DNA of 64,000 nucleotides from positions 1 through 64,000 of IMG/VR virus record IMGVR_UViG_2869455143_000004; one strand, given 5' to 3'. Origin of the DNA: a virus (taxonomy: Duplodnaviria > Caudoviricetes). The translations under genes and the position numbers were made by a program. Positions 1 through 64,000 of the stretch are shown piece after piece. The notes beneath the pieces were generated by a model. The model did no database searches. It was not told where the DNA came from and saw only the letters and a list, made by a program, of their open reading frames with translations. Position 1 is the first letter of the stretch, and every line of letters begins with the position of its first letter.

Positions 1-179
1 ACCAGAGCGTTGTCCTCAGCCATACGCTCAACCATGCAGTCGGCAGTTGTCAGGGCGCATTCCCGGATGTAACCGCGCAGATCACGCTTGCGCCAATACG
101 GGCTATGTTTCGAGTCGCAGCGGCCTTTAAATTCGACGATCCAGCGACGGATGCAACGTGCGTTCAGTGACTTCTTCAT
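1..179 (-). CDS. Phage hypothetical protein, runs off the window edge (MKKSLNARCIRRW...)
   Basis: ATG at 179 preceded by GGAGG; frame open to the edge; not in the ORF track. Confidence 0.7.
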   Translation of the reverse strand, partial: MKKSLNARCIRRWIVEFKGRCDSKHSPYWRKRDLRGYIRECALTTADCMVERMAEDNAL

Positions 180-234
180 TGAATACCTCCTTGTGGAGTA
201 ACATTTCTTTGTGAGATTTGAGCCGCTTTGCGAC

Positions 235-507
235 TCATAAACGTTTCTTTGCCTCAAACTGAAATTGGTCTTCCTCTTCCGCTTCGTGGCGATCACGTTC
301 GCTGCAAAGGAACTCATATTCCGTCTGGATTTCTGTAGGCCATGCGTCAGTATTTGGACCGTATTCTTCCTGAATGGCGGAGATACGCTTTACACACTCG
401 CGGTACGGGTTTTTGATAGGATTTGCAGGGGTAAGCATGGAAAACAGTTCGTCCAGGCTTCTGGCTCCCTTAATGCTGGCGATTAGCTGTTCGGCAACTT
501 TAGCCAC
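235..507 (-). CDS. Hypothetical protein
   Basis: GGAGG RBS; overlaps the upstream gene in a tightly coupled operon. Confidence 0.75.
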   Translation of the reverse strand: MAKVAEQLIASIKGARSLDELFSMLTPANPIKNPYRECVKRISAIQEEYGPNTDAWPTEIQTEYEFLCSERDRHEAEEEDQFQFEAKKRL

Positions 508-1204
508 GATAAACCTCCCTGGTGGCGAGGAATGTGGTCATCGACTTTTCGATCATTGGCGCAGCGCGGTACCGGCTAATGCCCCAAACAATAGCGAATA
601 GAATCCAGCGGAAATGGCTGGTATACGTCTTATAGGAAATGTCAGCGCACAATTCCCATGTATCTACACAGCCAGGCCAGTCAGCTTCATAAACGGCGTT
701 ATATGCCAACACATCGTTATTGAAATCCTCACGGCACAGCTCGCGAACGATTTCACGAATACGGGATTTGTCACTGTCTGGTTCGTCGTCTTCGTCGTTC
801 CAATCAACGTCTGGCTCGTTTTCGTCGTCTTCAAAATATGTGCTTAGCAATTCCTTCAAGGATGAGCAAAATTCGTCATGATCATATGACTTAGCTATCA
901 GCTCACGAGCAGAACAACCGGCACCAGCCTCAAGTTTTTCAGACCAATAATACGTGTTGATCTCCAGCGTATTGCGCGCAAAAAAATCAAACATGTCGTG
1001 GGTACGGGAAAACGTCCAGGTCCCCATATCGCCGCAAATAGTCAGATAGCCAGGCCAGGTAATGAGATCGAAGTAATAGCAGGTGGTTCCCGGTTGTTGG
1101 AAACGGATGTGACGATAAACGCCGTCGTCTTTCAGGATGGTCATTTGATGGTTACAAACATCCCGAACAAATTGGCTCAACGTGTCGCGCTGTTTCAGTT
1201 TCAT
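500..1204 (-). CDS. Conserved phage hypothetical protein (YYFDLITWPGYLTICGDMG motif)
   Basis: 234-aa ORF coupled to neighbours; motif recalled from many phages. Confidence 0.8.
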   Translation of the reverse strand: MKLKQRDTLSQFVRDVCNHQMTILKDDGVYRHIRFQQPGTTCYYFDLITWPGYLTICGDMGTWTFSRTHDMFDFFARNTLEINTYYWSEKLEAGAGCSARELIAKSYDHDEFCSSLKELLSTYFEDDENEPDVDWNDEDDEPDSDKSRIREIVRELCREDFNNDVLAYNAVYEADWPGCVDTWELCADISYKTYTSHFRWILFAIVWGISRYRAAPMIEKSMTTFLATREVYRG

Positions 1205-1794
1205 TGTGTTGCGTCCTTACGAATTGACTGCAGGTAAGCTTTTAACGGCTCAGAATCACCATGACCTACACCTACACTGTCGGCTCCGAGGGGCCATGAA
1301 GCTCTTTCCGTTCCACCAGGGAAACGGAAATAAACGACGATCTCTTTTTTGAAGTTTTGGTGAGCAATGACGTCGGTAATACCGGGAAACTTAGCGATCG
1401 CTTTTTCAATGGCCTCCAACTCTGCCGCCTTTATGCGCTGACGCTCCGTTTCAGCATCAATGAGGTAATTCATCCAGCGCGCCTGGCACTCAGCATCACA
1501 GTAAGCGGTATCGCCATCCCACACACGACCCTCAGTTTCGTTATCAACGTGACACTGGCAATATGCGCATTCTTGCCACCAGCCAAACTCTTCAACCAGT
1601 GCGTGGCCTGGCACTTTCCCCAGCTCTGCATATTTGTCTGCTCCGGGCATGCGCTTGCACGATATGCCGCTAAACTCTTCTTCCAGCTCTTGAGCGCCTT
1701 CGCGTCGTGCCACAACATTGCTGGTGGCAAACCGGACAATGCCGTATTCATCACCCTGAATATGGAATGCTTTTAATATCTGCTTTTCCGTCAT
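1201..1794 (-). CDS. Hypothetical protein with CxxC motifs
   Basis: 197-aa ORF with 4-bp overlap to the next gene. Confidence 0.75.
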   Translation of the reverse strand: MTEKQILKAFHIQGDEYGIVRFATSNVVARREGAQELEEEFSGISCKRMPGADKYAELGKVPGHALVEEFGWWQECAYCQCHVDNETEGRVWDGDTAYCDAECQARWMNYLIDAETERQRIKAAELEAIEKAIAKFPGITDVIAHQNFKKEIVVYFRFPGGTERASWPLGADSVGVGHGDSEPLKAYLQSIRKDATQ

Positions 1795-1805
1795 GGTATT
1801 AGTCC

Positions 1806-2159
1806 TTATTTCGTTTGCATTCTGAGCAATTTAAAGCCGGTATTGCATGTCTCACACCGTGCAGACATTGAGCCTGAGCGGGACTGTTTGAGGCTGTATT
1901 TTTTGCACTGAGGGCATGCAACCTCAGTTATCCGTATAGCCATGAGACGATTGATTTCATCGAGCAGTTGAGGCGATTTAGAACGGCGCTTTTTGCGTGG
2001 CGGGGCCATACCCAGCGCTTTAAGTGTCTGGTTGTATTCTTTGCGAATCCATTTTCCGCCTGGCTCATCGGCAAGGCCGTCACCAATCATGTCACCCAGC
2101 TTGATTAACTGTTTTTGAAGGTATTTTTTGGTTTCTTCGTTTAGGTTGCTGGTGCTCAT
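1806..2159 (-). CDS. Hypothetical protein with C-terminal Zn ribbon
   Basis: CPQC...CETC; coupled ORF. Confidence 0.75.
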   Translation of the reverse strand: MSTSNLNEETKKYLQKQLIKLGDMIGDGLADEPGGKWIRKEYNQTLKALGMAPPRKKRRSKSPQLLDEINRLMAIRITEVACPQCKKYSLKQSRSGSMSARCETCNTGFKLLRMQTK

Positions 2160-2791
2160 CGCGATCCCTCGCAGGTGTAGTTTTTGCAGCCTTCAAAGTC
2201 ATAGGGGTTCAGCTGCCAGCTAATACGTCCACAAAACGGGCAATTCCAGCGAGTTTTGCCTGTGTCCTGGCGCTTACTCTTGCGCTTCAGGTGCGCCGGT
2301 ACGCGCAATCCGGCTCCCTGAGTCATCTTGCGGCGGTTAAGAAGATTGATGTTGAACGTGCGGCGCTTTGCGGCATCTGCGACGGAGAACGGCAACCACA
2401 CTAGACCTTCGCTGTCTTCCCGGGCATTCGTGTAGATAGCAGCTTTGCTAAAATCAGTCGTTGGTAATGAGCCGTCTGCCAGCCAGTACACGTCATTGCC
2501 GTCCCACTCGCCTTTAACGAATGCGACGTAGGCGTGACAGCCGTCCACCAGCGTTGTTTTGCCGGGGATATGCTGGTGGTCAACATGCCATACTGTCAGG
2601 GCGTCAATGCAGTCTGCAGATACAGGCAGGTCAATATCCCTGCCGCGATCCCATGCTGATTGTGCTGAATGCAGTGTGTATACATGCGCTGAGTCGATAT
2701 TGGTGCTGTAACCCTTCCCATTAGCGCAATGAAAGGACATATTGCTACCGACGGTATCGCGAAGACAGGCCATGTAAAAACGATCGCTCAT
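2156..2791 (-). CDS. Conserved phage hypothetical protein, C-terminal CPFC Zn ribbon
   Basis: 211-aa ORF with 4-bp overlaps. Confidence 0.8.
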   Translation of the reverse strand: MSDRFYMACLRDTVGSNMSFHCANGKGYSTNIDSAHVYTLHSAQSAWDRGRDIDLPVSADCIDALTVWHVDHQHIPGKTTLVDGCHAYVAFVKGEWDGNDVYWLADGSLPTTDFSKAAIYTNAREDSEGLVWLPFSVADAAKRRTFNINLLNRRKMTQGAGLRVPAHLKRKSKRQDTGKTRWNCPFCGRISWQLNPYDFEGCKNYTCEGSR

Positions 2792-3066
2792 AGCGCGGCC
2801 TCCGGGCTAATACCTTCCGGCGCTACTTTTAGCTTTAACACGACGGGGCCGTTGCGAAAGTTACCATCGACGATCCCGTCAAGCTCCTGGATCTCCTGCT
2901 TAGTCAGGTTGTGCATTTTTGCAATGCAGTAATCCCCTTTAAGAACTCCCACACCTGTCGCGCGGCAGGACGTTGAGCCGTAGCTGTAACCGTGCTTATC
3001 TAGCCAGTTCTTGCATTCGTTCCATGCCTGGAAATCACCGGCACCGCTGAAAACCTTCTTAAACAT
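2788..3066 (-). CDS. Hypothetical protein (start reassigned to MFKKVF)
   Basis: GGAG RBS ahead of the ATG at 3066. Confidence 0.7.
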   Translation of the reverse strand: MFKKVFSGAGDFQAWNECKNWLDKHGYSYGSTSCRATGVGVLKGDYCIAKMHNLTKQEIQELDGIVDGNFRNGPVVLKLKVAPEGISPEAAL

Positions 3067-3271
3067 TTTCAGCTCCCTTGCTCTCAATAGGACGGATGGT
3101 GTCAAGCTTCAGCCGACGCTTTGTGTTCGGCGCGCCGATACGACGCCCAGTAAACTTGTCGTATGTCTCTCTTGGGCCAGCGCACCAGGTTGTTGCTGTT
3201 TCACGCAACTTGATACGCTTATCTCCGTCTTTGGTAACGACTTTTCCGGTATGGGTTTTAGGCTGGCTCAT
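3059..3271 (-). CDS. Small phage hypothetical protein
   Basis: 70-aa coupled ORF with GGAGG RBS. Confidence 0.75.
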   Translation of the reverse strand: MSQPKTHTGKVVTKDGDKRIKLRETATTWCAGPRETYDKFTGRRIGAPNTKRRLKLDTIRPIESKGAENV

Positions 3272-3669
3272 AGTGCTGCCTCCTGGCGATCGAAACGTTC
3301 AACTTCAGCGATCAGGAGAGCTATAGCTTTCACCAGGTTACGGCGATAATCCGATGGTTTAAAACTGTCATCATGCCAATCAGCAGGCCAGTAGTTAGCC
3401 GCCTCCATAGGTTCGATGTAGCAGATAGCTGCAGCAGCCAGTTCCCCGCAGATATAAGTATCGTCCTGCTGAGTGCTATACCCTTCGTCCGTTTGCTGGC
3501 GCTGGCGCTCTAAGAGAACATCAAGGACAGCTGCAGTACGCGTTTGCCCGTTGAGAGTTGCTCTGGATAAATTGCTTTGGAGAGTGGCGATCAGAGCGCT
3601 TGCTTCCCGGTTAAAATCTTCCAGTTGCTCGCATTTAGCCTTCAGTTCTGCGTATGTTGGCTTGCTCAT
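3268..3669 (-). CDS. Ead/Ea22-associated-like phage protein
   Basis: DVLLERQRQ...EG...DD...ELAAAA...RRNLVKA.ALL.AE.ER motif. Confidence 0.6.
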   Translation of the reverse strand: MSKPTYAELKAKCEQLEDFNREASALIATLQSNLSRATLNGQTRTAAVLDVLLERQRQQTDEGYSTQQDDTYICGELAAAAICYIEPMEAANYWPADWHDDSFKPSDYRRNLVKAIALLIAEVERFDRQEAAL

Positions 3670-3902
3670 TCCGCTTCCCCTTCTTTAATTTTCCGCACCA
3701 TTTCAGTCCACATAGGGGCCAGTTTTTTTATCGCTTTTTCTCGGCTACCAATTGGGCTGTCGAGATGCGCGCGGTAATGGTCGTATGGGCATTTAATACC
3801 GCCTCTATTCAAACCAAACTGATCCTCTTTCAGCGCAAATTCAGGGGTGTTGCCGCAAGCTGGGCATTTAGGTAACGATCTCTGTATTTCTCCGGCGTTC
3901 AT
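3666..3902 (-). CDS. Small Zn-binding protein, possibly Lar-like
   Basis: LPKCPACG...IKCPYDH; family assignment weak. Confidence 0.45.
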   Translation of the reverse strand: MNAGEIQRSLPKCPACGNTPEFALKEDQFGLNRGGIKCPYDHYRAHLDSPIGSREKAIKKLAPMWTEMVRKIKEGEAE

Positions 3903-3948
3903 TCTGTTTCTTCCTTATGCAAATTTGTGGCTATGAAGCACGTCGTTG

Positions 3949-4140
3949 TTACGATCTCTTCTGTTTTCTACGTCCACTTTTTCGGTAACTGCTACTGCCA
4001 TACACCAGCGCTAACAGGCTCGATGCCATGGCTATTTTTCCCGCTGTTTCTGTTCCCCACTCTGCCCCCCATGCCAGGGCTATCACCAACCCCCAGCAGA
4101 GAAACGCCAGGCCAACAAACAGCGCCCGGACCAGTCTCAT
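3949..4140 (-). CDS. Small membrane protein, two hydrophobic segments and a basic tail
   Basis: Hydropathy pattern; 4-bp overlap with the upstream gene. Confidence 0.65.
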   Translation of the reverse strand: MRLVRALFVGLAFLCWGLVIALAWGAEWGTETAGKIAMASSLLALVYGSSSYRKSGRRKQKRS

Positions 4141-4577
4141 TTTTTAGGCCTGAAGACCTGACTCATTTCCTCTCCGCCGGTTTCAATCAGGATCTGCTTT
4201 AGTCCTTTTGATGCGGAGCCTTTGCCGCGTTCCTCAAGAAAATCGACGGCTTTTTTCGGTAGGTAGAATGTCTTGGATACGGGGGTATCAATCTTTCTTG
4301 GCGCGCCCACGCGGGGATAGCAAACCGCTTTGATGATTTCTTTGTTATTGGCGCTGGTGGGCATGTCGAGAATTATCTTCCCGGCACGTTTAAGGATGAT
4401 GCGATCCGCTAACTGCCGCGTTTCCTCTTCCTCTGTCAGAAGTTCATGCAACCGGGCATCAATAAGACGACGTGAATCCGTCTGGTAGTTATGGCTGGTC
4501 GCCCCACTTTCGTATGAAAAAAAAATCTCGTAAGCCACGGCAATTCCCTGTTGGATAATTTCAGGGTAAAGATACAT
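4137..4577 (-). CDS. Putative DNA-binding protein, C-terminal ribbon-helix-helix-like segment
   Basis: GAPRK...SKTFYLPKKAVDFLEERG...ASKGLKQIL; first gene of the leftward operon. Confidence 0.55.
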   Translation of the reverse strand: MYLYPEIIQQGIAVAYEIFFSYESGATSHNYQTDSRRLIDARLHELLTEEEETRQLADRIILKRAGKIILDMPTSANNKEIIKAVCYPRVGAPRKIDTPVSKTFYLPKKAVDFLEERGKGSASKGLKQILIETGGEEMSQVFRPKK

Positions 4578-4629
4578 GTAAATCTAAATAAAATAAATCA
4601 AATCTATGGTATTTTTTCGGGTGGGTTAA

Positions 4630-4651
4630 CAAAGTACAAACCGCATAATCT
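4630..4651 (+). promoter_or_regulatory. Late promoter for gene 23
   Basis: CAAAGTACA-AACCGCA-TAATCT; 20-bp identity (4629-4648) with 63691-63710. Confidence 0.75.
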
Positions 4652-4703
4652 CTACGCGTCAAAAGTAACTCTCGCAGCCGCGCCCTAAGATAAGGGCTAA
4701 ATT

Positions 4704-6455
4704 GTGAGCAAAGATATTTCGCCTGCCCGCGCGCGAATGGATGAAATCAACCAACGCGCCGCGCGTGTCGCAGCATTCACCGTTGATATTCAGAAAAAGA
4801 ATGGCGTCACCATTACCGATCCGAACGAGCTGGCTCAGGCTTCACTGGATGCGGCATTGCGTGATCCGATGTTTGAAGGTGTTGACCCGCGCTTTGTGAA
4901 GCGTGTCGCGAGCGCGTGGACGTCGGCGATGATCGAGCACCAGCAACGTACCGGTGATTTACCATCACCAGACCTGCTGGCAAACGCGCAATACTGCTGT
5001 GAAAACCTGATGTTGGAAGCCGCATCTGACAAACATGAAGGCGTTGGTCGCGCGATGTTTGAATCAGCTGCAGCTGATATGCGTACCTCTGATGGTGTTT
5101 TACGCCTGGCCCAGTTTGTAGCGCTTATCCTGCCGGTATCTTTGGGTGCGGCAACGTCTGACGCATGTACTTTCGTACCGTGCGATCGCGATAAAGCCAA
5201 TATTTACGAACTGCTGAACGTTGCAGGGACGGAGTTCGGCTCATTCAAGGTCGGTGACGAGCTGCACATGCAAGCCGCCGGTATGTATTCTCAACTCAAG
5301 CGTTACTACATCTTCCCCGCAGAACTTCAGCCGGATGGCGCGAAGAAAACCTTCAACTTTGGAATTAAAGCAGTTGAAGGGAAAGATATGGCTATCCGCG
5401 CTGGTCGCACGAAGCTGATCATTAACCGCCGTCAATCTAAAGCTGATGACGGCGACGGCAACCTGTATTTCAACGATAAAGATGCTAACGGGACGGCATT
5501 CTCCGCCACCTGTAAAGTTGCTTATGACAAAGGTACCGTCGCTGTTACCTTCACTGAAGCACCTGCAGTGGGTACTGAATTAGCCATTCAGCTGGAAATC
5601 AACATCGAAAAAGCGCCTGAGCTTATTCCTGTGATTAACCAGTCCATGCGTGAATGGCAGGTTAGCCCATCTCAGTATGTTGTTGCCTCTGAGCACACTG
5701 TCATGTCTGCATCTGATGCCAGTCGTGAATTTGGCCTCAACATGCAGTCGATCCAGTTTACTGCAATGCGTAACTGGCTCTCCCATGAGCAGGACATGAT
5801 GCGTCTGCGCCTGATGGCGTTTTTCTGTATCGAAAAATACGAGTTTGACGTAGCGCTGCCGGAAGCTCAGCAATACGAATCCTGGGTTGGCCTGCTTCGC
5901 CATCGCGTGAATGAAATGAGCACGGCGATGGTCAATAAAACCCGTAAATCCGGCATTCGTGGCGGTTTTGCTGGTGGTGAGGCTGCGAACTTTATTAAGT
6001 CTCTCCCGCCGCAGTATTTCTCCCAGGACCCGAACTACGTTGAAAGCCCTCACGTCCAGTACATCGGTACGTTGTTTGGCTACATCCGTATCTTTGAAGT
6101 CCCGACCGCTGTTTGTGATCAGTTTGTAAAAGATGGCTACAACTTTAATTCAAATGAAGTGATTTTCTACGGTCGCGGTAACAGCATTGGTGAAGCTGGT
6201 CTTATCACCGGTGATGCCGTACCTGCCATTCCTTACATCCACGAAACGAACCCTTCTTTGGTGAACCGCACAACTATGTGGGGATCTGCGCTTAACGAGA
6301 TCCATCCGCGTAAAGGCGAAGCGTATTTCTGCAAGCTGCAGCTGACCAACACCAAAGTTGGTTCGTACAACATGCTGAACGGCAAGAAAATCGAAGCAGG
6401 TCAACCGACTGAGCCTGAAGCGCCGGAAGTAGCTGACGCTAAATCCGCCAAATAA
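4704..6455 (+). CDS. 23: Major capsid protein (P1 gp23 homologue)
   Basis: 583 aa; P1 gp23-like sequence; position ahead of the sheath gene. Confidence 0.9.
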   Translation: MSKDISPARARMDEINQRAARVAAFTVDIQKKNGVTITDPNELAQASLDAALRDPMFEGVDPRFVKRVASAWTSAMIEHQQRTGDLPSPDLLANAQYCCENLMLEAASDKHEGVGRAMFESAAADMRTSDGVLRLAQFVALILPVSLGAATSDACTFVPCDRDKANIYELLNVAGTEFGSFKVGDELHMQAAGMYSQLKRYYIFPAELQPDGAKKTFNFGIKAVEGKDMAIRAGRTKLIINRRQSKADDGDGNLYFNDKDANGTAFSATCKVAYDKGTVAVTFTEAPAVGTELAIQLEINIEKAPELIPVINQSMREWQVSPSQYVVASEHTVMSASDASREFGLNMQSIQFTAMRNWLSHEQDMMRLRLMAFFCIEKYEFDVALPEAQQYESWVGLLRHRVNEMSTAMVNKTRKSGIRGGFAGGEAANFIKSLPPQYFSQDPNYVESPHVQYIGTLFGYIRIFEVPTAVCDQFVKDGYNFNSNEVIFYGRGNSIGEAGLITGDAVPAIPYIHETNPSLVNRTTMWGSALNEIHPRKGEAYFCKLQLTNTKVGSYNMLNGKKIEAGQPTEPEAPEVADAKSAK

Positions 6456-6500
6456 TTGCAAAGCGGCATCTGAACGGGTGCCGCTAACAGGATTCTGAAC

Positions 6501-8087
6501 ATGAAACAAATTCCTTTTGCAGTTGGTCAGGCGTCCGGTATCGCGATCATGCCGGTTAATGCCGATGCGACCAACACCAATACGTCAGGCGGTGCTTCTG
6601 TTTTCGCTGGGTTAGTTATTTCCCGCCGTGGCAAGCCTGGCGTTGTATTACGCGTTACTGCAAATAACTATCAGTCGGTGCTTGGTGCGGCTATTCATCC
6701 GCGTCAGGGCGCTATGTTTGAGCCATTGCGTCACGTCGAACGTGCGACAAAAGGCGGTGATGGTTATGTCGTTCGCGTGTGCGCACCAGACATGAAAATC
6801 CCGACGCTGGCCCTTACGCTAAATGCGGAAACAAAAGCGTTCACCACGACAGCCTCCACCATGAATGTTGGGGCGCTCCCTGCCCTGCCTGATGGCGCTC
6901 ACGCGCTGATTTACATTGATGATGGTGATGCCTCTACCTCTCGTGCAATTAACTTACATGAGGATGAGACTTCCGAAGGCTTATTCATTCTGGAGCTGCA
7001 GGAAACTGATGCTGCAGGTACCGTCACTATTCTGGAATCGCACCAGGTATCCTTTGATCCTGAAGGTATTACCGACATGGGTACTCCGGCATTCATGGCT
7101 ACGGCCCTGGAAAATGGTTCTACGCGATTACGTGCGCTGGTGGCGGATGATGCACATGAAGCTATCTCTCAGCTTCAGGGTGAATTGACGCCAGTTAAAG
7201 CAATACCGTTTGCTGGCGGTAGTGATGGTGATTTTTCGAAGATTAAGGCTGCTGATTATCAAAAAGCGCTGACGGTTCTGAAAAAATCGATGTTTAGCTT
7301 TACTGCAGTCCTCTCTCTCGGTTGCTACGACCCGACGGTGATTGCGGATCTGGATAAATTTGCCCAGGATATCCGGGTTGATATGTTCTATGACCTGCAG
7401 GGCGCACAAACAGCCGCGTTAGCTATCGCTGAAGCTAAATCACATGGCCTCGGTGGATTTCATCAATCATGCCGCTATTACTTCCCGTATTCCTGCCGCG
7501 ATGTATTCACTGGCGCGAATGTCGTATTCGGGATCTCCTGTGAGGCATTTATTGCTAAGGCAAAAGGCGTTGCGCTGGTCCCTGATGTTGGTGGATGGCA
7601 TTACGCCCCAGCTGGGACTTCGCGGGGCATCATTAGCCGTCAGAACATCAAACCTATCCCTAATCTGGATGAGATTGATCTCGAAGAGTTCGTTAAAGCC
7701 CGAATCAACACGGTTGCGATGAATGAAGCCGGTGATCTTTATATTGACGATTACCTGACGACTATCACCAAAAACAACTACCTGCGCCTTCAGCCTATTA
7801 GCTCATTGATGAACGCGATTGCGCGCGGTTTCTACCAGGTTGCTGAGACTGCAAAACATGAGCCAGATGGCGTTACGGCAACTGTATTGACGTCGGGCAT
7901 GACAGATTTGCTTGAGCGATTTGTTGCCGCTGAAGCACTGGTAAAACCTCGCGATACAAGCCAGGGCGACTCTCCTTTCACCCTGTCACTGACTCAAAAA
8001 GACATTGATCTGTGGGAACTGGAATGGGCTGTTTGCCCGACGGGTTCGTCACGTCGAATTGTCGGTAAACCGATGCTCTTGCGCTAA
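6501..8087 (+). CDS. 22: Tail sheath protein (P1 gp22 homologue)
   Basis: 528 aa; sheath C-terminal pattern (AR.N..., WAVCPTGSSRRI); synteny. Confidence 0.9.
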   Translation: MKQIPFAVGQASGIAIMPVNADATNTNTSGGASVFAGLVISRRGKPGVVLRVTANNYQSVLGAAIHPRQGAMFEPLRHVERATKGGDGYVVRVCAPDMKIPTLALTLNAETKAFTTTASTMNVGALPALPDGAHALIYIDDGDASTSRAINLHEDETSEGLFILELQETDAAGTVTILESHQVSFDPEGITDMGTPAFMATALENGSTRLRALVADDAHEAISQLQGELTPVKAIPFAGGSDGDFSKIKAADYQKALTVLKKSMFSFTAVLSLGCYDPTVIADLDKFAQDIRVDMFYDLQGAQTAALAIAEAKSHGLGGFHQSCRYYFPYSCRDVFTGANVVFGISCEAFIAKAKGVALVPDVGGWHYAPAGTSRGIISRQNIKPIPNLDEIDLEEFVKARINTVAMNEAGDLYIDDYLTTITKNNYLRLQPISSLMNAIARGFYQVAETAKHEPDGVTATVLTSGMTDLLERFVAAEALVKPRDTSQGDSPFTLSLTQKDIDLWELEWAVCPTGSSRRIVGKPMLLR

Positions 8088-8097
8088 GGAAAAAGAG

Positions 8098-8808
8098 ATG
8101 CTGAATAAACGTAATATGAACCATAGCCTACTGCTTCAGGCCGGTTTTTCCATGGATACAACCGCCGAAGAACAAGCCATGCTTGAAAACAATACTGATA
8201 AGAACAAGCCGGTTAAAAAAGATGGCGATAAAGAAATGGCCATGATGGAAGCGGTAGAGCGCCGCTACAATGAAGACCGTCGTAGTGTGGCTGCTTCTAT
8301 GCTGGTGGAATGGGCTAGCGACGGTGAACCTACCTGGCTGGATTTCAGTGCGTTGGCTATTTCCCTGGCTGACCTGCCCGATCTGGAAGATGACAACGCC
8401 GACTATACCGACGAACAGGTTGATGCTTACAACGATGCTCTGTCTGATCTGGCATACGCCGCCATTGCACTTGGCGCAGACCAGGAAGACGTCACCAGTA
8501 TGATCGACGATGAGGATGATGACGCCGCAGCTGCTGTCTACGATGCAATTAATGACATTGATGACAGCGATGAAGCTATTTCTCAATACACTATCGCCGG
8601 TGATGACGATGACGCTATGTTTGAAGCGCCGAAAATTAAGGTTGTTCGCGACGGAAAAGTAAAACTGATCCGTAAACGCATCCGTAAACTGCGTCGAACC
8701 TCCAAACAAAAAGCGGCCCTGAAAAAAGCACGTCGTAAAGCGCAAACCTCCACGGCAAAACTACATCGTCGTAAATCCATGAAGCTCCGCCAGAAACGCG
8801 GAATGTAA
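8098..8808 (+). CDS. 21: P1 gp21 homologue; acidic body with very basic C-terminus
   Basis: Synteny 23-22-21; start reassigned to the ATG at 8098 after AAGGA. Confidence 0.7.
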   Translation: MLNKRNMNHSLLLQAGFSMDTTAEEQAMLENNTDKNKPVKKDGDKEMAMMEAVERRYNEDRRSVAASMLVEWASDGEPTWLDFSALAISLADLPDLEDDNADYTDEQVDAYNDALSDLAYAAIALGADQEDVTSMIDDEDDDAAAAVYDAINDIDDSDEAISQYTIAGDDDDAMFEAPKIKVVRDGKVKLIRKRIRKLRRTSKQKAALKKARRKAQTSTAKLHRRKSMKLRQKRGM

Positions 8809-8816
8809 TGAGCCTG

Positions 8817-8846
8817 AGCCACCAGCAATATGCTGGTGGCTTTTTT
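8817..8846 (+). terminator. Rho-independent terminator
   Basis: AGCCACCAGC-AATAT-GCTGGTGGCT followed by a T run. Confidence 0.85.
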
Positions 8847-8860
8847 AGGGAGCCTTCACA

Positions 8861-9451
8861 ATGATTTGTGGTGCGATAATGCCAGATGGCGTAAGCCCCT
8901 TCCTGAAAGTCTTTATTACGTCAGAAACGCATATGGTTGTGGGCTATATAGGCCAGGGTAGCAGTGCTGAACTGCAATCTATGTGGGAATCACCGTTCGG
9001 TAATGACAGCTTAGGGGGGATGGCAGGGGCTGTGAGTTCTGCAGCCGGTAAAGTGGCCTCAACCGCGCAGGCTATGTCAGACCAGACAACCAAATCAACC
9101 TTCAATAGCCTGCTGATATGGGAAGGCCAGACACCACCGACGTTTAACCTTGTCGTTGACCTTATGGCTACAATTGATGCGAAGGTAGAGGTAAACGATG
9201 CGATCTCTACACTGATGCAGATGGAATCACCGGAACTGGCTGCAATGGCAGCTACTGGACGCCGACCAACGCCAGTCATTTTGGATATCGGTCGCAAACT
9301 AAAACTAATGGATGTTGTGATCCAGAACGTTAGCTTTTTGCTCGATGTTCCGAAAACTGACCAGGGTTACTATACGCACAATACAGTCACACTGCAGTGC
9401 TCTGGTATGGCTGTACAAAACCAGTCTGACATTCCCTACATGTTTATCTGA
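8861..9451 (+). CDS. pmgG: PmgG-like tail/baseplate protein
   Basis: Synteny between 21 and bplB; tube-like QTPPTF.L motif. Confidence 0.65.
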   Translation: MICGAIMPDGVSPFLKVFITSETHMVVGYIGQGSSAELQSMWESPFGNDSLGGMAGAVSSAAGKVASTAQAMSDQTTKSTFNSLLIWEGQTPPTFNLVVDLMATIDAKVEVNDAISTLMQMESPELAAMAATGRRPTPVILDIGRKLKLMDVVIQNVSFLLDVPKTDQGYYTHNTVTLQCSGMAVQNQSDIPYMFI

Positions 9452-9459
9452 TCCTTTCG

Positions 9460-9481
9460 TAAATCACAGACTACTTATCCT
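9460..9481 (+). promoter_or_regulatory. Late promoter for bplB
   Basis: TAAATCACA-GACTACT-TATCCT. Confidence 0.65.
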
Positions 9482-9530
9482 ACCCCCAGTGCAATTTTGG
9501 CACTGCCACTGTTTCAACTGAGGGGTATTT

Positions 9531-10022
9531 ATGTCTGGATTTTCCAACACCAAAGCCGATATGGGCTTTCTCAAAAAACGCCTTAATCAGAGCCTTGCCG
9601 CCGGTGAAAAACTGGTTGGCTCTGAGTTCTGGATGCGCATTAAGGGTTATGAGAATTTGTCGATTCTTATTCGTACATCTCAGATCCCTGAAATGACTCG
9701 TGAAGACGTGGAAGATTTCGCGCCGAGTGGCATGAAAATCAACCAACATGGGCCAGTTCGTAACTCTGGTGAAATTCAGGTGACGTGTGCGGAAACTATC
9801 AAAGGCGATGTATTTAAAGCCGTGCGTCAAATGGTATATGGCAAAGAGTATGTCGATATTGAGCTGCAGGCAGCTGCAGAGTCTAACAGTGGTTCAGATG
9901 GCGGTATCACTCGCAAATTGCTGCATTGTAAGGTCTACAGTGACGCCATTGATTTTGGTTCAGAAGACGTGACTACGGTCGTGCGCCCTACCCTGCGTAT
10001 CGTTTACAACTGGGCTGAATAA
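9531..10022 (+). CDS. bplB: BplB-like tail tube-fold protein
   Basis: RTSQIPEMTREDVED...NQHGP.RNSGEIQV, matching P1 BplB as recalled. Confidence 0.85.
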   Translation: MSGFSNTKADMGFLKKRLNQSLAAGEKLVGSEFWMRIKGYENLSILIRTSQIPEMTREDVEDFAPSGMKINQHGPVRNSGEIQVTCAETIKGDVFKAVRQMVYGKEYVDIELQAAAESNSGSDGGITRKLLHCKVYSDAIDFGSEDVTTVVRPTLRIVYNWAE

Positions 10023-10024
10023 TT

Positions 10025-10576
10025 ATGACGCCAGTCGATATGCTGGAAGGCGTTAAAAAGCGCTTTCAGCCGCTTCTCGCGGATGATGACACATTGCTTA
10101 AAACCCTTTTACGTCAAGCGTTGACGACTTATCAGGATAAGGCTGGCGTAATAAGCCGAGTACAGATAAGTAAGCAGGATGGTGTCAGCATGAAGCTACC
10201 AGAAGACTACCTGGCATTAATCCATGTCACAGATAGTCGCGGTGGCCTGGTGTATGCCGACCCCTACCCTGACGCAATCAAACTGGATTTGTATGGCGAT
10301 GAACGTTATCCCCTGACAATGGCGTATTTGCTCAACCTGAGAGATCGTGATTTCGAAAAATGGGTTATACCGGCTGATATTATCGGAAGCCTGGAAGACT
10401 ACCTGGAGGCGCTTATTGCGATTAAAAACACGGAAAGACTCCGCATTGTAGCCATCGCCGGGAAACTGGATACCAGTGGATACCCTGATGAAATTACTCT
10501 GCAGCAGCGCAAGCAAGAGCTGGAGCTGCAAATGTCTGCGAACAGAGCGATTATCCCTGGTGCAACCATACTGTAA
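10025..10576 (+). CDS. pmgC: PmgC-like head-tail adaptor
   Basis: ALTTYQDKAG...IAGKLD...IIPG similarity; precedes tub. Confidence 0.7.
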   Translation: MTPVDMLEGVKKRFQPLLADDDTLLKTLLRQALTTYQDKAGVISRVQISKQDGVSMKLPEDYLALIHVTDSRGGLVYADPYPDAIKLDLYGDERYPLTMAYLLNLRDRDFEKWVIPADIIGSLEDYLEALIAIKNTERLRIVAIAGKLDTSGYPDEITLQQRKQELELQMSANRAIIPGATIL

Positions 10577-10630
10577 CGCGTGGATCAGTGCTGCATAGTT
10601 TGCAGCACTCCACCAGCTCACGAGGTGATT

Positions 10631-11332
10631 ATGGGTTTTTTTGATGGGCTGGCGAATAACATCACTGGTGGTGCCAGTGCTAAATCTATCGGCAGTAACC
10701 TTATTTCCAACATTCTTGACCGGGCCACATCGATCACCAGCGGAAAATCGGTTTCGTTCGGTGGCATGCCTGCGGAACTATCGACCGCTAAATCAATCCT
10801 GCAGGCCGCAATGCGTATTCGTTATGCGCAGGGCTGGCAATGGACGGTTGAAGCTGATGGGATGCCCGGAATAGACATGTATGCCAAAGATGTCACGTTT
10901 GGATTTGGCAACATCGAAACTGAGTCGAAAATTATCGGGGGGATTGAATTTAACAAGCCAACTCACCGAACAGCGGGAAACCTTACGATGACCGTTCGTG
11001 ATAACGAGAATGGTGATCTGTATAAATGGTTCGATCAGCGTCGTGCAAAGGTTATCAATAACGACGGTACCATCAACCTCCCCCCTTCCTATCTTATGAA
11101 TGTTCGACTCTATCGGGTATCTCAGGACGGTCAGCGCACACTGGCTGAAGAAGCTGCAATGATCCCTACCACGCTGGGAGAAGTCACTTGGTCACGGGAC
11201 CAGGTAACAGAGTTCATGTCATACCCGCTATCATTTGTTAAAGGTTCGTCTATTAACAAAGGGTTGGGTGGGCTTGCAGGCAGCGCCATATCAGGGCTGA
11301 CCAGTAAAATCGGGAGTGGAATATCTTTCTAA
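10631..11332 (+). CDS. tub: Tub tail tube/initiator protein
   Basis: AQGWQWTVE.DG...ARDQVTEF-like motifs; start reassigned to 10631. Confidence 0.85.
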   Translation: MGFFDGLANNITGGASAKSIGSNLISNILDRATSITSGKSVSFGGMPAELSTAKSILQAAMRIRYAQGWQWTVEADGMPGIDMYAKDVTFGFGNIETESKIIGGIEFNKPTHRTAGNLTMTVRDNENGDLYKWFDQRRAKVINNDGTINLPPSYLMNVRLYRVSQDGQRTLAEEAAMIPTTLGEVTWSRDQVTEFMSYPLSFVKGSSINKGLGGLAGSAISGLTSKIGSGISF

Positions 11333-11560
11333 ATGTAATGACGGTGTATGTACTTTATGTAATTCCATTGGGTATGCGGTGTAATGTCAATGTACATACA
11401 AACATGTAATTACGTTGTATGTGCAATGTGTTTTCGTTGTGGCGCATAAGCGCGACACTGTATTTACAGATAAGTATTTACGACGTATGTGCATATGATT
11501 TGCGATGTAATTACATGATATTTACGAATGCGTATTTTCATTGTATTTACATTGCATTGT
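11333..11560. repeat. Degenerate TGTAWT/GTATTTAC repeat array
   Basis: 11 TGTA cores in about 210 bp; ATGTAATTAC twice, GTATTTAC three times; no convincing ORF. Confidence 0.7.
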
Positions 11561-11590
11561 CATTTTTTGGCGAAGAGAACACGGCATAAC

Positions 11591-11612
11591 GAAAACACAG
11601 ACTGCCTATCCT
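11591..11612 (+). promoter_or_regulatory. Late promoter for the pmgB-sit operon
   Basis: GAAAACACA-GACTGCC-TATCCT. Confidence 0.7.
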
Positions 11613-11642
11613 ACTCAGCATCACTTTATTGCTGGGGCAAAC

Positions 11643-12461
11643 ATGAAAATTCCTGATTTCCCATTACCATCCCAACCAAGAACAGAGATCCACTTCCGCA
11701 TGCCAACGGTGGATGACGCTATGTTGTATAGCGACAGCCTGCCGGACCAAGAGGAAGCCACGACAACAAAATACCTCAACGCCATGCAAGCTGGGGAGGT
11801 TAACGATAGCGCCCTCTGGACGGCGCAGGATCGTCGTACTGCCCTTTGGTGGATTTATATCAATTCCCGCACGGATACAGTCACCACATACCCCTACAAC
11901 TGCCAGCACTGCGGAGAAACTCATTTCTATGACTTCGACCTGAGAGAGCTTTCTGAAAATGCAGAATTGCTGACAGAGGTTCCAGAACGGCGCGTAACGG
12001 TACCGGTTCAGGGAGTTCCGACGGAATGGATATTAAAGCCGTTGGATGGTCGGGGGATTTGTATGCTTGAAAAACTCCGTTTCATGCTTCCTGAAGAAAC
12101 CGACCCTGAATACAAAAATGCTGAGCGTCGAATGCGTCTGGCTGAAATTGCCCTGAATACGGCTCTTAATGACGACCCGGATGATTACGAAGCTGCAGCA
12201 AATCGCCGTTATGACTTGATCGCAACTATGGCTACAGATACCGAATTTGTACCGTTAGTTGCCAAAATTCACTTAATGCAACGCGAGCTACGGCATGGTC
12301 TGGACGTGAGCATTGAGCGCGGTGTTGTGTCCCTTGTTCTCCCTCCGCATAGCTGTGAAGCAGAGGGTAAGGAGGGCAAGGCAACTCGATTGCTGGTTCC
12401 CTTTCGGAATAGCTCATTCATTCCAAACTTTAAATCTGAGTGGATGGTTAACCGTTATTAA
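11643..12461 (+). CDS. pmgB: PmgB-like baseplate hub/tail assembly protein (T4 gp26-like)
   Basis: WTAQDR.TALWWI and CQHC motifs; directly upstream of the tape measure. Confidence 0.75.
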   Translation: MKIPDFPLPSQPRTEIHFRMPTVDDAMLYSDSLPDQEEATTTKYLNAMQAGEVNDSALWTAQDRRTALWWIYINSRTDTVTTYPYNCQHCGETHFYDFDLRELSENAELLTEVPERRVTVPVQGVPTEWILKPLDGRGICMLEKLRFMLPEETDPEYKNAERRMRLAEIALNTALNDDPDDYEAAANRRYDLIATMATDTEFVPLVAKIHLMQRELRHGLDVSIERGVVSLVLPPHSCEAEGKEGKATRLLVPFRNSSFIPNFKSEWMVNRY

Positions 12462-12576
12462 CAACCTCACGCTTTACGGCTATCAGCCGGTAAGCGACGT
12501 GGAGCGCCTGCCTGAATGGAGAGCGCTGGAAATGAATAAAGCGCTGCAGGATAAGTACAAACCCAAGAGGTCTTAA
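12400..12576 (+). CDS. Short +1-frame ORF ending at the sit start; possible frameshift extension of PmgB
   Basis: NNLTLYGYQP...KYKPKRS ends in a TAATG overlap with sit; no good start codon with RBS. Confidence 0.45.
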   Translation, partial: PFGIAHSFQTLNLSGWLTVINNLTLYGYQPVSDVERLPEWRALEMNKALQDKYKPKRS

Positions 12577-15500
12577 TGATGGTTAAAAAGGATCGGTTAA
12601 GCATCATTGATGCTATCGAGAAAGCCAGCGAAGCCGAATTAGGAGAGTTAGCTAAAATCTCCCAGGCGTTACAAAACTTAGCCCCGGCAAATGAACGTGG
12701 ACCTGTCGATGGAGAGTCGAACGGTTCAGCTCTGGTTGTTAGTCGCCGACTGAAGCAACGCACAAATGTCCCAGGCCCTAAAAAATCAAGACCGCCACAG
12801 GCCGAAAAAGCAGATACAAAAAGCCCAAAAACAGCCAAAGAAGAACAAAAAAGAACTTATGAAAGGGACTTTAGCGAAGGATCGGAATCTGGTGGTGGAA
12901 AAGTACGTATAGAAAGGACCAAAAAGGCCAGTAATGGAGCTAACGAAGGGCGTGAGCGTCGAACATACGCGGATGTTCTGGCGGCTAATGGTCAGAAACT
13001 GACGCGTGAAAGGGGGCCAAAACCATCCAGTGAACGGCGTCATCAACAAGCACGAGAAATCAGAACGAGTGAAGAAAGTAATAACTCGCCAAATCGTGAT
13101 GCGTCCGGGCGCTTTGTTTCCCGCGACAAAGCTGAAGAGACAAGTCGAGTTCGCCAGCAAAAGTTAGGGCTGAAAGAACAGGAAAAGTTACAGGGTGGCT
13201 TTTTCAATCGGCTGGGCAGCATGCTCAAGGGTAGCAGTGAAAAGGATTCAAAGCTGAATGCTGACGGTGCGGAGCTGGTAGGTGGTGCTGCCGTTGGTGG
13301 GCCTGTGTGGATGTTGGGCCGGGGAATGTTTGATCTCGGCAAGAGCGTTAGCGATAACGTTGTATCCCTGCAGCAATGGGTAAGCGACAAAAAAGAAGGT
13401 AAAGAGCTGAGTGAACCTACACCAGCGAAGAAATATCCCGATGTAGTGACCCAGCCATTACCGCCACCAAAAATGGGTAGTAAATCTTCAGCGGAAACAT
13501 TCAGCAAAGGTGCTCAGGAAAAAGGGATTCAGGCTACTCAAGAGCAAACGCAGGTTATTGCAGCCAATGATGAACGAATCATTGAAGGCTTGGACGAAAT
13601 CAGGGAAGAAATTAAGCGCAGCGGTAAAGGCGCAGCTGGTGGTGGGTTAGGCGGATGGTTCGGCGATCGCTTCGGTCGGAAAGGGAGAAGAGGGCGGTTA
13701 GGCCATATCGGACGAGGTGACGTATCCCTGCCTGAAAAAGCCCGTAAAAAGGTACGCAAACCCCGAAATGGCAGCTTAGGTAAGCTGAAGGCCGTAATGA
13801 CAAGCGCCAATGTGCTGAAAGGTGCTGGTGGTGTTGCTGCAGGCGGTGCTCTTGTTGCTACTGGGGCTAAAGTCGCAACGGATGTGGTTGCCAAACCTGC
13901 AGCGGAGAAAGTAACGACAAAAGCTGTTGAAGCTGCAGCTAAACCTGCATCTGAGAAAGTGGCAACCAAAGCAGTCGAAGCGGCAACGAAACCTGTTGCA
14001 GCTAAGGTCGTTGCGCCTATAGCAGAAGAGGCTGGCGAGGCTGCAGCCAAAACAGGGGCGCTCAAAGCTGGCGGCAAGCTTGGCGCAAAGACTGCATTGA
14101 AGGCGATCCCGCTTCTCGGTACCGCGCTTAGCATTGGCTGGGATGCCTATGACGGGGCCACGGATGAAGAAGGGCAGAGGGCAGCATTTAACGTCGCGGA
14201 AGGCAAAGAAGTCAGCGCCCGACAAAAGACAGCGTTTACCGCCGCGAACGTACTCAATATGGGGGGCCTGGTATCTGGTGGTGCTGGCTTGCTCGCTTCC
14301 GGCGCGCGCATGTTCGGTATGGACAGCGTTGCCGATGCGTTGACCTTTGATACTGAGAGCATTGCGAAAGGCCTTGATTCCGGTATGGCGACGGTCGGCG
14401 ATGCCATATCAAAAGTGACGTCATCCTATGAGGATAAGGGCAACGAAATAACCAAAGCCGTATCTGATGGTACCGATAAAACTGTTAATGCAATTAACCG
14501 GTTGGGTACCCAAATGCAGGGGGGCGAATGGGGCAAAGATAACGTTGGTGCTGAAGGTAAATCTGTTTCAGATTACGAGTCAGTTAAGACCAATGACATA
14601 GGTGCAGACCTGAATATCGGCGGGAAAAACGCAAAAGTTCGTTCATTCCGCAACAACAACTTTGGAAACCTGAACTACGTCGGGCAGGAGGGTGCGAGGC
14701 TCGAAGACCCAAACAGTAAAGGTGAAGCGAGGTTCGCTAAATTCAATACGCCGGAGGAAGGATTCAGGGCTTTGGCGCACCAGCTCACCCTGTACTCAAA
14801 TGGGAAGTCGAAGGCAACCGGCGGTAAAAAACTCAATTCCGTAGAAGACATTATCAAAGTCTATGCGCCGGAGAGCGAAAACAGCACGAAGGACTATATC
14901 AGCGCACTTTCCAAAAAAATGGGCGTGGAGTCTGGACAGCAGCTGGATATGACTAACCCGGATGTAATGACCCAGTTAATCCGTGGTATTGCTACGATCG
15001 AAGGCGGTAATCCACAGGTTACGGATCAGTTCATTAAAGACTCAATCGGCACCCATGAAAACGGTAAATGGGTTGGCGGTAAATTTAGCAATGAGTCTCT
15101 GAAAGTAGTCAATGAAGCCCGCGTTAGCAAAGGCATGGCTCCCGTAGCGGAAAACTCCCTCTATAGCACCGGCAGCAAAGTAATAACAACCGCACCAAAG
15201 GGCGTTGTCTCGCCGTCACCAGCGTCTGCTCCAATCGCGACACCTGCAGCTGTCGCCGACATCCCGGCTAAAGTGGACAAAGTTGTTCAGGAACAACTGA
15301 ATGAACACGGCGTTCGAGGGATGGCAAAGAATCGACCAGAAGAGGGCGTATCGCAACCTAAATCAGCCATTAAATCCAGCGAAGAAGTCGCAAAAGCCAT
15401 AGCTGAAAAGGCTGCGTCAGGTTCCGCCAGTATATGGGACAAGACAAAATCTGCAGCTGCAACGGGGGCCAGTGCTGTAATTGCGGCACCTGGTAAATTG

Positions 15501-16367
15501 GATGCCGCGCTGCAGGAGAAGATGACGGAGTATAACGTCAGGGGAATGGCAAAGAATCGTCCTTCAGCTGGGCTATCACTTCCCGCCGGTGCAACGATGC
15601 CATCCTCGCTTGAAGTTGCTGCACTACCGGCAGCTGAAATTTCGCGCCGAGGCAGGGATGCCGCTAATCGTCAAAACACGCAGGCAACTACCATTGTATC
15701 GGCGTCCGGGCGTCCAGCTGCAGGCGCAGCTCCCGGCGCTACTTCTGGCATTCCGAGAGTAACCGCGCGCGATGCTGCAGTGCCAGAAGAAAGCATGTTT
15801 GAGAAAGCGATGGGGGGCGCTGTTGACGGTTTAAAAGCTGTTGGTGCATCTATCCTTCCGGCAGTCAGTGACACGCTAAATCAGACTATCAGCGGTTTTA
15901 GTGGTAATCAGATCGTGGGTGATGCGCTGAATGCTGCAGGTATGTCTGATCCAACCATTCAGCGTGCTATAGCTCCTGTCACCGACAAGGTAGGTACCTG
16001 GCTTGATAGTGGCATGAGTTCGCTTACAGACGCTTCAACTTCTCTGTTAACGAAGGACCAGACTGCTCAGCCAGCCTTTGTGCCACAGCAATCGTCAAGC
16101 CTGTCTATTCCGAAGTCTATGCCAACCGTTCAGGACCTGGCGAGCAGTGGAATTCGTCCGTCATTAAGCACTGACACTGCAAATCACGATGTGGATATTC
16201 TGAAAGAGCTAAGAGGTATGGGATCTACGCTGGAACAACTTTTAGGCGTTTCAAAACAGAAAGATGGCGCGCCAGAAAAGGTTGTTCATACCGCGCAACC
16301 GGCACCGCGTAGAGCCGCATCATTCTCAATCAGAGATGCGGCGCTCGATGGTCTATTGAAGGATTAA
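12576..16367 (+). CDS. sit: Tape measure protein (Sit position) with a lysozyme-like domain
   Basis: 1263 aa, Ala/Gly/Lys-rich; RNNNFGNL...F.TPEEG.RAL...YAP..EN.T..Y domain. Confidence 0.85.
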   Translation: MMVKKDRLSIIDAIEKASEAELGELAKISQALQNLAPANERGPVDGESNGSALVVSRRLKQRTNVPGPKKSRPPQAEKADTKSPKTAKEEQKRTYERDFSEGSESGGGKVRIERTKKASNGANEGRERRTYADVLAANGQKLTRERGPKPSSERRHQQAREIRTSEESNNSPNRDASGRFVSRDKAEETSRVRQQKLGLKEQEKLQGGFFNRLGSMLKGSSEKDSKLNADGAELVGGAAVGGPVWMLGRGMFDLGKSVSDNVVSLQQWVSDKKEGKELSEPTPAKKYPDVVTQPLPPPKMGSKSSAETFSKGAQEKGIQATQEQTQVIAANDERIIEGLDEIREEIKRSGKGAAGGGLGGWFGDRFGRKGRRGRLGHIGRGDVSLPEKARKKVRKPRNGSLGKLKAVMTSANVLKGAGGVAAGGALVATGAKVATDVVAKPAAEKVTTKAVEAAAKPASEKVATKAVEAATKPVAAKVVAPIAEEAGEAAAKTGALKAGGKLGAKTALKAIPLLGTALSIGWDAYDGATDEEGQRAAFNVAEGKEVSARQKTAFTAANVLNMGGLVSGGAGLLASGARMFGMDSVADALTFDTESIAKGLDSGMATVGDAISKVTSSYEDKGNEITKAVSDGTDKTVNAINRLGTQMQGGEWGKDNVGAEGKSVSDYESVKTNDIGADLNIGGKNAKVRSFRNNNFGNLNYVGQEGARLEDPNSKGEARFAKFNTPEEGFRALAHQLTLYSNGKSKATGGKKLNSVEDIIKVYAPESENSTKDYISALSKKMGVESGQQLDMTNPDVMTQLIRGIATIEGGNPQVTDQFIKDSIGTHENGKWVGGKFSNESLKVVNEARVSKGMAPVAENSLYSTGSKVITTAPKGVVSPSPASAPIATPAAVADIPAKVDKVVQEQLNEHGVRGMAKNRPEEGVSQPKSAIKSSEEVAKAIAEKAASGSASIWDKTKSAAATGASAVIAAPGKLDAALQEKMTEYNVRGMAKNRPSAGLSLPAGATMPSSLEVAALPAAEISRRGRDAANRQNTQATTIVSASGRPAAGAAPGATSGIPRVTARDAAVPEESMFEKAMGGAVDGLKAVGASILPAVSDTLNQTISGFSGNQIVGDALNAAGMSDPTIQRAIAPVTDKVGTWLDSGMSSLTDASTSLLTKDQTAQPAFVPQQSSSLSIPKSMPTVQDLASSGIRPSLSTDTANHDVDILKELRGMGSTLEQLLGVSKQKDGAPEKVVHTAQPAPRRAASFSIRDAALDGLLKD

Positions 16368-16371
16368 GTTC

Positions 16372-16752
16372 GTGATATATGAAATTGACGGGTTACTGAG
16401 AGTTGATGCTGGTGGTGTGATCGTGATGGAAGGGGCTGATAAGGCAGATCAGGCCCGTCTGGATGAGTGGCTTAGAACACCTATCGGCAGTATTTACGGA
16501 TTGCCATCATGGGGTAATCCGTTAGTGAATTTCAAACATGAACCGCTTGGATCGGAAAAAAGCGTTTTTGTGGAAGTTGCCATAGAAAACGCATTGATTA
16601 AGAAGCTGCGCATTGATTTGCCTTCACTCAGAGTTTTTCAGGTGCGGTGCGCGGCGCTTTCAGTAGATATGTTGGAAATCATCTTTGCGATGCCGAGCGG
16701 CACATTCTCTACAACTTTCCGCATGAAAAACACCGATGGGAGAACATCTTGA
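16372..16752 (+). CDS. pmgA: PmgA, gp25-like baseplate wedge subunit
   Basis: L.TP.GS.YG.P.WG motif; synteny. Confidence 0.8.
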   Translation: MIYEIDGLLRVDAGGVIVMEGADKADQARLDEWLRTPIGSIYGLPSWGNPLVNFKHEPLGSEKSVFVEVAIENALIKKLRIDLPSLRVFQVRCAALSVDMLEIIFAMPSGTFSTTFRMKNTDGRTS

Positions 16753-18188
16753 GCATTCAGGAGTTATTGGAAAAATTTAATGGGTTGCTGCAAGACAAAC
16801 CATGGTGGGCGCGTTTTGCAAATAGCCAGTTTATACAGATGATGAGCATTTTTGGCGCTCAGGTTATCTATATGGCGCAGAACCATGCAAGAAGGGCGCT
16901 GGGTGAGGGATTTATTTCTACAGCAACAAAGCGCTCAAGCATTCTCGCTGCAGCTGAAGATAGGGGATACGTCGGCCCACTGATCACGCCGTCGGCTGGT
17001 GCTGTCAGTATCAGGAATAAAACTAAGCAAGAATTACAGTTGCCGATTTATTCAGAATTCCTGTCATCAATGGAATTACCCTATGTTCTTTCAGACGCTG
17101 TTACGATCCCTGCAGGTGAAGCCGTCGAAGTCAGTAGTGTCAAGCAAATGGAGTTGGTCCACATTCAGGCGAATATTGAGAAAGAAAGTGCGTTTTACAC
17201 ACTGCTTTTGCCTAAAGATATCACCTCTGAAACGGCCTCTATCGACGTGTTTGTCGTGGTGAACGGTGAGCGAAGGAAGTGGAAGTACAATCCTATGTTC
17301 AGGCTGTCACGCGCCACAAGTGAGCATTATGTACTGGTGTATAGGCCATCTGAGCAGTTGGGGGTCCGATTTGGTAATGGTTCGACTGGCGCCATGCCTC
17401 CAGCCGGAAGCCGGGTCGAGATCGAAGCCTGGTGTAGTCAGGGGGAAACAACGCTGGCCCAGGGCCAAAAGTTGACGCCTGCAGGCAATATCGCGTCAAT
17501 GGTAGAAATGCTGGAAGTGGTTACAACCACTCCGATCACCGGCGGTAGTGGCTTTGAATCTACTGAGGATACGCGCTATCGCGCGCAGTATTACGTACCG
17601 TTTGATGAGCAAGTCGTTTGGGGTGGGGACTATAATTATTTTATCCGGCGACACGTTCCCGGCTTGAGCTGGCTGGCGGTGTGGGGTGAGCAGCAGCAAG
17701 AAGCAGCCACAGGCAAAAAAGACCTTCTCAACATCAATACGATTTTCTTCAGTGGACATAAGCCCGGAGTAAGCCAAGAGCACCTGTCAGAGCTGATCTA
17801 TAGTGCTCTAAAAGGCGTACCGAATTATCTGAATAAAAATTTCCGCTGGGTGCCGGTTAACCCGAAGCCCTTTACTATTTCGCTGACCGGTAGCGCAAAT
17901 AAGAACGTGGTAATTAACGACGCGATCAAGGAGATACGGGACACGCTGGAAGCTCGTTTCGGCTATGACTCCACAAGCTTTGGAGCTGAGTTAGAAGATA
18001 ACGACGTGCAGTTTGTGCAGGTTAAAGTGAAAGATATGTGGGCGTGCGTCAATGACATGAAGTTACTCAGTACGTTCGAAATAGTTGTTAACGGAATGCT
18101 GCCTTCTGAAAACCTGAATGACTTTATCTACCTCAACACGAAAGACTCTGTATTTGATATCCGCCTGCCTGGGGGGGTTATCCGATGA
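16749..18188 (+). CDS. bplA: BplA baseplate wedge (T4 gp6-like)
   Basis: FI.TA..RSSI, VRFGNG..G.MP and ITGG..E motifs; TTG start overlapping the pmgA stop. Confidence 0.85.
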   Translation: MSIQELLEKFNGLLQDKPWWARFANSQFIQMMSIFGAQVIYMAQNHARRALGEGFISTATKRSSILAAAEDRGYVGPLITPSAGAVSIRNKTKQELQLPIYSEFLSSMELPYVLSDAVTIPAGEAVEVSSVKQMELVHIQANIEKESAFYTLLLPKDITSETASIDVFVVVNGERRKWKYNPMFRLSRATSEHYVLVYRPSEQLGVRFGNGSTGAMPPAGSRVEIEAWCSQGETTLAQGQKLTPAGNIASMVEMLEVVTTTPITGGSGFESTEDTRYRAQYYVPFDEQVVWGGDYNYFIRRHVPGLSWLAVWGEQQQEAATGKKDLLNINTIFFSGHKPGVSQEHLSELIYSALKGVPNYLNKNFRWVPVNPKPFTISLTGSANKNVVINDAIKEIRDTLEARFGYDSTSFGAELEDNDVQFVQVKVKDMWACVNDMKLLSTFEIVVNGMLPSENLNDFIYLNTKDSVFDIRLPGGVIR

Positions 18189-19030
18189 TCAAAGACTGGT
18201 TGAAAAAACAGTTAATACCAGAAAAGCAGAAAACAGGGCTATGGCCTGATTTTGCTGATGCTGTCCAGGTTGTTTACGAGGAACAGGTAAAGCCGCTATT
18301 GTCCCGGCTAAGCGATCGTAAGTCATTTTTCACCATGCACCCTGAAGATATGGATACCCGTATCAGTGAATACGGGCGATTTTTCGTCATGGGGGAAACC
18401 GATAAGGCAAGCAGGCCTATTTTGTTGGCTCAGCGTCTTGATGAGGTCCATTTCAAAGGGACGGATCGTCCAATTGTCTCGACGTTTTGGCGTGAGTTCG
18501 GCAATCTGCCGGTAAACTGGGAACCTCTGTATGCACCACTTGATCAGGAACGCTTCCCATACGGTACGTTTTTTACAACCGAAAACGGCGTCAAAATAGC
18601 ACAGGAGAGCTACGGGGAATTCTTTCTTACTTCTCGTGGCACAATCAATGTCGATCTGAACAAGCTGTATGAAATATACGGTTATGAAGAACAGGACAAA
18701 CTGATTAAACGCCTGATAAAAGATGTTGACCGAATTGTTGCCCCCTTACTCCCATTGGAGACTGTTTTTGACGGTATTTCACTCAGGCTTGATTTCTGGC
18801 TGGAAGAGGCAGAAGAGGTAATGAAGTATGCCTCTGCAACGGTCGGGAGTAGCCGCGCATTTTTGTTTCAGCCGTTTCGCGAGTCTATAGAGCTGCAGCA
18901 TGTGGAGGCAAGCTATGATGCTGGTGAAATTACGCCACAAACGTGCTCGCAAGATCCTATTTATCTCCGACTGGATACTATGCCGGTTGACGCCTGGCCC
19001 CTCGATTTGCATATCCTCAACCGTGGGTAG
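18185..19030 (+). CDS. 16: gp16 baseplate protein
   Basis: 281 aa; synteny bplA-16-R-S. Confidence 0.75.
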   Translation: MIKDWLKKQLIPEKQKTGLWPDFADAVQVVYEEQVKPLLSRLSDRKSFFTMHPEDMDTRISEYGRFFVMGETDKASRPILLAQRLDEVHFKGTDRPIVSTFWREFGNLPVNWEPLYAPLDQERFPYGTFFTTENGVKIAQESYGEFFLTSRGTINVDLNKLYEIYGYEEQDKLIKRLIKDVDRIVAPLLPLETVFDGISLRLDFWLEEAEEVMKYASATVGSSRAFLFQPFRESIELQHVEASYDAGEITPQTCSQDPIYLRLDTMPVDAWPLDLHILNRG

Positions 19031-19049
19031 GGGAGTTATGCGCCAGGTA

Positions 19050-19071
19050 CAAAGTACAGACTGATTATTAT
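19050..19071 (+). promoter_or_regulatory. Late promoter for R-S
   Basis: CAAAGTACA-GACTGAT-TATTAT. Confidence 0.75.
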
Positions 19072-19102
19072 CCCGTCATAGTTCTAGTGACGGGGTTTTC
19101 AT

Positions 19103-19561
19103 ATGTCAGATAGCATCAATTTATCTTCGCCAGACGGCGGGAAGTACAAGGCAAAACTGCTTGATTATTACTACACCCGTCGTGCGGAATCAGCGATCGG
19201 GATAGGTAGCCGCTTTAAGCTAACGAAAGCTTACTGGGGTCGCTCTGATCTGGTAACAAAAAATCCTGACAGTGGATGGGACATTGCCGAAATTCCAGCT
19301 GATTTCACCAACGAGCAGCTAATCGGAAAATTTGCTGAGAGCGAACTGATTTGCACTTTGCAGGGCACTACCATAACGGTAAGTATTGTCCTGCCTGAAG
19401 CGGCTCTGCCGGAAAATGATGTATTCGATTTTAATACTCTTGCGCTAATCGACGATCAGGGCAATACCTTTGCTGTGCTTTGCGCCCAGCAGGACAGTTT
19501 GTATAAGGGGAAAAGATACAACATCTTGCTAACGATTGAGCAGAAAGGAAACTCAAGATGA
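19103..19561 (+). CDS. R: Tail fibre R protein
   Basis: 152 aa directly ahead of S. Confidence 0.75.
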   Translation: MSDSINLSSPDGGKYKAKLLDYYYTRRAESAIGIGSRFKLTKAYWGRSDLVTKNPDSGWDIAEIPADFTNEQLIGKFAESELICTLQGTTITVSIVLPEAALPENDVFDFNTLALIDDQGNTFAVLCAQQDSLYKGKRYNILLTIEQKGNSR

Positions 19562-21918
19562 GCGAGACTGTTAACAAGATTGCCATCCTGAGTTCTGCAG
19601 TTAAGCATGCTCTTCTGGCAGATGTTCAATACTATGATTTCCACGCTTCCTCTGCATTTAACCGCAAGATGAAGGGGATCATTACTCCTGGTATTTATGG
19701 CGGATTTAAACCTGCTCTTGCTGGTGGTCTGAACCTTAAAATTACATCACTTCAGGGACCTGGCGGTCATGGTGTGGCCTCGGTTGATGTAAATAATCAT
19801 CAGATAACCGTTCAACAAATTGAAGATGTGACGCTGGCGATCCCAGCGAATGGTGTTACACGCGTAATGCTGGAAGCTAATTACCAGTACGGTATCAAAA
19901 CCAGTCAGGTTGACGATAGTTCAGATATCCATGCAGCGCGGATTTTTACTGCAAATATTAGTGTGCCGTTGGCAGATAATCATCTGGAGATATGCCGTGT
20001 AACGGTACCTGCTGATGCGACAGAATTAACGCTGGATATGATCGATTCTTCACACCGGCAAAACAAGGCTCTTGGCATTACGTTAAGCAGCGAGATAGAC
20101 AGCGATGCCGATCATATTGGCGCATCATCTCACGCGGTAAAAAAAGCAGTAAAAGCAGCTCGTGACGAAACAGAAAAACAGATTGAAGAACTGGTAGATA
20201 ATGCGCCAGCGAGTCTGGATACGTTGAAGAAAATTGCGGATGCCATTAACAATGATCCTGATTTCTTCAACACACTTAATGCTGTCTTGGCGCTGAAGGC
20301 TCCGCTTCATGATCCAGCCCTGACTGGGATTGCAACCGTACCAACTCCGCCATTAAGTGTCAGCAACAAACAGATTGCGAATACTGAGTTCGTTCAGGCT
20401 GCGGTCGCTGCATTAGTTGGCTCATCTCCTGAAGCTCTGGATACACTGGCTGAGTTGGCTGATGCATTAGGCAATGATCCCAACTTTGCAACGACGATGC
20501 TCAATAAGCTGGCAGGGAAACAGCCTTTACATGAGGTATTAACATCTCTTTCAGGACTCAATTCTGCAGCTAATAAACTGGCATTCTTTAACGGCCCCAA
20601 TAGCATGGCGCTGGCAAATTTAACTGCCGTTGGTCGTGTCTTGATTGGTCAGGAGTCTGTAGCGAAGGTTCTCGAATACCTTGGTTTAGTAGAAACGATA
20701 AATAAAGCTGCCGGTTCGCTGCAAAAAGACCAGAATCTTAGTGATATACCGGATAAGGCACAGGCTCGTAACGCCCTTCAACTCGGCACAGCAGCAACAG
20801 CGACACTAACAACGTCAACAACTGACGATGCTACCGGGCGCGTTCTTAAAGTCGGGGATCGTGGGCTGGGTAAAGTGACGATTCCCGCACTTCGCGGATT
20901 TGATTTTTATCAGTATTGGTTTGCTGCCGGTGAAACGCTGTTTATTGAAACAAATTCAGCGATTAATTTCCCGCCAGGAATGCCTGAGTTTGCAAATACG
21001 TATGTTTATGTGAATGTTGTCGGCATCCGTGATTCGGGTAATGATTGTGCACTTTTGCTTTCGAGATACGATACAAATATTAGTTATCTGGCGTGGAGAA
21101 TACACGAGGCAAATACTTCGATAAATTGGCGGGTACTAAAAATCCCGACAGCCGCCGCTGATATTCGTGCCATTCCTAAAGACCCCATTGGGACAATTGG
21201 AAATAATGGCAGGATGGCGTCTGCCGACACGCCGGGATGGTGGTTAGTGAGCGTTGCAGATGCTGGCACGGTGGCTGATTTTCCCCAATACCCAAATGGT
21301 AACAGGCTGTATAGCTATGGTTTTATGTTCGTTGCGCGTTCAGGGAATGTATGGCTGCAGCAATATTTCAGTCATACCGGGGCGAGCGCCAGTCGCCAGA
21401 CGTGGAATGGAGACATGTCCGAACGTACGCCATGGGTTATCGACTACAGCACAGCAAATAAGCCAACAGCCACTGATGTAGGCGCATTGCCTATTACTGG
21501 TGGCGGGTTGAATGGCAATTTGGGTATCGGAACAACTAACGCTCTCGGCGGTAACTCAATTGTTTTGGGCGACAACGACACTGGTTTTAAACAGAACGGT
21601 GACGGCATTCTGGATGTTTATGCCAACAGCGCCCATGTTTTCCGTTTTCTCCCCGGCTCCGTTGAAAGCGCGGTGCCGTTAAAAGTTAGTGGAGTTGAAG
21701 TTGCAACACAGGCATGGGTGCTACAGAACTTTGTCCAGAATATCGACCTGACGGCACCTGCTGAAGTTGGATTCTGGGATGGGCGGGGCTATCCGCGAGG
21801 AACAGATGGGGCAGCCATGTACAATTTTAAAATGGTTGGTGGGAGCAGTAACGTTGGTAACTATATCATTCGTTATACGCGAAAACAGGTTAATAACACC
21901 TGGTATGTAATTAACTAA
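19558..21918 (+). CDS. S: Tail fibre S (constant Sc plus expressed variable cassette Sv1)
   Basis: AP..LDTL.ELA.ALGNDPNFATT repeats; GDNDTGFKQNGDG motif; crossover site at 20669. Confidence 0.92.
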   Translation: MSETVNKIAILSSAVKHALLADVQYYDFHASSAFNRKMKGIITPGIYGGFKPALAGGLNLKITSLQGPGGHGVASVDVNNHQITVQQIEDVTLAIPANGVTRVMLEANYQYGIKTSQVDDSSDIHAARIFTANISVPLADNHLEICRVTVPADATELTLDMIDSSHRQNKALGITLSSEIDSDADHIGASSHAVKKAVKAARDETEKQIEELVDNAPASLDTLKKIADAINNDPDFFNTLNAVLALKAPLHDPALTGIATVPTPPLSVSNKQIANTEFVQAAVAALVGSSPEALDTLAELADALGNDPNFATTMLNKLAGKQPLHEVLTSLSGLNSAANKLAFFNGPNSMALANLTAVGRVLIGQESVAKVLEYLGLVETINKAAGSLQKDQNLSDIPDKAQARNALQLGTAATATLTTSTTDDATGRVLKVGDRGLGKVTIPALRGFDFYQYWFAAGETLFIETNSAINFPPGMPEFANTYVYVNVVGIRDSGNDCALLLSRYDTNISYLAWRIHEANTSINWRVLKIPTAAADIRAIPKDPIGTIGNNGRMASADTPGWWLVSVADAGTVADFPQYPNGNRLYSYGFMFVARSGNVWLQQYFSHTGASASRQTWNGDMSERTPWVIDYSTANKPTATDVGALPITGGGLNGNLGIGTTNALGGNSIVLGDNDTGFKQNGDGILDVYANSAHVFRFLPGSVESAVPLKVSGVEVATQAWVLQNFVQNIDLTAPAEVGFWDGRGYPRGTDGAAMYNFKMVGGSSNVGNYIIRYTRKQVNNTWYVIN
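20669..20694 (-). other. cix/hix-type crossover site 1
   Basis: TTCTACT-AAACC-AA-GGTAT-TCGAGAA matches the Din consensus. Confidence 0.9.
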
Positions 21919-21930
21919 AGGTAAATAAAA

Positions 21931-22461
21931 ATGCAACGTTTCGGTAGATTCACCCCCTATACACCTGATACCACTGACAGACCAAAAATTATCGATGGTC
22001 AGAATGTTCTATTTTTGCAGGATGATAAAGGTAATGACTGGTATGACGTTATTAAATTATTTAATGAATCTGAAACACTGAAAATTGGCTATGACGATGA
22101 TGGTCGTGTCAGAACGTTCACGACAAATATTCATGCCTTTTTTCCGGTCAATATGAGTGTTGTAGAGCTTCCGGCTACAAAAGCTAATTTGCGCGTCACG
22201 CTGGGGGATGACTGGTTTTATAAAGACGACAAATTGCAGCAAATCCGCAATTACCTGGCTGACGCAGAAGCGGAACGCGACCGCCGCATGGCTAAAGCTA
22301 CAGCGCGTATTGACTGGCTTGAAGCTGCGCAAAAAGATGGTGATATATCAGCCGACGAAGAAATGGAACTGGCGGCGTTACGGGCTTATCGTACCGCGCT
22401 ACGCCGCCTTGACTTAACTACAGCACCAGATGTTAAGTGGCCTGAATATTCGGTGGCGTAG
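21931..22461 (+). CDS. U: Tail fibre assembly chaperone U1
   Basis: FLQD..G.DWY...W...L..LD...P...WP motif. Confidence 0.88.
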   Translation: MQRFGRFTPYTPDTTDRPKIIDGQNVLFLQDDKGNDWYDVIKLFNESETLKIGYDDDGRVRTFTTNIHAFFPVNMSVVELPATKANLRVTLGDDWFYKDDKLQQIRNYLADAEAERDRRMAKATARIDWLEAAQKDGDISADEEMELAALRAYRTALRRLDLTTAPDVKWPEYSVA

Positions 22462-22972
22462 GCCATTCAGGTTTTGTTGTATCAACACGCATAACTCTCA
22501 CCCTATATTTTTTCCATTCTGACAATGCGGCGGTTTCTTCTGCCGTCGCCATTCCTTCATCGACAGCATCTTGTAGAGGTGCAATAGAGGCAGCTGCGGC
22601 AGATAATAGCTCCGTTTTCTTCGCTTCAGCCTGCGCGTACAATTCCTTTTGTGAATATTGGCGTGGTTTAATTTCACCGTTGTCAAAAACCCAACCACCT
22701 GATATATCCACATTTTTATTTTCAGTGCCGATTTCAACTTCAACAACACTTAAGTTTCGCGGGTAAATGTTTGAAACGTCTCGGCTAATGCTGCGAATAA
22801 TACCGGCTTCATCGTAAGCAATTTTCAATGTATCTGGTGAGAAATTTGTCTGTGATTGATACCAATCTTGTCCATCCTCAGAAACATAAAATTCAACATT
22901 ATGTTCTTTGATAAGCAACAGGCTATTTTCATCGTTTGGTGTGTATTTTTTTAGATTTTTAAGGTGCTGCAT
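22433..22972 (-). CDS. Tail fibre assembly chaperone U2
   Basis: Same Tfa-family motifs; convergent with U1. Confidence 0.88.
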   Translation of the reverse strand: MQHLKNLKKYTPNDENSLLLIKEHNVEFYVSEDGQDWYQSQTNFSPDTLKIAYDEAGIIRSISRDVSNIYPRNLSVVEVEIGTENKNVDISGGWVFDNGEIKPRQYSQKELYAQAEAKKTELLSAAAASIAPLQDAVDEGMATAEETAALSEWKKYRVRVMRVDTTKPEWPTPPNIQAT

Positions 22973-22987
22973 TTTATCCTTTACCTC

Positions 22988-24334
22988 TTATTCGATGACA
23001 TTATACCAGGTGCCGTTAATCAGTTTTTGAATATAACGGACAAGTAGACCACCAACGTTCGAGCTACCACCGACCATCCATATTGCTGTCGCAAATGCGC
23101 TGTCATTGCTGGACCAGCTAGCACCATCCCAAAACTTACGCTCCTGCGGCGCACTGACGCGAATATTCTGGACAAAGTTCTGTAATACCCATTCCTGCGT
23201 TGCGTAATTACCTCTCGGCTGATATCGACCATCAAAATTTTCGTAGTTTCCCGGAAGAATCCGACCACCGCTTACCCAGTCCCCATCACTGTTCATGAAG
23301 GCTTGCCCATCTGTACCATTTACAGAACGGGACTTATTAATCATGTAAATGCCAAACTGATGATTACCCAGCCCACCAAGGATAAAATGTCTGTCCGGGT
23401 GTTCCTGCCTGACAATTGCTGATGCGCCGTCTTTGTCCACAGGTGCAACGCTGGAAAAACAAGTCTGCTCGCGCATGTAAATCCAGCTCCCCGTTGAGCC
23501 AAATACCTGCACACCACCGGGAACAATCCTCATCACCTGACGACTATTGGAATAAGCATCAAGAACGCCGTCACCGTTCTGTTTAAATCCGGTATCACCG
23601 TCGCCCAAAGCAATTGAGTTACCACCGAGGGCGCTCTCAATCCCAATACCCAACGCACCGTTAATCTGAGCACCACCGCTGGCGAGTAATTTGTGAGACA
23701 TCGAAATCTCACCCGTTCGGAGGTTAATGCTGATTGGTCGCAGTGGGCCGATATCGCCATTCTCCCCCTGATTTTCCAGCGTGGGGATAAGATGCAGGCT
23801 CTCTTCCGAACGCCGGAAAATCAGGCCAAACTGTGCATTAAATATCCTCAGCGCATTGGCTCCTGGAATTTTCAACTCACCACTCATGGTGTCACCGGAA
23901 CGCTTCAAATCCCTGCGCCATCCGGGTAAATATCCATCACCATGATTGATATAGGTAAACTGAGCGCTGAGTGCACCTTCACCTGTCGTGGCTGTAGTGA
24001 CACGAATAGTCATCGCGCCACGGTCGCCCATTACCTCGACCACAGCCCCAGCCAACTGGATATTTCCACATCCCGTATCGGTGATAGTTCGGTTATCACC
24101 GTAAGACCATGAACCCTTGCACATCCAGTACGGATGATTAAATGCCCCCTGCGATTCGAGCCAGACGATAAACTCCGCAGTTGTCCAGTTGCCGCCTCCA
24201 CCAATGCTAATACCGCCTCTGAAAGCTCTCGCAGCACCGACATTACGCACGAATAAATCTTTGTCGGGAACATCCGCGCCGTTCTGGTCTTTTTGCAACG
24301 CCCCGGCAGCGCGATTTATCGTTTCTACTAAACC
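22988..24334 (-). CDS. Silent variable tail-fibre cassette Sv2 (no start codon of its own)
   Basis: Begins GLVETINRAAG at crossover site 2, in register with the Sc junction. Confidence 0.88.
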   Translation of the reverse strand, partial: GLVETINRAAGALQKDQNGADVPDKDLFVRNVGAARAFRGGISIGGGGNWTTAEFIVWLESQGAFNHPYWMCKGSWSYGDNRTITDTGCGNIQLAGAVVEVMGDRGAMTIRVTTATTGEGALSAQFTYINHGDGYLPGWRRDLKRSGDTMSGELKIPGANALRIFNAQFGLIFRRSEESLHLIPTLENQGENGDIGPLRPISINLRTGEISMSHKLLASGGAQINGALGIGIESALGGNSIALGDGDTGFKQNGDGVLDAYSNSRQVMRIVPGGVQVFGSTGSWIYMREQTCFSSVAPVDKDGASAIVRQEHPDRHFILGGLGNHQFGIYMINKSRSVNGTDGQAFMNSDGDWVSGGRILPGNYENFDGRYQPRGNYATQEWVLQNFVQNIRVSAPQERKFWDGASWSSNDSAFATAIWMVGGSSNVGGLLVRYIQKLINGTWYNVIE

Positions 24335-24348
24335 AACGTTTTAGCTCC
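24323..24348 (+). other. Crossover site 2
   Basis: TTCTACT-AAACC-AA-CGTTT-TAGCTCC; inverted relative to site 1. Confidence 0.85.
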
Positions 24349-24871
24349 CAGGAGCCGTAGGCCATTCTGGTTTTGACGTATCTACCCGATTCACCATGAC
24401 GCTGTAGCGTTCCCAGATTTCAAGCAAGCCGGTTTCTTCACTGGTAGCAATGCCCAGTTTTACCGCCCGTTCAAGGGGAGCAATTGCCGCCATAGCCTCT
24501 GCCAGCAGGCTGGATTTTTTTCTTTCGGCCTGCTCTACTAACTCTGCCTGCGTATAAACACGAGGAGATACTTTCCCGTCCCGATACTGCCAGCCGCCAT
24601 CGATCCAAACGTCATCGAATGACGTGGTGTACTCCACCTCTGCAACACTTTTGTCGACTGGCCAAAGCGTCGTTATATCACGGGAAAAAGAGCGTATAAT
24701 TCCCTCGTCATCAATGACAAGTTTCATTGTATCTGCGGAAAATTTCTTCTGTGCTTCATACCAGTCCGTTCCATCTTCTGCCCGCAAAAACATTACGTTG
24801 TGCTTTTCTGCTAATTCAGCCTGTTCACCTTCCACAGGATGATATCGAGTAAATCTTTTAAAAAACTGCAT
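24341..24871 (-). CDS. Tail fibre assembly chaperone U3
   Basis: Tfa motifs; follows Sv3. Confidence 0.88.
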   Translation of the reverse strand: MQFFKRFTRYHPVEGEQAELAEKHNVMFLRAEDGTDWYEAQKKFSADTMKLVIDDEGIIRSFSRDITTLWPVDKSVAEVEYTTSFDDVWIDGGWQYRDGKVSPRVYTQAELVEQAERKKSSLLAEAMAAIAPLERAVKLGIATSEETGLLEIWERYSVMVNRVDTSKPEWPTAPGS

Positions 24872-24874
24872 TCT

Positions 24875-26230
24875 TTATACCCGTCCAATTGTGAGCCAGT
24901 TACCGTTGATATTCTGCTGAATCCAGGTGTAATAAAACCCTTCGTTGTTGTCCCATTCCCCATTAACCTGAGAGCCAATTAGCACACCTCCGGCTGGCAC
25001 CAGGCGCTGACCTGAATTTTTTTCTGCGTCAATATAAGCCACACCTGATTGTCGGATATTCTGAACAAAGTTTTGCAATACCCACGCTTGAGTTGCGTAA
25101 TTATCTTTTGGCTGATAACGAGCATCAAAGTTTGCGTAGCTGCCTGGAAGAATCTGACCGCCACATACCCAGTCTCCGTTTTCATCCAGATAAGCATGCC
25201 CATCAGTTCCATTTTCTGAACGGGATTTATTTATCATGTAAATGCCGAACTGATGATTACCCAGCCCGCCAAGTATAAAGTGTCTGTCCTGATGTTCCTG
25301 CCTGACAATTGCTGATGCGCCGTCATTATTCACAGGTGTAACGTTGGAAAAACAAATCTGCTCGCGCAGGTGAATCCACATCCCCGTTGAGCCAAATACC
25401 TGCACAGCACCGGGTGCAATTCTCATCACCTGACGACTATTGGAATAAGCATCAAGAACACCGTCACCGTTCTGTTTAAAGCCAGTGTCGCTATCGCCCA
25501 AAACAATTGAATTCTCGCCCAGGGCATTATCAACCCCAATACCCAGTGAGCTGCTAATCTGAGCACCACCGCTGGCGAGTAATTTATGTTGAATCATAAC
25601 CTCACCCGTTCTCAGATTAATACTGAGTGGGCGCAGTGGGCCGATATCGCCATTCTCCCCCTGATTTTCCAACGTGGGGATAAGATGCAGGCTCTCTTCC
25701 GAACGCCGGAAAATCAGGCCTCGTTGTTCATCAAATATCCTCAGGGCATTAGCCCCATGGATTTTCAGTTCACCGAGCATTGTGTCGCCTGAGCGTTTCA
25801 AATCTCTGCGCCAACCCGGTGAATACCCATCACCATGGCTGACGTAAGTGAACTGCGCATTTACAACACCACCCGTTGAAGTAGTTGCTGTTGTGACACG
25901 AATGGTCATCGCACCACGTTCGCCCATAACCTCAACAACTGCGCCGGATAACTGGATATTTCCACACCCTGTATCAGTGATAGTTCGGTTATCACCGTAA
26001 GACCACGAACCTCTACACATCCAGTACGGATGATTAAATGCCCCTTGATTTTCAAGCCAGACAATAAATTCCGGTGTCGTCCAGTTTCCGCCTCCACCAA
26101 TGCTTACAAAACTGCTAAATGCTCGTGCCGCACCGATATTACGCACGAACCAATCAGGTTGTGGAACATCCGCGCCGTTCTGGTCTTTTTGCAGTGATCC
26201 AGCTGCGCGATTTATGGTTTCCACTAAACC
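24875..26230 (-). CDS. Silent variable tail-fibre cassette Sv3
   Basis: Begins GLVETINRAAG at crossover site 3. Confidence 0.88.
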   Translation of the reverse strand, partial: GLVETINRAAGSLQKDQNGADVPQPDWFVRNIGAARAFSSFVSIGGGGNWTTPEFIVWLENQGAFNHPYWMCRGSWSYGDNRTITDTGCGNIQLSGAVVEVMGERGAMTIRVTTATTSTGGVVNAQFTYVSHGDGYSPGWRRDLKRSGDTMLGELKIHGANALRIFDEQRGLIFRRSEESLHLIPTLENQGENGDIGPLRPLSINLRTGEVMIQHKLLASGGAQISSSLGIGVDNALGENSIVLGDSDTGFKQNGDGVLDAYSNSRQVMRIAPGAVQVFGSTGMWIHLREQICFSNVTPVNNDGASAIVRQEHQDRHFILGGLGNHQFGIYMINKSRSENGTDGHAYLDENGDWVCGGQILPGSYANFDARYQPKDNYATQAWVLQNFVQNIRQSGVAYIDAEKNSGQRLVPAGGVLIGSQVNGEWDNNEGFYYTWIQQNINGNWLTIGRV

Positions 26231-26244
26231 AACATTTCTGATAT
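26219..26244 (+). other. Crossover site 3
   Basis: TTCCACT-AAACC-AA-CATTT-CTGATAT; adjacent to the invertase gene. Confidence 0.85.
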
Positions 26245-26306
26245 CCCCCTCATAAGTATCGGATACAATTCGCCGTTTTTTTCTCACAGAAAATAGGTTA
26301 AAAAAT

Positions 26307-26948
26307 ATGCGAATTGGTTATGTTCGAGTGTCAACAATTGACCAAAACCCTGAACTTCAGCGCGAAGCTATTGAACGTGCAAATTGTGAGCTAATTTTCG
26401 AAGACAAAATGACCGGCACGAAAGCTAAAAGACCAGGGTTAAACCGCTTACTCAAAAAATTAAAACCTGGCGATACGGTTGTTGTATGGAAGCTGGACCG
26501 GTTGGGGCGTTCACTCATAAACCTGGCGGATCTGCTACAAACATTTAAACAGAAAAATATCAAGTTTCTGTCTCTGACCGAAGGCATAAATACCGATACA
26601 TCAATGGGGCGTTTCACATTCCATATTATGTCGGCGCTGGCGGAAATGGAGCGTGAAATCATCATTGAGCGAACGCGCGCGGGCTTGGCTGTTGCACGTA
26701 AAAAAGGCCGAATAGGTGGTCGCCCACCAAAATACTCACAGGAAGATTGGGCGCAGATGGGACGCCTGATTCTCGATGGCATGAGCCGTAATCAGGTAGC
26801 CATTATTTTCGATGTTGGTGTCTCGACGCTCTATAAAAAGTTTCCTGCATCACAGATGGAAAGCCTGGACGATGCGTATACGGATGCCTATGAACAAGCC
26901 GAGTTCAACAAGCGACCGATATGGGAGCAGGCTCTGGAGGAAGGCTAG
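26307..26948 (+). CDS. cin: Serine DNA invertase (Cin/Hin/Gin family)
   Basis: GYVRVST catalytic Ser, VWKLDRLGRS, GGRP and C-terminal HTH. Confidence 0.95.
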   Translation: MRIGYVRVSTIDQNPELQREAIERANCELIFEDKMTGTKAKRPGLNRLLKKLKPGDTVVVWKLDRLGRSLINLADLLQTFKQKNIKFLSLTEGINTDTSMGRFTFHIMSALAEMEREIIIERTRAGLAVARKKGRIGGRPPKYSQEDWAQMGRLILDGMSRNQVAIIFDVGVSTLYKKFPASQMESLDDAYTDAYEQAEFNKRPIWEQALEEG

Positions 26949-26992
26949 ATAGGTTCTAAGTTCAAACAGCCCCAGCCAACTCCTTTCATTTG

Positions 26993-27014
26993 CAATACAC
27001 ATACTCACTACTCT
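26993..27014 (+). promoter_or_regulatory. Degenerate late promoter for the lydA-dar operon
   Basis: CAATACACA-TACTCAC-TACTCT. Confidence 0.5.
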
Positions 27015-27048
27015 GCACCTTTCAAATCAGTAGTTTTACGGAGGGTTT

Positions 27049-27363
27049 GTGGCAGAAGTAGAAGCGAATCTCATACAGGCGCTTTTCCTGTCGCTACTCA
27101 GCGGCATTGGCGTTTTCCTGCATGGGGTGCGCGAGGAAAGGATAAAAGCGTCATCCCTTAACTTGCTCACCGAATTGGTGTTAGCGGTACTCGCAGGATT
27201 GACCGCTTATTACATCGCCAGACATAAGGCCTGGGACGATAGCTTGCTATATCTCGCCGTGCTCGTTGTTAGCAACAACGGTCGCGAGGTGTCTACAGCT
27301 CTCAAAAACCGACTTATCGACACAATCCAATATTTATTTGGGCCAAAAGGGGGCCGGGGCTAA
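27049..27363 (+). CDS. lydA: Holin LydA
   Basis: GIG.FL..VR..R...TE..AV.AG...SNNG.EV; transmembrane segments. Confidence 0.85.
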   Translation: MAEVEANLIQALFLSLLSGIGVFLHGVREERIKASSLNLLTELVLAVLAGLTAYYIARHKAWDDSLLYLAVLVVSNNGREVSTALKNRLIDTIQYLFGPKGGRG

Positions 27364-27812
27364 TGAACGATATTCAACAATATTTCCTTGTGGGAATGGC
27401 TGCGATAGCGGTGCTCGATCGCTTTTTGTGTAAAAGAAAGCAGGTCGTGTTGCTGGGGGCCGGTGAAGGCGTCGTTAAGGACAATGCGATAGCTTTCCCG
27501 GTTAAGTTTAAGGTCAATTGCGAGAAGCTAACCGGCGCGCATATCGAATATTGGTTGCGCGACTCCAGTAACCCCACTGCGGTAATTACGGGTAAGACCA
27601 GAACACTGGATTTAACGCCCAAAGGCTTAAACCAGGAGTATTTACTTATTGATACTCGCTATCTGGATACGGGGACCTGGGAACTAACGATCCGTGTAAC
27701 GCACGGCAATAGTCGAATGAATCCGCTGTATCGTATTTTCCCGCTTCAGGAATCAACTTCCCGTAATTACCTCATCACAAAGGAGAAAGGGGGATACAGT
27801 GTCATCAACTAA
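27363..27812 (+). CDS. lydB: Antiholin LydB
   Basis: VTHG.S..NPLYRIFP motif. Confidence 0.85.
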   Translation: MNDIQQYFLVGMAAIAVLDRFLCKRKQVVLLGAGEGVVKDNAIAFPVKFKVNCEKLTGAHIEYWLRDSSNPTAVITGKTRTLDLTPKGLNQEYLLIDTRYLDTGTWELTIRVTHGNSRMNPLYRIFPLQESTSRNYLITKEKGGYSVIN

Positions 27813-28431
27813 AGATAAGGGCTACATCACGCTTAACTTTGACGAGTTGAACGAGAAAGGCCTTGATAAGCTGAAGAAGGCTATCTCTAAATCAGGGTAT
27901 GAGGTTGTCAAAATCATACCTGCAGGCACAGCCCGTCGAAAAGATGGTATCCCGGTAAAAACTTTCGAGCTGAAAGGGATTGATGAACAGGCTATGGTTG
28001 TTCAGGTCAACAACACTGGCGATATCTCTGGCATTAAGCTGAACGGCAAGAACGCACCATACACCCCCGTAAAAACTATGGCTGAGCTGGGTAAATCATT
28101 AGCTGATTTATTCCGTAAAGGCTCCACCGCATTTCAGAAAGCGCTAGCCAGAAAACTCGCGCGGGCTGCGAAAAAAGATGAGGCTGGCAATAAACCAAAA
28201 ACTACCAAAGGCGTTAAATCCAGTGTGCAGATCCTCAGCGATGCGCGCGCACGTCGTGAGGAACTGAAGGGCGGTATTACCGCGACTCAAAAGAAAATTG
28301 AGTCCTTATCCTCTGATTCCGACATGACGCAAAAGTCGCGTGAAAACATCCAGGCCGAGCTAAATCTGGAGCTGGCAAAAACCAGTCAGTTAGAGAAAGA
28401 GATCGCACAACTGCAGAAGGGGGAAAAATGA
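27799..28431 (+). CDS. hdf: Hdf (DarA_N-like)
   Basis: FD..NEKGL...VQVN.TGDIS..KLNGK. Confidence 0.85.
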   Translation: MSSTKDKGYITLNFDELNEKGLDKLKKAISKSGYEVVKIIPAGTARRKDGIPVKTFELKGIDEQAMVVQVNNTGDISGIKLNGKNAPYTPVKTMAELGKSLADLFRKGSTAFQKALARKLARAAKKDEAGNKPKTTKGVKSSVQILSDARARREELKGGITATQKKIESLSSDSDMTQKSRENIQAELNLELAKTSQLEKEIAQLQKGEK

Positions 28432-30326
28432 CCGTAATACTGACTGACAAAATTCTTCTGAAAGACGTGCCTGGCTATATAGCGCCTGCAGTTTCTGATG
28501 ATATTTACAACGAACTGATGAAGGGCCAGAGCGCCGATTTGATGCTGGAAAGCGCCACTATTGAAGAAGTGGACCAGTCTTATCTTGGCGATGAGCTGGT
28601 CTATGTCTCTCATGCAGCAATGTTTGAAGCGATTAGCACTGAGCGCATGCGTTTGTCGCAGACCATGCGCGCGTTCGTAAGGGCATTAAATCGCGGTTTG
28701 AACGGAACCGACATTAAAGCAGGTACGGATGATGCTGGCCTGGACGATAGCGGTGAAAAAACGATTGGAGGGGCTGTCATCGGTAAGGTTCGCCGGGTGA
28801 ACAGTATTCCAATTATGACGGCGTTGATTCCATTATCAGATGGGCAGTCAATTTCCCTGGTTTTCCACTCCCCGACTGCAGATAACGGGCGCGTAAAGAA
28901 CAATGATTTGCTGGTGGCCTTCCGTTTCTTGCTGAACAAGCGCGATGTAACACATATTGTGGCCCCCATTGGCGGTCGCGATGTGTCTTTGCAGCAAGTA
29001 ACGCAAGCTCTTGCAAACCTGGCAGAGCGTAACAGTGCAAAATTCACGAAGCAGCAAGATGCTCAGGTTAAATTACGCAGTGATATAGACGCGCTGAACG
29101 CTGAAAATGATCAGTTAAGCGAACAACAATCCTCTCTGCTAACTCAGGTCGAATCACTCCAGACCAAGTTAATCGCACATCAGAGCGATGAGCGGGACGT
29201 GCGGGAGAAGCTCGCTAACCAGCGTCGAATTAATGCCGAACTGGAGGCTAAAATTGTAGCTTTGCAGGGAGTATCTCAGGCCGGTACCACTGATACCGGT
29301 TCATCTTTCACGGATGCAACGCGCAAAGTGAAAGACCGTATGGGTATTGATGGTAAGGCAACTCTGAGTAATGGGGCCATAATCCGTTACAACTCATATG
29401 ATCATGACGGCGAGCTGCAAGGTAGCGTAATTATTACCGATCCTTCTGGTAAGGTTTATGAAATGCCATCCCCATCATCCCAGGGCGGGGCTATGGGGGT
29501 TACTGCAACTAAATTACTGAAAGCCTATCGAGAGAACCGCGCTGATCGTTACGTTGTCACGACACCACCACCACCAGAACTTCCCCCGGAGCAACCGCCA
29601 GAACAACCGCCGGAGTTGCCACCAGAACAACCGCCAGAACCAACCGCTAAGTACCGTTATGCGCTTACAAGTCGCCCAGCGAGTATCGGTGCTGTCCCGG
29701 CAGATCACACTGCAATTTTGGATGCGCCGGAACAGAGCGATAAATATGGTCGTTTGGCTCGTCATGGTTTCATTGAATACGATCGTAAGCTGACAGAGCA
29801 GGAAGCCTCTAATTTTGAGTTGAAGCTGATTCCGACCGAGGCGGATCTCGATGTACTGGCGAAAACCGTCGTTAGTGATTCAATGGCTAATTACGCACAG
29901 CAATATGTTGAAATGGCTGAGAGTGACCCGGCAACGTTCGGCTCTCAGGTGAAGCTGAATACGAAGAAAGCTGCGCCGAACATTGCTTACCCGGAAGGCG
30001 ACGATCTCGATTACTTTATGGAGAAAGTTAAGGCCGAGTTGGTAAGCCAAACACCTCCCACGCCGCCGCAGACTAATGAGGAAACTCCCGTGGTATCTGA
30101 AGCCGATACAGCAGCGAATGATGCGTTGAGTTATCTGGATGCCGTAATGCAACTGCAGTCGAAAGACATAGCGGAAATCCGTGACGCCCGTAACAAGGTT
30201 CGCGGGGCTATTGCCGCACTACAGAATGCTGGTCGTTTTGACGAAAATGAAGACAAAGTGAATGCCGCTGCGCAACACCTGTCTGATTTACTGGTGGCAA
30301 TTCAAAGAGAGGGGGCTGGAGCATGA
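28428..30326 (+). CDS. darA: DarA antirestriction head protein
   Basis: 632 aa; LSDGQSISLVFHSP...FRFLLNKRDVTH.VAP; Pro-rich linker. Confidence 0.9.
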   Translation: MTVILTDKILLKDVPGYIAPAVSDDIYNELMKGQSADLMLESATIEEVDQSYLGDELVYVSHAAMFEAISTERMRLSQTMRAFVRALNRGLNGTDIKAGTDDAGLDDSGEKTIGGAVIGKVRRVNSIPIMTALIPLSDGQSISLVFHSPTADNGRVKNNDLLVAFRFLLNKRDVTHIVAPIGGRDVSLQQVTQALANLAERNSAKFTKQQDAQVKLRSDIDALNAENDQLSEQQSSLLTQVESLQTKLIAHQSDERDVREKLANQRRINAELEAKIVALQGVSQAGTTDTGSSFTDATRKVKDRMGIDGKATLSNGAIIRYNSYDHDGELQGSVIITDPSGKVYEMPSPSSQGGAMGVTATKLLKAYRENRADRYVVTTPPPPELPPEQPPEQPPELPPEQPPEPTAKYRYALTSRPASIGAVPADHTAILDAPEQSDKYGRLARHGFIEYDRKLTEQEASNFELKLIPTEADLDVLAKTVVSDSMANYAQQYVEMAESDPATFGSQVKLNTKKAAPNIAYPEGDDLDYFMEKVKAELVSQTPPTPPQTNEETPVVSEADTAANDALSYLDAVMQLQSKDIAEIRDARNKVRGAIAALQNAGRFDENEDKVNAAAQHLSDLLVAIQREGAGA

Positions 30327-30670
30327 ATTTAAGCGCGCTGGAACGCCTTGACCTGAATGATCGCCTGGATGAATTGATGGTTCAGGCCACAACAGCTAAA
30401 GGGCTGGATTTGCTGGATTTGAATGACGAAATCGACGCTATTTTGGTGAAGCTGGGTTACGGTACCGAATCAATCCCAGCCGACCCAGCTGAAGATAATA
30501 CGCCGTCTATCGTTAAAGACTTTCTCTCCGGGAAGTTTGTAAAACAGGCCCAAATGGATTTTGTGGATACGCTTCGCCAGGTCGGTGAGTACCTTAACGA
30601 ATTTCTGACACTGGACGATATGAAGGGCCAGGCCAATGCGTGGGTTGCTCAGAATGACTACGCCATCTGA
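30323..30670 (+). CDS. ddrA: DdrA
   Basis: ERLDL.D.LD...LDLLDLND..D; synteny. Confidence 0.8.
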   Translation: MNLSALERLDLNDRLDELMVQATTAKGLDLLDLNDEIDAILVKLGYGTESIPADPAEDNTPSIVKDFLSGKFVKQAQMDFVDTLRQVGEYLNEFLTLDDMKGQANAWVAQNDYAI

Positions 30671-30682
30671 TCTCTGATAACC

Positions 30683-30705
30683 AGCCCCGTTAATCGGGGC
30701 TTTTT
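30683..30705 (+). terminator. Rho-independent terminator
   Basis: AGCCCCG-TTAAT-CGGGGCT-TTTT. Confidence 0.8.
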
Positions 30706-30718
30706 CTTCTCCCCTCTG

Positions 30719-30740
30719 AATAACACACACTCCTTATCCT
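30719..30740 (+). promoter_or_regulatory. Late promoter for ddrB
   Basis: AATAACACA-CACTCCT-TATCCT. Confidence 0.55.
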
Positions 30741-30771
30741 TCACGAAACCTAAAACGTGGAGGTATGACCG

Positions 30772-33700
30772 TTGGAAACAGCACAACAGGCCATTAGCAA
30801 CACACCAGGTCTGGATAGCCTAATTACGCTGGTGGCGTCACTGCAGTTGAGACAAACCCCCATAGGGCGAACGTCGTTTGTTGTGACGAGCAAAGGGGAT
30901 GAGGTCAAAACGGGCTTTAAAGTTGTTAATGCCAGTAGCCTGATAATTTCGAATAACCTTGATGGGACGATAAACCCTGCATTCCCAACGGAGCTGCAGC
31001 CGAGGGATCGTACCCGAATGTCGAGTAAGATTCAGGTGAGCAAGATCGCCGGAAACTTACGTCCAGCACAATTAACCGATTCAGGGTTAAGTAGCCACGG
31101 TGCGCCTATTGTCGGCCCTGACAACGTTGTTGAGTCGGGGAATGGGCGCTCAATGGGAATACTACGGGCCTATGAGCAAGGGCAGGCTGACAGCTATCGC
31201 CAGTATCTGATCGACCATGCAGCCGACTATGGGGTTAAGGCTGAAGATATTGCCCGGATGGATATGCCGGTGCTGGTGAGGGAGCGTGTCACCGACGTTG
31301 ATCGTGCTCAGTTTGCCAGAGATTCCAACCTCTCAGATCTGCAGGAAATGGCAGCGAGCGAAAAGGCATTCGTAGATGCCGAAATGCTCGATGAGCGGCT
31401 TATGGCGATGTTTTCCCCTTCCGAAGAGGGAAATCTACTTGCCCGGTCTAATGACGGCTTCATTCAGTCGTTTATGCGCGAAATTGGGGATACTGCAACT
31501 GCAGGTCTGGTAACGACTGACGGCAGGCCGACCAAGCAGCTGATTGATCGCATTCAGAACGCTATTTTTGCAAAAGCGTACAAAGACGAACGACTTGTAA
31601 AAATGGTCGCAGAAGAACCCGATCCCGAGATGCGTAATATCCTGACTGCACTCAACACCGCAGCCAGTGATTTTGCACAAATGCAGATGCTATCTGGTGA
31701 CGTTCACAAAGAGGCTGTGAATGGGCTGGTGGGTGGTATTGAGGAAGTGGACGGTCTTGATAAACAGGCCATTGCCGCGCTACAGGAGGCCATTAACCTT
31801 GTGCGCCGGGCCAAAGACTCAGGCCAGGCAATCGAAGAGGTGATCGCACAACAAGGGCTGTTTGAAGACACCAGCAAAGAGGCTGAGGCCCTGGCGCTAT
31901 TTATCGTTGCCAATAGTCGCAGTTCCAAGCGTATAGGCGCTGCCTTCAAGAAGATGGCGCAAAAAATAAATGATGAGCTAATCCACCAGCAGCAGGCGTT
32001 GGGGGATATGTTTGGCGGCGGTAGCCTGTCACTTGTTGATGTGTTGTCTGCAGTCTCTACCGAAATTGAAGATGAGTTTGGTGAGGGGAAAGGGCTTAAC
32101 TTTGCGATGTTCGAATCAGCACCGGGTGATAACCGTGCCTATATATCGCAAATGATCACGAGTGCAACAAGCGTTGACGAGCTGGTAAACGTCATCAAAA
32201 TGACCGGAAAGCTTGCTAAGGCCAATCCGAATACTGAAGAAAATCTCGCGCGCCTGAGTGCTTCTGTGGGCAGAAACATGCTTTATTCACAGCGACCTCT
32301 AATTCAGCCATGGGTGGAAGCGCACGGTTATAGCGGCAATCTGCTTGGCGAAATGGCAACTTCTTCAGAAAATAGCGCCTTCTACTACAAGGCGTTGCAG
32401 GAAGCCATTAAAAATAATGAACCTGCGCCGTCACTGGCGGATGCCAGAAATATTGATTACCGGGTGAAGTTATTTTTGGAAGCATCAGAGGGTGGGGCCA
32501 GTCCGGATCGATTGTTCATGCTTATGCACAAGCTTGAAGACTTAATGCAATCAGACTTGAGCTGGCAGGAGTTGCGTAAGGCCTGCAGAACCTGGCTGGA
32601 CAAATTCATGAAAATGCCGCATGCCATCTATGCGAAAGTCACGAGTAAGTTTGATAAAAAACTGGCTGATGCAAAAAGTATCCCTGAAACGATAGCCGCT
32701 CTGCAGTGGGCGATCGCTGCAGGCAAAAAGGCACTCACGGACATTAGCGATGTAATGGAAAGTGGAAAGGCTTCGCTCGATGCGGTAGGGCTGTCGAAAG
32801 ACTTTAGCGGCGACGAGCTGGCAGATGCTTACATCGATGTTTTACGCCGCTTGAAAGCGCTTGCCGAAACTAATGATAAGGATGGTCGTCTAAAGCTACC
32901 TGAAGAGGTCGATTATTATATTGAGCAGATTAATAAAGTTCGTGACCGGCCTGAAAAGTTGAAACCATATTTGAAAGATGTTTTCACGCCACATGGCGGG
33001 ATAGGTCTGGAGGTAGATCGGCTTAAATGGTTTATAGACCGTGAATCAGATGAAGCCGTTCAGCTATATGAACTTGAGAGGTTATTCAAGGATAAAGCTC
33101 CATACCCGCCTCTAATTGTTGAGAAAATACACAGTAAAGTTAAAGCGGCTATGGATGCCGTGATGCAGGCATCCCCAGTGTCAAAAGAAGATGCCGAAGC
33201 GTGGGGCAATGCGATTGAACTGGATAGCGACATTATTGAGAAAACCACTGTTACAGCAGGATGGCGTACTGGGTACGATGCGCGCGATGTTGCGGAAAAG
33301 GTCTTTACCTTGACCGGCGGCAAGCTGGATACGCTGAAAAAGATTGAGCACCAGGCGAAGGTTAGAGCGAGTGCAAGCCAGAGCCGCCAGTCTGTGACGA
33401 TCGACGCGGATACGGATGCCGAACATGTTATGTGGCACGAACTTGGACACCATGTGGAATTTTCTAACCCCCATTTGCTGGAGCGCGCAAAAGGCTTCAT
33501 TAAATCAAAGACTGAAGGACGGTTGGTATACAGCAATTTTGGCGGGTACGGCGATGCTGAGTACAAGGTCAAAACATCACTAAGTCATTACTACATGTCA
33601 AAAATCTACATGGATAATAGGGTAAGTCTCGCGAGTGGTAAGTTATTATCGAAAGCACCATCGTTGAACAATTGCCGCTCTACTGAAGTGTTTTCAATGG

Positions 33701-33810
33701 CGCTGCAGTGCTACGCCGATCCTGAATTGACTGCAACTTCATACTTAAACGGTGACGGCATTATCGAGTTTTTACTGGGATGCTTTAAGGAGCTGCAGAA
33801 TGCGCATTAA
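30772..33810 (+). CDS. ddrB: DdrB: N-terminal ParB-like domain, C-terminal HExxH metallopeptidase-like domain
   Basis: LQPRDRTR...VESGNGR; WHELGHH...EVFSM. Confidence 0.88.
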   Translation: METAQQAISNTPGLDSLITLVASLQLRQTPIGRTSFVVTSKGDEVKTGFKVVNASSLIISNNLDGTINPAFPTELQPRDRTRMSSKIQVSKIAGNLRPAQLTDSGLSSHGAPIVGPDNVVESGNGRSMGILRAYEQGQADSYRQYLIDHAADYGVKAEDIARMDMPVLVRERVTDVDRAQFARDSNLSDLQEMAASEKAFVDAEMLDERLMAMFSPSEEGNLLARSNDGFIQSFMREIGDTATAGLVTTDGRPTKQLIDRIQNAIFAKAYKDERLVKMVAEEPDPEMRNILTALNTAASDFAQMQMLSGDVHKEAVNGLVGGIEEVDGLDKQAIAALQEAINLVRRAKDSGQAIEEVIAQQGLFEDTSKEAEALALFIVANSRSSKRIGAAFKKMAQKINDELIHQQQALGDMFGGGSLSLVDVLSAVSTEIEDEFGEGKGLNFAMFESAPGDNRAYISQMITSATSVDELVNVIKMTGKLAKANPNTEENLARLSASVGRNMLYSQRPLIQPWVEAHGYSGNLLGEMATSSENSAFYYKALQEAIKNNEPAPSLADARNIDYRVKLFLEASEGGASPDRLFMLMHKLEDLMQSDLSWQELRKACRTWLDKFMKMPHAIYAKVTSKFDKKLADAKSIPETIAALQWAIAAGKKALTDISDVMESGKASLDAVGLSKDFSGDELADAYIDVLRRLKALAETNDKDGRLKLPEEVDYYIEQINKVRDRPEKLKPYLKDVFTPHGGIGLEVDRLKWFIDRESDEAVQLYELERLFKDKAPYPPLIVEKIHSKVKAAMDAVMQASPVSKEDAEAWGNAIELDSDIIEKTTVTAGWRTGYDARDVAEKVFTLTGGKLDTLKKIEHQAKVRASASQSRQSVTIDADTDAEHVMWHELGHHVEFSNPHLLERAKGFIKSKTEGRLVYSNFGGYGDAEYKVKTSLSHYYMSKIYMDNRVSLASGKLLSKAPSLNNCRSTEVFSMALQCYADPELTATSYLNGDGIIEFLLGCFKELQNAH

Positions 33811-34093
33811 GGTAACAATGCCCGGAGGAAAAGCCGGTATGGTTGAATGCAGTAATGCCGGTACGCTGGTAATAGTTGAGGGAGATATCACCCAGGATGA
33901 TATGCGCAATGCTCTTAACGGTGTACGGCCTAACTCTGCCGTGGGAGAGGTGAACTCTTTAAATGCTGACGCACATTTGGTCTTACGTAGCCTGGAAAGC
34001 GCTGGTTGGCAGGTGGACTGGCCTGAAGTTGACGCTGGCGATGATGATCCGAATGATGAAGATACCCCGAACATAGCCAGCACAATCCACTAA
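33800..34093 (+). CDS. hxr: Hxr
   Basis: GDIT.D...GW.VDWP with acidic tail; ATG at 33800. Confidence 0.75.
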   Translation: MRIKVTMPGGKAGMVECSNAGTLVIVEGDITQDDMRNALNGVRPNSAVGEVNSLNADAHLVLRSLESAGWQVDWPEVDAGDDDPNDEDTPNIASTIH

Positions 34094-34098
34094 GAAAC

Positions 34099-34123
34099 GC
34101 CCACTTCGTGTGGGCTTCTTTTT
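34099..34123 (+). terminator. Rho-independent terminator
   Basis: GCCCAC-TTCGT-GTGGGC-TTCTTTTT. Confidence 0.7.
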
Positions 34124-34138
34124 GCTCGCTACCGGTTG

Positions 34139-34160
34139 CAAAGTACAGAGCGGTTACTGT
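34139..34160 (+). promoter_or_regulatory. Late promoter for the endolysin gene
   Basis: CAAAGTACA-GAGCGGT-TACTGT. Confidence 0.7.
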
Positions 34161-34190
34161 TTCGGCTCATTGCTAACAGAGGAAAAAAGC

Positions 34191-34682
34191 ATGAGTCAGC
34201 CCAATGAACTCCGTTGGATAGTTGAGGCCCGTAAACACATCGGGTTACGTGAAATCAAAGGTGCGGAACATAACCCCGAGATCCTACAAATGTGGAAGGA
34301 CATTAAACGTGGTGGCATCAAAGACGATGAAACTCCGTGGTGTGCTGCATTTGTAGGTGCGATGCTTGAGCGTGTAGGCATCCAGTCTACTCGATTTGAA
34401 TCGGCACGAAGCTACACCTCTTGGGGAACCGCGCTGCACGATCCGGCATATGGTTGCATTGTGACGTTTACCCGTGAAGGTGGCGGTCATGTCGGCTTTG
34501 TTGTTGGTCAGGATGCAAACCGTAATTTGTTAGTGCTGGGGGGCAACCAGGGCGATGCTGTAAACATTCGTGCATTCCCGCGTAGCCGTGTAACCGGTTA
34601 TCGCTGGCCTGCCGGTGAGCCGGGGCCGGAGTCATACAAGCTACCACTGCAGAATGCGCAGACGTCCACCAGCGAAGCGTAA
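34191..34682 (+). CDS. TIGR02594-family (CHAP/NlpC-like) putative endolysin
   Basis: DETPWCAAFV (Cys), GHVGF (His), LGGNQGD; occupies the lyz position. Confidence 0.8.
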   Translation: MSQPNELRWIVEARKHIGLREIKGAEHNPEILQMWKDIKRGGIKDDETPWCAAFVGAMLERVGIQSTRFESARSYTSWGTALHDPAYGCIVTFTREGGGHVGFVVGQDANRNLLVLGGNQGDAVNIRAFPRSRVTGYRWPAGEPGPESYKLPLQNAQTSTSEA

Positions 34683-35600
34683 TTACCGAAAACCATCCGG
34701 TTTTTTGCTGTAATCCACGTCTTTAAAGCTGGCACGGAATATACCGTCATCACGCTGGTGGATAGATTTTTTCATGGTATCCATCAGCTTGATGAACATG
34801 TGCTTGTAACGCTTCTCGTTGGCACCGAGTACAGACTGTCGTTCGTGGTAATTGCGTTCTGCTGTATTGAGCTGCCCCTGAATCCGTGTTTTGTTAATGC
34901 GCTCATTCCACTGCTTCAGCGTTTTGCCTTTCACTCCTTCTTGCTTATCCACAGGATCACTTTCACCGGTCCCAATATTTGTCTTTTCTTTCTGACTTTT
35001 AGAAGGGGTTAATATCTTCTTTTGTGACGCATTTTGCGCCCCCTTTTCGGGTTGCGTTTTGCGCCCCCCTGATTTGTTGAAAAGCACAGCTGACGCGGCT
35101 TTCAAAGCGAAGGCCATTACTTTTTGTTTCACTCTGCTGGTGGTTTTACGAAACAGTGCGATCGCAAGGCAAAACAGCATGGCACCGCGCGTTAGTGTGC
35201 GTCTGGCAGTTTCAATACCAATTTTGTCTTGGGGTATTTCAGAAGTAAAAATAGCGCGACCGGAAGCGCCTGCAGTGAAGCGGTCGAGTGTGGCTATGGA
35301 AACTTCGGCATCGAGCGCGAGCGTTTTACGGCTGGCATAGCAAACGCCGGTGTGGGACGGATTTACTTTGTTGGCGATGCTGGCAGCAATCAGTTTCCCG
35401 GTCCGGCTGATAAGCGCCGCTGGCAGGAAAAGAAAAGCGTGACTTAGTTTATATCCCGTGGGGTAGTTCTTTTGTACTTCAAGCCAGAGAGCCTCATTGT
35501 CCATGTGGTGATAGTGTTCAAAATCTGGCAGGTCAGCGCTAATGACACAGCCCGTGATAGCCGACGACATGTCATTCCATAGTTCCTTTGCGTTATCCAT
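34683..35600 (-). CDS. repL: RepL-like lytic replication initiator
   Basis: HTH-like ASRKTLA..AEVSIATLDRF; C-terminal PDGFR as in RepL. Confidence 0.65.
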   Translation of the reverse strand: MDNAKELWNDMSSAITGCVISADLPDFEHYHHMDNEALWLEVQKNYPTGYKLSHAFLFLPAALISRTGKLIAASIANKVNPSHTGVCYASRKTLALDAEVSIATLDRFTAGASGRAIFTSEIPQDKIGIETARRTLTRGAMLFCLAIALFRKTTSRVKQKVMAFALKAASAVLFNKSGGRKTQPEKGAQNASQKKILTPSKSQKEKTNIGTGESDPVDKQEGVKGKTLKQWNERINKTRIQGQLNTAERNYHERQSVLGANEKRYKHMFIKLMDTMKKSIHQRDDGIFRASFKDVDYSKKPDGFR

Positions 35601-35709
35601 TCTGCTTCATTTCCATCGTTATATTGATTTAGAAAACCTCCAGACGCGGGGCTTCCTGTCACTGAGTAACATTTGGACAAAGATGGTTACGGGTGAGCAA
35701 AAAAAAGAC

Positions 35710-35738
35710 TTGAGTGCCGAGATCGGCGCTAGTAAACT
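35710..35738 (+). promoter_or_regulatory. sigma70-like promoter antisense to the repL leader
   Basis: TTGAGT-17 bp-TAAACT. Confidence 0.55.
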
Positions 35739-35931
35739 GGACGCTAGTCTAGTAACCAGACAACAAAAGGCCTCCGCTCAGTAAAGAACGTTTTCATCTT
35801 TGTGGGCTGGGAAAAACGGATCGGGTTAATTCATATTTGCCTCCTTTTTGTCTCCTTTTATTGTTGCCTCTTTGTTTCGGCATGGTTGTTGGCTTATCAC
35901 ATTGAATTTCAGGGGCTTAACCCCCGGCAAG

Positions 35932-35955
35932 AACCACCTGGCAGGGTGGTTTTTT
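35932..35955 (+). terminator. Terminator of the candidate antisense RNA
   Basis: AACCACC-TGGCAG-GGTGGTT-TTTT. Confidence 0.7.
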
Positions 35956-36083
35956 GCTTTCAGCGGGTAATATCACCCACAGATTCCCAAAAAGCACGAT
36001 CTTTTTAGCCTCTACGATCCTGATCGTCGGGTACTGGATACTATTCTGATCTCTTGTTTTTGACAATGCTGTGTTTATTTACA

Positions 36084-36094
36084 CCTTAGAATTA
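36084..36094. promoter_or_regulatory. Candidate C1 operator upstream of repL
   Basis: CCTTAGAATTA, recurring in intergenic regions. Confidence 0.6.
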
Positions 36095-36123
36095 AAGTTA
36101 TTAATGTATTGAGGAAATGGCAT

Positions 36124-36148
36124 AAAAAACCGCCAGTTAAGGCGGTTT
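36124..36148 (-). terminator. Terminator after pro
   Basis: AAACCGCC-6 nt-GGCGGTTT followed by a T run on the minus strand. Confidence 0.75.
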
Positions 36149-36166
36149 GAGAGGTGTGCTACGAAG

Positions 36167-37180
36167 TTATTTATTCGGACGTAACCAGAGTACATCCTCA
36201 TCGCTGGCGATGTTGGTTTGTTTCGCCGGATCGCGTTGGCGGGGAGGGTGATCGCCGATAGGTAGGCTGGAAGACATATTTCCTGCAGCTGACTCCAACA
36301 TCGCAGACAGTACCTGAATATCCTCTTCAGATTCCATACGTAGCAGCGCCTGGCGTTGTTCTTTGCTGATAAAAACAGGCAGGCTGTTTAATGTTTCCCG
36401 CATAATACGGCGGCGGGTTTTCGCCAGCTCACCGGCGCTTTCCAGCATAGCGTTTTGCTCACTAACTCGCGCCTGCATTTCCGCCAGTTGCCCCTGCAGC
36501 GCCCACATCTTACTTTCCAGGTGGCTGGTATGCTCTACGGCCTCAAACATAGCCTGATCTTCTCGCAAGGTTTCAAAGTGATGGCAAAGGTCCGTTGCCG
36601 CGTTTTCACTGAAACCTGACTCAATCAGCCCAGCAATCATAAGCTCGGTGCGTGTACCGGCAGACTCAAGCATTAATGACGCCCTGTCCAGGCTGATATA
36701 ATTTGGCGTGGTTACATAGTCGAAACCATAAAAGCCGGTGACTACTGAACGGAGTGAACTGTCATTGCCGCCGGTAGCCCAACTCCAGCCACCAGCTCTT
36801 GACGCCTCCATGCCACTGACAATATGGCCTGGCTCAGTATCAAGAATCTCCTGTGTGTGCGTGACCACGCCATCATCATCTACTGATACTGAAAGGGTGC
36901 GGTTGGACGGGACATTCGTCAGAGTTACGGGTTTGCCTTCCACAACCGCTACGGAGACTTCAGGGAGAGTTAGTTTTCCTGTTTTGGCGTAGTGAATTTG
37001 TCGGCGACCATGACCATAGTAGCCGTACATTTCACCGAGAGAGATGCATTCTTTTACTTCAGGATCGTTGAAGGTATCTCTAACCGATTTCAGGATGTAA
37101 TTGCGCGTATTCTGCGGTGTGTGGCGACGAATGGTGTCCACCAGAGAAAAGCGATCGGTAACTGTCTTTAGTGATTTCAA
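36167..37180 (-). CDS. pro: Prohead protease Pro
   Basis: G..GYYGHGRR, P.NRT, GGWSWATGG, GFDYV..PNY. Confidence 0.88.
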   Translation of the reverse strand: MKSLKTVTDRFSLVDTIRRHTPQNTRNYILKSVRDTFNDPEVKECISLGEMYGYYGHGRRQIHYAKTGKLTLPEVSVAVVEGKPVTLTNVPSNRTLSVSVDDDGVVTHTQEILDTEPGHIVSGMEASRAGGWSWATGGNDSSLRSVVTGFYGFDYVTTPNYISLDRASLMLESAGTRTELMIAGLIESGFSENAATDLCHHFETLREDQAMFEAVEHTSHLESKMWALQGQLAEMQARVSEQNAMLESAGELAKTRRRIMRETLNSLPVFISKEQRQALLRMESEEDIQVLSAMLESAAGNMSSSLPIGDHPPRQRDPAKQTNIASDEDVLWLRPNK

Positions 37181-37193
37181 GGTGTGCTCCGTA

Positions 37194-38882
37194 TTACTGT
37201 TGTGTCATAACAAATTTGGCGAAGTTAAGCAGTTGTTCCCGACTCCATGTTTCCGGGTTACTGTCATCACCTCTACCTGGGGCGGATTCGTACATCATGT
37301 CGTCGTGTTCTCCTGCGTCTTTGGTCGCATTGAACTCTTTGATCATGGACTGCAGCATCTGCTCATCCATTTTTAGCTGGTCGCAAAACAGGTAACGCAT
37401 GAACGTTTCACTACCAGCCAATTTGGGGCTTTGCTGGATCTGGTCGAGAATTTGCGTGATAACAGCGATGAAGTTGGCACGGGAATCCTGATCTCGGGCT
37501 TCTTCCTGCATCAATGCTGTGTTCATTGAGTTGAACTGGACGGAGTAGGGGCGCTGGTTAGACAGGTAGGCTTTACCGTGTTTGTATGCCAGATGAATAT
37601 CCGTGAGCCGGTAAATCACATCGCTTGCTGCCTGGCGGAGCCATTGAGCACGGATCGCGGCTTGAATAGCTGTTTGCGCCCAACCACCTTCACCTAATCC
37701 CCCTGACATTTGGTCTGCCCAGCCGAGCATGGTCGAGTCTATGCCCAGGCTTGAGCACAGCTGGCGAAGATGAAACATGACGTCTTCAATGCCGGTGATA
37801 TCAGCTGGAATGTACTGGGTATCAATAGTGATGTTATTCTTGCCATCCCCCATAACCGGTATCAGATGGTTAAGCACCGTCGGCATGGTATTCGCCTGCA
37901 GAGAACGGCGTGACATAGCTTCGCTGTTACGCTTCAGGGATTGGCTGACCGTGCGCGTGTAGTTCGCGGCGTTTACCGGATCGAGAGTGCCGGTTGTCAG
38001 TGCGATCAGCCGGTCAATTTTTGCAGCGTTGTAACGTGTGGCCTTCAGTGCATTCAGTGCGCCGCAAAGGTTCATAAACGCTTCATACGAGTTTTCCAGA
38101 AAGCTGGTCCCGTAGTTCTGCGTTTCGGTGATAGGGTGCTGGTTTTGTTCCGTTAATAGGGAATATCCACGCGTACCGGTTGTGACCGGAATAATTTTCC
38201 CTGATGGCGTCCAAAACGGGTTTTTCATTGCCACGATCTCCCACGGGTCAGCCAGCATGCGTTGCATTGTTTCCGGTGAAAGAAGGTAATCGCCTGAGAA
38301 CCCCGCGAGAGTCCCGCCTTTGTTAAATTCCTGAATGAAGTACGGGAGGGTGTAGTAAGACGATTCGATATTTACGATCCCGCGACCAGGCTCACCGTAG
38401 GGGCGCATATATCCGACGCCGAAAATAGCCATGAGTAACCCCCACGACGGCAGGCCGGTATCAATCATTTCCCCCAGGTCATTCATTAGCTCATTGCAGC
38501 GCGCCACGGTTTCTTTATCCCCTGGGTCTTTAGCAACGATGGAGAACGCCAGGCCCGTCCGTTTACTGGGAGATAAGGCTTGCGCGAGGTGGATATTTAA
38601 CGCCTGGGAAACCGTGGCGCTTTTTGCCATTTCCTCCAGCACTGTGTACCGCGACAACCTTTCCAGAGGCAGCTCAAGGTTGATACCTATCTGATCCGCC
38701 TGTGTTGTCAGTTCTCCAGGCGCGTCTTGCCGGTTGCCAGTCAGAAATGACAGCCCCGACCGTGAAACCACATTGTGACCACTGCTGATGGGGAGTTGTG
38801 CCAGTGGCGCGGCAGGCGCACTGGAGAACATTTTTTTCAGGGCCGCAAGTGGCCCGGAGCTTGTCGTCTTTCTGTTAGCCAT
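37194..38882 (-). CDS. prt: Portal protein Prt
   Basis: 562 aa; upstream of pro and divergent from darB as in P1. Confidence 0.85.
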   Translation of the reverse strand: MANRKTTSSGPLAALKKMFSSAPAAPLAQLPISSGHNVVSRSGLSFLTGNRQDAPGELTTQADQIGINLELPLERLSRYTVLEEMAKSATVSQALNIHLAQALSPSKRTGLAFSIVAKDPGDKETVARCNELMNDLGEMIDTGLPSWGLLMAIFGVGYMRPYGEPGRGIVNIESSYYTLPYFIQEFNKGGTLAGFSGDYLLSPETMQRMLADPWEIVAMKNPFWTPSGKIIPVTTGTRGYSLLTEQNQHPITETQNYGTSFLENSYEAFMNLCGALNALKATRYNAAKIDRLIALTTGTLDPVNAANYTRTVSQSLKRNSEAMSRRSLQANTMPTVLNHLIPVMGDGKNNITIDTQYIPADITGIEDVMFHLRQLCSSLGIDSTMLGWADQMSGGLGEGGWAQTAIQAAIRAQWLRQAASDVIYRLTDIHLAYKHGKAYLSNQRPYSVQFNSMNTALMQEEARDQDSRANFIAVITQILDQIQQSPKLAGSETFMRYLFCDQLKMDEQMLQSMIKEFNATKDAGEHDDMMYESAPGRGDDSNPETWSREQLLNFAKFVMTQQ

Positions 38883-38901
38883 GTTTTGACCAGTACCTTT
38901 G

Positions 38902-38923
38902 TTAAATACAGACCGCTTAGATT
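38902..38923 (+). promoter_or_regulatory. Late promoter for darB
   Basis: TTAAATACA-GACCGCT-TAGATT. Confidence 0.65.
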
Positions 38924-38930
38924 TACGTGG

Positions 38931-38952
38931 ATTTTATTGGGTCTATGTTTTA
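38931..38952 (-). promoter_or_regulatory. Late promoter for prt-pro
   Basis: TAAAACATA-GACCCAA-TAAAAT on the minus strand. Confidence 0.6.
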
Positions 38953-38970
38953 CGGACATAAGGTTAAAAA

Positions 38971-41900
38971 ATGACAAACCAGCTTTCAGAGGCAATTGGT
39001 GGGGCATCAACACTAAGTGAGTTGATAACAGCCATACTTCGCGCGCGTAAGGTGCGATCGGTTGTGCAATTCGGCATTGAAAAGGAGAGCGGCGTAAGTA
39101 TCCAGCGAGCCAGGCGACAAGCGAACAATGACGCTATGCGATTGCTGAATGAGCTACCTCAAAATTTTAATGGGAACAACCTGAGCGCTGAACAGCGTGA
39201 AATTCTTGCGGGTTACACCGGAGAAGGTGGCCTGACCGATGGGGGAAGCCAGTACGAATACTACACGCCGCAATTTATGGCTGAAGGTGTGTGGGATCTT
39301 CTGGCTGATTATGGCGTAACGTCTGGTCACGTTCTTGAGCCGTCTGCAGGTACCGGTATTTTCCAGGAAACGAAGCCTGCAGGTGCCATTATGACTGCAG
39401 CGGAGATCTCGTTAGTTTCCGGTCGTATTAACCAGTTACTGCACCCTGAAGACAGCGTACAGCTGGGGGCGTTTGAGACTTTAGCGGCTAAAGTACCGGA
39501 TGATACATACGACCATGCAGTCGGAAACGTCCCATTTGGCGAAAGCCGAACTGGTTACGCTGAGCTTGATCCCGCTTACAAAAACGAAACGAACGTCGGG
39601 CATTACTTCATCCTACGAACCATAGACAAGGTGAAGCCTGGTGGCCTGATTGTGCTGGTGGTACCGAACGGTATGACCGACGGCGGAGGGACGAACAAGA
39701 AGCTGCGCGACCGCGTATCCCGTAAAGCGGAGTTTTTGGGTGCTCACCGTATGCCGTCCGGTACCTTTGCCGAGAGCGGAACATCAACGGTGGTCGATGT
39801 ATGGGTGTTACGTAAGCACACGAAACCCCTGGCGGAGATCGTCAATGATGCCACTGACAAAATGCTCACCGGCGCGAATGTGCTGTGGCCTGTATTCATT
39901 AAGGGTAAATGGTTCCTTAGCCCCGAGGGGAAACGCTTTGTTCACGGAGAAACAGAGCGCTCATCATTCAATAATATTTTGACGGTCAAGAAGGATGGCC
40001 AACTTACCAATGCGGCAATGAAACAGGCGCTGTCACGTCGCTTTGATAGCCGAATTGACTGGTCCATGCTCACCATTGAACAGGATTTGTATCAGGGGGC
40101 CGTCGAAGGTGACAAGCGGCTGGTGGGCGATATCTGGCATACGTTCGACGGCGACAAGTGGATACGAGACACAACGACTAACCATGCCGCCATTGATGCT
40201 GCCAGATTCGGTGTAGCAACGTTTGGGGATTTACAAACGAGATGCCGATCTCTGCAGGGGCTGCTATCGCTGACCGCCAGCCAGATCGCCGCCGTCATGG
40301 ATGTTTACCCGTCCCTTCTTTCCGATCGTCAAAAAGGTATTGTTTCATTTGCTCTAAGGCAGAAAGCCAGCCAGCGTGAACGAGTAATGCGTGGGGGCTT
40401 GATTGGCCTGACGATTAACGATGCACAGGACATGATCGCCCAGGGGCGTGACGCGGGTTCTTTGCTGGTGGACGCGGCAAGGATTACCGCCGAAGAGGTA
40501 GCGCGAAACGGATCACCTAATGGCCTGCGGTTATCCGGGTTGTCCGATAGTACCGCGAAGGCCTGGCTCACCTTCCAGGCGAACGTAACCAGAGAAGGCC
40601 AGCTGTCGGATTTGTTGACCGGTAATATGAATGAGACTGAACTGAAAACGCTGGATACCGCTAATCCAGAGCAAGTAGTCAGTCATTTATTTAGCCAGAT
40701 TGACCTGATTCCCGTCACGCTGGAGCAATTTAGAGAGGTCTGTACTGCAAAGCTTCCTGAAAGTGATGACGCATTACTGGCGTATCTTGCCGGGTTCCCT
40801 GAAATTGCGCTCGATGGCTATGGAAACATGCTGCCAATGTCCCGCGCCACCAGCGGAAATGTACGCGGCAAAATCAACCACCTTGCAGGGCTGGTAAACG
40901 AGTACCCGGACGGACCCGAAAAGCAAAACTTTGTTCGCCAGATGGAGCTGATTAATGCCCGTCGAAAAGCGGCCCCAATCGACAAAATTAAAGTCAACCT
41001 CAACGCCCGTTGGCTTGACCGTCGCCTGATTAAAGAATTTCTCGCCGAACAGGGTTATGACGCCTTCCGCTATACAAAGGATCTGGAAGTTGAGAATGGC
41101 TACCTGGTGTCGGCGGATGATTACGAAGGTAAAGACGGTATTTTTACCGGGTATCAGCTGCGAACCGTCACCAGCAATAGCGGTGTAACTGAGTTTAAAA
41201 AGGCTAATAACAGCGATGGTTTCCTCAACCAGCTGGAGAACTACCTTAACGGTGTGAAGCCGCGCGGCCCGAAGGCGGGGGAATACCTTTCTCGCATAGC
41301 TAAGCTGGAAGGTAGCTTCAACGATTGGTTGCGATCACATCCTGACGTTGAGGGTGTTGTGAACGACTACAACGATGCCTTTAACAACTACATTCCGTTC
41401 GAACATTCCAGTGAGTCACTTCACCTGGAAGGACTGTCTGGCAAGCGCATCCCATTAAGCTATCAGAACTCTGAGGTTCGCCGCCTTTCGGAAGATGGGC
41501 GCGGGATCATGGGCTTTGGTACCGGCCTGGGTAAAACGACGACGGCGCTTGCCCTTGAAGCATTCAACTACCAGCACGGACGTTCAAAACGCACTGTTTT
41601 TGTCGTTCCAAAGGCGGTCTACCACAACTGGTACCACGAGGCGCGGGACTTCTACAGCCCGGAGGTCTTTGCGCAAATGCTGTTTGTCGGCATTGACGAG
41701 GTACGTGGGGAAGATGGCGAGATTCAGACATCCCAGGTTCGCAACGAAAACAACGAGCCGATGACTGATCGTGACGGCAACCCGATAATGCGTAACGTCA
41801 TTAAGGATGCCGATAGCGCCACGATTCTGGAACGAATGAACCGCATACCGGCGTCGAATTACCGTAGCGTCATCATGACCAAAGAACAGTTTGGCATGAT

Positions 41901-44900
41901 CCCGCTGCGTGAAGAAACCATAGAAGAGAACTCGGCACAGGCGCTCTATAACGCTATTGATATGGGCCGTACCGATCTTCTGAAAAGTAGCCATCGTGCT
42001 GAGCTGGCTAAGAACAAAATTAAGGACAAGGCCGCTGACACTGGCACAGCGAAAAAGCACCAGGTTCCGTACTTTGAGGACATGAATTTTGACAATGTGA
42101 TCGCCGATGAGGGCCACAACTACCGAAATTCACTGGCTGCTGGTCGAGAAACCGCGCAGTTGGCCTATTTGCCGAATCCTGCAGTCTCGCAAATCGCGCG
42201 CGACATGGCTGTGAAAAGCGCCTACCTGATGAAGAAATTCAACGGTCGCGGCGTAACCCTGTTAACAGCTACTCCACTGGTAAACAGCCCGTTAGATGCC
42301 TTCAACATGCTATCTCACGTCGTGCCGGTTGAAGAGTGGAAAGCCATGGGGATATTAACCCCTGATGACTTTGTTCGCGTATTTGGCGAAACCGCTAATG
42401 TGGTGGTGCAGAAGATATCCGGCGAGGTTGTTGATAAGCAGGGGCTGGTGGGCTTTAAGAACCTGGACGGCTTACGCGGTATTTTCCATCGCTGGACCAC
42501 TCTCAAGACCGCTCAGGACGTCAAGGAAAGCGTCAAAATCCCCGACCTGAACGAAATCAACGTAGACGTGCCGCTAACGCAAGAGCAGGTCGATATCTAC
42601 GAGGAATTGCGCCAGCGCGCGGCGAAGATCGGGCAGAAAGACGTCATTGAACGCAATGAGGATGGCACGATTTCCATCACGGCGAACAAAAACGATGACT
42701 TTATTTTCTCGGTGATCCGCGACATGGATAAGCTGGTCATTGACCCTGATCTATATCGGTCGTCAATGACGTTTATCTTCCCCGAAGACCAACGCGAAAA
42801 GGTTATGGCTATTGCCGCCGGTCTTCCCGCTGCAGCTGGTGGGGTAGAGGCTGATGACGATGAGTCTGACACGGGCCTGGTGAGCACGTTATCCAGTAAG
42901 GTAGTCGAAACCAAAGTTAGTACCCGTGGGGATGCCGTCGAGCTGGTGGTTAGCGTAGACCTGGAAGCTGCAGTGCTTCAAGCCATTGCGAAGGCCGGGA
43001 TCGACATGAAGACGGTCACGCACCCGATCCCACCGAAATATGCCGCTCTGATTGCCAACCTTAAAGCCGGACTGGTTAACGGTAAGCAAATCATCTTCAT
43101 GGATGAGAAAAGCCAGCACGGTAAGCTACGCCGCATTTTGTCGAATGCGCTGGGTATGGATGAGAGTCAGATCGGGATCATCAATGCCACCAGCGTACAG
43201 CAGGCCACCGGCGTGAAGCTGAAAAAGGTTAAAAAGCCGGTCGAACCGACGGAAAAAGCCGACGGTACATACAAAGACGGTGCTTGGGAGAAATATTACA
43301 GCGAGCTGGCAAAATATGAGGACTACATTTCCGCGCTGAATGATATGTCGCTCACCGGCATGGAAGGGATCGCCGCTGATTATAACGAAGGTCGAACGCC
43401 GATCGTCATCTGCAACAAAAAGGCTGAAGTAGGGATTAACCTTCACAAAGGTACCACGGATATTCATCATCTGACGCTACCATGGACCCCTGCCAGCATC
43501 AACCAGCGCAACGGGCGCGGCGCGCGCGTAGGTTCATCACAGGATAGCGTGAACGTCCATTACTACTGTGGCAAAGGTTCATTTGACGAATTCCGGTTAG
43601 GTACGCTGAAACGCAAGGGTAATTGGATTGGCGAAATCATGACGTCTGATGCCTCAACGCTCAAGAACGGCGACATGGATGAAAATGACGATATTCAGCT
43701 GCTGCTGGCGGCGAACCAGGATGAGCGTAAAGCGCGTCTTGAAGCGCAGCTTTCAGCCCGACGCGAAGCGGAACGCCGTAAGGCCGAAAAAGAAGCTGAG
43801 GTAGCGCTTGATGTGTACCTGCGTTCGTCCATTGCGGCAAACGAAGATCCGACCGCGCTGGCTGACAATCTCAACGAACTGACTGCACAGCTTGGCACCC
43901 AGGAGGAAGCGGTAGAAGAGGCGCGCAACGAAGTTACGAAGGAGGAATCCGAATATAACAGCTGGGCGGAGATCCACGGTAAGCGAAGCGCTGATGTTTA
44001 TCACGGTTCGTCACGACGCAATGCCCGGACCATGTTGAAATATCAGATTGAGAAACTAACCGACCTGAAAGGCCAGGTTAAAACAGCCCGTAATACCCTA
44101 ACGCGCAATAAAAACGCCGCCACCATGCTAAAGCGCGCCAAAGGCGATCTGGAGCGTAGCATTGCTGCAGGTGTGATCGATATTGACCCGGATGTATTGC
44201 TGAATCCGTCTAATTACATGAAAACGAATAGCGGTCGAGTGTTAAAAACCGACGCTTATTACACCATCAATACTGATACCTCACAGCAAGTGATTGTGCG
44301 CATTACTCGCCTGTTACCGGAAAAACAGACGGTAGAAACTGAAATCACTTACACCTCCGTTTATCCGTACTCCACGTATCGCATCGGATCGAAGAGAGAA
44401 ATGCCGGTGAGCGATATTATCAACCAGGTTGATGTTTCACTGGATACGGTAGAGGCAAGACGTCGGGCAGCTGAAGGCCTCACACCAGACAAGGTTGCCA
44501 GTGTCCTTACCCGTGCGCAGTTTTACGATGCGGTGACGGAGAACGTCTTACGCGTGAGGGATGATTACTGGATGGCATACAATGACGGCAAACTTGAGCT
44601 GGTCTATATCTTGCGTGGAGCCTTGCCGGATGATATCGCGCCAACGTCTTATGTTTACCCGGACAGTAGTGATGATGGCCTAAAACGTGCTCTGTTTGCA
44701 TACAGCCGTAGCGGTTCGAGCATGTACTCGGCAAGACTCTTTTTCATTGCTGTATTTGGGGAAAACTACACCGCCGAGCTGGAGGCCTTTGGCGAGCAGG
44801 GGACCGTAGAGGATGTATTACCGGTGCTCAATGAATCAATCGCTAAGGCTGAGGCCATGTATAACGATTCATTGGCTGGGGCGTCGGATAGCGACATTCG

Positions 44901-45813
44901 CGCCCAGTTTAACGGTAACTATGAGTCTGTTAGGGCTATGTGGAAACACCGCATTTCAACGTCATCCCTGTCACAGCTACACGAGCGATTCTCAAATAAG
45001 AGCCAGCTGGAAAACCTGTTCCAGAAACTGCGTGATGAGCGCCTGGTGGCAAAGCTACAGGTCATGAAAGATGGCAATGAAAAGTTGGCGCAAAAACTGT
45101 ATGAGCAATACTCCCGCCTTAGTGGTGTGCGGTCGCTGAAGGTGATCCGCGATCTGGTTGACTCATCCACTGCCGACTTAATTAAACAGGTGAATAGCCA
45201 TGATTCGCTGCTGACGTCTTCCCTCGCTGATTACCTGATGGCTGGGGTGCTGGTGGGTGCATACTCCGAAAGCCGTATATCGGTAGAGGATTTCCGCAGC
45301 GTTGATCTGGTGCGCCGTCACATTGACCTAATTAAATATAAATTACAGGAAATTAAGCACGGGGGGGGTAAACAATTTGCTTCATCATGGGAAGAATATC
45401 TCTCTATGATGGCTGGGGAAAAAACTGCTGAAGAGATTGAAGCCGAAAAGCAGGAGCGAGAGGCAAAACAAGCGGAAGCAACAGAGTTTACCCAAGAGCA
45501 AACTGACGAGAAAGAATTAGGCTTCAGCATTCAGCAAAACTCACTGAATCTTGAGGGAAGGCGTGTCTGGCGTCGTAGAACGTTCAAGCTCAGCTATCCG
45601 GCTGGTGGTGCGTACGTTCTGTGTGATACGTCGGGACGGGCCACGCTCAAGAAAAAATCCGTGCGGGAAATGCTTAAAGAGAAATATGGTGCGACGTTCT
45701 GGAATTTTGAAGACGATCCGGTTGAAGGTAACGAGTTTACCCAGCCAGCATGGGTTGTCTCTAGCCGGTACGACAAAGCCGAAATCCAAGCCAGCATTCA
45801 GGCCATCATTTAA
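38971..45813 (+). CDS. darB: DarB antirestriction protein: N6-methyltransferase plus SF2/SNF2 helicase
   Basis: LEPSAGTG and GNVPF; GTGLGKT, DEGH, TATP, QRNGRGAR; 2280 aa. Confidence 0.95.
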   Translation: MTNQLSEAIGGASTLSELITAILRARKVRSVVQFGIEKESGVSIQRARRQANNDAMRLLNELPQNFNGNNLSAEQREILAGYTGEGGLTDGGSQYEYYTPQFMAEGVWDLLADYGVTSGHVLEPSAGTGIFQETKPAGAIMTAAEISLVSGRINQLLHPEDSVQLGAFETLAAKVPDDTYDHAVGNVPFGESRTGYAELDPAYKNETNVGHYFILRTIDKVKPGGLIVLVVPNGMTDGGGTNKKLRDRVSRKAEFLGAHRMPSGTFAESGTSTVVDVWVLRKHTKPLAEIVNDATDKMLTGANVLWPVFIKGKWFLSPEGKRFVHGETERSSFNNILTVKKDGQLTNAAMKQALSRRFDSRIDWSMLTIEQDLYQGAVEGDKRLVGDIWHTFDGDKWIRDTTTNHAAIDAARFGVATFGDLQTRCRSLQGLLSLTASQIAAVMDVYPSLLSDRQKGIVSFALRQKASQRERVMRGGLIGLTINDAQDMIAQGRDAGSLLVDAARITAEEVARNGSPNGLRLSGLSDSTAKAWLTFQANVTREGQLSDLLTGNMNETELKTLDTANPEQVVSHLFSQIDLIPVTLEQFREVCTAKLPESDDALLAYLAGFPEIALDGYGNMLPMSRATSGNVRGKINHLAGLVNEYPDGPEKQNFVRQMELINARRKAAPIDKIKVNLNARWLDRRLIKEFLAEQGYDAFRYTKDLEVENGYLVSADDYEGKDGIFTGYQLRTVTSNSGVTEFKKANNSDGFLNQLENYLNGVKPRGPKAGEYLSRIAKLEGSFNDWLRSHPDVEGVVNDYNDAFNNYIPFEHSSESLHLEGLSGKRIPLSYQNSEVRRLSEDGRGIMGFGTGLGKTTTALALEAFNYQHGRSKRTVFVVPKAVYHNWYHEARDFYSPEVFAQMLFVGIDEVRGEDGEIQTSQVRNENNEPMTDRDGNPIMRNVIKDADSATILERMNRIPASNYRSVIMTKEQFGMIPLREETIEENSAQALYNAIDMGRTDLLKSSHRAELAKNKIKDKAADTGTAKKHQVPYFEDMNFDNVIADEGHNYRNSLAAGRETAQLAYLPNPAVSQIARDMAVKSAYLMKKFNGRGVTLLTATPLVNSPLDAFNMLSHVVPVEEWKAMGILTPDDFVRVFGETANVVVQKISGEVVDKQGLVGFKNLDGLRGIFHRWTTLKTAQDVKESVKIPDLNEINVDVPLTQEQVDIYEELRQRAAKIGQKDVIERNEDGTISITANKNDDFIFSVIRDMDKLVIDPDLYRSSMTFIFPEDQREKVMAIAAGLPAAAGGVEADDDESDTGLVSTLSSKVVETKVSTRGDAVELVVSVDLEAAVLQAIAKAGIDMKTVTHPIPPKYAALIANLKAGLVNGKQIIFMDEKSQHGKLRRILSNALGMDESQIGIINATSVQQATGVKLKKVKKPVEPTEKADGTYKDGAWEKYYSELAKYEDYISALNDMSLTGMEGIAADYNEGRTPIVICNKKAEVGINLHKGTTDIHHLTLPWTPASINQRNGRGARVGSSQDSVNVHYYCGKGSFDEFRLGTLKRKGNWIGEIMTSDASTLKNGDMDENDDIQLLLAANQDERKARLEAQLSARREAERRKAEKEAEVALDVYLRSSIAANEDPTALADNLNELTAQLGTQEEAVEEARNEVTKEESEYNSWAEIHGKRSADVYHGSSRRNARTMLKYQIEKLTDLKGQVKTARNTLTRNKNAATMLKRAKGDLERSIAAGVIDIDPDVLLNPSNYMKTNSGRVLKTDAYYTINTDTSQQVIVRITRLLPEKQTVETEITYTSVYPYSTYRIGSKREMPVSDIINQVDVSLDTVEARRRAAEGLTPDKVASVLTRAQFYDAVTENVLRVRDDYWMAYNDGKLELVYILRGALPDDIAPTSYVYPDSSDDGLKRALFAYSRSGSSMYSARLFFIAVFGENYTAELEAFGEQGTVEDVLPVLNESIAKAEAMYNDSLAGASDSDIRAQFNGNYESVRAMWKHRISTSSLSQLHERFSNKSQLENLFQKLRDERLVAKLQVMKDGNEKLAQKLYEQYSRLSGVRSLKVIRDLVDSSTADLIKQVNSHDSLLTSSLADYLMAGVLVGAYSESRISVEDFRSVDLVRRHIDLIKYKLQEIKHGGGKQFASSWEEYLSMMAGEKTAEEIEAEKQEREAKQAEATEFTQEQTDEKELGFSIQQNSLNLEGRRVWRRRTFKLSYPAGGAYVLCDTSGRATLKKKSVREMLKEKYGATFWNFEDDPVEGNEFTQPAWVVSSRYDKAEIQASIQAII

Positions 45814-45851
45814 TTTTTATGGAGAGGCCCAGGTTACTGGGCCAAAAAGAA

Positions 45852-46289
45852 ATGACGACGTTAATCGACACCATTAAGCCGACAGAAGAGTACATAGAGT
45901 CAGTATTGCAGGAGCATGCCCTGTCAGGACGCAGCGAAGAAGAGTTTACCGCCGCATATCTGAAGGGGCTGGTGGAGCGCCTGAAAGCAGATGTTAAAAC
46001 ATACCGATCGTTTGGCCCATGGTGGCCTTCTCTCAAGGTCTTGCTATTGAAAGATGGCCATACTGACTTTGGGCAAGTCGTTGATGGGGATGTGGCGGCG
46101 ATTTACACCATGAGTCGCCCAGCTCTGACGCTGGTGGCGGCACACCTTTATGCTCAAGAAGTGCTGGAGTCTGGTAATATTCACAGTGCTGTTCATTTTC
46201 TCAGTGTTATGCCGTCGGCGGATGATACTGAGCCATACCAATACACCAGCTACGACGAGTCCATCGAAAAATTCAAACTGACCAGATAA
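45852..46289 (+). CDS. ulx: Ulx
   Basis: DTIKP...YRS.GP.WP...RPALTL.AA.LY; follows darB. Confidence 0.85.
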   Translation: MTTLIDTIKPTEEYIESVLQEHALSGRSEEEFTAAYLKGLVERLKADVKTYRSFGPWWPSLKVLLLKDGHTDFGQVVDGDVAAIYTMSRPALTLVAAHLYAQEVLESGNIHSAVHFLSVMPSADDTEPYQYTSYDESIEKFKLTR

Positions 46290-46299
46290 AGGAGCATAC

Positions 46300-46569
46300 A
46301 TGTCAAAAGTCAGACCCCAAACTGAACGCCGGTTTTACACTTCGGACCAGTTGCGGGAAAAGGCTGCAGCAATGGGTTGTTGCTTACGATTTGCGCGGTC
46401 ACAGGGGGTTTTCGAGTTGACGATTGATAATCAGCAGGAAAAAAACTGGACGTGGGTAATGCGTCCTGGAAGCAATGAGCGGGTACGGCTGGTGCGAGAG
46501 TTGACGCGGGATGAGTGGGATCTTGCGCTCGCGAACGCACGGGAAACACTTCTTAGTTTTTCAATCTGA
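46300..46569 (+). CDS. lxc: Lxc-like C1 co-repressor
   Basis: Position after ulx, size, weak EW....NA similarity. Confidence 0.5.
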   Translation: MSKVRPQTERRFYTSDQLREKAAAMGCCLRFARSQGVFELTIDNQQEKNWTWVMRPGSNERVRLVRELTRDEWDLALANARETLLSFSI

Positions 46570-46611
46570 AGTTTTCTAACAGAAAAATACCTTGCTTTAA
46601 ATATATTAAAG

Positions 46612-46622
46612 CCTTAGATTTT
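46612..46622. promoter_or_regulatory. Candidate C1 operator
   Basis: CCTTAGATTTT, 10/11 match. Confidence 0.5.
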
Positions 46623-46720
46623 AATGGAGCAAAAGAAAAGCCCGGCATAGCCGGGCCTCACATTCACCTGTAGGTTTTCGCCGTCAAACTTAGGCCTACA
46701 GAGAACAACGGGACTATATC

Positions 46721-46888
46721 ATGAAAACTTACGCGCAACGCGATTTTGTAAACCACCCTCAGCTTTCTGCGAAAAAAAACGACGTTTCCTCTCTGGAAAA
46801 GACCCTCATCGTATGGGGCGCACTGCTTCTTTCAACCTTCGGCGCGGCCTGGATCTTGAGTCTTATCTACCAATTCGCGATCCGTTGA
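46721..46888 (+). CDS. 55-aa single-pass membrane peptide (not in the ORF track)
   Basis: MKTYAQR...LIVWGALLLSTFGAAWILSLIYQFAIR; terminator hairpins at about 46914-46937 and 46959-47002. Confidence 0.5.
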   Translation: MKTYAQRDFVNHPQLSAKKNDVSSLEKTLIVWGALLLSTFGAAWILSLIYQFAIR

Positions 46889-47097
46889 ACAATCTAACCT
46901 AAGCCCACGCGACAACCGAACAATATCATCGGTTTTTGCATTCTCTTCGGCGTTTACATAGCTAACAGCCATAAGCTTGGCTGTTGCTATTGTGTTTTTT
47001 TTGAAACGCCGTGAGAATAAATGTAATTATTCATTATCTCTTAGATAGCTTGATATCTTTCGGGGTGTGATACTTCATTAAGCTTCATGGAAAGGGT

Positions 47098-47655
47098 ATG
47101 CGATTTTCATCGGAATGGCTTGAAGGATACAAAAAGAAGCGTCCAGTTCGCGCCGCCTCTTCTGACTCAGACTGGTTAAAAACAGTTGTTAAGGTTTCAG
47201 TTCACGCAGCAGCACTCGCGGCCCTGATAAAAAAACCAGAGCTGCTTAAAGGCAACCAGGAACACTACGATCAAGTACAAGTTTTTGATCGCATAGAACG
47301 GAAACACCCCGATCTCTACTCACTTCTTCATGCGACTCCGAACGGCGGATATCGCACCAAAAAAAGCGCGGCGCAAATGCCAGCGGAAGGGCAGAAAAAA
47401 GGCTATCCAGATATGTCTCTTGATAAGCCAGCCGGTATTTATCACGGGATGCGAGTAGAGCTAAAACACGGGAAGAAAAAGCCAACAAAAGAGCAGATTG
47501 AATGGCTCAATTTGCTGACAGATCAAGGCTACTACTGCATCCTGGCATTCACACCGGATGAAGCCGTCGCGGAGATGGTGGCTTACTCACAGCTTGCCGC
47601 CGGTGAATCGATGCCAGAGCACCCAAATAACAGCTACTGGAGGGCGGCGGCTTAA
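47098..47655 (+). CDS. pmgM: PmgM, VRR-NUC family nuclease
   Basis: LHATPNGG...EGQKKGYPD...ELK...PTKEQ..W. Confidence 0.85.
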   Translation: MRFSSEWLEGYKKKRPVRAASSDSDWLKTVVKVSVHAAALAALIKKPELLKGNQEHYDQVQVFDRIERKHPDLYSLLHATPNGGYRTKKSAAQMPAEGQKKGYPDMSLDKPAGIYHGMRVELKHGKKKPTKEQIEWLNLLTDQGYYCILAFTPDEAVAEMVAYSQLAAGESMPEHPNNSYWRAAA

Positions 47656-47744
47656 ACGTAAGGCGATGATAGTGAAGTCAGATGTGCTGGTGGCGCGTTG
47701 CCAGCAGTTTTTTTTACATAGCATGGGTAGAGGATCGGGGTTAC

Positions 47745-47951
47745 ATGGACATTAATTACGTATACAACACACTCGAAAATAACCCCGAAATGATAGGCCA
47801 ACGGGAAGGCTCTGCCGATTTTGTAACGTATGAGCCAGATGAATCTGAGGAAGGGGGAGTGTTCGTAGTCAATGATATGAAGGGAGGGATGGCACCGTTT
47901 GAGCCGTCTTTAGATGATTTGCTTGCTGATAACTGGGTGTGTCATGCGTAA
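47745..47951 (+). CDS. Small acidic protein with a DUF2829/Tad2-like C-terminus
   Basis: FEPSLDDLLADNW motif; start reassigned to 47745. Confidence 0.5.
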   Translation: MDINYVYNTLENNPEMIGQREGSADFVTYEPDESEEGGVFVVNDMKGGMAPFEPSLDDLLADNWVCHA

Positions 47952-48234
47952 ACACTACTACAACCTGTCATTTGTCGGAGAAAAGGGGCATTTCAGGAGT
48001 GCGGTACTCGCATTGGATTATGACGTAGTGACCATACCTGATATCAGTTTAGCCAAACAGTCATTGGACATGGATGAGTCCACTGGCCTGATCTCAGTAA
48101 GCTATCTTGGCCTCATGACTGAGAACGAATACTTTCATGGGCTGGGGAAAGGTAGGGTATGGCGTAGATGGCTAAACGTCGCTGCATGGTTCGTACCGTT
48201 CCTGGTATTAGGTCTGGTGCTATTACTACAGTGA
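47944..48234 (+). CDS. Hypothetical protein with C-terminal membrane anchor
   Basis: Coupled ORF; hydrophobic tail; terminator at about 48245-48270. Confidence 0.65.
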   Translation: MRKHYYNLSFVGEKGHFRSAVLALDYDVVTIPDISLAKQSLDMDESTGLISVSYLGLMTENEYFHGLGKGRVWRRWLNVAAWFVPFLVLGLVLLLQ

Positions 48235-48359
48235 TATGCGCATTAAGGGCTGCAGTGCGGCCCTTTTTTATGTCCGTTATCAATAGACTATTAGGAAATT
48301 ACAGATTATTATTCGCCTTGTTAAATACCATAAATTCTAACAAGGAATCTTAGAGAAAA

Positions 48360-49661
48360 ATGTCTAATGCCGCAGAACAACTCACCACTCCTACCCGCAT
48401 CACCGATGAGGTTCTTCACCTTTCCTTTGTCGGCGTCTATAACCAACTGAATCTGACATTACGCCGTATCAGCGGTGACGACCTCGACCGGCGCGCGCTG
48501 GAAACCAGTATAAGCATGATCGAGCAGCTGCAGAGTGACGTTAATACGCGCCTGGATGATGAAACCAACGACTGTAACGCACTCATTGAACAGCTTGAGA
48601 CAACGAAAAACCAACTACTGGAGATGAACCTGTACAAAGTAGGTGTGCAGGAAGAGGCACAGGCGAAAGAAGACGAGCTGGAAGGGTTACGTCATGACGC
48701 CAAAATGAAGGCGCTTGAGCTGGAAAACTCAATTATTAATTTGCAGAGCCAGATTGAGTCATCAGCACAGGAATTAACAACGATGCAGCTGGCCTACAAT
48801 TCATTGAAAGCGTCCTTTGATACCTATAAGCGCTTACATCCTGAATCTCTTCTCCGTGAGCGTGACGATCTGACAAAGCAAGTCTCCAGGTTGCGAGCAG
48901 AGCGCAAAGACACAAATAAGAGACTTCAAACCATGCAGGGCAAGCTCAATATCGCCGATAAAGAGGTCGCTACAGCCCGTTCGAACCTGATCACCAAACG
49001 TCAGGATTTGGACCGGCTTAATGCTTTGTACGAGAACCTTAGAAAGCGGGTGGATTTTCACGACGGTCGCGAACAAGTGAAACTTCATACTGTCGTTACT
49101 GAGCAAGGGACTGAGCTTAACCTGTATATCTACAACTTCCACTTTGGGTTATTGGCGCGCAATAGCTACATTAAGGGGCATGTGATTGAGCTGGCTGATT
49201 TCCATTTCCAGATCCGCACAGCCATGTTGGTAGCGATGGACGTGGTGCCTGGTGTGTGGGGCAATCCGATTTACGAACGTCTGAGCGTATTTAAAAATGC
49301 CTGGAACCCAGCGATAGACGAAGAATTACACCAGCGGATCATGACCCGGTTAGAAATGGACTTCCCGAAAATCCACAAGCGCGCGCTGGATGCTATCGCA
49401 GCTGGCATTGATGAGTTGACGTTACCGGCTAAAGTGCTCTCTACCCTGAAATGTGCGGGATTTAAGAACGTTCAAGCCATTGCATCCGTGTTACCTTTTG
49501 AGCTGGTGGATATTAAGGGGATTGGAGAGCAGACCGCTACGGAAATCACTAACGCGATAAACAGCTGGGCTATACGCTGGGCGCGCGAGAACGGCGACAT
49601 TGAAGCGTATAAATCGAATGTGATCAGCAGCGCTAAACCAGTAAAAAACAAACGTAAATAA
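48360..49661 (+). CDS. 25: P1 gp25-like coiled-coil protein with a C-terminal HhH/alphaCTD-like domain
   Basis: Long heptad region; ends W..ENG as in gp25. Confidence 0.65.
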   Translation: MSNAAEQLTTPTRITDEVLHLSFVGVYNQLNLTLRRISGDDLDRRALETSISMIEQLQSDVNTRLDDETNDCNALIEQLETTKNQLLEMNLYKVGVQEEAQAKEDELEGLRHDAKMKALELENSIINLQSQIESSAQELTTMQLAYNSLKASFDTYKRLHPESLLRERDDLTKQVSRLRAERKDTNKRLQTMQGKLNIADKEVATARSNLITKRQDLDRLNALYENLRKRVDFHDGREQVKLHTVVTEQGTELNLYIYNFHFGLLARNSYIKGHVIELADFHFQIRTAMLVAMDVVPGVWGNPIYERLSVFKNAWNPAIDEELHQRIMTRLEMDFPKIHKRALDAIAAGIDELTLPAKVLSTLKCAGFKNVQAIASVLPFELVDIKGIGEQTATEITNAINSWAIRWARENGDIEAYKSNVISSAKPVKNKRK

Positions 49662-49668
49662 ATTAAAT

Positions 49669-49710
49669 CCTTAGAATTAGCTTGATAATAAATGGAGCTG
49701 TACGTAAAGT
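49669..49710 (+). promoter_or_regulatory. Candidate operator plus sigma70 promoter
   Basis: CCTTAGAATTA (49669-49679) then TTGATA-17 bp-TAAAGT. Confidence 0.65.
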
Positions 49711-49716
49711 ACGAGG

Positions 49717-49776
49717 CGACATTACGACATTAATTCCTTTGCAAACGGGCTGACCATTTAATCAGCCCTTTTTTTT
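49717..49776 (+). ncRNA. Candidate ~60-nt sRNA complementary to the lpa ribosome-binding site
   Basis: Promoter, terminator GGGCTGA-8 nt-TCAGCCC-T8, and 15-bp pairing to 49873-49891. Confidence 0.45.
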
Positions 49777-49848
49777 ATCCATTTTTCTCCAAAACGTATC
49801 AGGCGCACTCAAAATTTGAGGGTACGTGATTACCTATGCTTATATTTT

Positions 49849-49859
49849 CCTTAGAATTA
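49849..49859. promoter_or_regulatory. Candidate C1 operator upstream of lpa
   Basis: CCTTAGAATTA; contains a TAGAAT -10-like hexamer. Confidence 0.65.
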
Positions 49860-49886
49860 ACGGTAATGTTAAGCGGAGGAAATGGA

Positions 49887-50297
49887 ATGTCTGAACGTAT
49901 AACCAGTGTCGAAGTAGCCGCAGTTATGCTGAAGTGCGGTCGTTACATGACGATTTCTGAAATCATGGCGGCACTCACCGAAGCCTATCCCGAGCTTGAG
50001 AACGGGCATACATCAGTCACGAACATCGTGCGTACCTTCATGAAATCCCCGTCTGCCAGCTGCTTCTCTTTCCCCGGCGCATATCCTCGCATGTATCTGC
50101 TTACGTCGGTTTCAGGTTATCTATTCAAGATCAGAGGTAACAGGCAGGTTTGCTACGACGATTTGCCGTTTCATAGTGGGAGTAAGAAGGATCTGGAGTT
50201 AGAGAATAAAAAAAGCCAGGAGGTTTCCCGGCTGGCTTTTAACTTATTCAACAGCATTTGCCGTGAGCGGATCGCATCAGGTATTACTATCGTCTGA
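49887..50297 (+). CDS. lpa: Late promoter activator Lpa
   Basis: RITS.E.A..M......EI...L...YP.L similarity to P1 Lpa; GGAGG RBS. Confidence 0.75.
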   Translation: MSERITSVEVAAVMLKCGRYMTISEIMAALTEAYPELENGHTSVTNIVRTFMKSPSASCFSFPGAYPRMYLLTSVSGYLFKIRGNRQVCYDDLPFHSGSKKDLELENKKSQEVSRLAFNLFNSICRERIASGITIV

Positions 50298-50768
50298 AGG
50301 ACGGCTAAGCCTTGCTATTGGGCGTGATACACGTTCACTCTCCACCTGGTAGGGCTTAGTGCCAGGAGTGCTGCTTTCCACTGGTTTAACAGACGTTGCA
50401 TCATTCGGTAGTGGAGCTGGCTCAGACACCTTGCCCGGTACCAAAGCCTCAGACTCAACTGGGGCAGCTTGTCTGTTTTGTTTCTTTGGCTGGTGGTCAG
50501 CCGCAACCATTCCCATCAATGACATAGCCATACTGATAAAGCGCTCAGCGCGTTCGCTTTCCGGCAATGCCATCAGATCCTGACGTTCCATTAGTGCAAC
50601 CAGAGCGCCCAGCCCCATTTTCTCCAGTGCATAACCGTAACGCAGACAATCCAGCATCAGCCGACGTTTAGCGGCGTTACTCTGCAGACCGTTGTATTCA
50701 TTTGCCAGCGCGTCAGTTAAGGGGCTGTACTCAGCCAGCCCGGTAATCTTGATGGTTTGTTTTGTCAT
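50277..50768 (-). CDS. parR: ParR/StbB-like centromere adaptor
   Basis: Coupled downstream of parM; folded N-terminus and low-complexity tail. Confidence 0.6.
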   Translation of the reverse strand: MTKQTIKITGLAEYSPLTDALANEYNGLQSNAAKRRLMLDCLRYGYALEKMGLGALVALMERQDLMALPESERAERFISMAMSLMGMVAADHQPKKQNRQAAPVESEALVPGKVSEPAPLPNDATSVKPVESSTPGTKPYQVESERVSRPIARLSRPSDDSNT

Positions 50769-51847
50769 TAATTCCGCTCGCTAAGTTCAGCCAGTATCTC
50801 GTCACGCACTGGGTCAAGTGCGAAGTAAACGCCGCGTACAATGCTTGTTTCCGGGTATTCAGGAATGAATACCAAATCATGCCAGTCGGCGGTGTAATCA
50901 GGCATGCCATGTAGACGACCACCAATATAGTTTGCACCACCGCCTACCAGCAATAGTGCATCAATATCCAGCATGTTTCTGTGAACCTTGCGAATATCAG
51001 CGCGGATAATCTCAGCCAGTTCACTGGCGGCCTGACTGATAACGCCAGATACATCAATGCGCTTGCTGCGAGCTGCTTCCAGGCGCGAACCAATGAACCC
51101 CTGACGAATTATCGTATCAATGCTCTCGATGTTAAGGCTCTTGGCGTTGATATTTTTCCCGCTGGTGGCCTCAAACTCCTGCAGTAGAGCATAAACGCGC
51201 TCAATCATGCGATGAATACCGTTCTCAGTCGTTCGACGGCTAATAACCTGCAGGTCTTTATCCACCACAGCCATGTCACAGGTGAAGCGCCCTAAATCAA
51301 CGACCAGGATGCTTTCTGCTTCTAACAAATCTGGAAAGTCAGACTGGGCAGAAATCACGGCAGGAACAGCTTCAGGGAATACCTCAACATGTGCGATACG
51401 GGCTGGCTGAATATCGGCGCTGTAATTGCGAACGGGTATCAAAAGGTTGTCGGCTTTAGCCTTGGTACGGACGCGATCAATCTTACCAATGTCAGAGTAG
51501 AACTGGTTCACCGGTAGTGTTTCCGCAAGTATCACGTCAGCACCGTCAAGACCGGCACGAACAAGGGCTTCATTAACTAATACACGATGTGCTGCACTTA
51601 CCTGATAGTCAGGGTCGCAGGTATCAACCAGGTCCGTCCCTTTGTTAACGACAACATAGCTGCGCTCACGACCATCATCGGTGGTTAACCATGAGGATGA
51701 TGTTTCACTGGCTAACGTTTGCTGGCTACCTGAGCGAATCAGGGACGGAGTTACATAAGTCTCCATCTTGCCATCACGTTCAAAGGTCAGGGCCACATTG
51801 CCGGAGCCTGCATCCACTGCAACAAAAACGTAGTTTTTCTTACTCAT
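50768..51847 (-). CDS. parM: ParM/StbA actin-like segregation ATPase
   Basis: VDAGSG, FPEA, VDLGRFTCD, LVGGGA actin-fold motifs. Confidence 0.9.
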   Translation of the reverse strand: MSKKNYVFVAVDAGSGNVALTFERDGKMETYVTPSLIRSGSQQTLASETSSSWLTTDDGRERSYVVVNKGTDLVDTCDPDYQVSAAHRVLVNEALVRAGLDGADVILAETLPVNQFYSDIGKIDRVRTKAKADNLLIPVRNYSADIQPARIAHVEVFPEAVPAVISAQSDFPDLLEAESILVVDLGRFTCDMAVVDKDLQVISRRTTENGIHRMIERVYALLQEFEATSGKNINAKSLNIESIDTIIRQGFIGSRLEAARSKRIDVSGVISQAASELAEIIRADIRKVHRNMLDIDALLLVGGGANYIGGRLHGMPDYTADWHDLVFIPEYPETSIVRGVYFALDPVRDEILAELSERN

Positions 51848-51983
51848 ATCCTAATTCCTATTAGCTAATTTCAAAGTAATAAATCGCAATGGGAATGTAC
51901 CATAAAGACTTAAAAAGTCCATATTCAAAGAACTATTTAGCAACCATATGGGCAATAAATGTGCTTATTAAAAGGACAGATAA

Positions 51984-52054
51984 TGATCAATAAGCAGGGG
52001 GAAGCCTAAGTGATCAAATAAGTGATCAAAAAAAAGTGATCATTTGCGTGATCA
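51984..52054. other. Candidate pac hexamer cluster
   Basis: Five TGATCA at 51984, 52011, 52023, 52037 and 52049; more TGATC at 52284, 52296, 52436 and 52463. Confidence 0.65.
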
Positions 52055-52057
52055 CTC

Positions 52058-52079
52058 TAAAAACCAGACCGCCTATCCT
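52058..52079 (+). promoter_or_regulatory. Late promoter for pacAB
   Basis: TAAAAACCA-GACCGCC-TATCCT. Confidence 0.65.
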
Positions 52080-52110
52080 CGCGGCAGTGTGGTTTTTGGC
52101 GGTAGGCGTA

Positions 52111-53340
52111 ATGGCAAAGATTGACTGGGATTGGCACAGGGAAAATTATAAAAAACATAAACTTGAGTCAGGCGTGACTTACAAGGAGTATGCCGAATTC
52201 CATTCCTTAAACCCGAATACCGCACGTCGCGAACTGAGCAAAAAGACGGATGAAGAGGGGCTGGCGCCCACGCTGTCGGCGCGTGATCAGGCAGATGATC
52301 TAACCATCAGAAGGAAGGGAAGAAAACTCAAGCACAGCAGTGCCTTAGAGGAAATTACAGGAGAGAGTGAACCCGGCGAAACACGCGCAGGCACGAAAAA
52401 TAAAAAAAATAATTCCAAAGGCACACGCGCCAAAATGATCAAACCAGTGCATGAGGGGGAAGTGATCCCACATGTACCGAAACAACGAGGTAAGGGTAAG
52501 CAATTCGAAACCGGTAATGAGGTGAATGTTGTCGCGAATACCAGAGGGAAGCCCCGCGAGGTTGATCGTGATGCTGCTGTCTCATTGTTGGAAGCTGGCC
52601 TGGAAGAATGCGAGGCGTCCACAGTTAAAACAGCCGTCGAGCATATGCAACTGTTGTCGCGAACCACCGCCAGGGCGGTAGAGCTATTCGAAACAGAAAT
52701 AGCCAACATGAATACCCCACGAGAAAAGGGTGACAAGGAGGGCGATGACGATGCACCGTCCGGGCCACACCCGCTGTTAAAGCTGACAAAACTCCTGATT
52801 GAAGTCGGCTACAGGATGGATGACCACGCTACCCGTATCAGTTCTATCCGTTCCTCACGAGAAAAGCTCAAGATTGACCGTGAAAAGCTGGGCGCAAAAG
52901 CGACCGAGGCACAGGTTATTGCCACCGCCTACCAGCTGCGTGATGAAAACGACTGGGATATAGCAGAAACCGCTGAGTATATCGAGCGTCACGGGGTAAA
53001 ACTGCCGGACTCCATTGCCTTGAGGCTGGCTAAGGAGATCAAGGAAGCAGAACCGCCAGTAAGTGACGCCGGTGCTGTTGATGATGACCAGCTGGAAGAA
53101 GAGGCCCGTAAATATCGCGAAGCGCAGGCCGGTAAAGAAGCCTTCCTGAAAGAGCGCCGGGAAACCGTCGCCAGGATTGTAGACGAGGGCGGGTATGGCG
53201 ATACGAACCATGACGGCATCCGGCGCGAAGGGGAGTTAGACCCGGATGAAGAGGGGTTAGATCTCGATTACGAGGCGACCCGCGAGTTATACGGCGAAGG
53301 CGATGAAATCGCGATAGCGCCCCCGGATGAGGACGAATAA
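52111..53340 (+). CDS. pacA: Terminase small subunit PacA
   Basis: W..H..N...YA....LNPNTARR; V..GGYGD; start reassigned to 52111. Confidence 0.88.
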   Translation: MAKIDWDWHRENYKKHKLESGVTYKEYAEFHSLNPNTARRELSKKTDEEGLAPTLSARDQADDLTIRRKGRKLKHSSALEEITGESEPGETRAGTKNKKNNSKGTRAKMIKPVHEGEVIPHVPKQRGKGKQFETGNEVNVVANTRGKPREVDRDAAVSLLEAGLEECEASTVKTAVEHMQLLSRTTARAVELFETEIANMNTPREKGDKEGDDDAPSGPHPLLKLTKLLIEVGYRMDDHATRISSIRSSREKLKIDREKLGAKATEAQVIATAYQLRDENDWDIAETAEYIERHGVKLPDSIALRLAKEIKEAEPPVSDAGAVDDDQLEEEARKYREAQAGKEAFLKERRETVARIVDEGGYGDTNHDGIRREGELDPDEEGLDLDYEATRELYGEGDEIAIAPPDEDE

Positions 53341-54851
53341 TGGCATCCGGGAAGAAGAAAATAAAATGCGTAACCTCTGATCCGCGCTGGCGTGACATGG
53401 CTATCCGCTATCGTCATGACTGGGGATTAGCGGTCGTTGAATTGTTCGGAATGCAACCGAGCTGGCAGCAGGATGAAATACTGCAGTCGGTTCAGCAGAT
53501 AAAGAGCATGACGACCGTTACATCGGGGCATGGTACCGGTAAGTCATCCCTGACAGCTATGATGCTGATGATTTACATGATTCTGTACCCGGATGCGCGC
53601 GTCGTTATCATCGCGAACAAAATTGCGCAGGTAAAATCTGGCGTCTTCAAGTACGTAAAAACCTTTTGGGCCAACGCCGTAAAACGTCACCCGTGGCTGC
53701 AGAACCACTTTGTTTTAACCGACACCATGTTTTATGAAAGAAGCCGGAAAGGTGTGTGGGAAGTTCTCTGTAAAGGCTATCGCCTGGGTAATGAGGAAGG
53801 GCTGGCAGGGGAGCACTCCAAACACTTACTGATAATTCTGGATGAAGCGTCCGGTATCTCTGATAAGGCTATCGGCATCCTTACCGGCGCGCTGACGGAA
53901 GCTGATAACCGCATGCTCATGCTTTCCCAGCCGACGCGCCCGTCTGGTTACTTCTACGACTCTCATCACAGCCTGGCGAAGACTGAACATAACCCTAAAG
54001 GGATCTGGACGTCGATTGTCCTCAACTCTGAAGAATCACCGTTTGTAACTGACGACTTTATTGTCATGAAGCTGGCGGAATATGGCGGTCGTGACAGCAT
54101 GGAGTACAAAATCAAGGTACTGGGCCAGTTCCCGTCCGTGATTGATGGCTTCCTGTTGGGCCGCGATGCCTGTGAGCGCGCCCAGCGTCGTAAAGTGTAC
54201 CTTGAGAAAAACTGGGGCTGGGTGGCGCTTGCTGACGTCGGGAACGGTCGAGACAAATCCGTCCTGAACATTATGAAGGTAAGCGGCTATCGTGAGAAAC
54301 GTCGGTTCGTTCCGTTCGTTGTGCTTGAAATGCCGGGTACCATGAACCCTACAGAGTTCGGTGACTTTATTGCGAACGAATGTACTCAGGAGCGGTTCCC
54401 CAATATCACTATAGGCGTGGATAGTGACGGCGTAGGCTCAGCTACCGCCGACCAGCTGGAGCGCAGGGGAGTTAACGTCGTCCGTATCCGCTGGGGTAAG
54501 CCTATGTTCGCCAAAACAGATAAGGACCGATTTGTAAGCCAGAGAGCCTATGCCAACATAGCAGCTCGTGACGCCATACAGACAGGCCGGATGAGGCTGG
54601 ATTCGTCGCCTAAAACAGCAGAACAGGCCTCTAAAATACCCTGGAAGATAAACGAGGATGGGCGTGTTGCGATGATGAAAAAGGACTACATGCGGCAGAA
54701 GATGAATATCAAGTCACCTGACCGTTGGGATACGTACTGTTTTTCAACGCTGATATCGTATCGCCCTGCTAATGATGACCTGGGTGGAGACATGGAAGAA
54801 ACCCGCGCAGATGCACTGGCAGAACTGTCGAAATATGATGATGTGATTTAA
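53340..54851 (+). CDS. pacB: Terminase large subunit PacB
   Basis: SGHGTGKS Walker A, IILDEASG Walker B, nuclease DVG and SPDRWD. Confidence 0.95.
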   Translation: MASGKKKIKCVTSDPRWRDMAIRYRHDWGLAVVELFGMQPSWQQDEILQSVQQIKSMTTVTSGHGTGKSSLTAMMLMIYMILYPDARVVIIANKIAQVKSGVFKYVKTFWANAVKRHPWLQNHFVLTDTMFYERSRKGVWEVLCKGYRLGNEEGLAGEHSKHLLIILDEASGISDKAIGILTGALTEADNRMLMLSQPTRPSGYFYDSHHSLAKTEHNPKGIWTSIVLNSEESPFVTDDFIVMKLAEYGGRDSMEYKIKVLGQFPSVIDGFLLGRDACERAQRRKVYLEKNWGWVALADVGNGRDKSVLNIMKVSGYREKRRFVPFVVLEMPGTMNPTEFGDFIANECTQERFPNITIGVDSDGVGSATADQLERRGVNVVRIRWGKPMFAKTDKDRFVSQRAYANIAARDAIQTGRMRLDSSPKTAEQASKIPWKINEDGRVAMMKKDYMRQKMNIKSPDRWDTYCFSTLISYRPANDDLGGDMEETRADALAELSKYDDVI

Positions 54852-54879
54852 GGAGGGGGCTGGTGGCCCCCTGCCAATT

Positions 54880-55914
54880 TCAATCTTTCTTAATCAGAAT
54901 GTTAAAATTCTTACCGCGTCGGCTGCGTGTATCTCCAAACATGGAACGCAGCTCTGAGATAGAAAGAATATTGTTATTATCGGTCGCAAATTTTCGCTCA
55001 AGTAATTTCCGATCCTCTTCTGTAAGCAATTCGAGCTTACGCCTACCCGCCTCTATTGAGCGGTTAGCTTTTTCTATTTCAGCCTCTGTTTTAGCCTTTG
55101 CCAGCTTAGTTTTAGCCCGTCTTTCAAAGTGGGTAATACGGCTTAAAATTGATTGCTCAACGATAGTTTTTTGCGCAGCCTTAGCCTCTGCAATCTCTAT
55201 TTGATCAATGCCGTAAATATCCCCAACCGTAAATATTGAGCATTTCAATGGTTTTATAAGACTATACTTATTGAAATATTCTGTTTTAGGCTCTGTTGAT
55301 ATTTTTATGTCGTCCTTTGTCCATTGCGGGTGATAAATCATGACGCCATGAGTCCCGCAACGTGCGCGCGTACTCTCGTTTTCACCTTTAAAAACAACAT
55401 CTAAGACAGTATCCTGATACCCACTAACACGGTGTCGGAACTTGTGTCCTTCGGGGTATGCTTCAAATGTTTCCATTTCCTCAGTGAGCGCTTTAACGGC
55501 TTCATTTGTATGAGGAAACTTTCTAAGTTTCTTTATTTGCTTTTCATATCTATTAAGCAAATCCTCGCGTGTATGAGTGCATGTTGTTGCAGCATTAAAA
55601 AAACCAATAGCTACGGACACTGGTTCAATTATTAACATTGGAACCGGTGAATATATAGCTGTCGATATGGCTATGCTTTTGTTTTTCTTCATCTCAGTAG
55701 CAAGTTCAGCAAACTTTTTCCACCGAATTTGTAAATCAACAGCTTTATTAAAAATAGCCTCATCGTTTGAAAATGCGATAGGACGAATCTTCTCGTCTTT
55801 GGCATTTCTGCTGTGACAGATGGCGAGTGAATCAACCAGTTGCATCCAGTCTTTTTTGGTCTGCAAAAACAACTTGTACTGCTGCTCAAACATCACGTCA
55901 TTAAACGCTGGCAT
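54880..55914 (-). CDS. c1: C1-like immunity repressor with a longer C-terminus
   Basis: SPVP.L and YPE..KFR.RV.G similarity to P1 C1; convergent with pacB. Confidence 0.75.
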   Translation of the reverse strand: MPAFNDVMFEQQYKLFLQTKKDWMQLVDSLAICHSRNAKDEKIRPIAFSNDEAIFNKAVDLQIRWKKFAELATEMKKNKSIAISTAIYSPVPMLIIEPVSVAIGFFNAATTCTHTREDLLNRYEKQIKKLRKFPHTNEAVKALTEEMETFEAYPEGHKFRHRVSGYQDTVLDVVFKGENESTRARCGTHGVMIYHPQWTKDDIKISTEPKTEYFNKYSLIKPLKCSIFTVGDIYGIDQIEIAEAKAAQKTIVEQSILSRITHFERRAKTKLAKAKTEAEIEKANRSIEAGRRKLELLTEEDRKLLERKFATDNNNILSISELRSMFGDTRSRRGKNFNILIKKD

Positions 55915-56260
55915 TGTGTGATTGTCCTTTTGGTTGTACTAACACGTTCTTACCCACTTGCTACCCACATTGAAAGTAATCAACGAACACGATAAAGCCT
56001 TAGAAAGACAGCGATCTCAATAAAGCCATGCTTCCAGCACCTTATGTGTCACGTCGTCTGGCAGGTGATCACGCAAAATGATCACCAATCTGAGGTAACG
56101 ACGACCAGGTAACACAATGACCGACCTGAATCCCATCGCCCTCATCCTGAGTTAGCTCATTCATGTGGCCTGTCATGGGTACATACTAAAGCAAACCTTT
56201 CCCTTTATATATACTTTTGATTCTAAGCTCACTCACGTTTGAGCCAAAATAGGCAAAAAA

Positions 56261-56294
56261 ATAACTATAGATAATGGGGGTTATATAAAGTTAC
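56261..56294. other. lox/rox-like recombination site
   Basis: ATAACTATAGATA-ATGGGGGT-TATATAAAGTTAC; 13-8-13 geometry, 176 bp upstream of the recombinase. Confidence 0.8.
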
Positions 56295-56470
56295 GTGCTA
56301 TGATCAGTTTAACGGGTTATCTTGGTGATCATTTTAGAGGCCTGTGAAAGATTGGGACCATTGGCGTTGCTGGTGGCCTTATTTTTTACGTAGCACGTCG
56401 TTTCTTAGAAAGTATGTATTTTGCATGAGGCCGTTTCACACGGTTCTCACGTTATCAAGGAGGTCATAAC

Positions 56471-57496
56471 TTGAACTATCCGAATATTATCGACATGAAT
56501 TCGAGTTTTCCCGAGCTTACGGGGATCACTCCAGAGGAAGTTGCACAGAATCTACGCAAATTCATGGCGGATAAAGAGGCATATTCTGAAAATACGTTCA
56601 AAAAACTAACATCGGTTGTCCGGGCGTGGGCTGTGTGGTGCCAGAAAAATCAGATCGCGCCGCTGCCGATTATGCCCGATTGCGCCAGAGCTTATTTTCT
56701 GGAACTACATGAAGCCGGTGTTGCATCCACCAGCATCACCAATCATTTTGCGATGCTTAACATGTTGGCCCGAATTTGTGGGCTTCCCGATCTAAAAAAC
56801 AGTACAGAAGTGCAGCTGGCGATGAAGAAAATTCGCCGCCAGTCCGTTCTTGGCGGAGAGAAAACCGGACAGGCCGTCCCGTTCCGGCTCGCCGACCTGC
56901 AGTTAGCCAGTCATATTTTGTCCCAGTCCGACCGGCTTGCCGATTTGCGAAACCTCGCTTTTCTGTATGTAGCCTATAACTCGCTTCTTCGAATACAGGA
57001 AATCGCCCGAATCCGGGTAAAAGACTTATCCGTTAACGATGAGCGGATAATCATGGACATTTCTCACACAAAAACAGTCGTGACCGCCGCAGGTGTCATC
57101 AAGCATCTGAGTGTTCCAGCCAGTAACATGTTGAAAAAATGGCTAAATACTTCAGAGCTGATCAGCCATCCCGACGCGGTTGTGTTTTGTCGTGTATTTA
57201 AAAATGATCGGGTACAGATATCAGAAACGCCGATGACGACGCCTTCACTGGAAAAAATATTCCAGGATACCTGGCGGCTGCTGGGCAGACCATCGCAAAC
57301 TACCAACAAAGGCAGGTATGAAATGTGGTCTGGACATAGCGCCCGGGTCGGAGCTGCACAAGATATGGCTGAGCGCGGTGTGAGTATGGCGCAGATAATG
57401 CACGAAGGAACATGGTCAAAACCAGAGACAGTAATGCGCTATTTACGACGCCTGAAGAACGAAAACAGCGCCATGAGTGACATCATGGAAAGGTAG
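56471..57496 (+). CDS. cre: Cre/Dre-family tyrosine recombinase
   Basis: RN.AFL.VAYN.L.R..EI.R, HTKT, GHSARVGAA.DMA, GTW.KPET.MRY; 341 aa. Confidence 0.95.
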   Translation: MNYPNIIDMNSSFPELTGITPEEVAQNLRKFMADKEAYSENTFKKLTSVVRAWAVWCQKNQIAPLPIMPDCARAYFLELHEAGVASTSITNHFAMLNMLARICGLPDLKNSTEVQLAMKKIRRQSVLGGEKTGQAVPFRLADLQLASHILSQSDRLADLRNLAFLYVAYNSLLRIQEIARIRVKDLSVNDERIIMDISHTKTVVTAAGVIKHLSVPASNMLKKWLNTSELISHPDAVVFCRVFKNDRVQISETPMTTPSLEKIFQDTWRLLGRPSQTTNKGRYEMWSGHSARVGAAQDMAERGVSMAQIMHEGTWSKPETVMRYLRRLKNENSAMSDIMER

Positions 57497-57503
57497 ATAC
57501 ATA

Positions 57504-57514
57504 TTATTCTAAGG
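57504..57514. promoter_or_regulatory. Candidate C1 operator
   Basis: TTATTCTAAGG, 10/11 match on the reverse strand. Confidence 0.5.
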
Positions 57515-57577
57515 CTTTTATTTGTTGTAACGTGACTGTTATTAGGACAAAATCGGACACACGCCAAAGGAGGTGTT

Positions 57578-57898
57578 ATGTCGGATCTTGTCCTGCTTCA
57601 CAGACACTTTGTCATTGACCATTGCAAGGTTAGTTTTACTGCAGGCATCAAACATGGTCGTGCCGTGGTAGTTTTTGGCATTGCCACCCAATCCGAAGTA
57701 ACCCCCCTCCTGACGCTTGAAAAAGAGTACCCGGACCGTAACGCCGCTTGCCAGTACGTACAGCGAGTGACCGAAACGGCAGCGCGCAAGTTGCTGGTTT
57801 ACTACCAGAACGAGCACCAGCCATTAGTTGACCGCATCAATAACGTGTTTTCCGGGCCAATCCGACTGGAATATTCCAGTCGCCACAAACCAGCGTAA
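57578..57898 (+). CDS. upfA: UpfA-like protein
   Basis: TE.AARK motif; GGAGG RBS. Confidence 0.55.
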   Translation: MSDLVLLHRHFVIDHCKVSFTAGIKHGRAVVVFGIATQSEVTPLLTLEKEYPDRNAACQYVQRVTETAARKLLVYYQNEHQPLVDRINNVFSGPIRLEYSSRHKPA

Positions 57899-57907
57899 GA
57901 GAAGCGA

Positions 57908-58360
57908 ATGTCCGTATCGTCAAACGTTGTGCGCCTGTTCGTCGCCGTTGCAAGCGCCCATGACATAAATGATCCAGTCGGCAACTTCAGCAACGGGTCT
58001 TATGTGGACTCATACAGTGGATATTACTTCGGTCCTGACATTTTCCAGCATCCCAAGACATTAGCCACTCTGGTTAAGAACGGGGTGATCGAGTTTTGCC
58101 GCGACCAGGAGCATGGAGAAGTGATCCGTTTCGACGACCGGCGCGACGTTCTTGACGAGTTCCAGCGCGGGATAATTGACGCGGAGGCCGGTAATCCTGA
58201 TGACGCGGAGGACTCCACCAGCCCTTACGCCTACCTTGCCGGTAGAAAGTTCTTCAATCAGCGCCAGCGCTACGGGGGAATGGCGTACAGAGAGGACCAG
58301 GGACGTGTCTGTCATGGAATGGTGTGTGCTGACACCGGGGAACGATGGGAACAAGGGTGA
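57908..58360 (+). CDS. ppfA: PpfA-like protein
   Basis: 150 aa; YSGY...PD...GMAYR..QG.VCHG.VC.DTGE.W. Confidence 0.55.
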   Translation: MSVSSNVVRLFVAVASAHDINDPVGNFSNGSYVDSYSGYYFGPDIFQHPKTLATLVKNGVIEFCRDQEHGEVIRFDDRRDVLDEFQRGIIDAEAGNPDDAEDSTSPYAYLAGRKFFNQRQRYGGMAYREDQGRVCHGMVCADTGERWEQG

Positions 58361-58370
58361 TAGACAGAAA

Positions 58371-58397
58371 AAAGGGGGCCATTACAGCCCCCCTTCT
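58371..58397. terminator. Probable bidirectional terminator
   Basis: A run-GGGGGC-7 nt-GCCCCC-TTCTT. Confidence 0.65.
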
Positions 58398-58442
58398 TCA
58401 TTGCGATTTAGCCTTTGAAAAAGCCACTGACAGGATAGCAAA

Positions 58443-58925
58443 TTGAACAACGCCTTCCCACAATTACAGATCTTTTCTTCTCCATACCCGGACGTTGCCG
58501 CCGCCATTATCGCGATCTATTGCGGTGAAAAGCGCGGCCTGACGCTTTCCCGCCGGGATTTTACCGCCCTTCTACCTGGCGTCAGCACCGATCACATTCG
58601 CAAAACGCTACGTGACTTTCTTGAAAACAAGACGCTGGCCCGGAGCGGATGCCGGTACCGGCTCGCGGTTACTCCCGCCAGAATTATTGGCATGAAGCCG
58701 TACCGCCTTTATCGCGTGGATTTACAGATTCTGCGACTCATTCAGTCAAGAGGCGTCATTACGGCAAGCGACATGCTGCGGGTAAACGGCGTGTCACGAA
58801 CGATATTTCTGAGATCTGCCGCAAGGCTGAAAAAGCTGGGACTGATTGAGTCCTATCAAGACAAACCACTCCCGGCAGCATGCCGGTACTACAAATTTAA
58901 AACACAGGAAAATATCCATGAGTAA
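58443..58925 (+). CDS. Tandem winged-helix-like protein
   Basis: Two HTH-like segments. Confidence 0.55.
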   Translation: MNNAFPQLQIFSSPYPDVAAAIIAIYCGEKRGLTLSRRDFTALLPGVSTDHIRKTLRDFLENKTLARSGCRYRLAVTPARIIGMKPYRLYRVDLQILRLIQSRGVITASDMLRVNGVSRTIFLRSAARLKKLGLIESYQDKPLPAACRYYKFKTQENIHE

Positions 58926-59388
58926 ATTACAGATTTGCAAGATTGATGAAGGCGCAACGGTACCAATGCTGGCTGGTGGCTCTACTTTCCCTATTGAGGC
59001 TACAGACATTCGTTTTGAGGCCGTCATCCGCAATGCCGGTAATCACGCAAAGGCGTACTGGCTGAAAACAGGGCTGGCGTTTAACGTCCCTGAAGGCCAC
59101 GTGCTGAAGGTTTACTCTGCACCTGATATCGCAAGAGCTAACCATGCCAGACTTGCCGAATGCGTAGCGCTGGTGGAGCCTGGCGACCATTCAGAGCTTA
59201 TTCTGCGTATGGTGATCGACGATGGCGGTAAATCATTTGAGCCTAAAGCGGGGATGATTGTCGCCCGTGCAATGCTGGAAAAGATTGTCTGCCCGGAGCT
59301 GGAAGAAGTAGACAGCTTTGATGTGCCGAAATCAGCTAAAAGCACCAGTCAACCCAAAGGGGATGTAACCGCAAAGGCTGGTAAATAA
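58918..59388 (+). CDS. Degenerate trimeric dUTPase-fold protein
   Basis: TGLAF.VPEG...V and fold spacing retained; catalytic motifs absent. Confidence 0.65.
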   Translation: MSKLQICKIDEGATVPMLAGGSTFPIEATDIRFEAVIRNAGNHAKAYWLKTGLAFNVPEGHVLKVYSAPDIARANHARLAECVALVEPGDHSELILRMVIDDGGKSFEPKAGMIVARAMLEKIVCPELEEVDSFDVPKSAKSTSQPKGDVTAKAGK

Positions 59389-59389
59389 C

Positions 59390-60064
59390 ATGGAATACAT
59401 CATCGGCAAAGGGGTGAGTGTCTTCACCCTCGATGGCAACGAAATCGACCAGAACAATATTGATCTGGCCTTGTTTACCCTTACCGGCTTCACCCCCATT
59501 AATACCAATGGCGTTACGGTATGGGAGCGCGGTAGCGAGCGCTACTGGACGCCACCAGACACGCAGATAGAGGACGCGGATAGCATTTCTGAACATCTGA
59601 ATGCGAAGGTAATGGTACCGTCACAGGATGCCAGTTTCGCGCAACGGCTATTGCGCCTGGTGCCGATGGTAGTCAATCCGATCGTGTTTATTGAAGGTCG
59701 TTTAGTTGGTGGCTGGCAGGTCGAGAATAACCCGGAGCCGAGCACCGGCGACATTATGACAAACGGTCATCAATCCCATTCTTACCAGGACACCGTTTTA
59801 CCCATGGCTATTGCAATGGTGTTTCTGCAGGTACAGGGGCTGGGCCAACAAGCCTGGGTCTATATTGGGGAGCACGATGCCGCGCAGCCGGAGCTACATT
59901 ACGTGGTCCCTCACCCGCGTACCCTGGCATTGTTGGAAAGCACACCTGCATTCATCCGCGCGCCGGAGCTTGATAAGTTCGCGGTAGTCGGTCCGTCGCC
60001 AGACTTGATACAAGAAGCGTTTACGACCGCTAAGCTAAAGCAGGCCGCGCTCGTTCCTGAGTAA
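59390..60064 (+). CDS. Hypothetical protein
   Basis: 224-aa coupled ORF. Confidence 0.7.
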   Translation: MEYIIGKGVSVFTLDGNEIDQNNIDLALFTLTGFTPINTNGVTVWERGSERYWTPPDTQIEDADSISEHLNAKVMVPSQDASFAQRLLRLVPMVVNPIVFIEGRLVGGWQVENNPEPSTGDIMTNGHQSHSYQDTVLPMAIAMVFLQVQGLGQQAWVYIGEHDAAQPELHYVVPHPRTLALLESTPAFIRAPELDKFAVVGPSPDLIQEAFTTAKLKQAALVPE

Positions 60065-60096
60065 TCACCGACCGGCCCCCACCAGGGGGCTGTTAT

Positions 60097-60528
60097 TCAC
60101 CCTTCAGCATCTTCCGCTAACAATTCAAGCATTGACGGTTTAGGGTTATCAGCCACGATCTGAGTTGGTGAGCTGCAGGCGTCTACTTCCGCCTCTTTGC
60201 GGGGCTTGCTGTCGGCATTCAGCCACTGATGGATTAGCGCAGGCATCTGGCCCTTCGTTAAATCGGGTTTAAACCACAAGCTGTACGCCGTCCGGGAGCC
60301 ACCAGCAGCTGCATACTCCGCGAAATTGACAATGTAACCCTCCACTCCCTTTTTAAACTCTACGTCATCCATTTTATTACCATTTAACGCGACCATGCCT
60401 GAGTCCTGATAAATGATAACTTTGCGCGTACCGCACTCGAAATTAAGCGCACGTAAGCTGGTGGATTGTCCTACTGTCGGAACAGAGATTAGCAATGCAG
60501 AAATTAAAACCCGTTTTATATTTTTCAT
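60097..60528 (-). CDS. Predicted periplasmic protein
   Basis: N-terminal signal-peptide pattern; two Cys. Confidence 0.65.
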   Translation of the reverse strand: MKNIKRVLISALLISVPTVGQSTSLRALNFECGTRKVIIYQDSGMVALNGNKMDDVEFKKGVEGYIVNFAEYAAAGGSRTAYSLWFKPDLTKGQMPALIHQWLNADSKPRKEAEVDACSSPTQIVADNPKPSMLELLAEDAEG

Positions 60529-61013
60529 ATTTCCCTACCAGACTAAAAAGCAATAAATATGCTTTCACTTATATCTGGCGAGATAGGTTATAGGACTTTC
60601 CGCAACAATAGTATGTTATTAAGCAATAATCTTTAACGCCCCAACCTGAGCGCGTCAGCTGCCGCGCGTCCTGTGGCTCATGGCTTCTTGCTATGACTGG
60701 GCGTGTTGGCTATTAGACATTATTTTCTAAGGGTTTACTTTAATTTTAATTATAACAACTAAAGGAGGGCAATGAGCAGGTTACTATAAAAACTCATTTG
60801 CTCACCTGCCCCTGAAGAAAATAACATAGCCACCAACGAGAAATGATAAAAACAAAGGGCTGAACATGAAAATCAAACTAAAGCTTGTTATCTTTACTTT
60901 TAAAATAAATCTTCATATTGAAAGATTGTGTAATTGAATAACCAACAGTACGTTTACGCTCCGTAGTGGTCTATGATTAATCCGCTATTCAATAAACAAA
61001 AACGAGGCTTTAC

Positions 61014-61223
61014 ATGGATGAAGAATATATCGAGGCTTTAAACCTGAACCCAAACCATAGATTTGAGTTAATCAGTAGCCGAAACGAGGACCGCAAAGGG
61101 CGTGATACGGACTATTACACGTATCGTGAGTATGACGAACAAGGCAACGACCTTGGTACCATTACAGTCGCCGATACGACGTCACATTTCCCGCCACAAA
61201 GACGGACGATTACACGGGCTTAG
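61014..61223 (+). CDS. Hypothetical protein
   Basis: GAGG RBS; 69 aa. Confidence 0.6.
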   Translation: MDEEYIEALNLNPNHRFELISSRNEDRKGRDTDYYTYREYDEQGNDLGTITVADTTSHFPPQRRTITRA

Positions 61224-61264
61224 AAAGTTAGGTAGGAAAGGGGGTAATTGTACCCCCTATATGG

Positions 61265-61756
61265 TTAGTTACCGACGGCTACTGCAGCATACGCTTCACG
61301 CATCGCCTCATGGAGTTCCGCAAACTTCTCTGCCTTGTACATCGTTTCCCATGACAGCCAGTTGGTTGTGACCATGGCCCAATGAGGCCCGCAATTAAGC
61401 ATAGGGTCCAGAGGCACCTTTGCCCCTTCCTGGTACACCGCCTCTATCATTCGAACGCAGCGCCCAAAATCATCAACGTCACGGGGGTAAGCATGCTCAG
61501 CGCTACAGCTCCCCGTCAGCATAGCTGCCATATAAAGACTGCTGTCCCCCACATCATCACTGGCAAGCCACGCATTCAATCCTACCCCCTTCAAGCCCAC
61601 GACAGGCTTACGGGCGAACTCCTTAACGATTAAATTGGCTGCTTCGATTATCGTGTTGTAACGGTGGTCTACAGTGAGGCCAGGAATCTGGCGGCACAGT
61701 TCTGTAGAAATGGCACTTATTAAAGCAATCTGGTCTATCTGGTGGGTGTCGCTCAT
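61265..61756 (-). CDS. Conserved phage hypothetical protein (WLAS.D.G.SS...P.D..DFGRC)
   Basis: Start reassigned to MSDTHQ at 61756. Confidence 0.65.
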   Translation of the reverse strand: MSDTHQIDQIALISAISTELCRQIPGLTVDHRYNTIIEAANLIVKEFARKPVVGLKGVGLNAWLASDDVGDSSLYMAAMLTGSCSAEHAYPRDVDDFGRCVRMIEAVYQEGAKVPLDPMLNCGPHWAMVTTNWLSWETMYKAEKFAELHEAMREAYAAVAVGN

Positions 61757-61778
61757 TGCTGGCTTCCTTGTAATGGAT

Positions 61779-62219
61779 TCAGGCGACCTGGTGGCAGGTA
61801 ACGCCCATAGAACGGATAGCGGCGCACACGTCCGGGTTATCATCGAACGCACACAAAATGTTTTCGGTACCGATGTTCCTGATCCAGTCGCGCTTAACCT
61901 CAGCTGGTGGTCGGTGCTCTTTCTCCCCACGCATGATCAGGCGGTCATAAGGGATCTGGAATAGCGATAACCAGGCAGCGGTTTCCGCATAGGCCACCTC
62001 TCCCCGGCTGGTAAGTATGAAAATCCTGTAATGTCTGCTCAGTGCCACCAGCAACGCGATATTCGCCATGATGGGAGTATCTTTCTCACACGCCAGGCTA
62101 AAACGGTCCCAGTTCGGCGCGTAACCCATCATGTCCGGGCCAGGAATCAGATACTCACGGTGGCGGTGGTCAGCCAACGTATTGTCCAGGTCAAACACCA
62201 CGATATCTGCAGTGGTCAC
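61779..62219 (-). CDS. pap: HAD-family phosphatase (P1 Pap / PNK-phosphatase-like)
   Basis: VFDLDNTL, LTSRG, FDDNP. Confidence 0.85.
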   Translation of the reverse strand: MTTADIVVFDLDNTLADHRHREYLIPGPDMMGYAPNWDRFSLACEKDTPIMANIALLVALSRHYRIFILTSRGEVAYAETAAWLSLFQIPYDRLIMRGEKEHRPPAEVKRDWIRNIGTENILCAFDDNPDVCAAIRSMGVTCHQVA

Positions 62220-62263
62220 AAAAACACTCCTGTCATTCGTAAGTGAACAATAAAAATTAAATG

Positions 62264-62345
62264 TAATTCTAAGGTGTTTGTATTTATCGAATGGATAAAT
62301 TACAACATTCCGTTTTATACTCTGAGAATACCATTAAATCTAAGG
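62264..62345. promoter_or_regulatory. Two candidate C1 operators between pap and ref
   Basis: TAATTCTAAGG (62264-62274) and TAAATCTAAGG (62335-62345). Confidence 0.65.
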
Positions 62346-62364
62346 TATTTTAAAAGGGTTGTTC

Positions 62365-63003
62365 ATGCTTAGTACAGAGGATCGGGATGCACTCTACGAA
62401 AAACAGCGAATCGCAGCGCAACGGCAGCGCGAGCGTCAGAAAACCAAGCTGGCTGACCCAGCTTATCGGCAACATCAACAGGAAAAACGCCAGGCGGCAG
62501 CACAACGATCCGCCGAAAAACGATTAGCCCGTATCCGTTCGCCGGAGTATCAGGAAGCGCAGCGTGAAAAACAGCGCATTAAGCGACAGGAATCGGCACA
62601 GAAACCACGTACAACACTTACCGTTACCAAACCCCGCAAAACCTCAACGCGAGGACTGAAAGGCCGAACCCCAACTGCAGACGAACGGCGCGTAATGGAT
62701 GCGTTAGCCAAACTCCCCTGCACCGCTTGCTGGCTGCATAAGCACCACCAGCCAATTGTCAGCCTGCATCATGTAAATGGGCGCACTGCAGCTGGCGCGC
62801 ATATGGATGTTTTACCGTTGTGCCGGTGGCATCACCAGGACGCGGCCTCAAAAGCAGATCGAGAGCAATACCCGTGGCTGGTGCCGGTTCATGCCAGCGG
62901 CAATGTTGGCGGAAAGGCCGAATTTACGCGCCTGAACGCCTCGGAAGAGGATTTGCTACTCATGGCCTACAAACAGGCTGGAATAACCAGAGAGGGGCGC
63001 TAA
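62365..63003 (+). CDS. ref: Ref, RecA-dependent HNH nuclease
   Basis: RGLKGRTPTA.E, C.AC, LHH..GRT, LPLCRWHHQ, YPWLVPVH. Confidence 0.95.
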   Translation: MLSTEDRDALYEKQRIAAQRQRERQKTKLADPAYRQHQQEKRQAAAQRSAEKRLARIRSPEYQEAQREKQRIKRQESAQKPRTTLTVTKPRKTSTRGLKGRTPTADERRVMDALAKLPCTACWLHKHHQPIVSLHHVNGRTAAGAHMDVLPLCRWHHQDAASKADREQYPWLVPVHASGNVGGKAEFTRLNASEEDLLLMAYKQAGITREGR

Positions 63004-63230
63004 TGGCTCGCACAACAACGGAACGGGCCTTAAATCCCCACGGTCACGTATATGTACTGGATGGATTGACCAAACTCCATATTTGCAAGATTTGCGGAAC
63101 CTGTGAGCGCCGGAACGGACAATATTGGTGGGCTGGTAAGTGGAGTAAGACAGAGCCGCCGTGCGGCCTCAATACTGAGGAACAACGGGACTGGCATAAA
63201 AGCGCCAACCCCGACAACGAAGACAGCTAA
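63003..63230 (+). CDS. Small Cys-rich hypothetical protein
   Basis: TAATG coupling to ref; CKICGTC. Confidence 0.65.
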   Translation: MARTTTERALNPHGHVYVLDGLTKLHICKICGTCERRNGQYWWAGKWSKTEPPCGLNTEEQRDWHKSANPDNEDS

Positions 63231-63249
63231 CACACTGCCTGCTTTCTTA

Positions 63250-63480
63250 TCACCACATCTTTCTGGCGCGATCAATTTGCTTACGAACATGCTCGCTGGT
63301 TGCATTAGGATGCGCGCCACCAAGATACGAAGTCATTTCTTTAGCAAAATCATCAAATGAAGCACCATTCGCTTTTGCGTCTTTTATTGCTGATTTTGCT
63401 TCTTTTTGGTCAATTGGATGACCAGCAAAAACTCCATCAGCACATCCAAAGCTACGCCCAACCTTTTTCTTCCAAGGCAT
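63250..63480 (-). CDS. Hypothetical protein
   Basis: GGAG RBS; 76 aa. Confidence 0.6.
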   Translation of the reverse strand: MPWKKKVGRSFGCADGVFAGHPIDQKEAKSAIKDAKANGASFDDFAKEMTSYLGGAHPNATSEHVRKQIDRARKMW

Positions 63481-63691
63481 CTTCTTCTCCTTTTTTGATT
63501 GTCATAATCGCCGAGTACACCGGCTGCGAAAACGTCACCGAAAACAAGCGGTTGAATTCACGCAGACCAGTATGGCGTAAACGATACATAATTCCACCGC
63601 TTAAGCTGCCTATTCTTGATTATGAAGGAGGTCAACCAACCCTTACTCAACTCACCGTGACTAATAATTTTTCCTTTGACATGAAAAAACA

Positions 63692-63713
63692 CAAAGTACA
63701 AACCGCATAAAAT
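63692..63713 (+). promoter_or_regulatory. Late promoter
   Basis: CAAAGTACA-AACCGCA-TAAAAT. Confidence 0.75.
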
Positions 63714-63801
63714 CCTCGCAGCTGTTGTGTTCCCTTGAGGGTACTTTTGACAATTTAACTTCCTGCTTTAGCGCGGTTGGGAACATCAATAGCCAGTAAG
63801 G

Positions 63802-63822
63802 GGCCGCAATCGCGGCCTTTTT
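63802..63822 (+). terminator. Terminator-like hairpin inside the late leader
   Basis: GGCCGC-AATC-GCGGCC-TTTTT. Confidence 0.7.
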
Positions 63823-63842
63823 GCTTTCTGGAGGATAGAAAA

Positions 63843-64000
63843 TTGAGTCAAAAAATAGCTGTTTTCAGTCTCTCAACATCAAACCCGCTCTATGTCACCG
63901 CTATCTATAACGATGACAACAACCTGATAATGAGCATCCCGAAACCACTCCCCAACTCATTAAAACAACAACGAGTAAAAGTGATCCCCGCCATCGAGAA
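63843..64000 (+). CDS. Partial CDS, probably a late gene (MSQKIAVFSL...)
   Basis: GGAGG RBS, TTG start, frame open to the window edge. Confidence 0.65.
   Translation, partial: MSQKIAVFSLSTSNPLYVTAIYNDDNNLIMSIPKPLPNSLKQQRVKVIPAIE

Follow-up and report, generated by a model that had tools for sequence, protein, structure and literature searches.

Cre-type recombinases with distinct targets serve as genome-engineering tools, and every new natural pair of enzyme and site is a candidate tool. Among the characterized pairs, Dre/rox of phage D6 is the closest to the locus described here. In the D6 record, rox is annotated 151 bp before dre and reads, in the orientation of dre, TAACTTTAAATAAT-TGGC-ATTATTTAAAGTTA; it is symmetric except for the outermost base. 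Dre and Panto, which are 52% identical, recombine each other's rox and pox sites, that is, Panto cross-reacts with rox (PMC4957104). Reportedly, Dre also acts on sites carrying as many as four half-site mismatches, and among the Cre-type enzymes there are some with high specificity even where the sites resemble one another (PMC10250229). The YR1-YR12 systems of Jelicic et al. 2023 are of the same kind, a Cre homologue with a nearby 8-bp-spaced palindrome, and the palindrome search of that study accepted 1-2 mismatches in arms of 13-15 bp (PMC10250229).

The locus lies in a 64,000-nucleotide stretch of viral DNA (Duplodnaviria; Caudoviricetes), positions 1 to 64,000 of IMG/VR record IMGVR_UViG_2869455143_000004, referred to here as the window. 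A gene for a Cre/Dre-type tyrosine site-specific recombinase of 341 aa (window 56471..57496, plus strand) is preceded, at a distance of 176 bp, by a candidate 34-bp site, ATAACTATAGATA-ATGGGGGT-TATATAAAGTTAC (56261-56294). We read the two as a new Cre/Dre-type pair, a putative equivalent of Cre/loxP with a slightly lopsided, rox-like site. The locus as a whole is very probably the Cre/loxP-equivalent module of a Citrobacter P1/D6-like phage-plasmid, and one for which cross-reaction with Dre/rox and Panto/pox is likelier than strict orthogonality. The 85,317-bp IMG/VR record has a single copy of the 34-bp site and a single Cre/Dre-type recombinase; a search of the record that allowed 3 mismatches gave no further copy of the site, and no further recombinase was found either.

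A 1.3-kb stretch covering the locus is found with 99.8-100% identity in seven complete circular plasmids of Citrobacter freundii and C. portucalensis, 84-95 kb in size, and the 131 bp around the site show no difference among these seven. To the left of the site are the terminase genes pacA and pacB (52036..54851, plus strand), which match phrog_1711 (terminase) and phrog_2 (terminase large subunit); an identical plasmid also has "terminase" annotated there, and pacB of D6 lies at the matching relative place. They are followed by a C1-type phage repressor homologue (54880..55914, minus strand), which is divergent from the recombinase gene and marks the left edge of the intergenic region in which the site lies. 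This protein is 31% identical to the annotated C1 of D6 and matches phrog_1678, while its match to the NCBIfam model phage_rep_C1 is weak (E value of 4e-12) and under the curated cut-off. A Ref-family nuclease gene lies a few kilobases downstream of the recombinase gene. The gene order, pacA-pacB-c1 (minus strand)-site-recombinase, is that of P1 and D6 (pacA-pacB-c1-lox-cre...ref), with pacB, c1, site, and recombinase common to the window and D6. In a preliminary description, the locus had been proposed to hold a natural pair of a Cre/Dre-family recombinase and a lox/rox-like site, arranged as in Cre/loxP, Dre/rox, and Panto/pox, and the proposal is supported.

The site consists of a left 13-bp arm, ATAACTATAGATA (56261..56273, plus strand), with A at position 7 and G at position 10; an asymmetric 8-bp spacer, ATGGGGGT (56274..56281, plus strand), which is the presumed crossover region; and a right 13-bp arm, TATATAAAGTTAC (56282..56294, plus strand; reverse complement GTAACTTTATATA), with T at positions 7 and 10. 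Numbered from the outside, the two arms disagree at positions 1, 7, and 10 and agree at the other 10 of 13. By analogy with Cre, cleavage would occur one base inward from either spacer end. With the outermost base left out, the left arm differs from the rox half-site at 2 positions and the right arm at 1. The inner 8 bp of the left arm are the same as those of both arms of a Leclercia site (see below), and the right arm equals the symmetric arms of Serratia and Rouxiella sites, outermost base aside. When the orientation of the spacer relative to the gene was compared by eye with loxP and rox, 4/8 or 5/8 bases matched either way.

Inverted repeats of the 13-8-13 form with up to 3 mismatches occur 7 times in the 64-kb window, against about 8 expected in random sequence, and the palindrome alone was therefore rejected as evidence for a site. 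Because the inverted repeat is at chance level, the significance of the site rests on its likeness to rox. Against the annotated rox of D6, 12/14 positions match in each arm (24/28 in total), together with 2/4 positions in the center. A rox-arm score of 24/28 occurs once in the window, where the next best score is 18, and the maximum over 20 shuffles was 20. Furthermore, no other 13-8-13 repeat is present in the 700 bp upstream of the recombinase gene, even when 4 mismatches are allowed. The preliminary description thus had the site sequence, the 10/13 agreement between the arms, and the 24/28 match to rox right, and the rox with a GCCA center that it gave is the TGGC site read from the other strand. 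Four results identify the site: the unique likeness to rox, the position shared with loxP and rox, the sites present in relatives, and the conservation of the arms.

The recombinase gene starts with a TTG codon, 7 nucleotides after a Shine-Dalgarno sequence, AAGGAGG (56457..56463, plus strand); both are conserved in the 90%-identical relative from Citrobacter sp. NCU1, and the start and stop of the gene agree with the RefSeq annotation of an identical C. freundii plasmid. In a phmmer search of the PDB, the protein aligned with Cre chains over both domains (E value of 3e-80; query residues 3-340 to Cre residues 3-340), and all chains passing an E value of 0.001 were Cre or Cre derived (Tre). 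The catalytic domain matches PF00589 (phage integrase; E value of 2e-19). Identity is 50-51% to Dre and 43% to Cre (tblastn and MAFFT) and 57% to a Panto-like enzyme of Pantoea. In a MAFFT alignment with Cre, Dre, and 10 relatives, R174, K201, H289, R292, W315, and Y324 align with R173, K201, H289, R292, W315, and Y324 of Cre, so that the R-K-H-R-W-Y set noted earlier is complete. Residues P258 and K262 stand at Cre positions 259 and 263, where Dre and Panto likewise have Pro and Lys. The enzyme has K44, K45, N91, and Q265 at Cre positions 43, 44, 90, and 266, which we take to be DNA facing in the light of Cre engineering work; Dre has R, D, K, and S there. The nearest nonidentical relatives are unnamed plasmid or viral database genes with 90%, 72%, and 67% identity.

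Three other assignments of the enzyme or pair were considered and rejected. (i) A Xer-type resolvase does not fit, as the NCBIfam equivalog models gave 32 bits for XerC against a cut-off of 335 and 19 bits for XerD against a cut-off of 330. (ii) An integrase acting on attP and attB does not fit either, as all near-identical copies are on circular plasmids or viral contigs and none is in a chromosome. (iii) Dre/rox itself is ruled out by the protein identity of 50-51%, by arms matching at 24/28 positions, and by a center matching at 2/4; the near identity to a described pair that would have spoken against novelty is thus not seen with Dre/rox.

Homologues on plasmids number roughly 1,000. For comparison, 13 other lineages were gathered from phage, plasmid, GTDB genome, and IMG/VR collections. 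One strong 13-8-13 repeat is present 117-352 bp upstream of the recombinase gene in 11 of the 13. The annotated lox of P1 spans the origin of its record and fell outside the scan; with it counted, 12 other lineages have a lox-type site. The exception is Cronobacter phage JK004 (enzyme 79% identical to Cre), where a scan of the upstream 900 bp gave no 13-8-13 repeat. Written as arm-spacer-arm, the sites include those of D6 (rox; ATAACTTTAAATA-ATTGGCAT-TATTTAAAGTTAG), Serratia sp. JSRIV002 (ATAACTTTATATA-ATGGGAGT-TATATAAAGTTAT), Rouxiella (CTAACTTTATATA-ATGGGACT-TATATAAAGTTAG), Serratia marcescens (GTAACTTTATATA-ATGGGACT-TATATAAAGTTAG), Escherichia coli pLAO8 (CTAACTTTAGATA-ATGGGGAT-TATTTAAAGTTAT), Pantoea sp. 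PSNIH1 (GAAACTTTAAATA-ATACCCAT-TATATAAAGTTTG), Pantoea agglomerans (CTGACTTCGTATA-ATTGTTCT-TATACGAAGTCAT), Leclercia (ATTACTATAGATA-ATAGGCAT-TATCTATACCTAT; L004 1242-1275), and a viral contig, L018 (TTAGGTTTAGATA-ATAGGCAT-TATCTAAAGTTAT; L018 1321-1354). The G-rich spacer pointed out previously is indeed present in the window site; it is nothing special, as G-rich spacers are also seen in Serratia (ATGGGAGT and ATGGGACT), Rouxiella (ATGGGACT), and E. coli pLAO8 (ATGGGGAT), and it is a family trait rather than a peculiarity of the window element.

Site and protein co-vary among these lineages. Enzymes with Arg at Cre position 259 (Cre and the P. agglomerans enzyme) go with half-sites reading C8-G9-T10, and enzymes with Pro there, including that of the window, go with half-sites reading T8-A9-N10. 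Mutational work by Karimova et al. indicates that residues 43, 259, and 263 face the co-varying half-site bases (PMC4957104). The co-variation lends independent support to the upstream repeats as the cognate targets. In a maximum-likelihood tree, the enzymes of the window, NCU1, Leclercia, and L018 form a clade (support of 98/98) that includes neither the Dre group nor the enzyme of Pantoea sp. PSNIH1; this is the outcome of the phylogeny against the Dre and Panto types proposed for this locus.

Compared with Dre/rox, the window pair has a site at a similar place (176 bp from the gene, versus 151 bp in D6) and a common half-site core, TAACT-T-A-ATA, and the two enzymes agree in the catalytic hexad and in the Pro/Lys pair at Cre positions 259 and 263. 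However, Dre belongs to a separate, well-supported clade at only 50-51% identity, and the window site is asymmetric at positions 7 and 10 in addition to the outermost base. With Cre/loxP, the window pair has in common full-length protein homology, the 13-8-13 layout, synteny, and the presumed roles in cyclization and dimer resolution. The outer ATAACT and inner ATA of loxP are the same as in the left arm of the window site, whereas positions 7 to 10 of the half-site read TCGT in loxP and ATAG and TTAT in the two window arms. Cre has R259 where the window enzyme has Pro, and the gap between site and cre in P1 is about 420 bp, compared with 176 bp, without a cra-like open reading frame, in the window. 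The Panto-like enzyme of Pantoea sp. PSNIH1, encoded on plasmid pPSP-26e, is the closest one outside the clade, although it belongs to a different clade; its site is likewise asymmetric at position 10, and its outer half-site bases are GAAAC instead of ATAAC.

Thus, none of the characterized enzymes compared (Dre, Cre, and the Panto-like enzyme) appears to be close to that of the window. No earlier description of a Citrobacter Cre-type pair was found in the literature, with the approximately 500 candidates of Jelicic et al. 2023 outside the comparison. Given the limit of 1-2 mismatches in their search, a site with three asymmetric positions was probably missed there (PMC10250229).

The pair adds to the family a clade about 50% identical to Dre, and its practical value hangs on specificity, for which the evidence leans toward overlap with Dre/rox and Panto/pox. 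Cross-reaction is the likelier outcome because the half-sites are one or two bases from rox and the enzyme resembles Dre and Panto at Cre positions 259 and 263. Orthogonality to both Cre and Dre had been suggested in the preliminary description. Independence from Dre is, from these sequence features, probably not to be expected, but orthogonality to Cre is plausible because R259 of Cre and bases C8 and G9 of loxP are both missing. A stronger version of the suggestion is a genuine pair with full orthogonality to Dre, Panto, and Cre alike, in which residues specific to the clade redirect recognition to half-sites of the A7/G10 type. The clade does have K, K, N, and Q at Cre positions 43, 44, 90, and 266, unlike Dre or Panto, the Leclercia site has A7 and G10 in both arms, and highly specific Cre-type enzymes with similar sites exist (PMC10250229). 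We nevertheless regard full orthogonality as unlikely. The right arm, of the Serratia/Rouxiella type, has a single base different from rox; the enzyme has P258 and K262, in agreement with Dre and Panto; Dre tolerates half-site mismatches, up to four of them (PMC10250229); and Dre and Panto, at an identity of 52%, use each other's sites (PMC4957104).

The asymmetry of the arms, described initially as unusual, is so in relation to the characterized sites but not within the clade. Three asymmetric positions are present in 4/4 clade members, at differing places, while 9 sites outside the clade have 0-2. The asymmetry is therefore a trait of the clade and not an oddity of a single site. The orthologue in Citrobacter sp. 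NCU1 (L013, also L017) is 90% identical to the window enzyme at the amino acid level, with a dS of 0.97 and a dN/dS of 0.06. The left arm, ATAACTATAGATA, is the same in the seven Citrobacter plasmids and in NCU1. In total, 33/34 bases of the site are identical between the window and NCU1, including 26/26 arm positions, and the sole change is in the spacer (ATGGGAGT in NCU1). This identity exceeds that of third codon positions (63%; P of about 3e-6) and that of the rest of the intergenic alignment (75%; P of about 8e-4). Conservation of the site at a dS of about 1 indicates that the asymmetric arms are held by selection, to which regulatory overlap may contribute. The asymmetry at positions 1, 7, and 10 would then be kept by selection and not be a product of decay, and the enzymes of the clade appear to tolerate or use nonidentical half-sites.

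The distribution of arm types suggests how such a site could have come about. Among the relatives, half-sites that combine the rox-like T7 with A10 or T10 are widespread; L018 has G10 in both arms, Leclercia has A7 and G10 in both, and the window site has A7/G10 in one arm only. As a tentative extension, which we hold with low confidence, the clade may natively recombine heterologous half-sites with one enzyme, and the window site may be a selection-maintained intermediate in an arm-by-arm co-evolution of recombinase and target. One arm may already be of the A7/G10 type that is fixed in both Leclercia arms, with the other still of the ancestral rox/Serratia type. If this is true, the enzyme would be a natural Cre-type recombinase of dual specificity and a useful start for designer recombinases directed at asymmetric genomic targets. 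The four related enzymes with asymmetric targets form a small natural series on how specificity can change without loss of function. The series bears on how a homotetrameric recombinase and a palindromic site evolve, and in the lineage of the window element the asymmetry is unchanged at near-saturated synonymous divergence.

A different origin of the asymmetry, to which we give little credence, is a hybrid site formed by recombinase exchange between the lox-type sites of co-resident phage-plasmids, with a left arm of the Leclercia type and a right arm of the Serratia/rox type. The identity of the inner 8 bp of the left arm with the Leclercia arms, and of the right arm with the Serratia/Rouxiella arms, is what such an exchange predicts. 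Likewise, TAGG replaces TAAC in the right arm of the Leclercia site but in the left arm of the L018 site, around the common spacer ATAGGCAT, and arm swapping would give this pattern. However, the c1 flank and the recombinase flank rank the relatives alike (NCU1, L018, Leclercia, Pantoea, D6, and Serratia); no mosaic junction is visible at the site, and the same ranking from both flanks gives the hybrid origin no support. In addition, the simple prediction is contradicted by the recombinase itself, which lies next to the rox-like right arm and yet resembles that of Leclercia. A simpler account of the asymmetry is that it arose step by step under an enzyme that tolerates such changes.

We find it hardly credible that the site is a chance palindrome or a relic in decay and that the recombinase acts elsewhere or not at all. 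Inverted repeats this good do occur at chance frequency, and three asymmetries are more than in validated Cre-type sites (published pipelines accepted 1-2). However, nothing else in the window is as much like rox, the site shares its syntenic position with loxP and rox, 26/26 arm positions are kept at a dS of about 1, a dN/dS of 0.06 implies strong purifying selection on the recombinase, and there is no other candidate within 700 bp upstream.

On the model of Cre, four monomers of the recombinase would bind both arms of two 34-bp sites and synapse them as a tetramer. Strand exchange would take place within the 8-bp spacer through a phosphotyrosine intermediate at Tyr324, presumably without accessory factors, and the site would owe its direction to the asymmetry of the spacer. 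Like its P1 counterpart, the system may circularize the terminally redundant linear phage DNA after infection and resolve plasmid dimers before partition. Circularization of incoming phage DNA together with resolution of plasmid dimers is the most likely function of the pair in this element.

Several features around the site look regulatory. A hairpin followed by a T-run is present between the site and the recombinase gene (window 56345-56388; L013 1372-1422), with fold z-scores of -4.2 in the window and -4.7 in NCU1 and with differing stem sequences; it looks like a terminator or attenuator that would shield the recombinase gene from transcription crossing the site. Directly after the right arm is a TATGATC block (56299-56305), followed 22 bp on by GTGATCATTTT (56326-56336), and both blocks are nearly conserved in 4/4 clade members. 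The GATC is invariant in the second block and present in the first block in 3/4 members (L018 has TATTATC). The first block resembles a -10 box with an overlapping Dam site, and it recalls the regulatory region of P1 cre, which also has Dam sites. A further block, ACGTAGC...TTTCTTAGAA (56388-56411), is conserved across the clade and is probably the recombinase promoter, because Leclercia and L018 read TTCACG-15-TAGAAT just before the ribosome-binding site. The motif TTTCTAAG occurs 6 times in the window, compared with 1.8 expected, and two of these copies are in the gap between c1 and the recombinase gene; the excess makes an operator role also possible. A scan for the sigma-70 consensus over 55880-56520 called no promoter on the plus strand. 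The only match was TTGGCT-16-TAGAAT on the minus strand (56247-56220), just left of the site and facing the c1 homologue, and promoter-like matches in the region are no more frequent than in shuffles. Since the conserved block holds likely promoter or operator elements, part of the conservation of the site could be due to regulatory overlap.

Two further features concern packaging and maintenance of the element. In P1, lox is packaged early. The 5' end of the pacA-like gene has a cluster of five TGATCA hexamers (window 51984-52055), all of which include a Dam GATC. The cluster resembles the hexamer arrays of the P1 pac site and is about 4.2 kb upstream of the lox-type site, a distance that, by analogy, fits the early packaging of lox in P1. 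Just upstream of pacA, the annotation of the identical plasmid has a partition gene of the ParM/StbA family (window about 50768-51847, minus strand); the element therefore seems to partition by an actin-type system and not by the ParAB system of P1.
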